From an uncultured archaeon (GTDB lineage Archaea > Asgardarchaeota > Lokiarchaeia > Sigyniarchaeales > SOKP01), in the NCBI GenBank assembly GCA_964388035.1, contig CAYLZE010000079.1:1-23470 (forward strand): a stretch of 23,470 bases of DNA. Reading direction: 5' to 3'. The position numbers were made by a program, and so were the translations under genes. Shown here piece after piece: positions 1 to 23,470 of the stretch. Every line of letters begins with the position of its first letter. Position 1 is the first letter of the stretch. The notes beneath the pieces are model-generated. The model saw nothing but the letters and a program-made list of their open reading frames with translations, searched no databases and was not told the origin of the DNA.

Positions 1-1
1 A

Positions 2-97
2 TATTTCAAAATCTTGAGCTCTTTCTTTTAGCATCCTTTTTTCCATTATCTTAGAGGACACCTGATAAGCTTTTTTCATTTTCTCAAAATCTCCCAT
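2..97 (-). CDS. 5' part of a gene running off the left edge; hypothetical protein (MGDFEKMKKAYQVSSKIMEKRMLKERAQDFEI...)
   Basis: Not in the ORF track; translated by hand. ATG at 97-95 on the minus strand, preceded by GGAGG (complement of cctcc at 107-111). The frame is open to the window edge. Confidence 0.7.
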   Translation of the reverse strand, partial: MGDFEKMKKAYQVSSKIMEKRMLKERAQDFEI

Positions 98-385
98 AAA
101 AAATAACCTCCACGTTAAAAAGATAAAAGAAATTTAGCTTATTAAATGAGTTTGATCAAAACATTCTTACATGTAATTTTTTTTATGATAAAAATTGAAT
201 TATTTTAATAATTTGGAGAAAGAGAAAAGCCTTAGTTCCTTTCAATATCGATTAAATACCAGGATGTTTATATCAGTTTTTAAATCATTTGGTATTAAGA
301 AAATGGCGAGACAAATTTCTAGATAATTTTTCTAAATAATTATATTTAGTAAAAAAAACACAAAAATTTCAAATCCTAATCTCTT

Positions 386-901
386 TTATTCTCCCATTTT
401 TTTCTCTGATTTTAAGAAAAAAGAACTAATTATTGATATTATTCCTCCAATAATTATTAGAATAGTTCCAGCAGCAGGTATAATAAAAAATGTCAATAAA
501 ATATAATAATAATTAATTAATCCGAAAATTAAATTCATAAAGATATATTCTGCTAAAATAATTACCGTTTGGAAAATAAGAACGGAAATTCCTTTTCGCC
601 TTAGGTTTTTCTTAGCTAGGTCTGGTGTTATTGCTTTAAACAATAGTAAAATAGAATAAATGAACATCAAAATTGCATATGAAACAAGTAATACAACGAA
701 TATTAATCCAGGTATCATTATTATTAAAAAAAAGGGAGCCATATCCCCTGATACTCTCCCAATATACCAGAATGTGGATTGGTAAGAATAAGAAAGTAAG
801 AATATTACAAGATATAATCCTGGAAATAGAAATGACAAAAGCCATATTATTCCTACTGTTAAAGGAAATATAAAAAGAATCCGGTTATAAGCATGATCCA
901 T
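386..901 (-). CDS. Hypothetical four-TM membrane protein, paralogue of 949..1665
   Basis: 171 aa with four hydrophobic segments. Shares LFxFPL..IxWLLxFLFP, a basic loop and an IIGG last helix with the upstream ORF. Confidence 0.8.
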   Translation of the reverse strand: MDHAYNRILFIFPLTVGIIWLLSFLFPGLYLVIFLLSYSYQSTFWYIGRVSGDMAPFFLIIMIPGLIFVVLLVSYAILMFIYSILLLFKAITPDLAKKNLRRKGISVLIFQTVIILAEYIFMNLIFGLINYYYILLTFFIIPAAGTILIIIGGIISIISSFFLKSEKKMGE

Positions 902-948
902 CTTGATTCAATTCTCTTTTATTTTAATTATATTTTAATTTTAAATTT

Positions 949-1665
949 CTATAAGGCAAGTCCACAATTTGGACAAAATTTCATATCTTGTTGTATTTTA
1001 GTACCACAATTGGTACAATATTTTGCAACTAATGGTTTTAAAGGCGGAAGATTTTGTTCTAAAGGTTGTAGTTCTGAAGATATATCTTTTGAAACAATTT
1101 GTTCTGAAGGCATCTTTATTGGTAAACCTTTTTTTTCTATTAATTCCATGCCATATGATGTAATATAACCTACAAGGGCCAAACATCCTCCAATAATAAA
1201 CAAATTCCCACCGATTCCAATTGCTATTCGAAAGTTAAAAGTGTAATAGTATAAATATGACCCGAATATATGAATGATTTGGAAGACCCCATAAATTACA
1301 ACATAGACTATTATTTGTAGATAAAGTATCACCAATCCATAATTTTTCCACTTTTTTCTAGCATTTTCGAGGTCTTTTTTACCAAACACAAATTGTAAAG
1401 ACGAGACCAATGTTAAAATTGTAAAAATAATTATGACTATGGCGACAATTAATCCTGATATTAAAAGAAATAACATTAAGTAAAAAATATTAATAGAATA
1501 GTGTCGAAGATTTGACCACGCTGGAAGATCAATATAAGAAAATAAAATTCTATTACCTTCGTAATATATGGTAATTGCAGGAAACAGAAATCCAAGAAGC
1601 CAGAGGATACTAGCTATTAAGGGAAATAGAAAAAGTAACTTTTTTACTTTTTTAATTTTTAACAC
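949..1665 (-). CDS. Four-TM membrane protein with C-terminal zinc ribbon
   Basis: 238 aa, GTG start. Four hydrophobic segments, a Pro/Gln-rich linker and C-terminal CTNC...CPNC. Confidence 0.85.
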   Translation of the reverse strand: MLKIKKVKKLLFLFPLIASILWLLGFLFPAITIYYEGNRILFSYIDLPAWSNLRHYSINIFYLMLFLLISGLIVAIVIIIFTILTLVSSLQFVFGKKDLENARKKWKNYGLVILYLQIIVYVVIYGVFQIIHIFGSYLYYYTFNFRIAIGIGGNLFIIGGCLALVGYITSYGMELIEKKGLPIKMPSEQIVSKDISSELQPLEQNLPPLKPLVAKYCTNCGTKIQQDMKFCPNCGLAL

Positions 1666-1856
1666 TTTTCGACCTTTGGTTTTTAGATTTTCGAAATTCG
1701 TTATTTAATAATTAAATCAATATATATAAAAACTTTACTCTGAATTTTTTTTTATTTCCTATTGGATAATTAGCCTTAAAACGTAGGATGATGCCTAATT
1801 AGTCGCATGAATATCATAAAAGAAGAATTGGACTCCCCAACTAATATATTTCTAAA

Positions 1857-1878
1857 GCATTAATTAATGCAATATTGC
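1857..1878. promoter_or_regulatory. Overlapping palindromes upstream of the DUF998 gene; possible operator
   Basis: GCATTAATTAATGC (1857-1870) and GCAATATTGC (1869-1878) are perfect palindromes about 35-55 bp before the ATG at 1913. Confidence 0.3.
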
Positions 1879-1912
1879 TATAATATCACGATTAACTTGA
1901 AAAAAACTAAAA

Positions 1913-2515
1913 ATGTTGGCAACAAAAATGATTTCGAATAAAATTGCTAGCATTATCTTATTTGCAGGGAGTGTAGAATGGTTGATGTTCATAATAATCT
2001 TAGAAAGTTTCCAACCAAACTATATCAGTGCATTTCACTATGTAAGTTCGCTGAGAGTAGGAACTACGGCATTAATTTTTAATATATCTATCATCTTATT
2101 TGGCGCTAGTGTTGTTGTAGCAACAATTATTCTCTTAAAAAATAATGGAAAGGAGCTCTATCTCATATTTCTATCACTTTCTGGAATTTTCATTATTGCA
2201 GTTGGCATTTTTCCTGAAAATATACGACCTATTCACGGATACGCGACGGCATTTGCTTTTATTCTTGCAGTTGTATCTGTAATACCTTCCTATAGAAACT
2301 TAAATTCACCATTCTCACATGTTTCTTTAGTAATAGGAATATTATCTCTAATATTACTGATTATTTTTTTTCCATTTTTAGGATTACCTGCCGAATCAAT
2401 GAATGTGTTTTTAGGATTAGGTAAAGGAACTATTGAGCGCATGATAATTTATCTTCTGTTAGTTTGGGTAATAGGATTAGGAACATATCTCATGAATATT
2501 GACAAATCTTTATAA
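1913..2515 (+). CDS. DUF998-family membrane protein
   Basis: Multi-TM protein with Y...YVSSL, IFN, VGIFPEN...H and GxxER..Y...W motifs typical of DUF998. Confidence 0.75.
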   Translation: MLATKMISNKIASIILFAGSVEWLMFIIILESFQPNYISAFHYVSSLRVGTTALIFNISIILFGASVVVATIILLKNNGKELYLIFLSLSGIFIIAVGIFPENIRPIHGYATAFAFILAVVSVIPSYRNLNSPFSHVSLVIGILSLILLIIFFPFLGLPAESMNVFLGLGKGTIERMIIYLLLVWVIGLGTYLMNIDKSL

Positions 2516-2579
2516 AAAACAATTCACTTTTTTTTCCCTTACTTTTAATGAGAGAGTTCACAAAAACAAATTAAAGAAT

Positions 2580-3428
2580 TTAAATAAGTAATTTAGAAAC
2601 TTCATTAACTTGCTTTGGAAAATTCTTAATTAATCGATTTTTCTTTAAATTATTTTTGATAATCCATGTTACATCTCGATCTTTTTGGTTTGTTAACTTC
2701 TTCATCAATTTGAAGCCATTTTCTGGACTTGCTACCACGATCACGCTCAAGGTATATCCCAATCCTTTCTTAAGAGCTTTAAATTCCTCGGAATTTCTCT
2801 CATTACTTTTTTCAATTAATTGAAATATTTTTTCATGTAAATTCAACCCTTCCTTGGCAAATATCTCATCATCTTTGAGTGGAGGAAACGCTAAACACTC
2901 TGCCATTCCCGCGGCTATGGCTCTTAAGAGTAACCATTCAGTACCTTCCTTAATCCAACTATTCATTTCATTTAGCATTTTTTGTCCATCATTTTCTGCC
3001 AAAATCCTAAGTGCATTGGGTACTGCTTCTCTAATGCGCCATCGTGGGTCTTTTGCTAATAGTTTCAAATTATGATATGCAAATTCTGTAAACTTTTCAT
3101 GACGCCCTAAAGCTCCCAACGTCCAGGTCCCGCAAAAAGCTAAAAATTCGCGTTTATCATTGGTTGGGGCTATATCATTCGTGAATTCTAAGAGCTTTTC
3201 GATTAATTCTTTTATTTTCTCCAAATGAATTTCTTTTTGTTCGAGCATCACTTTGGTAAACGCTGCGGCTAATTCTAAATTACCTCTTCGTCCGGGAAGA
3301 TTAGAATTGCTCTCTAAATATTTTAAAATCTCTTCAGACTTGCCCTCTTTTAGAAAATTTTTTATCATTCCTAATAAATCAGTGTAATGGAGATCAATTT
3401 TTTTCATAGAATAAATAGAATAAATCAT
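2580..3428 (-). CDS. HEAT/ARM-repeat protein (AlkD-like or PBS-lyase-like fold, function unknown)
   Basis: Helical soluble protein with SNLPGRRGNLELA, the HEAT-like LAKDPRWRIREAV and C-terminal DxDVxWIIKNNLKKNRL. The true start may be a downstream Met. Confidence 0.65.
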   Translation of the reverse strand: MIYSIYSMKKIDLHYTDLLGMIKNFLKEGKSEEILKYLESNSNLPGRRGNLELAAAFTKVMLEQKEIHLEKIKELIEKLLEFTNDIAPTNDKREFLAFCGTWTLGALGRHEKFTEFAYHNLKLLAKDPRWRIREAVPNALRILAENDGQKMLNEMNSWIKEGTEWLLLRAIAAGMAECLAFPPLKDDEIFAKEGLNLHEKIFQLIEKSNERNSEEFKALKKGLGYTLSVIVVASPENGFKLMKKLTNQKDRDVTWIIKNNLKKNRLIKNFPKQVNEVSKLLI

Positions 3429-3649
3429 TATTTTGAAATAATCTATTGAAAAAAGAATTGAAGAAATTTTATTCTAAGTATTACGCTTCAGCTCTATAGA
3501 ATGAATCTATCAAGAGCTTCTTTTTATTGTTAATAATTGCCGAAAATCCTAATTCTAAAACAAAATAATTATATAATAGGAAAAATTCATACAATTTTAG
3601 AATCATGAATTCACAACCTTTTAGTAAACAATTACTTTAAGTCCAGAAA

Positions 3650-5605
3650 ATGAGTGAGCGAAAAAAATTAAAAAATCTAAGCAAGAGAGAGCATCAACTA
3701 GCACTTATCTTTTCAACCTTTAGCTTATTTAGTGCTTCATTGATCATAATCATAATTTTAATCGCGATATCCATTGTTAATAACATGTACGGAAATTTTA
3801 CGGTTCCAACATTATTCTCGCTAATTAGTGCTCTGATCTCCTTTCTTGTCATGTACACGTTGGATAAAAATAAAAAATTGGTCAATCAATTCTTGGTAGG
3901 TAAATATAATTTCCGTTGGATTGTAATTTTTTTGATTTCTTTGATTTTCACTCTTATTATACTATTTTCTTATTGGAGTCTCACGGATTTCGCAAATAAG
4001 AATATTGAAAATATCGTAAATCTTAATTTTATTGTATTTCTTGTCGGGTCAACTCTCTTCAATATTTCTGCATATTTAACTTACTTTGGCATCAAAAATT
4101 TGAGAGCAATTAAGATTCAAAAAATAAAGTTCAGAATCTTTAGCACTATTTCGACTTCACTATTAATCATATCGGTTTCTGGACTTATCTTCATCAGTTT
4201 TAATTTCATTTCCTATCCTTCAGCAAACATCACATCAGGCACCAAATATGATGAGGGACCTTGGCTCACGTGGTATAATAATAAGCCTAACGAAAGTATT
4301 TGCATTACTTGGTTAACAGAAAAATCTGGTCCCACCGAAGTTCATTATGGGATGAGCAAAAATAAGAGCGAATTAAACTTGATAGCTACGGGTGATGCAG
4401 GCATTCTCCACAAGATCTATTTAGATGCCTTGCGACCGGGCACTACGTATCATTATTTCATTGAAAAAGATACATCTTCCTTAAATACTGAACCGTTATT
4501 CAGTTTTACCACGGCTTCTAACCAGCAAAAATCATTTAAATTTACCATAGTGGGAGACATGCAGCCTACTGACGAGGGAATGATAAAGAGAGGAGAGATC
4601 GTCGCAAATGGAGTCAATCAGCGAGATCATGATTTTATAATCCAATTGGGAGATGTTGCAGATAGTGGAACAGATCCGCAAGATTGGCATAGGGTGTTAT
4701 CTAATATCATGAAATTAGGATCAACCGTACCAATCCAAGGCGTGATAGGTAATCACGATTGGGATGGCGGAGCGGGAAGTTCTAATTGGGCACAATTGTT
4801 CACGTACAACTATGAAGATCCGACAGTTGGGCGATTCTACTCCTTTGACTATCAAAATGCTCATTTTGTAATGATCGACAATTTTGAGCATTTTTATAGA
4901 ATGACGGATGCTCAATTAAATTGGATTCAAGAAGATCTGCTCAATGCGAAAAAAGAAGGTCAAGATTGGATATTTTGTTTCTTTCATTTAAGCATGTTAA
5001 CTACCTCTTCCTCGGGCATGCAATATAATTTAATCGAATCCTTAGTTCCAATATTCGATAAATATGATGTGGATGCTGTTTTTTATGGGCATGATCACGA
5101 TTATCAACACTATAAATATACTTATGGCCAAAATGGTCTTGTGTTTGATAAAAGTCATGATTGGGACCATAATCCCGTTCATTATTTCTGTTCGGGAGGT
5201 GGGGGTGCAGATTTGGAAGTAGGATATGGCATCTTAGATGAGAGTCGCATGGCAGCAGAAGATACGGTCATGTGGTGGGATGAGAATTTGAACTCTACTC
5301 GAGAAATTACCTATGAGAGACGGGCATGGGATTCTTCCAAATATTTAACCCACCTTGATTTTGATGAAAATTACGCTTATTGGAAACCGGGATATGAAGG
5401 AAAATATTATTATAATCTTCCCGCAGAGGAATCTTATAATGATTTCGCCGATGTTGTAGGATTAAAATACGGAGAGCAATGTTACCATTATATTGAAGTA
5501 GAGGTTAATGGAAATCATTGTATTATAAGCGTGAGGTATCCTAATGGAGTTCTTTTAGAAGGTCCCAGAAATAATTATCCACAACAGTTTATTTTGGAAA
5601 AATAA
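3650..5605 (+). CDS. Membrane-anchored calcineurin-like metallophosphoesterase (purple-acid-phosphatase-like N-terminal FN3 domain plus Metallophos domain)
   Basis: About five N-terminal TM helices; FN3-like ITW...VHYG...LRPGTTYHY; metal motifs GD, GDVAD, GNHD, FH and GHDH. Confidence 0.9.
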   Translation: MSERKKLKNLSKREHQLALIFSTFSLFSASLIIIIILIAISIVNNMYGNFTVPTLFSLISALISFLVMYTLDKNKKLVNQFLVGKYNFRWIVIFLISLIFTLIILFSYWSLTDFANKNIENIVNLNFIVFLVGSTLFNISAYLTYFGIKNLRAIKIQKIKFRIFSTISTSLLIISVSGLIFISFNFISYPSANITSGTKYDEGPWLTWYNNKPNESICITWLTEKSGPTEVHYGMSKNKSELNLIATGDAGILHKIYLDALRPGTTYHYFIEKDTSSLNTEPLFSFTTASNQQKSFKFTIVGDMQPTDEGMIKRGEIVANGVNQRDHDFIIQLGDVADSGTDPQDWHRVLSNIMKLGSTVPIQGVIGNHDWDGGAGSSNWAQLFTYNYEDPTVGRFYSFDYQNAHFVMIDNFEHFYRMTDAQLNWIQEDLLNAKKEGQDWIFCFFHLSMLTTSSSGMQYNLIESLVPIFDKYDVDAVFYGHDHDYQHYKYTYGQNGLVFDKSHDWDHNPVHYFCSGGGGADLEVGYGILDESRMAAEDTVMWWDENLNSTREITYERRAWDSSKYLTHLDFDENYAYWKPGYEGKYYYNLPAEESYNDFADVVGLKYGEQCYHYIEVEVNGNHCIISVRYPNGVLLEGPRNNYPQQFILEK

Positions 5606-5739
5606 TGATAATTCTATAAACATTCTTTAATGATGTGGATTTATTAACATCCATTAATAAAATAAACACTTTTCTTCTTTATTAATTACTATTAAGAAAA
5701 AGAAATAGTAAAGAAATTAATTTTTGAACTAGTTATATC

Positions 5740-6579
5740 TTAATAATTGAAGAATATCAACTGAAATATTATTACGCTCATGGTTAAAACGATTGGGAAC
5801 CGAAAATCTGCCCAAATTATATGTTGATGTTTTACATTAAAGAGTCTATTTAAATATGGATTCAAGGGCTTGTAAAGACTTGCAAAAATTATAGATAATA
5901 TAAGCGTCGCCATGAAATTTGTAATACTACGGGAGATTTCCCAATCGAGAGGTCTAAAAATGTTCACATATACTATCATCAAAAGCATGTATGTTGCCGT
6001 TCCGCCCATGATTATAATTAACTTTTTTAGATACGAATCGGATTGAAGAATATCCACTAAGGGAAAAAGAGCAACAAAAAACATTAACCCAATTATAAAA
6101 ATTGCAATACCGATAATCACGAAGACGAATAAAGGTAGCCCCGTGGCAATTGCAAACCGTATAGTATCGCTTCCTGGGGATATTACACCAATAGCGATAG
6201 AAAAGCCTTCAAGAATGCACGATAAGGGCCCGTACATCAATAAGGGTAAAAGTGAAGGCTTTTTATATCTCCAAGCAACTAAGCTTATTAAAGAACCCGC
6301 TCCAATATCGGATACCCACCCTCCAATATCAATAATACCAGGTAACGGAGCGGGATTAATTATCGTTCTCGGCATGATAAAGGGATGGAAAACAAATGAA
6401 ACTTGATAACCCCCTATTAAAAGGGCAATAATTCCATGACCTAATTCGTGGATCATTCCTCCAAAAGCAAAGCCAAATGCGAAAGCTAGCAACATGAGAA
6501 GGATCGACTTAACAGTTGATACATCAGCAATCGCTCTACTTGCTAATTTTTCTTGATGATTCTCTAATTTTTGTTCCAT
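5740..6579 (-). CDS. M50-like (site-2-protease-type) HExxH membrane metallopeptidase
   Basis: HELGH lies in a TM segment, with a downstream SPGSD motif and many TM helices. AGGTGG RBS upstream. Confidence 0.7.
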   Translation of the reverse strand: MEQKLENHQEKLASRAIADVSTVKSILLMLLAFAFGFAFGGMIHELGHGIIALLIGGYQVSFVFHPFIMPRTIINPAPLPGIIDIGGWVSDIGAGSLISLVAWRYKKPSLLPLLMYGPLSCILEGFSIAIGVISPGSDTIRFAIATGLPLFVFVIIGIAIFIIGLMFFVALFPLVDILQSDSYLKKLIIIMGGTATYMLLMIVYVNIFRPLDWEISRSITNFMATLILSIIFASLYKPLNPYLNRLFNVKHQHIIWADFRFPIVLTMSVIIFQLIFFNY

Positions 6580-6940
6580 TTATCCCACCTTTTTTTTTTC
6601 TCCTTACCGGAAAGGGTTTAAATTGAGACGAATTTAGCATTCCAATTTTGTTAAAAATCAATTAGTTTTAGTTAATCTGAATTTTTATATAAGTTTTATT
6701 GAATGGGAAAAATCAGTAAGTGACCTTTTTGATGCTAAGATCATTGATTGGATTGGCTTTTTCCAATAATAAGAGAAAGAATTTTTACCCAAGAGATTGA
6801 TAAATTTATTCTTTGTATCAGATTAAATGAAATATGAAAATTAGTGAAAAAATAAGAAACGTAAATAACAAATTAAATATTATTAATAGGTTTAAAATCG
6901 AATAAACAAGATATTTTAAGGATTTTGTTAAAAGAGTTTA

Positions 6941-8041
6941 TCATAATACTTCCCTCGACCATCGGGTCACTAAATTTGCCCATAATGAATTACCCCCACT
7001 GCTATTAATAAGAACAACGATTCCTTCTCCTTTCTCCGGAATAAAGATCATCATGCTTCTCCACCCAATTATGCCTCCACTATGTTGTATGACCTTTAAT
7101 CCTTTAATTTCACTAATATAATGGCCCAATCCGTAATACCAATCATACCCAAAATCATCTGAAGCATGTATTAGTTTGGAGTACATTTGGTCCAATGTCG
7201 ATGGTTTTAGGATCTCTCTTCCGGGCAGTTTCCTATTAGGGCCTCTCATTCCCCCCAAGGCAAATGTCAACATATCTATTATAGTTGCGCAGAGTCCTCC
7301 AGCTGCTTTAATTGTCCCAACATAAAGAGGCAAAGGTTTTGATTCCTCATTGTATGGTGTGGCGAATAACGCGGCATCCAAATCCGTTTTTTCATAGCTA
7401 GAAAAATTCATCCCAAAAGGGGTTAATATTTCTTTTTTCATGTAGTCAGAAAAGGTTTGTTTAGTTATCTCTTCAATAATTAATTGAAGAATTAAATAAC
7501 CGTCATTCGCATAAATAAACTCTTTTCCGGGCTCTTTTCTGACCTTAACGGGAGTTCCTTCCTTTTTGGGAATCAAGTTCCATTTTTCGCAATATTTCAA
7601 TTCTTCTTCATCTATTGGACCAGGCAACCTACCTGAAAGAATTTCTTCAATTGAAAGTGGTTCATAATTGGGATTATAGCTTGTATATTCAGATTCTTGG
7701 AACCCCGCAGTGTGACTCAAGAGTCTTCGAATTGATACTTGCTCATTTTCAAATTCAGAGGGTGGTAAATGCCAGCGGGTTAAATACTTTTCCGCAGGAG
7801 CATCCAAGTCTAAGCGGCCCTCTTCTACTAATTTCATTACACCCCATGTTGTAACGGATTTTGATATCGAAGCGACAGCAAAAATGGTGTGCTCAGTGAT
7901 AGGGATTTGTTGTTCCTTATTGGCGAATCCAAAGGGATTAATCGAAGAAATCTCATGATTTGATATAAATCCGATAGCTACTCCCGGAATATTCATTTTT
8001 TCAAGAAGTTTTGGGACAATCTTTTCCAAGCGTTTTATCAT
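6941..8041 (-). CDS. Serine hydrolase, beta-lactamase/AmpC-like (peptidase S12) family
   Basis: SxxK (SISK), LLSHTAG, YxN (YAN) and HSG motifs. No signal peptide is evident. Confidence 0.9.
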   Translation of the reverse strand: MIKRLEKIVPKLLEKMNIPGVAIGFISNHEISSINPFGFANKEQQIPITEHTIFAVASISKSVTTWGVMKLVEEGRLDLDAPAEKYLTRWHLPPSEFENEQVSIRRLLSHTAGFQESEYTSYNPNYEPLSIEEILSGRLPGPIDEEELKYCEKWNLIPKKEGTPVKVRKEPGKEFIYANDGYLILQLIIEEITKQTFSDYMKKEILTPFGMNFSSYEKTDLDAALFATPYNEESKPLPLYVGTIKAAGGLCATIIDMLTFALGGMRGPNRKLPGREILKPSTLDQMYSKLIHASDDFGYDWYYGLGHYISEIKGLKVIQHSGGIIGWRSMMIFIPEKGEGIVVLINSSGGNSLWANLVTRWSREVL

Positions 8042-8281
8042 GATACATCTTCCATAGATTATTTTTTTATAATTACATGAAGCAAAAAATAAGGTTTTTG
8101 ATTATAAAGTATCAGGCAGGATACCAATGCAATTAAAATAATAATTAAATGATGTAACATATCATTAGTCTTAATTCAATTTGGTGAGATTTCATAAAAA
8201 ATAAGTAAGTTATTAAAGAAAATGTAAGTTATAATAGTGTAAATATGAATAAATTGAAAATTAAAAAAATATGAATTTATC

Positions 8282-9094
8282 ATGCCTATTTTGGGAATAG
8301 ATTACGATAAATGTATCACGTGTAAAAATTGCTTGGAGATATGCACGAGTCCCGAAGCTTTTTTTAAAATGGACTCAAAAGATGAGAAAGTAATTTTCGA
8401 GGATCCCAACAAACAATGCATTCAATGTGGTCAGTGTATTGCCCAGTGCCCAGAAAATGCCATTCTCCATGAGGGAATGGGAGAGAGCTTTACTTTTATT
8501 AAAATAAAAAACTTACCTGATTTAATTGATTATGAAACACTTTTTAATTTCTTAGCGGTCAATCGTTCCACGCGTTTTTATAAACCCGATAAAGTTCCCG
8601 AAGATATTTTGGAAAAGGTGATAGGGGCAATGGAATATGCTCCTACCGCGGCTAACATGAGATCCGAGAATTTTTATATCATTTCTGATACGGACAAAAT
8701 TAACGCACTTTCCAAAGCTATTATTGAAGAATTCATGAAAGATCCTTCAGAAAAAGAGCACTGGAACGAAAGAATAGAACAATATGGAAAAACGAATCGC
8801 GATCCCGTGTTTTATAATGCCCCCCACGTGGTTCTGGTGACCTCCAATTTCAACATGATGATGGAAGGATTTAACGTTGGAAACATAATTACTTATGGAA
8901 GATTAGCAGCCCAAGCTTTGGGATTAGGAACTTCATGGATCGGGTATGTAACTATTGCTCTTGAGAAGAATCCAGAAATAAAGAAAGTCATAAAATTAAG
9001 AGGTACTGTAGTGGGTGCCTTCACCCTGGGATATCCTGATGTGTACTATTATCGTGTTCCACCCCGTTCAAGTAAAAAAGTCAAATTTCTTTAA
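8282..9094 (+). CDS. Nitroreductase-family protein with N-terminal 2x[4Fe-4S] ferredoxin domain
   Basis: CITCKNCLEIC and CIQCGQCIAQCP; nitroreductase motifs RSTRFY, APTAAN, AQALGLGTSWIG and LGYP. Confidence 0.92.
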   Translation: MPILGIDYDKCITCKNCLEICTSPEAFFKMDSKDEKVIFEDPNKQCIQCGQCIAQCPENAILHEGMGESFTFIKIKNLPDLIDYETLFNFLAVNRSTRFYKPDKVPEDILEKVIGAMEYAPTAANMRSENFYIISDTDKINALSKAIIEEFMKDPSEKEHWNERIEQYGKTNRDPVFYNAPHVVLVTSNFNMMMEGFNVGNIITYGRLAAQALGLGTSWIGYVTIALEKNPEIKKVIKLRGTVVGAFTLGYPDVYYYRVPPRSSKKVKFL

Positions 9095-9145
9095 AAAATC
9101 TTTTTTAGTTATTTATTTACTTGTAAACTTTTTAAAGAAGCACAA

Positions 9146-9250
9146 GTCGGGAAAAAATTCCCGGTTTCATGTAAAACTTCATCAAAAATCAATGAAATTA
9201 AGATAACTAAATCTAGATCGTTCAATCTAAAAAAAGGGAAGTAGATTATA
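9146..9250. repeat. Copy A of a ~100-bp degenerate intergenic repeat (copy B at 10947..11050)
   Basis: By manual count, 9181-9240 and 10981-11040 match at 45/60 ungapped, and 9146-9160 and 10947-10961 match at 12/15. The core AAAAATCAATGAAATTAA is identical. Confidence 0.8.
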
Positions 9251-9361
9251 TTTTGAATTTGAGAATATTTTAGTAATTTTAAATATCATCCAAACTCACA
9301 TAGATATTTAAATTAAGGTCTCTTAGGTTATATTTATAATAATTTTTGGTGAGGATAAATT

Positions 9362-10780
9362 TTGAATAAAGAAGAAATAGCTTTCATGTCTGCCATCCAA
9401 TTAGCGAAAGAAATTGAATCACAATCTATAACCTCTGAAGAAGTTACAGAAATCATCATCGAAAGAATAGAGCAAATTAATCCAATAATTAATGCCTATT
9501 GTACTACAACCTTTAGTATAGCCAGAGAAATGGCCAAGAGTGCAGATAAGAGAGTAGAAAGAGGAGAGAAGCGTGGTCTCCTTAATGGAATTCCCATTTC
9601 AATTAAAGATTTAACATGGACAAAAGGAATTAGAACAACTTTTGGGTCTAAGCTTTACGAAAATTTTATGCCCGATATGGATGATATCGTAGTTAAACGA
9701 CTTAAGGATGCAGGATGTTGTATTCTTGGTAAGACTAATACCCCCGAACATGGATTTAAAGGAGTTACAGATAATCTAATTTTTGGGACGACGAAAAATC
9801 CGTGGAATTTAGAAAAGACGTCGGGAGGATCCAGCGGAGGGGCTGGTGCATCTATAGCAGCAGGATTAGGACATTTAGCTCAAGGGTCAGATGGAGGGGG
9901 ATCGATAAGGATTCCTAGTTCTTTTTGTGGAGTCTATGGCTTAAAGCCAACCTTTGGAAGAACTCCTCATTATCCAAGAGAATTAATTTTTGGTGAGACT
10001 CTTGGAGTAAACGGTCCTATTGTAAGATACGTGGCAGATGCAGCATTAATGTTTCAAGTGATGAAAGGTCCATTTTTAGGGGATCGTTATTCAATTCCCG
10101 ATGATAACCTGAATTATCTTGAATTAATCGATGCCCCTCCAAAACAATTAAGAATTGGTTATACGTTAGATTTGGGGTATGCGAAAGTTATTCATCCAGA
10201 AATAGAACAAGCTATTTTAGAATCCTTGAATGTGTTTAGAAATTTTGGATGGAGTGTAGACCAAATCAAGATGCAGCTAAAAAAGCCTGAGCTTTCCTTT
10301 TATACCTTATGGACTTCCAAACTTGCTTTTGAATTAAGTTCAAAACTAGCAGAGTGGGAGGACAAGATGGATCCCGATCTAGTGAAATTAGTGAAAGCGG
10401 GTCAAGGATACGATGGTTTCTCCTTGATAAGAGCCATGAAGGCACGAAATGAAATATATGCGACCTTTTATAAAAAATTTAAAGACATTGATATTTTGAT
10501 CACACCCACGACGGCAGTTCCCGCATTTGATCTGGGAATAATGTTTCCACCAATAATAAATCAAAAAAAGGTTTCCCCTACCGCTTGGCAAGCTTTTACG
10601 TTCCCTTTTAACCTAACTGAACAGCCAGCAGCCTCTATTCCGTGTGGCTTCACTAAGGATGGATTACCGATAGGAATGCAAATTGTTGGTCGCAAATTCG
10701 ATGAAATTACCATCTTGCAGGTTTCGAAAGTATTTGAAGATTCTAAACCATGGCAAAATGTCCGCCCCAAATTAATTTAA
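9362..10780 (+). CDS. Amidase signature family enzyme
   Basis: Catalytic Lys in ISIKD, GGSSGG and GSDGGGSIRIP (Ser-cisSer-Lys triad). TTG start preceded by GGTGAGG. Confidence 0.93.
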   Translation: MNKEEIAFMSAIQLAKEIESQSITSEEVTEIIIERIEQINPIINAYCTTTFSIAREMAKSADKRVERGEKRGLLNGIPISIKDLTWTKGIRTTFGSKLYENFMPDMDDIVVKRLKDAGCCILGKTNTPEHGFKGVTDNLIFGTTKNPWNLEKTSGGSSGGAGASIAAGLGHLAQGSDGGGSIRIPSSFCGVYGLKPTFGRTPHYPRELIFGETLGVNGPIVRYVADAALMFQVMKGPFLGDRYSIPDDNLNYLELIDAPPKQLRIGYTLDLGYAKVIHPEIEQAILESLNVFRNFGWSVDQIKMQLKKPELSFYTLWTSKLAFELSSKLAEWEDKMDPDLVKLVKAGQGYDGFSLIRAMKARNEIYATFYKKFKDIDILITPTTAVPAFDLGIMFPPIINQKKVSPTAWQAFTFPFNLTEQPAASIPCGFTKDGLPIGMQIVGRKFDEITILQVSKVFEDSKPWQNVRPKLI

Positions 10781-10946
10781 ACAAGTAATGGTTAAATTAA
10801 TCATTTTTAGAGAAGGTAAAACAATTTATAATCAAAATATTGGTCGGGAAGGTCTATAGAACAAAGAATGATACAGAGAAAATTAATAATACACTAAGTT
10901 TTTTTTTAATTATAGTATTTCATGTTTTATTTTAACTTTAAAACGG

Positions 10947-11050
10947 GTCAGGGAAAAAGTCTCGGTTTCTATAAGATTTTATTAAAAATCAATGAAATTA
11001 AAAAAACCTAGTCTCGGTCATTTTTTCTAAAAAAAGATGAAATTTATTAT
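10947..11050. repeat. Copy B of the ~100-bp degenerate intergenic repeat
   Basis: Direct-orientation homologue of 9146..9250, offset about 1800 bp. Contains AGTCTCGGT twice. Confidence 0.8.
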
Positions 11051-11184
11051 AATAGCTTTAAATAAGATTTTTGCTGCCTTTTTTTCTTTTTTTTGTTGGG
11101 TAAAGTAGCTAACTCTTTTATTCATTTCAATAACTTGTTCCTTTGTTATGGGAAAAAAATGAATGTAAATAGTAATGATAAGCA

Positions 11185-11391
11185 TTGAATTTCATTTTAA
11201 AGTTTATGATACTTGGAATTGGCTTAAGCTATCTATTAACAGGAATATTAGCTGATATACTAGGAAGAAAGAGAATGTTGATGATCACTTCAATTTTAAT
11301 CCCTATTACTCAAATCCTTCCTTTAATGTGGGCAATGCAGTTAATAGATCGAACTTCAATAGCTTATAACAAGAAAGTAAAAATAATTTAA
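11185..11391 (+). pseudogene. MFS transporter remnant
   Basis: 68 aa containing MFS motif A (GILADILGRKR) between two hydrophobic segments. Far too short for a 12-TM MFS protein. Confidence 0.65.
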
Positions 11392-11441
11392 CAACAGAAC
11401 AATTGCAATATTTATTGATTAAAAATGAGGAGTAAAGGTAA

Positions 11442-12728
11442 ATGAATTTAGAAGAAGTATACCAAGAAGTAGAACAGCTGGATTCGGAGAAATTCATGAG
11501 AATTTTGAAAAAGCTCATTAGCATCAAGACGGTGGTTCCTCCCGCTAACAATTATCGTGAATATGTTGATGCGATTTCTCCTTACTTCAAGGATTTAGGC
11601 TTTAGTTTAGAAGAAGTTGTCATGCCCGAAGAATTAGTTAAACAAATACCACTTTCTTTAGAAGGTCCCAGAATCAATCTTGTTGCGACAAAAGAATATG
11701 GACAGAAGGAATTCGTGAGTTTTTACGGTCACATGGATGTAGTCCCCGCTCCATTGGATGGAGAAGAAAAATGGCGTTTTCCACCATTTGAAGCAACCCT
11801 AATTAAAAGCGGCAAGATTTATGGGCGTGGTGTTGCGGACATGAAGGGTTCAATGGCTTGCTTGATTATAGCACTTCAAATCATGGAAAAGCTCAATCTC
11901 ACGCCCAAATACAATATCAGAGTGTTAAATGGAACGGATGAGGAAACGGGAATATATCCCGGTTCTCGCTATTTAGCTGAACAAGGCTACGTTAAGGGAG
12001 TTATCTTTTGCATGGATTTATCCATTGAGCCCATGATTCCGTTAGGAACTGCGGGGGATTTAGATGTTATCGTCGAAACAATCGGGAAAAGCTGTCATTC
12101 TGGCATGAACTTTTTAGGGGTTAATGCTTTAGAAGAGATGGTTCCCATCTTGGATGAGCTCATTGAGCTCAAGCGAGAGGTGGAAAAACGTGAAAGTAAA
12201 GATATTCCTGGATTTCGAGAATTAGGGACGGGGAAAGCGATGAACATGAAACCCATGTTTAATTTAGATATCATCAGGTCGGGGGAAAAATCAAATATAG
12301 TTCCCGATTCTTGTATCTTGACAATCAATAGACGTATTATTCCGGATGAGAGATATGAAGATGTCAAACAAGAAATAGCTGATGCAATTGAGAGAGGGAA
12401 AGCAAAAAGTAAAGCTTTAGATGCCAGAGTAAAGTATGATTATTCTTATCCTGCCTTAAAAATTGATCCAGATTCTCCTAATGTGAGTCGATTTCAAAAA
12501 ACCATTTCAATGATCCAGGAAGTTACTGAGGATAAAATCGTGAAAATGGGATTATCGGTTACCACAGATATGGGTTATGTATCCGAAGCTCTAAAAACTA
12601 ATGATATCATATTAACTGGTTTGGCAAATCTTAGATCGAGTGCTCACGGCGTTAATGAAACGATTAGGATGAAGGATGTAAAAACTTTCATTAAGGAACT
12701 ATTGGTCTTCTTGTGTGCAGATTTATAA
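11442..12728 (+). CDS. M20 family (ArgE/DapE-like) metallo-amidohydrolase
   Basis: GHMDVVP, GRGVADMKG, DEE, a dimerisation domain (GKSCHS...NIVPD) and C-terminal AHG. GAGGAG upstream. Confidence 0.92.
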   Translation: MNLEEVYQEVEQLDSEKFMRILKKLISIKTVVPPANNYREYVDAISPYFKDLGFSLEEVVMPEELVKQIPLSLEGPRINLVATKEYGQKEFVSFYGHMDVVPAPLDGEEKWRFPPFEATLIKSGKIYGRGVADMKGSMACLIIALQIMEKLNLTPKYNIRVLNGTDEETGIYPGSRYLAEQGYVKGVIFCMDLSIEPMIPLGTAGDLDVIVETIGKSCHSGMNFLGVNALEEMVPILDELIELKREVEKRESKDIPGFRELGTGKAMNMKPMFNLDIIRSGEKSNIVPDSCILTINRRIIPDERYEDVKQEIADAIERGKAKSKALDARVKYDYSYPALKIDPDSPNVSRFQKTISMIQEVTEDKIVKMGLSVTTDMGYVSEALKTNDIILTGLANLRSSAHGVNETIRMKDVKTFIKELLVFLCADL

Positions 12729-12766
12729 AACAACAAGATTATTCAAGATTGGCTTAATATCGATTA

Positions 12767-12794
12767 AAGGGGGTAAAAGATCCATTTCCCCCTT
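12767..12794 (+). terminator. Stem-loop downstream of the M20 gene; possible terminator
   Basis: AAGGGGG...CCCCCTT stem followed by a T-rich tract, about 40 bp after the stop codon. Confidence 0.4.
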
Positions 12795-12981
12795 ACTTTC
12801 TTATATTTTGAAAATCATTCAAGCTTTAAAATTAGATAAAAACCAAATATTTAAGTATAAAATTATACTTTTAATCATTTTATACGGGATTAGTAGGATT
12901 ATCAGAATACTTTTGGATATTAAAGCAAGCCTATTCAATTTAAGATCCTAATTTATCAATGCAAAAAATAAATTTGTAGGT

Positions 12982-12995
12982 TATCTATATAGATA
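12982..12995. promoter_or_regulatory. Palindrome just upstream of vapB copy 1; putative autoregulatory operator
   Basis: Perfect 14-bp palindrome TATCTATATAGATA ending 12 bp before the ATG at 13008. Confidence 0.45.
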
Positions 12996-13007
12996 TGTAG
13001 TAATTAT

Positions 13008-13274
13008 ATGGCATCACGCAATATTTCGATTAGGTTAGATCTTTATGAAAAATTGGAAAAAATCAAAGATAAGAATGAGCGTTTTTCAGATGTCATTGAA
13101 CGTTTAATAAATGAAGGATTAAAAGGAAGTCCATCTTGTTTAATGAAACATTTTGGAACTTGGTCAGATTTATCAAGAGATTTTGATCAGATTGCAGAAA
13201 AAATTCGTAAATCAATGAATGAGAGTATAGATGCAAGATTAAAGGAGAGATTCAATGATCTTTCTGGACAGTGA
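13008..13274 (+). CDS. vapB: Archaeal VapB-family antitoxin (DUF217-like)
   Basis: ISI..DLYEKL..IK..NERFSDVIERLI pattern; overlaps the start of a PIN-domain fragment. Confidence 0.85.
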   Translation: MASRNISIRLDLYEKLEKIKDKNERFSDVIERLINEGLKGSPSCLMKHFGTWSDLSRDFDQIAEKIRKSMNESIDARLKERFNDLSGQ

Positions 13275-13380
13275 TGCAGTGATTGCCATTTTACGTGAAA
13301 AAACAGAAATGGCTGCATTCATGATGGAAAATAAGGCCAGAATAATTTCCTCATGGAAGGGAAGAGTTTTTATAAGATAA
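13255..13380 (+). pseudogene. vapC: Truncated VapC/PIN toxin (41 aa: MIFLDSDAVIAILREKTEMAAFMMENKARIISSWKGRVFIR)
   Basis: Not in the ORF track; translated by hand. Begins with the PIN N-terminal motif MIFLDSD.VI..LR and overlaps the vapB end. Stops at 13378-13380, with only about 30 bp before the convergent dehalogenase gene. Confidence 0.75.
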
Positions 13381-13410
13381 GAGAAACATGTAATTTCCGT
13401 CATAAATAGT

Positions 13411-14310
13411 TTAGGTTAAACTGAATGCTTTTAGAGCTTCCTCAGCTACATTTTCACCCCATTCTTGAATAAAATGGCCCGCTTCTTTTACTTCGAGGGG
13501 CTTTAGGCAAAACCGAATAATTTTGCTCAAGGGATACATGAGATCTGGTCCAAGCACGGGATCTTGCATTCCTATAGCCATGAAAACCTCTCCCTCCCAT
13601 TTATTTGATAAAAATTCCCTGGCTTCTTGAGATATTTTTGCACCTTCCATGGTCGGGTTATCGGGCACTATATTGGGAAAACGACGTACTCCTGCTTTAT
13701 AATTTATATCGGGAAAGGGTGCATTGTATGCCGCAAGTTCTTGAGCAGTTAAATGAGGACAAGAGCGTCCCATCAAGCGCCCCACATCCATGTCGGGATG
13801 CGTGTTATTCCATGCCCGCCAATCCAGGAATCCTTGAGTGAGTTCTATATCCCCCGTCGCAAGCATCGTATTCATTACGATTAATCGGGAAAATCGTAAG
13901 GGCATTTCCATTGGTAAAGTAAGTCCAAGGATCCCGCCCCAGTCTTGACAAACTAAGGTTATATTGTGGAAATCGAGGCGTTTAATAAAAGCTAATAAGG
14001 TATTTCGATGGAAATTAAAAGTATATAGTTCCTCATTAACCGGTTTATCAGATCGCCCGAAACCAAAAAAGTCTGGAGCAATTACTCTACAACCTGCTTC
14101 AAGAAATACAGGAATCATCCTTCTATATAAAAAACTCCATGACGGAGAACCGTGCAGGCACAAAAATTGCTCTTGGGAATTCGGATTTCCCTCATCTAAA
14201 TAATGCAAGCGCAAATTTTCAAATCCCCTGAGATTATCGATATAATGCGGTTTAAAAGGGAAGTTAGGCAGATTCAAGAAATTTTCATCCTGAGTCCTAA
14301 GTGCTTTCAA
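13411..14310 (-). CDS. Haloalkane dehalogenase, alpha/beta hydrolase, DhlA-like (subfamily I)
   Basis: LRLHYLDEG, CLHGSPSWSFLYR, GFGRSDKP, nucleophile QDWGG, cap Trp in GFLDW, acid QDPVLG and base AGHFIQE. TTG start with GGGGG RBS. Confidence 0.88.
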   Translation of the reverse strand: MKALRTQDENFLNLPNFPFKPHYIDNLRGFENLRLHYLDEGNPNSQEQFLCLHGSPSWSFLYRRMIPVFLEAGCRVIAPDFFGFGRSDKPVNEELYTFNFHRNTLLAFIKRLDFHNITLVCQDWGGILGLTLPMEMPLRFSRLIVMNTMLATGDIELTQGFLDWRAWNNTHPDMDVGRLMGRSCPHLTAQELAAYNAPFPDINYKAGVRRFPNIVPDNPTMEGAKISQEAREFLSNKWEGEVFMAIGMQDPVLGPDLMYPLSKIIRFCLKPLEVKEAGHFIQEWGENVAEEALKAFSLT

Positions 14311-14656
14311 ATCAATTACCCCCCATCAATTACTTTATCATTTTTATTTTATTAGAATTTTATCATTTCACTGCTTTAAGAATTACATTAATCAAAAAAA
14401 AACATGTACATTAATATAATAGAATTAAAATATCCTTTTATAAAATTATAAAGATTCCAATTTTAAAGAACTAATGTTTGAATCCAACCTAAAAAAAATT
14501 GACATTTAAATGTAGGAATGGCGGAAAAAAAGTGTTAAATTGATAAACTATATACTATTAATAAATCTAATTTTTCAGTGAAGACTTTTTAAGCTATTAA
14601 ATAAAGTAGCATTCAAGCTATTTTAATCAATCTAATAAACATTCCATGAAACGACC

Positions 14657-16120
14657 ATGAGTGAGAATGACGTTTTTGAGCAGTTAAAAAGAATCTGTGG
14701 TTCAAAAAATGTAATTACTGATCCCTCGATATTAAATCAATATTCCACAGATGCAAGTTTTTATGAGGGGATTTCCCCAGATTATATTTTCTATCCTTCT
14801 TCTAGTAGCGAAATTGAGAACGTGATCAAATTAGCTAATCAAATAAGCTTTCATGTTATCCCTATAAGTTCGAGTTTGGAAACTAAAATTCACGGGGATA
14901 CTCTGCCAAGGAAACAAAAGACCATTATTCTGAATCTCGCTAAAATGAATGATATTCTTTCAATCGATAGGAAAAATCGGGTAGTAATGGTGGAGCCGGG
15001 GGTCACATTTGAACAAATCATCCCTATTTTAAAGAAAAAAGGCGTTCGGTTACTAATGCCACTACATCCTCGTGCTAAGAAGTCCGTACTAACAACCGCA
15101 TTAGAAAGGGTTCCCATCACCATCCCTCGCTATCATTGGGACTCTTCCGATCCGCTATTATGTACAGAAGTTGTTTTCGGGACGGGGGATCTATTTCGAA
15201 CGGGAACCGCAGCAGGACCGGGCACGATTAAAGAACAAAAAAAGGGAGGGCAAGCACAAGTTAATCCCATGGGTCCCACGCATTTTAGCCCTTTTAGAGT
15301 CCTTCAAGGCGCCGAGGGAAGTCTGGGCGTGGTGACATGGGCATCCTTGAAATTAGAATTAATCCCTTCCAATCAAAAAGTATTCCATTTCCAGTCAGAA
15401 AATCTGGATGAATTGATGAAACTCCAGAATGAATTATTGAAATATCGATTATGTGATGAACTTTTTATTTTAAATGATTTAAATTTAGCGTCTTTAGTAA
15501 AACCTAATTCGCAAGATATAAACACGTTAACAAGTATTTTATCTAAATGGAATTTACTTTTTATAATCAGCGGGAATGGGACGTTTGCACAAGATAAGAT
15601 CTCGTATTTAGAAGGAGATATTTTAGATATTATTAAGAATCTTGAACTAAAGAAAACCGAACGAGCTGAGATTATTGATAGTAATGATATAATTAAATGC
15701 GTAAGCGAGCCCGCCTCGCAAGATTGGAGAACAAGACTTAAGGGGGGATTCCAAGATATTTTCTTCTTGACAAATTATGAAAGAGTTCATGAATTCATTT
15801 CAATGGTCGAAAAAATGACATCAGTGCAGTTTGGAGCATATATACAACCAATTAATCAAGGAACCTCATATTATTGTGAATTTGACCTTTTTTATGACCC
15901 TAAAAATGGAGTAATGAGTTCAGATCTTAAGAAATCTTTTTTAGCCATTAGTCAACATTTGATTGAAAAAGGAGCCTTTTTTAATAGACCTTACGGCTTA
16001 TGGGCTAAACCCGTTTTTGAAAATCATGAAGCTGAAACCATCACCGCTTTAAAAAAGGTAAAAAATATCTTTGATCCAAATCATGTTTTAAATCCGGGGG
16101 TGTTATGTTTTGACGATTAG
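14657..16120 (+). CDS. FAD-binding oxidoreductase, VAO/PCMH/GlcD superfamily (subunit A)
   Basis: VEPGVTF, EVVFGTGDLFRTG, GAEGSLGVVT and C-terminal KNIFDPNHVLNPG. Confidence 0.88.
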   Translation: MSENDVFEQLKRICGSKNVITDPSILNQYSTDASFYEGISPDYIFYPSSSSEIENVIKLANQISFHVIPISSSLETKIHGDTLPRKQKTIILNLAKMNDILSIDRKNRVVMVEPGVTFEQIIPILKKKGVRLLMPLHPRAKKSVLTTALERVPITIPRYHWDSSDPLLCTEVVFGTGDLFRTGTAAGPGTIKEQKKGGQAQVNPMGPTHFSPFRVLQGAEGSLGVVTWASLKLELIPSNQKVFHFQSENLDELMKLQNELLKYRLCDELFILNDLNLASLVKPNSQDINTLTSILSKWNLLFIISGNGTFAQDKISYLEGDILDIIKNLELKKTERAEIIDSNDIIKCVSEPASQDWRTRLKGGFQDIFFLTNYERVHEFISMVEKMTSVQFGAYIQPINQGTSYYCEFDLFYDPKNGVMSSDLKKSFLAISQHLIEKGAFFNRPYGLWAKPVFENHEAETITALKKVKNIFDPNHVLNPGVLCFDD

Positions 16121-17420
16121 TGAAGAAGAATATCAGAATATGATTAAGCGGTGCTTACGGTGTTCGGTATGTAAATGGATACCCCAAGTCATGATTAAGT
16201 CCCAAAAGTATGCATCCGCATGTCCCGCAATCGATATCTATAATTATCATCCCTATAGTGGCGGGGGAAGAATAATTCTTGCCTTAGCCTATGAGATGGG
16301 ACGTATTAAAGCCACGGAAGAGCTCAGGGATATCGTGTATAAATGTACGGCGTGTGGAAATTGCGCGATATCGTGCAAATATCTCAATACCTTAGAGCCG
16401 TTGGAAATAATCATGAAGCTGAGAGAAAAATTAGTTGATGAGGGAATGGGACCAATGCTAAAACAAAAGTTATATACAGACTCTATCAAGCAGTTAAATA
16501 ATCCATACAACGAGCCTCACGAAAAACGCATGGACTGGTTACCTAACGATATAAAATTGGATCCGGATGCAAAATTATTATATTACGTGGGATGTACTTC
16601 TTCTTATAGGAGAAAAGAAATGGCAATTGCAACTGCCAGAATTTTAAATGCAGCGGGAATTCCTTTTAATATCCTCCAAGAGGAGGAATTTTGTTGCGGG
16701 AGCCCCGTATTACGGGTTGGGGATGTCAAGACCTTCCAAGAGTATTTAAATAAAAATCTGGATATCATTGAAGCAAAAAATATCGAAACAATTGTATTTA
16801 GCTGTGCGGGATGCTATGATACCTTTAAAGTAGACTATCCTTTATACCGCGAGTACAATTTTAAAGTAATTCATGCGGTGGAATTATTTGATGAATTAAT
16901 AAGGAAAAGCCAACTGAAATTAACTCATCAAGTTCCTCTGACAGTAACGTATCATGATCCGTGCCATTTGGGAAGAAATGCCGAACGTCATCAGGAGTGG
17001 CAAGGGGACGTGGTACCTTTAATGTCTTTAGTAACTATTAATGTCCCGCCAAAACCCAAAAATACCGGCTCAAAAGGAATATACGATGCTCCCCGGAACA
17101 TTCTTAAGAAGATCCCGGGACTGGAGTTCGTAGAGATGGAGAGAATTAAAGAATATTCTTATTGTTGTGGAGCAGGAGCCGGAGTCAAGTCCGCATTTCC
17201 CGAAATGGCCATTAAAATCGCAGAAATAAGGATTGATGAAGCGGAAGCTTCGGGAGCAGATACTCTTGTATCAGCATGTCCTTTTTGCTCCACTAACCTG
17301 CAAGATGGTATCATGGAAGCAGGATCAAATTTAAAATATCATGATATTAGTGAACTAATATTAATGGCATTAGGTTTAAAGCCTATAGAATTGCAGCAAG
17401 ATAAGTCCAAGGAGGAGTGA
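16110..17420 (+). CDS. Fe-S oxidoreductase, GlcF/HdrD-like (two ferredoxin-type Cys clusters and two CCG domains)
   Basis: CLRCSVC...CP and CTACGNCAISC; CCG...SCAGC; YHDPC...CCGAG...SACPFC. The TTG start overlaps the previous gene by 11 nt. Confidence 0.9.
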   Translation: MTISEEEYQNMIKRCLRCSVCKWIPQVMIKSQKYASACPAIDIYNYHPYSGGGRIILALAYEMGRIKATEELRDIVYKCTACGNCAISCKYLNTLEPLEIIMKLREKLVDEGMGPMLKQKLYTDSIKQLNNPYNEPHEKRMDWLPNDIKLDPDAKLLYYVGCTSSYRRKEMAIATARILNAAGIPFNILQEEEFCCGSPVLRVGDVKTFQEYLNKNLDIIEAKNIETIVFSCAGCYDTFKVDYPLYREYNFKVIHAVELFDELIRKSQLKLTHQVPLTVTYHDPCHLGRNAERHQEWQGDVVPLMSLVTINVPPKPKNTGSKGIYDAPRNILKKIPGLEFVEMERIKEYSYCCGAGAGVKSAFPEMAIKIAEIRIDEAEASGADTLVSACPFCSTNLQDGIMEAGSNLKYHDISELILMALGLKPIELQQDKSKEE

Positions 17421-17423
17421 TAC

Positions 17424-19022
17424 GTGTTAGATAACAAAATTTTAGAAGACTTTCAAGAAATTGTGGGAAAAGAAAACATTGATGATGGGGAGGTCATTAC
17501 AAATGCTTATGCATATAACTGGTGTACGGAGTTTGTGAATTTCATGGAAGGGAAAGAACCCATTCCTTTTTCCCCCGTTCCCAAAGCCGTTCTTTTACCA
17601 TCCACGACTGAAGAAGTCCAGAAAATAATTCAAGCATGCAACAAGTATAAAATTACATTTAAAGCGCAATCCACGGGATTAGGTCCATGGAATCAGGTTA
17701 GTACGAAGAATTCCATCATAATTGATCTTCGAAGAATGAATAAAATCGTGAAGATTGATGAAAAGAACTTATATGCCGTGATTGAACCCTACGTGAGCGG
17801 AGCACAAATACAAGCGGAACTAATGAAATACGGACTGAATCTACACATGCCCGGAGCGGGTCCCATGGCCAGTCCATTAGCAAGTCATACCTCCATGGCG
17901 GGTCCGGGATTTACCTCCCCTCAAACGGGACATAGTGCAAGAAATGTATTAGGCACGGAATGGGTACTCCCAACGGGGGAGATCTTGAGATTAGGTTCTC
18001 TTGGTTTAAAAAGTAATCCCGATTGGTATTCTGGAGATGGCCCCGGACCGAGTTTAAGAGGTATAATGCGGGGTTGGATAGGAACGAAATCGGGCTTGGG
18101 AGTATTTACCAAGGTAGCCATTAAGCTCTTCCCGTATCCCTGTGAGACTAAATTCAATTTAAGCGGACACGCACCTAAGTTTGATTTTGAAATTCCTAAA
18201 TACATCAGGGCGTACGTGATAGATTGTGGAGATTTTAAAAAATTAGAAAAGACTTTTTTAAGAGTAGAGGAAGAAGAACTAGCATTTATATGCAGTCACA
18301 TGTCAAGCTTTGCAATCATGGCTGTTTTTTCCTATAGCATAGAAGATTTAATTGATAAAATGGCATTGGGAAGCATAAAACAGCCCCTATTAATTGTCAT
18401 CGCAGCTCGAACGGAAAGAGAGTTCAATTACAAGCAAAAAGTAATGGAGCATGTAATGCATGAATTGAATTTGACCAATATAATTGGTACGAAATATAAT
18501 CCCGAATCCATTTTTTATGCCGAGTGCCTACGTGCAAATTTAGGATATCACGGATTTGTAGCAACAGGCGGATTTCAATCCTCAAAAGGGCAGTGCGATA
18601 CAGCGGCCACTTGTCTTCGGGCAGAAGAAGATAATGTTCCATTAAAGCAACAATATGTTAAAAGAGGTGTTATTGCCAACGATTTTGGAGAGGGCGCATG
18701 GATGACCAGTTATGAAGGGGGTCATTTTTTTCACATGGAAGCTCCCACCATGTTTGATCAAACAGACTCGGAAAGCGTGAAAGGCATGGCAGAATACATG
18801 GAAGCTAGCAATCAGATGGACCTTCTAAAGAACATGGGGGCACCTTTTTTTATAGAAGGAGATAAATTGCATGACGAGTGGGGGCCTCACATGATGAATT
18901 ATCACGTCTGGTTGAGAAAAATTAAAGAAGCTTTTGATCCCAATGGAATCTCAGATGCTGGCTTTTACATTTCAGCTAAACCTAAAAATAAAATTAAGGA
19001 GGGGATAAACCATGATGAATAA
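17424..19022 (+). CDS. FAD-binding oxidoreductase, VAO/PCMH/GlcD superfamily (subunit B)
   Basis: VLLPSTTEEV, IDLRRMNKI, IEPYV, EWVLPTGEILRLG, GLGVFTK and KEAFDPNG. GTG start after GGAGGAG. Confidence 0.88.
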   Translation: MLDNKILEDFQEIVGKENIDDGEVITNAYAYNWCTEFVNFMEGKEPIPFSPVPKAVLLPSTTEEVQKIIQACNKYKITFKAQSTGLGPWNQVSTKNSIIIDLRRMNKIVKIDEKNLYAVIEPYVSGAQIQAELMKYGLNLHMPGAGPMASPLASHTSMAGPGFTSPQTGHSARNVLGTEWVLPTGEILRLGSLGLKSNPDWYSGDGPGPSLRGIMRGWIGTKSGLGVFTKVAIKLFPYPCETKFNLSGHAPKFDFEIPKYIRAYVIDCGDFKKLEKTFLRVEEEELAFICSHMSSFAIMAVFSYSIEDLIDKMALGSIKQPLLIVIAARTEREFNYKQKVMEHVMHELNLTNIIGTKYNPESIFYAECLRANLGYHGFVATGGFQSSKGQCDTAATCLRAEEDNVPLKQQYVKRGVIANDFGEGAWMTSYEGGHFFHMEAPTMFDQTDSESVKGMAEYMEASNQMDLLKNMGAPFFIEGDKLHDEWGPHMMNYHVWLRKIKEAFDPNGISDAGFYISAKPKNKIKEGINHDE

Positions 19023-19419
19023 CTCTAAAATAATAAGTGATCCCCCTCGAGGGTTTGCCGGAATAATTCAAAATCCTTTATGCTCTTTAAATTCTAATGA
19101 GCAGTTCAAAAAGCGTTATAATAATACGAACATGAAAATCTTGCTTAATCCCACTAATTTAAATCATGCGGCTTTGATTATTATTAGTCAAGGCCAAATT
19201 CAAGTTAAAAGTGTTGAAAATAAGCCAAAGGAGAATTTGGATAAGAATCAAACCGGCTGGGATGCTTTTTTAGAGATGAGGTCAGAAGTTTTTTTAGGAT
19301 TGGCGATGAATAGACTTTCTTTAGTGAGTGTTTTAATTAAGTGGATGCGGGGAGAAATAAGAATGAAGGGAATATTGAAATTGATGGTATTATTAAAGAT
19401 ATTTAAATTATTAAATTAA
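19012..19419 (+). CDS. SCP2 (sterol-carrier-protein-2)-like lipid-binding protein
   Basis: 135 aa ending in D..LEM....FL.LA...LS......RGEIRMKG..KL..L, the SCP2 C-terminal pattern. GGAGG RBS; overlaps the upstream gene by 11 nt. Confidence 0.7.
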   Translation: MMNNSKIISDPPRGFAGIIQNPLCSLNSNEQFKKRYNNTNMKILLNPTNLNHAALIIISQGQIQVKSVENKPKENLDKNQTGWDAFLEMRSEVFLGLAMNRLSLVSVLIKWMRGEIRMKGILKLMVLLKIFKLLN

Positions 19420-19455
19420 TATTTTATATTTTAATGATCATCTGAATGTAAATAA

Positions 19456-19869
19456 TCATATTATATATGATTTAAGTGGTATATTGAAAATCTTGAAATG
19501 ATCAGGGTTTCTAGTTATAATTTTTTTAGCAGAATGAGATTCTGCGGTTGCACCGATTATTAAGTCTTGAATCTCAATCGTGATACCATTATATTTTAAT
19601 TTCCCTTTAAGAATGCCTGCCCGTTCTAAAATTGGACGTGTTATATTAAATATTGTATATCCTTCTATTAGATTTAAAATTTTTTTCATATATTTTTCAA
19701 ATAGATCCTTACCATATTTTTCTAAAGTATATCCAAGTCCAACATATAATTCAGAGATAGTTATTGCTGATATAGCGCATACTTCATTCTTAAATTCGAG
19801 CATAACATTATCTACATTAGACCTTCCACGACCAATGTCTATAATTACATTAGTATCTAGCAAAATCAT
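19456..19869 (-). CDS. vapC: VapC/PIN-domain toxin (intact)
   Basis: ILLDTNVII, ISAITISEL, QDLIIGATA and TRNPDHF. The start overlaps the antitoxin stop by 1 nt. Confidence 0.92.
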   Translation of the reverse strand: MILLDTNVIIDIGRGRSNVDNVMLEFKNEVCAISAITISELYVGLGYTLEKYGKDLFEKYMKKILNLIEGYTIFNITRPILERAGILKGKLKYNGITIEIQDLIIGATAESHSAKKIITRNPDHFKIFNIPLKSYII

Positions 19870-20126
19870 TAAAGATTTTCCCCATTTCCAAGATTTTTGT
19901 TTGATTCTTTTTCCAAATCGTCCTTTCGAGCTTCATTAATAACACGTTCAAAATCATCCACCATTTTTTGTGGAAGGTCTTTGAAAATCCCATAGTGCCT
20001 TAATGGATCTCTCTTTCTATCTTTTATTAATCGTTCAATGACATCAGAGAAGCTTTCATCCGAACCTTTTAATTTTATTAAATCTCTATAAATTTTTTCT
20101 TTAATAGATATCATTTTTGATGTCAT
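19869..20126 (-). CDS. vapB: Archaeal VapB-family antitoxin (DUF217-like)
   Basis: KMISIKEKIYRDL..LK..DESFSDVIERLI, directly upstream of vapC. Confidence 0.9.
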   Translation of the reverse strand: MTSKMISIKEKIYRDLIKLKGSDESFSDVIERLIKDRKRDPLRHYGIFKDLPQKMVDDFERVINEARKDDLEKESNKNLGNGENL

Positions 20127-20142
20127 AATCTATGTAAATAGA

Positions 20143-20166
20143 ATAAATATTTATATAAATATTTAT
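20143..20166. promoter_or_regulatory. 24-bp palindrome in the vapBC promoter region; putative operator/TATA region
   Basis: ATAAATATTTATATAAATATTTAT is a perfect palindrome made of two copies of ATAAATATTTAT, 17-40 bp upstream of vapB. It is AT-only, so chance cannot be excluded. Confidence 0.4.
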
Positions 20167-20278
20167 ATTTTTCCAGGAAAATTCTTTAAAATTGTATTAT
20201 AAGATAAATAATTTAATTTCTTATTAGCAATATTACAACTAGATTTAAAAACTCATAAAAGAATAGATAGAAATTATA

Positions 20279-21346
20279 ATGACGATTAATAATAACGAAA
20301 AATCAAAAACGATAATTGAAGCTTGGTCAGGTCCGGGAAAAAAGGATGGAACGATAACTCAATTTAAACCCGAATTTGATGCTTTGCATATTGACATGAA
20401 AAAACATGGGAATTGCGAATGGTGGTATTTCGACGCCCGGTTGGACAATGGATATACTGTGGTTCTTTTCTTCCGAGCAAAACATGAAAGAACGGGAAAA
20501 ACGGGAGTGGAAGTCGTGATTTATAAACCTGGTCAAGATAAAGTCCAAAAAATCTATAATTATCATAGATCGGATTTTTCGGCATCAACCGAAAAAGCAG
20601 AAGTCAAAATAGGTAAAAATTACTTTAAGGCAGATAATTCAAATGAACTTTTTCCGTCCTATGAGATTGTTCTGGATGAAGAAGAATATGGTGTTCACTT
20701 GTCTTTTAAGGCGGAGGTACAAGCATGGATGCCAGGGAAAGGGCATACTCAATTTGGGAATTTAGGTGTGTTTGGATGGGTAGTTCCATTGCCACGTGCT
20801 AAAGTTACTGGGGACATTCGAATGGGAGAACAAATAATTTCCGTCCAAGGAATAGGATATCATGATCATAATTGGTTAGATTTTAACCTGGTAAGGATCA
20901 TTGAATATTGGATGTGGGGGCGCATGTATTCAGAAAATTTCACGCTAATTTATGCCCTTATCAAATGCAATAAAAAATGGGATGATTATCCGATCATGGT
21001 ACTCATGTTAGCAAAAAACGCGGAAATTCTAAAAAGCACGGGAGAATTCACCCTCAAACAAGAAGATTCTGAATTCTATGAAAAAATAGGGAAAAATTAT
21101 CCCAAGAAATTACTATTTCAATTTCCAGAAAACAATTCGATACAATTAGATGTGCAGGATATTATTGATTCTGATAACCTCCTCTTTGAACTACATCCTA
21201 TCATGAGATTTCTTGCTAAGAATGTCCTAAAAATTAATCCTAGTTATTTTAGATTTTTTTCAAATTTCAAAATGGGATTGAATCTTGATGGGAAAAAATT
21301 CGAAGAAAAGGGAACCACATTTCATGAAATGGTAATACTCAGATGA
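20279..21346 (+). CDS. CrtC/AttH-like (carotenoid 1,2-hydratase / lipocalin-like) protein
   Basis: EWWYFDA in the N-terminal barrel; GIGYHDHNW and WMWGR in the second barrel. Confidence 0.75.
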   Translation: MTINNNEKSKTIIEAWSGPGKKDGTITQFKPEFDALHIDMKKHGNCEWWYFDARLDNGYTVVLFFRAKHERTGKTGVEVVIYKPGQDKVQKIYNYHRSDFSASTEKAEVKIGKNYFKADNSNELFPSYEIVLDEEEYGVHLSFKAEVQAWMPGKGHTQFGNLGVFGWVVPLPRAKVTGDIRMGEQIISVQGIGYHDHNWLDFNLVRIIEYWMWGRMYSENFTLIYALIKCNKKWDDYPIMVLMLAKNAEILKSTGEFTLKQEDSEFYEKIGKNYPKKLLFQFPENNSIQLDVQDIIDSDNLLFELHPIMRFLAKNVLKINPSYFRFFSNFKMGLNLDGKKFEEKGTTFHEMVILR

Positions 21347-21686
21347 AATGTTTAAAGTCCATTTTAGGAATATAAATTCTATTCCTTTTTTAATTTTCTT
21401 GGAGAAAGACTTTCTTTTTTTTTCCTTTAATTAAGGTATGAGGATATTTATTAACCTTGACAGCTGAAATCCTTGAAAAGCATGTTATATATCCCTATTT
21501 TCATCTATTTTTATCGTAAAAAAATACATTTCATGGTTCTTTAGATTAGCGACAATTTATAAATATCCGTTAAAGGCTTATCCATTATTCTTGAAATAAA
21601 AAAGTACTTTATGTTTCTAAAGTAAAATTTTTTTAACGTATTAAATATGAATTGAACATAATAAAGCGAAGTATAAAGTAATTATC

Positions 21687-22904
21687 ATGAAATATAGAAA
21701 ATTTGGTTCTAAGGAGTGGGATGTTTCTGTTTTGGGTTTTGGCGCCATGCGCTTGCCAATAAATGAAAAGGGCATGATAATGGAGGAGGAAGCGATTCGC
21801 ATGATTCGCTATGCCATTGATCATGGTGTGAATTATATCGATACGGCATATCCTTATCATGGTGGGAAGAGCGAATCCATTGTAGGACAAGCTTTAAAAG
21901 ATGGATATCGAGAAAAGGTTCATTTAACTACTAAATTACCCGTGTGGTTAATAAGGAAAGGAAATCAATTTGAACGGTATTTAAATAAGCAGCTCAAACG
22001 GCTTCAAACGAACCCTGACATTTATTTATTTCATGGGATGAATCAAGCCCGTTTCAATCTTGTTAAGGAACTTAATCTATTGGATAAAATGGAAAAAGCA
22101 CGCGATGAAGGGATTTTCAAGTATATTGGATTTTCTTTTCATGATAGTTTTGATGTATTTAAAGATATTTTGGATTATTATAATTGGGATTGCTGCCAAA
22201 TTCAATATAATTACCTCGATGTCAATTATCAAGCAGGGAAAAAAGGAGTTCAATACGCGGGAAAGAAAAACGTTGCCTTGATCATCATGGAACCGATTAG
22301 GGGAGGAAAATTGGCTCTTCCACTCAAGCAAATGGACTCAAAACCAGAAATTAAAGCAGTAATTGAAAAATCAATAATTAAACGGACAATGCCAGATTGG
22401 GCACTTCAATTTGTATGGAACCACCCTGAAGTATCCGTTGTCCTTAGTGGAATGAGCTCAATGCAGCAAGTAATAGAAAACGTGCAATCAGCAGAAAATT
22501 CAGGCATTAATTCGTTAACTGAAGAAGAACTCCAAACCATTAAGGAATTAAGACAAGCTTATCACAAGCTTGAGGTAGTTTCTTGTACGAATTGCGGATA
22601 TTGCCAGCCGTGTCCAAATGGCGTATCAATTCCAAATAATTTACGCCTACTGAATGAGATTGCATATTGGGGAGATAAGCATAGAAATCGAATCGGGAAC
22701 TTTTACAATCAGATGGTTAAATCTGTTGAAGAGGCAAAAGAAAAAATAAAGCAAGGAGAAGATTTTGAAGGAGCAGCAAGTTTATGCGAGAATTGTGGAG
22801 AATGCTTGGAAAAATGTCCTCAACAAATTAACATCCCCGAAATGATGAAAAAAGTCGTGGCAGTTTTTGAGAATGGGGAAAGCATTCTAAAAGTTTTAAG
22901 TTAA
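21687..22904 (+). CDS. Aldo/keto reductase with C-terminal [4Fe-4S] domain
   Basis: LGFGAMRLP, NYIDTAYPYH, TKLP, GFSFH and MEPIRGG; C-terminal CTNCGYCQPCP and CENCGECLEKCP. Confidence 0.93.
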   Translation: MKYRKFGSKEWDVSVLGFGAMRLPINEKGMIMEEEAIRMIRYAIDHGVNYIDTAYPYHGGKSESIVGQALKDGYREKVHLTTKLPVWLIRKGNQFERYLNKQLKRLQTNPDIYLFHGMNQARFNLVKELNLLDKMEKARDEGIFKYIGFSFHDSFDVFKDILDYYNWDCCQIQYNYLDVNYQAGKKGVQYAGKKNVALIIMEPIRGGKLALPLKQMDSKPEIKAVIEKSIIKRTMPDWALQFVWNHPEVSVVLSGMSSMQQVIENVQSAENSGINSLTEEELQTIKELRQAYHKLEVVSCTNCGYCQPCPNGVSIPNNLRLLNEIAYWGDKHRNRIGNFYNQMVKSVEEAKEKIKQGEDFEGAASLCENCGECLEKCPQQINIPEMMKKVVAVFENGESILKVLS

Positions 22905-23069
22905 GGTTCGATTTTATTTATTATTTATTCTGCTATATAATCGGATACACTTTCGGAGTCTCTTACTAAATCAAATTAAATAGTCATTGATTAATTTCAC
23001 TGCATAAAGATGATCAGCATAATTACATATCAAATTTATATATGATTAATTTCCGTATTGATGTGTTAT

Positions 23070-23470
23070 ATGACAAAATTAAATCTTAATATTAATAAAA
23101 AAGATAAAAAGAAAAGACAAGACCAATCCAAGTTAAAAATTGACAGTTCAATTGGTGAAAATACAAGGAGAAACATCGAGGAACAAATAAAGATTCATGA
23201 GATCGCTTTAAAAGAAAGGGGGAGTGATCTCATTAAAATTCCTGATTATATTCCAAATAATAAATATGTTGGATTTGTTAAAGGAGCTATCGTAGCGGTT
23301 AGCGATAATCCTGGTGAAATAGCTCAAATTGCGGCGGAGAAATTCCCTAATTTTCCATTAATTATAAAGTACAATGGTGCAAAAAAGAAGCCGATGGAAT
23401 ATTGCTATCTAAATTTGTCTGAATTGAAATGTTGGAATCATGCTCAATTAGAGGATTTTTCTTATCCAAT
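23070..23470 (+). CDS. 5' part of a gene running off the right edge; contains a DUF5678-like segment
   Basis: Not in the ORF track; translated by hand from ATG 23070 (or in-frame ATG 23061), open to the edge: MTKLNLNINKKDKKRQ...PNNKYVGFVKGAIVAVSDNPGEIAQIAAEKFPNFPLII... Confidence 0.7.
   Translation, partial: MTKLNLNINKKDKKKRQDQSKLKIDSSIGENTRRNIEEQIKIHEIALKERGSDLIKIPDYIPNNKYVGFVKGAIVAVSDNPGEIAQIAAEKFPNFPLIIKYNGAKKKPMEYCYLNLSELKCWNHAQLEDFSYP

Follow-up and report, generated by a model that had tools for sequence, protein, structure and literature searches.

A flavoprotein/CCG iron–sulfur/flavoprotein gene trio with an SCP2-fold neighbour in Lokiarchaeia: a candidate oxygen-independent oxidoreductase

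Oxygen-independent hydroxylation by the 4-phenol oxidoreductases consists of a dehydrogenation followed by the addition of water. The group includes p-cresol methylhydroxylase (PDB 1dii/1wve), vanillyl-alcohol dehydrogenase (8s7p), eugenol oxidase (5fxd) and pinoresinol hydroxylase (9h40), and a p-cresol methylhydroxylase-type enzyme of Geobacter has two different flavoprotein isoforms. In enzymes of the GlcDEF and Dld/GlcD-HdrD types, two different FAD_binding_4 proteins are encoded in one operon with a protein carrying two [4Fe-4S] and two CCG motifs. In the EtfABCX, FixABCX and LctBCD systems, a VAO-superfamily dehydrogenase is linked to ETF, a FixC-like flavoprotein and a FixX-like ferredoxin. 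The SCP2 fold, otherwise prominent in eukaryotic lipid metabolism, occurs as the free-standing proteins UbiJ and UbiT of bacterial ubiquinone biosynthesis, which are encoded with soluble redox enzymes for an isoprenoid lipid. AttH-like hydratases hydrate isoprenoid double bonds produced by an anaerobic desaturase: the B12-radical-SAM tetraether desaturase Ted and the AttH-like hydroxy-GDGT synthase Hgs make hydroxy-GDGT lipids, and Asgard archaea are reported to have no close Hgs homologues (bioRxiv 10.1101/2025.10.20.683597). The logic of dehydrogenation and subsequent hydration is common to p-cresol methylhydroxylase and the Ted and Hgs pair.

Gene arrangement at the locus

The window analysed here is a 23,470-nucleotide stretch of a contig from an uncultured archaeon of the Lokiarchaeia. 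Between positions 14657 and 19419 it carries four co-oriented open reading frames, whose first and last junctions are 11-nt overlaps and whose middle junction is a 3-nt gap, and the coordinates confirm the arrangement described in the original prediction. The genes encode FAD-A (P0001; 14657–16120, plus strand, 487 aa), a divergent VAO/PCMH-superfamily flavoprotein paralogue; an HdrD/TfrB-like Fe-S subunit (P0002; 16110–17420, plus strand, 436 aa); FAD-B (P0003; 17424–19022, plus strand, 532 aa), with a PCMH/VAO-like FAD domain; and a small SCP2-fold protein (P0004; 19012–19419, plus strand, 135 aa). The internal starts (TTG at 16110, GTG at 17424 and ATG at 19012) each lie 7–10 nt 3' of a Shine-Dalgarno-like motif (GGGGGTG, GGAGG or GGAGGGG) within the preceding gene, and the N-termini of orthologues agree with all three. 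Since its reading frame overlaps that of FAD-B, the SCP2-fold protein is translationally coupled to this flavoprotein. No membrane helix was predicted in any of the four proteins, the maximum hydropathy of P0002 being 1.32.

The AT-rich intergenic region of 346 bp that precedes FAD-A (14311–14656, not assigned to a strand) is presumably its promoter region. It is shared here with an alpha/beta-hydrolase gene; in relatives, the neighbours across the matching region are a divergent FixC/GGR-like gene and a ferredoxin gene. On the 3' side lies a gene for a CrtC/AttH-like protein with two lipocalin domains (20279–21346, plus strand, 355 aa), separated at this locus from the SCP2 gene by an inserted vapBC pair; in relatives it is the module's fifth gene, and in 18 loci it directly follows SCP2 or FAD-B. 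The name "four-gene operon" understates the module, since the CrtC-like gene also belongs to it, as do the FixC/GGR-like and ferredoxin genes of relatives.

Flavoproteins, iron–sulfur subunit and SCP2-fold protein

FAD-B is the most conserved subunit, with Asgard orthologues 66–84% identical, and gives a full-length FAD_binding_4 match in Pfam (E 5.3e-24). Its PDB profile matches are confined to residues about 50–245, where PCMH-type enzymes rank first (9h40, E 7.3e-21; 7pbg, 3e-19; 1wve, 1.3e-18; residues about 52–240) and GlcD/LDHD-type enzymes match more weakly (1e-11 to 1e-13), which places this FAD-binding domain in the PCMH/VAO type. FAD-A, whose orthologues are 58–63% identical, has a partial FAD_binding_4 match (E 2.4e-13, profile positions 1–88 of 139) and a C-terminal tail matching FAD-oxidase_C; for its FAD domain, PCMH/VAO-type and GlcD/LDHD-type PDB matches were nearly equal in the profile search. 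The PCMH resemblance noted in the original prediction was borne out, as the closest solved relatives belong to the PCMH, vanillyl-alcohol and eugenol oxidase group. Both FAD domains find their best PDB matches among the 4-phenol oxidoreductases; an STG..LG loop and an EVVL..GE..RTG-type segment are shared features. Likeness to alkyl-DHAP synthase, also named there, holds weakly and for the FAD domain only, with matches to 2uuu and 4bby (E 1e-6 to 1e-10) ranked below the PCMH and LDHD groups.

The glycine-rich GGGTG loop of GlcD was correctly predicted to be replaced in both flavoproteins: SSSLETKIHG (residues 71–80 of P0001) and QSTGLGPW (82–89 of P0003) both correspond, in the alignment, to the loop RGAGTGLSGG of E. 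coli GlcD. In FAD-A, a family-specific P-x-S-S...G-D-T-x-P loop stands in place of the usual glycine-rich FAD pyrophosphate loop of other members and is nearly invariant among 50 archaeal and bacterial sequences. An FRTG-type segment had been claimed for both proteins; P0001 has it (EVVFGTGDLFRTG), but P0003 does not and carries EWVLPTGEILRLG instead.

Beyond the FAD domains the likeness to known enzymes ends. The cap and C-terminal halves of the flavoproteins aligned to no PDB chain in the profile search, the cap domain of the 4-phenol oxidoreductases included, and no relative of the cap/C-terminal half of FAD-B was detected among characterised enzymes. The single full-length AF2 model is poor (pLDDT 55.6), with Foldseek TM-scores of about 0.33, and the active site is not readable from it. 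The 4-phenol oxidoreductases differ further in using cytochrome c where this locus has an HdrD-like Fe-S subunit; a CxxCH motif, as in a PchC-type cytochrome subunit, occurs in none of the four proteins. A heteromeric A/B complex is proposed here, in which FAD-B is likely the catalytic VAO/PCMH-type subunit and FAD-A would be its obligate paralogous partner.

P0002 combines a Fer4_8 domain with two CCG stretches (Pfam, E 2.6e-36). By the HdrD/CCG definition of two ferredoxin-type 4Fe-4S motifs and two CX(31-39)CCX(35-36)CXXC motifs, its cysteine sets are complete for both kinds of cluster: C15/18/21/38 and C79/82/85/89 for the former, and C162-X32-C195C196-X35-C232xxC235 and C285-X66-C352C353-X36-C390xxC393 for the latter, the second CCG motif having a longer first spacer. 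The best NCBIfam match is TfrB (E 5.4e-63, 213 bits, below the cut-off of 385), with all others lower; P0002 therefore has no equivalog-level identity to TfrB, HdrD, GlpC, GlcF or LdhH in NCBIfam.

With two FAD_binding_4 proteins and a CCG Fe-S protein in one operon, the architecture matches GlcDEF; several orthologues are named "glycolate oxidase" by JGI, and weak NCBIfam matches to glcD, glcE and glcF occur. It is nevertheless highly improbable that the trio is an ordinary glycolate, D-lactate or D-2-hydroxyacid dehydrogenase of the GlcDEF or Dld-HdrD type with SCP2 as an unrelated neighbour. The scores for P0001 and P0003 are 58.4 and 64.7 bits against a cut-off of 567.9 for glcD (TIGR00387) and 20.9 and 13.5 against 284 for GlcE (NF008439), and the GlcF score (NF008434) is 50.3 against 333. 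The hhalign alignment to E. coli GlcD spans the FAD domain only, ending at about residue 245; HAGDGNMH (386) and GEHG (430) of that protein are missing from both P0001 and P0003; and P0003 has no FAD-oxidase_C match in Pfam, while its partly conserved segment Y-E-x-G-H-x-x-H-x-E differs from the His/His/Glu motifs of GlcD. The CCG gene lies here between the two flavoprotein genes, SCP2, CrtC-like and FixC/GGR-like genes go with the trio, and the SCP2 gene, besides overlapping FAD-B, keeps its synteny in 20 loci. A GlcDEF or D-lactate identity is largely refuted by the absence of the HxGDGNxH and EHG motifs and by family scores of about a tenth of the cut-offs. The view that this is not a simple lactate or glycolate dehydrogenase therefore stands, with metal-site motifs absent and only the FAD domains aligning to GlcD or to PDB enzymes, and the widespread automatic annotation "glycolate oxidase" is corrected here.

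The fourth protein, P0004, has no Pfam match of its own, but 4 of 18 family members match PF02036 (best E 3.6e-7) and the family profile picks up human SCP2 (E 0.015). Its AF2 model (pLDDT 89, pTM 0.82) upholds the SCP2 fold predicted for this reading frame: the top 46 Foldseek matches in the PDB are all SCP2 folds, UbiJ-SCP2 being first (E 3.9e-5, TM 0.6), and the matches also include an alkylsulfatase C-domain, AF1534 and human SCP2. UbiJ and UbiT share only 11–14% sequence identity with P0004, their partners are class A flavin monooxygenases or U32 proteins rather than VAO-type and HdrD-like proteins, and a quinone pathway is not evident here. SCP2-like paralogues in these Asgard archaea are found behind, or fused to, genes for URO-D/corrinoid (B12) methyltransferases of the O-demethylase type.

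Distribution and neighbourhoods of the trio

The FAD-A–CCG–FAD-B trio forms an uncharacterised family of wide distribution, and no biochemically characterised member was found in the literature. A genome scan confirmed at least 501 related loci, and the neighbourhoods of 80 loci were surveyed. The order FAD-A, CCG, FAD-B is kept in about 55 of these 80, the trio occurring in Asgard archaea, Chloroflexota (Dehalococcoidia), Actinomycetota, Desulfobacterota and Hadarchaeota, and at least 20 other Asgard loci have the same gene order as here. This recurrence of trio and gene order puts the arrangement far beyond chance. A natural fusion of FAD-A and FAD-B (P0150, 1066 aa) argues for one complex.

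SCP2 is syntenic with the trio in 20 of the 80 loci and was found neither in Hod-, Hel-, Thor- or Jord-type Asgard loci nor in any bacterial trio locus of this set. Its expected conservation with the triad extends to Loki-type loci, and SCP2 is a Loki-clade add-on outside the conserved core. In that clade the CrtC/AttH-like gene usually comes next after it. The CrtC-like protein scores 27.6 bits for CrtC (PF07143) against a cut-off of 22.5, and Svf1_C (24.7 against 25) and DA_N fall just under theirs; all 16 orthologues match CrtC and 14 of the 16 match Svf1_C. The family profile matches PDB 7a0q, a "CrtC domain-containing protein" (E 1.8e-4).

In 20 loci the trio is next to a FixC/GGR-like flavoprotein, joined in 16 of them by an 89-aa ferredoxin; five of the 20 are bacterial, three having ETF genes called beside the trio. 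ETF alpha and beta, FixC-like and ferredoxin genes are interleaved with the trio in the bacterial loci L035, L073, L077 and L111. Of the ETF/Fix-type partners, Asgard loci have just the FixC/GGR-like and ferredoxin genes adjacent. Genome G000 has ETF genes elsewhere. At the present locus the FixC/GGR-like partner is missing from the neighbourhood; its gene lies unlinked in the genome and looks broken. The partner flavoprotein is equidistant between Thermotoga maritima FixC (7koe_C, E 1e-23) and a lipid geranylgeranyl reductase (3oz2, 2.5e-22), which, like the additional HdrD-like subunit and second flavoprotein, sets these loci apart from EtfABCX, FixABCX and LctBCD. In the bacterial locus L032 the trio has B12-binding and URO-D genes for neighbours, and other bacterial loci have genes for CoA ligases, acyl-CoA dehydrogenases, an old-yellow-enzyme, enoyl-CoA hydratase and AOR.

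Proposed chemistry and its alternatives

With moderate confidence, we read the four genes as encoding a soluble heteromeric flavo-iron-sulfur oxidoreductase of GlcDEF-like architecture and of a distinct, uncharacterised family, for which dehydrogenation and hydration are the favoured chemistry. Complex formation, the catalytic subunit, the direction of electron flow, the hydrophobic nature of the substrate and the hydration step are what we infer. A hydrophobic substrate, possibly an isoprenoid or alkylphenol, would be dehydrogenated independently of oxygen, and electrons would pass from the flavin through the two 4Fe-4S and two CCG-type clusters of the HdrD-like subunit to an external redox chain, which may be the FixC/GGR-like flavoprotein and two-[4Fe-4S] ferredoxin in related genomes and EtfAB in bacteria. 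Loki-clade loci add to the trio an SCP2-fold protein, which would hold or deliver the substrate, and a predicted CrtC/AttH-like hydratase, which would then add water, possibly for a net anaerobic hydroxylation. These two additions point to a water-insoluble substrate. The hydrophobic substrate of the original prediction, which had not considered the CrtC/AttH-like gene, gains independent support from this conserved neighbour, the substrate itself being a prediction.

A more specific version is offered tentatively and is, on its own, unlikely: the trio could be a flavin/Fe-S oxygen-independent desaturase of saturated or partly saturated isoprenoid chains, such as archaeal ether lipids or sedimentary isoprenoids, with SCP2 presenting the substrate, the CrtC/AttH-like protein forming a tertiary alcohol, and the FixC/GGR-like protein and ferredoxin closing the redox loop. 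As with Ted and Hgs, the gene of an anaerobic desaturating enzyme would be tightly linked to that of an AttH/CrtC-family hydratase, in the same proposed two-step path by which an isoprenoid chain gains a tertiary alcohol; desaturation falls to a radical SAM enzyme in that pair and would fall to a flavoprotein here, and the CrtC-like protein is likened to Hgs at the family level, not by sequence. It is also doubtful, though conceivable, that the module acts on a 4-alkylphenol or methoxylated aromatic compound derived from lignin or of a similar kind. SCP2 would then hold a poorly soluble phenolic, and the module would correspond to p-cresol methylhydroxylase, vanillyl-alcohol dehydrogenase or pinoresinol hydroxylase but work anaerobically and with no cytochrome. 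The nearest solved relatives of the FAD domains speak for this reading, as do the methyltransferase linkage of the SCP2-like paralogues, the B12-binding and URO-D genes in L032 and the bacterial CoA ligase, acyl-CoA dehydrogenase and similar neighbours, which resemble aromatic or alicyclic acid pathways. However, the resemblance is limited to the FAD domain, phenolate-binding and covalent-flavin residues were not located in the unalignable cap domain, the cytochrome c subunit is absent, and both the CrtC-like neighbour and the likeness of the partner flavoprotein to GGR favour isoprenoids.

The linkage to ETF/FixCX agrees with a reductive role coupled to bifurcation no less than with an oxidative role. 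On this alternative, the trio would sit at the high-potential end of an electron-bifurcating system of the ETF/FixCX type, as the terminal reductase of a C=C bond, or of a disulfide at the CCG clusters, and would thereby give fermentative sediment anaerobes an electron sink. The interleaved bacterial loci, a partner as near to FixC as to geranylgeranyl reductase, and full cysteine sets in both CCG motifs, as in heterodisulfide reductase, agree with such a role, which we still regard as improbable: ETF-linked VAO-type enzymes such as LctD (PDB 7qh2, among the matches) are oxidative, a thiol cofactor pathway was not identified, and the CrtC-like hydratase better suits dehydrogenation followed by hydration.

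Should the favoured dehydrogenation and hydration hold, an uncharacterised family would let the anaerobes that dominate marine and subsurface sediments (Asgard archaea, Dehalococcoidia, Actinomycetota and Desulfobacterota) attack or modify water-insoluble compounds without oxygen. This would bear on the modification or recycling of archaeal isoprenoid lipids, on the turnover of recalcitrant lipid or lignin-type carbon in anoxic sediments, and on the use of SCP2-type lipid-handling proteins by Asgard archaea. Isoprenoid desaturation in particular would mean that Asgard archaea and Dehalococcoidia-type bacteria have in common a second route, independent of radical SAM chemistry, by which isoprenoid lipids are desaturated or hydroxylated, or are broken down anaerobically.

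Because the search of most non-Loki loci turned up neither SCP2 nor the CrtC-like gene, the two may mark a clade-specific substrate rather than the general function of the family. FAD-B orthologues were found in only 16 of 41 related genomes, and 12 mostly actinobacterial loci have FAD-B without FAD-A or CCG. The CrtC-like gene also adjoins the fused trio in L041, with 45% identity.

Operon anatomy and comparison with known enzymes

The window is contig C79 of a 5.5-Mb Loki-type MAG of the Promethearchaeota, and the four ORFs called on its plus strand encode the flavoprotein FAD-A (P0001, 487 aa, 14657-16120; FAD_binding_4), a CCG iron-sulfur subunit (P0002, 436 aa, 16110-17420; Fer4_8 and two CCG domains), a second flavoprotein, FAD-B (P0003, 532 aa, 17424-19022; FAD_binding_4), and an SCP2-like protein (P0004, 135 aa, 19012-19419; predicted SCP2 fold). 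The ORF coordinates bear out the tight junctions reported for these co-oriented genes, namely an 11-nt overlap, a 3-nt gap and an 11-nt overlap. GGGGGTG, GGAGG or GGAGGGG lies 7-10 nt upstream of each internal start, inside the preceding gene, and these G-rich motifs, together with the aligned N-termini of orthologues, make the non-ATG internal starts credible. No membrane helix was predicted in the four products (maximum Kyte-Doolittle 19-mer score 1.55). The locus encodes a soluble set of two flavoproteins and an HdrD-like Fe-S subunit, with SCP2-fold and AttH/CrtC-like proteins.

The Pfam match of FAD-A to FAD_binding_4 covers only positions 1-88 of the 139-position profile, with a further match to the last 25 residues of FAD-oxidase_C; FAD-B matches the whole FAD_binding_4 domain and no other Pfam domain. 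Alignment confirmed that the FAD pyrophosphate loops of both proteins are unlike the RGAGTGLSGG of GlcD. The FAD-B loop, KAQSTGLGPWNQ, is invariant among Asgard orthologues and is similar to STGxNLGYG, the loop of PCMH-type enzymes, but shorter by two residues. The FAD-A loop, P-x-S-S-...-[RH]-G-D-T-x-P, is kept in 50 FAD-A sequences of archaeal and bacterial origin, and is therefore a selected family signature and not a product of decay; FAD-A may be an FAD binder with an altered pyrophosphate loop. Residue 406 of P0001 (window 15872-15874), within the segment Q-G-x-x-x-H-C-E-F, is Tyr; it is His in 47 of 50 FAD-A relatives, Tyr in one further Loki-type orthologue and Gln in one.

Against the PDB, both flavoproteins aligned only over residues about 5-260, and in hhalign comparisons of their family profiles with Escherichia coli GlcD the FAD domain alone aligned; about 190 residues are alignable with GlcD/GlcE, D-LDH, PchF and ADPS. 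The segments HAGDGNMH and GEHG supply the His/His/Glu residues typical of the GlcD subfamily, and neither pattern of E. coli GlcD was found in P0001 or P0003. The GlcD, GlcE and GlcF family models scored roughly a tenth of their cut-offs. On motifs and scores an ordinary GlcDEF or D-LDH enzyme was rejected, in line with the original prediction, which denied a simple glycolate or lactate dehydrogenase. In profile searches of the PDB, the nearest solved enzymes to FAD-B were those of the 4-phenol oxidoreductase group (E 1e-18 to 1e-21), comprising pinoresinol hydroxylase (9h40), 4-ethylphenol oxidase (7pbg), PCMH (1wve), vanillyl-alcohol oxidase (9ffk) and vanillyl-alcohol dehydrogenase (8s7p), whereas glycolate oxidase (9qgz), LctD and mouse LDHD were weaker (1e-11 to 1e-13). 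Alkyl-DHAP synthase was weaker still (1e-7 to 1e-10) and was rejected, its matches covering the FAD domain only. For FAD-A, the 4-phenol and GlcD/LDHD groups were nearly equal. The PCMH of Geobacter has two flavoprotein isoforms, a parallel to the FAD-A/FAD-B pair. The AlphaFold2 model of FAD-B, built from a shallow 16-row alignment, was poor (pLDDT 55.6), and its Foldseek ranking (TM about 0.33) adds nothing to what the sequence shows.

The best NCBIfam match of the CCG subunit was the thiol:fumarate reductase subunit TfrB (5.4e-63, below cut-off). Its 18 cysteines, arranged as CxxCxxC...C, CxxCxxCxxxC, C-X32-CC-X35-CxxC and C-X66-CC-X36-CxxC, make up a full HdrD-type set.

P0004 alone gave no Pfam match and no PDB sequence match. 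Conserved homologues occur in 36 of 41 related genomes; Pfam SCP2 was matched by 4 of 18 aligned family members (best 3.6e-7), and the family profile found human SCP2 at E 0.015. The AlphaFold2 model was confident (pLDDT 89, pTM 0.82), and its best 46 Foldseek matches in the PDB were all SCP2-fold proteins, headed by UbiJ-SCP2 (E 3.9e-5, TM 0.6) and followed by alkylsulfatase C-domains, Archaeoglobus fulgidus AF1534 and human SCP2. The family matches, the confident model and the structural hits together confirm the SCP2 identity of 19012-19419. A complex prediction for FAD-B with SCP2 scored 0.00 twice, which speaks neither for nor against binding. A preprint on Asgard lipid-transfer proteins goes no further than mentioning one SCP-2 homologue in MK-D1.

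Distribution and conserved neighbours

FAD-B belongs to a large family: of 8000 candidates scored from a 90%-identity database, 2953 matched at E ≤0.001, and the best 120 were 66-84% identical and Asgard wherever a source is named. A 50%-identity library yielded 159 clusters at E ≤1e-30, including many full-length matches with 30-41% identity. At least 501 related loci were confirmed when one genome per species was scanned, and the best 80 of them were analysed. Their archaeal part comprises Loki-, Hod-, Hel-, Thor-, Hermod-, Jord- and Freya-type Asgards and Hadarchaeota, and their bacterial part Dehalococcoidia and other Chloroflexota, Actinomycetota (Solincola, Geothermincola), Syntrophaceae, Desulfobacteraceae, Desulfomonilia and Myxococcales. 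Family HMMs found the order FAD-A, CCG, FAD-B in about 55 of the 80 loci, and variant orders include CCG-B-A, A-B-CCG and tandem B copies. One locus, L041, encodes a natural fusion (P0150, L041:6001-9201, 1066 aa) with FAD-A at residues 1-484 and FAD-B at 506-1062, directly downstream of an HdrD-like and a CrtC-like gene. The conserved adjacency across phyla and this fusion suggest that FAD-A and FAD-B would form part of one complex. FAD-B stands without partners in 12 loci, mostly actinobacterial, and this occurrence, together with its higher conservation, suggests that it is the putative catalytic subunit. Within the related genomes, FAD-B orthologues (E ≤1e-60) were found in only 16 of 41, and sister family f2, with 11 genomes of which two are single-contig, yielded none; the module is therefore accessory and not core.

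All neighbouring ORFs of the 80 loci were clustered and representatives annotated. The association of SCP2 with the trio (FAD-A, CCG and FAD-B) stood in part: an SCP2-like gene lies 3' of FAD-B in 20 loci, which are all of Loki type and have an FAD-B of at least 69% identity, but none was found within 8 kb in L046 (Hod-labelled), L070 and L071 (Thor), L064 and L065 (Hel), L080 (Jord) or any bacterial locus of the survey. SCP2 is clade-restricted and was rejected as a universal subunit of the trio family. In L012 (genome G010) the SCP2-like gene runs towards FAD-B rather than in the same direction, and in L018 (G024:C6:750400-763000) the CCG and FAD-B pair is tandemly duplicated and the SCP2-like gene follows some 3 kb further downstream. 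An SCP2-like paralogue of the window's own genome (G000:C2:142501-142845; L029:7978-8358) comes after genes for B12-binding, URO-D and MtrH proteins, and an AOR gene lies farther upstream; in the related genome G019 (L128:1733-3301) a 523-aa URO-D protein carries an SCP2-like domain as a C-terminal fusion.

Genes for a FixC/GGR-like flavoprotein and a ferredoxin are linked to the set, as are ETF genes in bacteria. The gene for the 466-aa FixC/GGR-like flavoprotein adjoins the trio in 20 of the 80 loci. In Loki-type loci it stands upstream and is divergently oriented; in L068, L070 and the bacterial loci it has the same orientation as the trio. Of these 20 loci, 16 also have a gene for an 89-aa 2x[4Fe-4S] ferredoxin. 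The flavoprotein aligned across the whole geranylgeranyl-reductase model TIGR02032 (8.1e-37, below cut-off) and to part of the FixC model (1.3e-24), and in the PDB it was equidistant from Thermotoga maritima FixC (7koe_C, 1e-23) and the Thermoplasma digeranylgeranylglycerophospholipid reductase (3oz2, 2.5e-22). Archaeal and bacterial copies share 36% identity over their full length. Among the 80 loci, 11 bacterial ones have ETF alpha or beta genes within the trio or next to it, as do the metagenome contigs L032, L035 and L037. A 350-aa CrtC/AttH-like gene occurs in 18 of the 80 loci, 3' of SCP2 or, in L070 and L072, straight after FAD-B. All 16 aligned members of this family match Pfam CrtC, the N-terminal lipocalin domain of carotenoid 1,2-hydratase, and 14 match Svf1_C; the profile found 7a0q, a 'CrtC domain-containing protein', in the PDB (1.8e-4). 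The orthologue in the window (20279-21346) scored 27.6 bits for CrtC against a cut-off of 22.5, and the L041 copy, immediately 5' of the CCG gene, is 45% identical to it. Other bacterial neighbours include genes for CoA ligases, acyl-CoA dehydrogenases, an old yellow enzyme, SDRs, enoyl-CoA hydratase, AOR, MFS transporters, and B12-binding and URO-D methyltransferase proteins. In bacterial contig L032 a U32-peptidase-family gene (7443-8477) overlaps the FAD-B end, the position held by SCP2 in Loki-type Asgards, with ETF, CoA ligase and B12/URO-D genes nearby; the U32 family includes the anaerobic hydroxylases UbiU/UbiV.

Candidate chemistry and substrate

VAO/PCMH enzymes dehydrogenate C-H bonds beside activating groups, and in the PCMH type this is followed by addition of water to the product. 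CCG proteins connect flavins electronically with disulfides, quinones or other carriers; SCP2 domains bind lipids (e.g., UbiJ and UbiT with isoprenoid quinone intermediates), and AttH/CrtC enzymes form tertiary alcohols by hydrating the double bonds of isoprenoids. The AttH-like hydratase Hgs hydrates double bonds put anaerobically into GDGT lipids by the linked desaturase Ted (bioRxiv 10.1101/2025.10.20.683597). By analogy with these four protein groups and with Ted/Hgs, we favour a scheme in which SCP2 would present a hydrophobic substrate, FAD-B would dehydrogenate it, and electrons would exit through the HdrD-like subunit to a ferredoxin, FixC-like and ETF chain; a final addition of water by the CrtC-like protein would follow in the Loki clade. 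We give about an even chance to a heteromeric oxidoreductase that belongs to a new family and acts on a hydrophobic substrate. SCP2 docking, the direction of catalysis and the substrate are all inferred.

We rate isoprenoid and phenolic substrates about equally, and each taken singly is rather improbable. The case for a phenolic rather than isoprenoid substrate, to which we give this same low probability, is built on the PCMH-like FAD domains, on the recurrent pairing of SCP2-like paralogues with corrinoid/URO-D O-demethylase-type genes (the L029 paralogue and the URO-D-SCP2 fusion in G019) and on the B12/URO-D genes near the trio in L032. Less probably, the trio may instead work reductively, coupled to bifurcation, the opposite direction to the dehydrogenation that we favour. 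No description of the trio/SCP2 module was found in the searchable literature; the GlcDEF-like architecture and VAO/PCMH chemistry are known, and the family and its accessory parts are new.

State of the module in the source genome

In the same-genus genome G001 (L043) the order is ferredoxin, GGR/FixC-like, FAD-A, CCG, FAD-B, SCP2 and CrtC-like, which is the ancestral order. In the window, a vapBC-like pair on the minus strand (19456-20126), consisting of a PIN-type toxin ORF (137 aa, 19456-19869) and an 85-aa ORF (19869-20126), lies between the SCP2 and CrtC-like genes; it looks like an insertion splitting the module, because the flanking genes adjoin in 18 related loci. The divergent upstream slot, held by the FixC/GGR-like gene in relatives, is occupied by a candidate alpha/beta-hydrolase ORF (13411-14310, minus strand). 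The FixC/GGR-like orthologue of this genome is located on contig C89 at about 16436-17776 (L123/L127), where in-frame stops break it into ORFs of 98 and 227 aa, and no gene for the 89-aa ferredoxin was found adjoining it there. Two ETF-alpha genes are present elsewhere in the genome.
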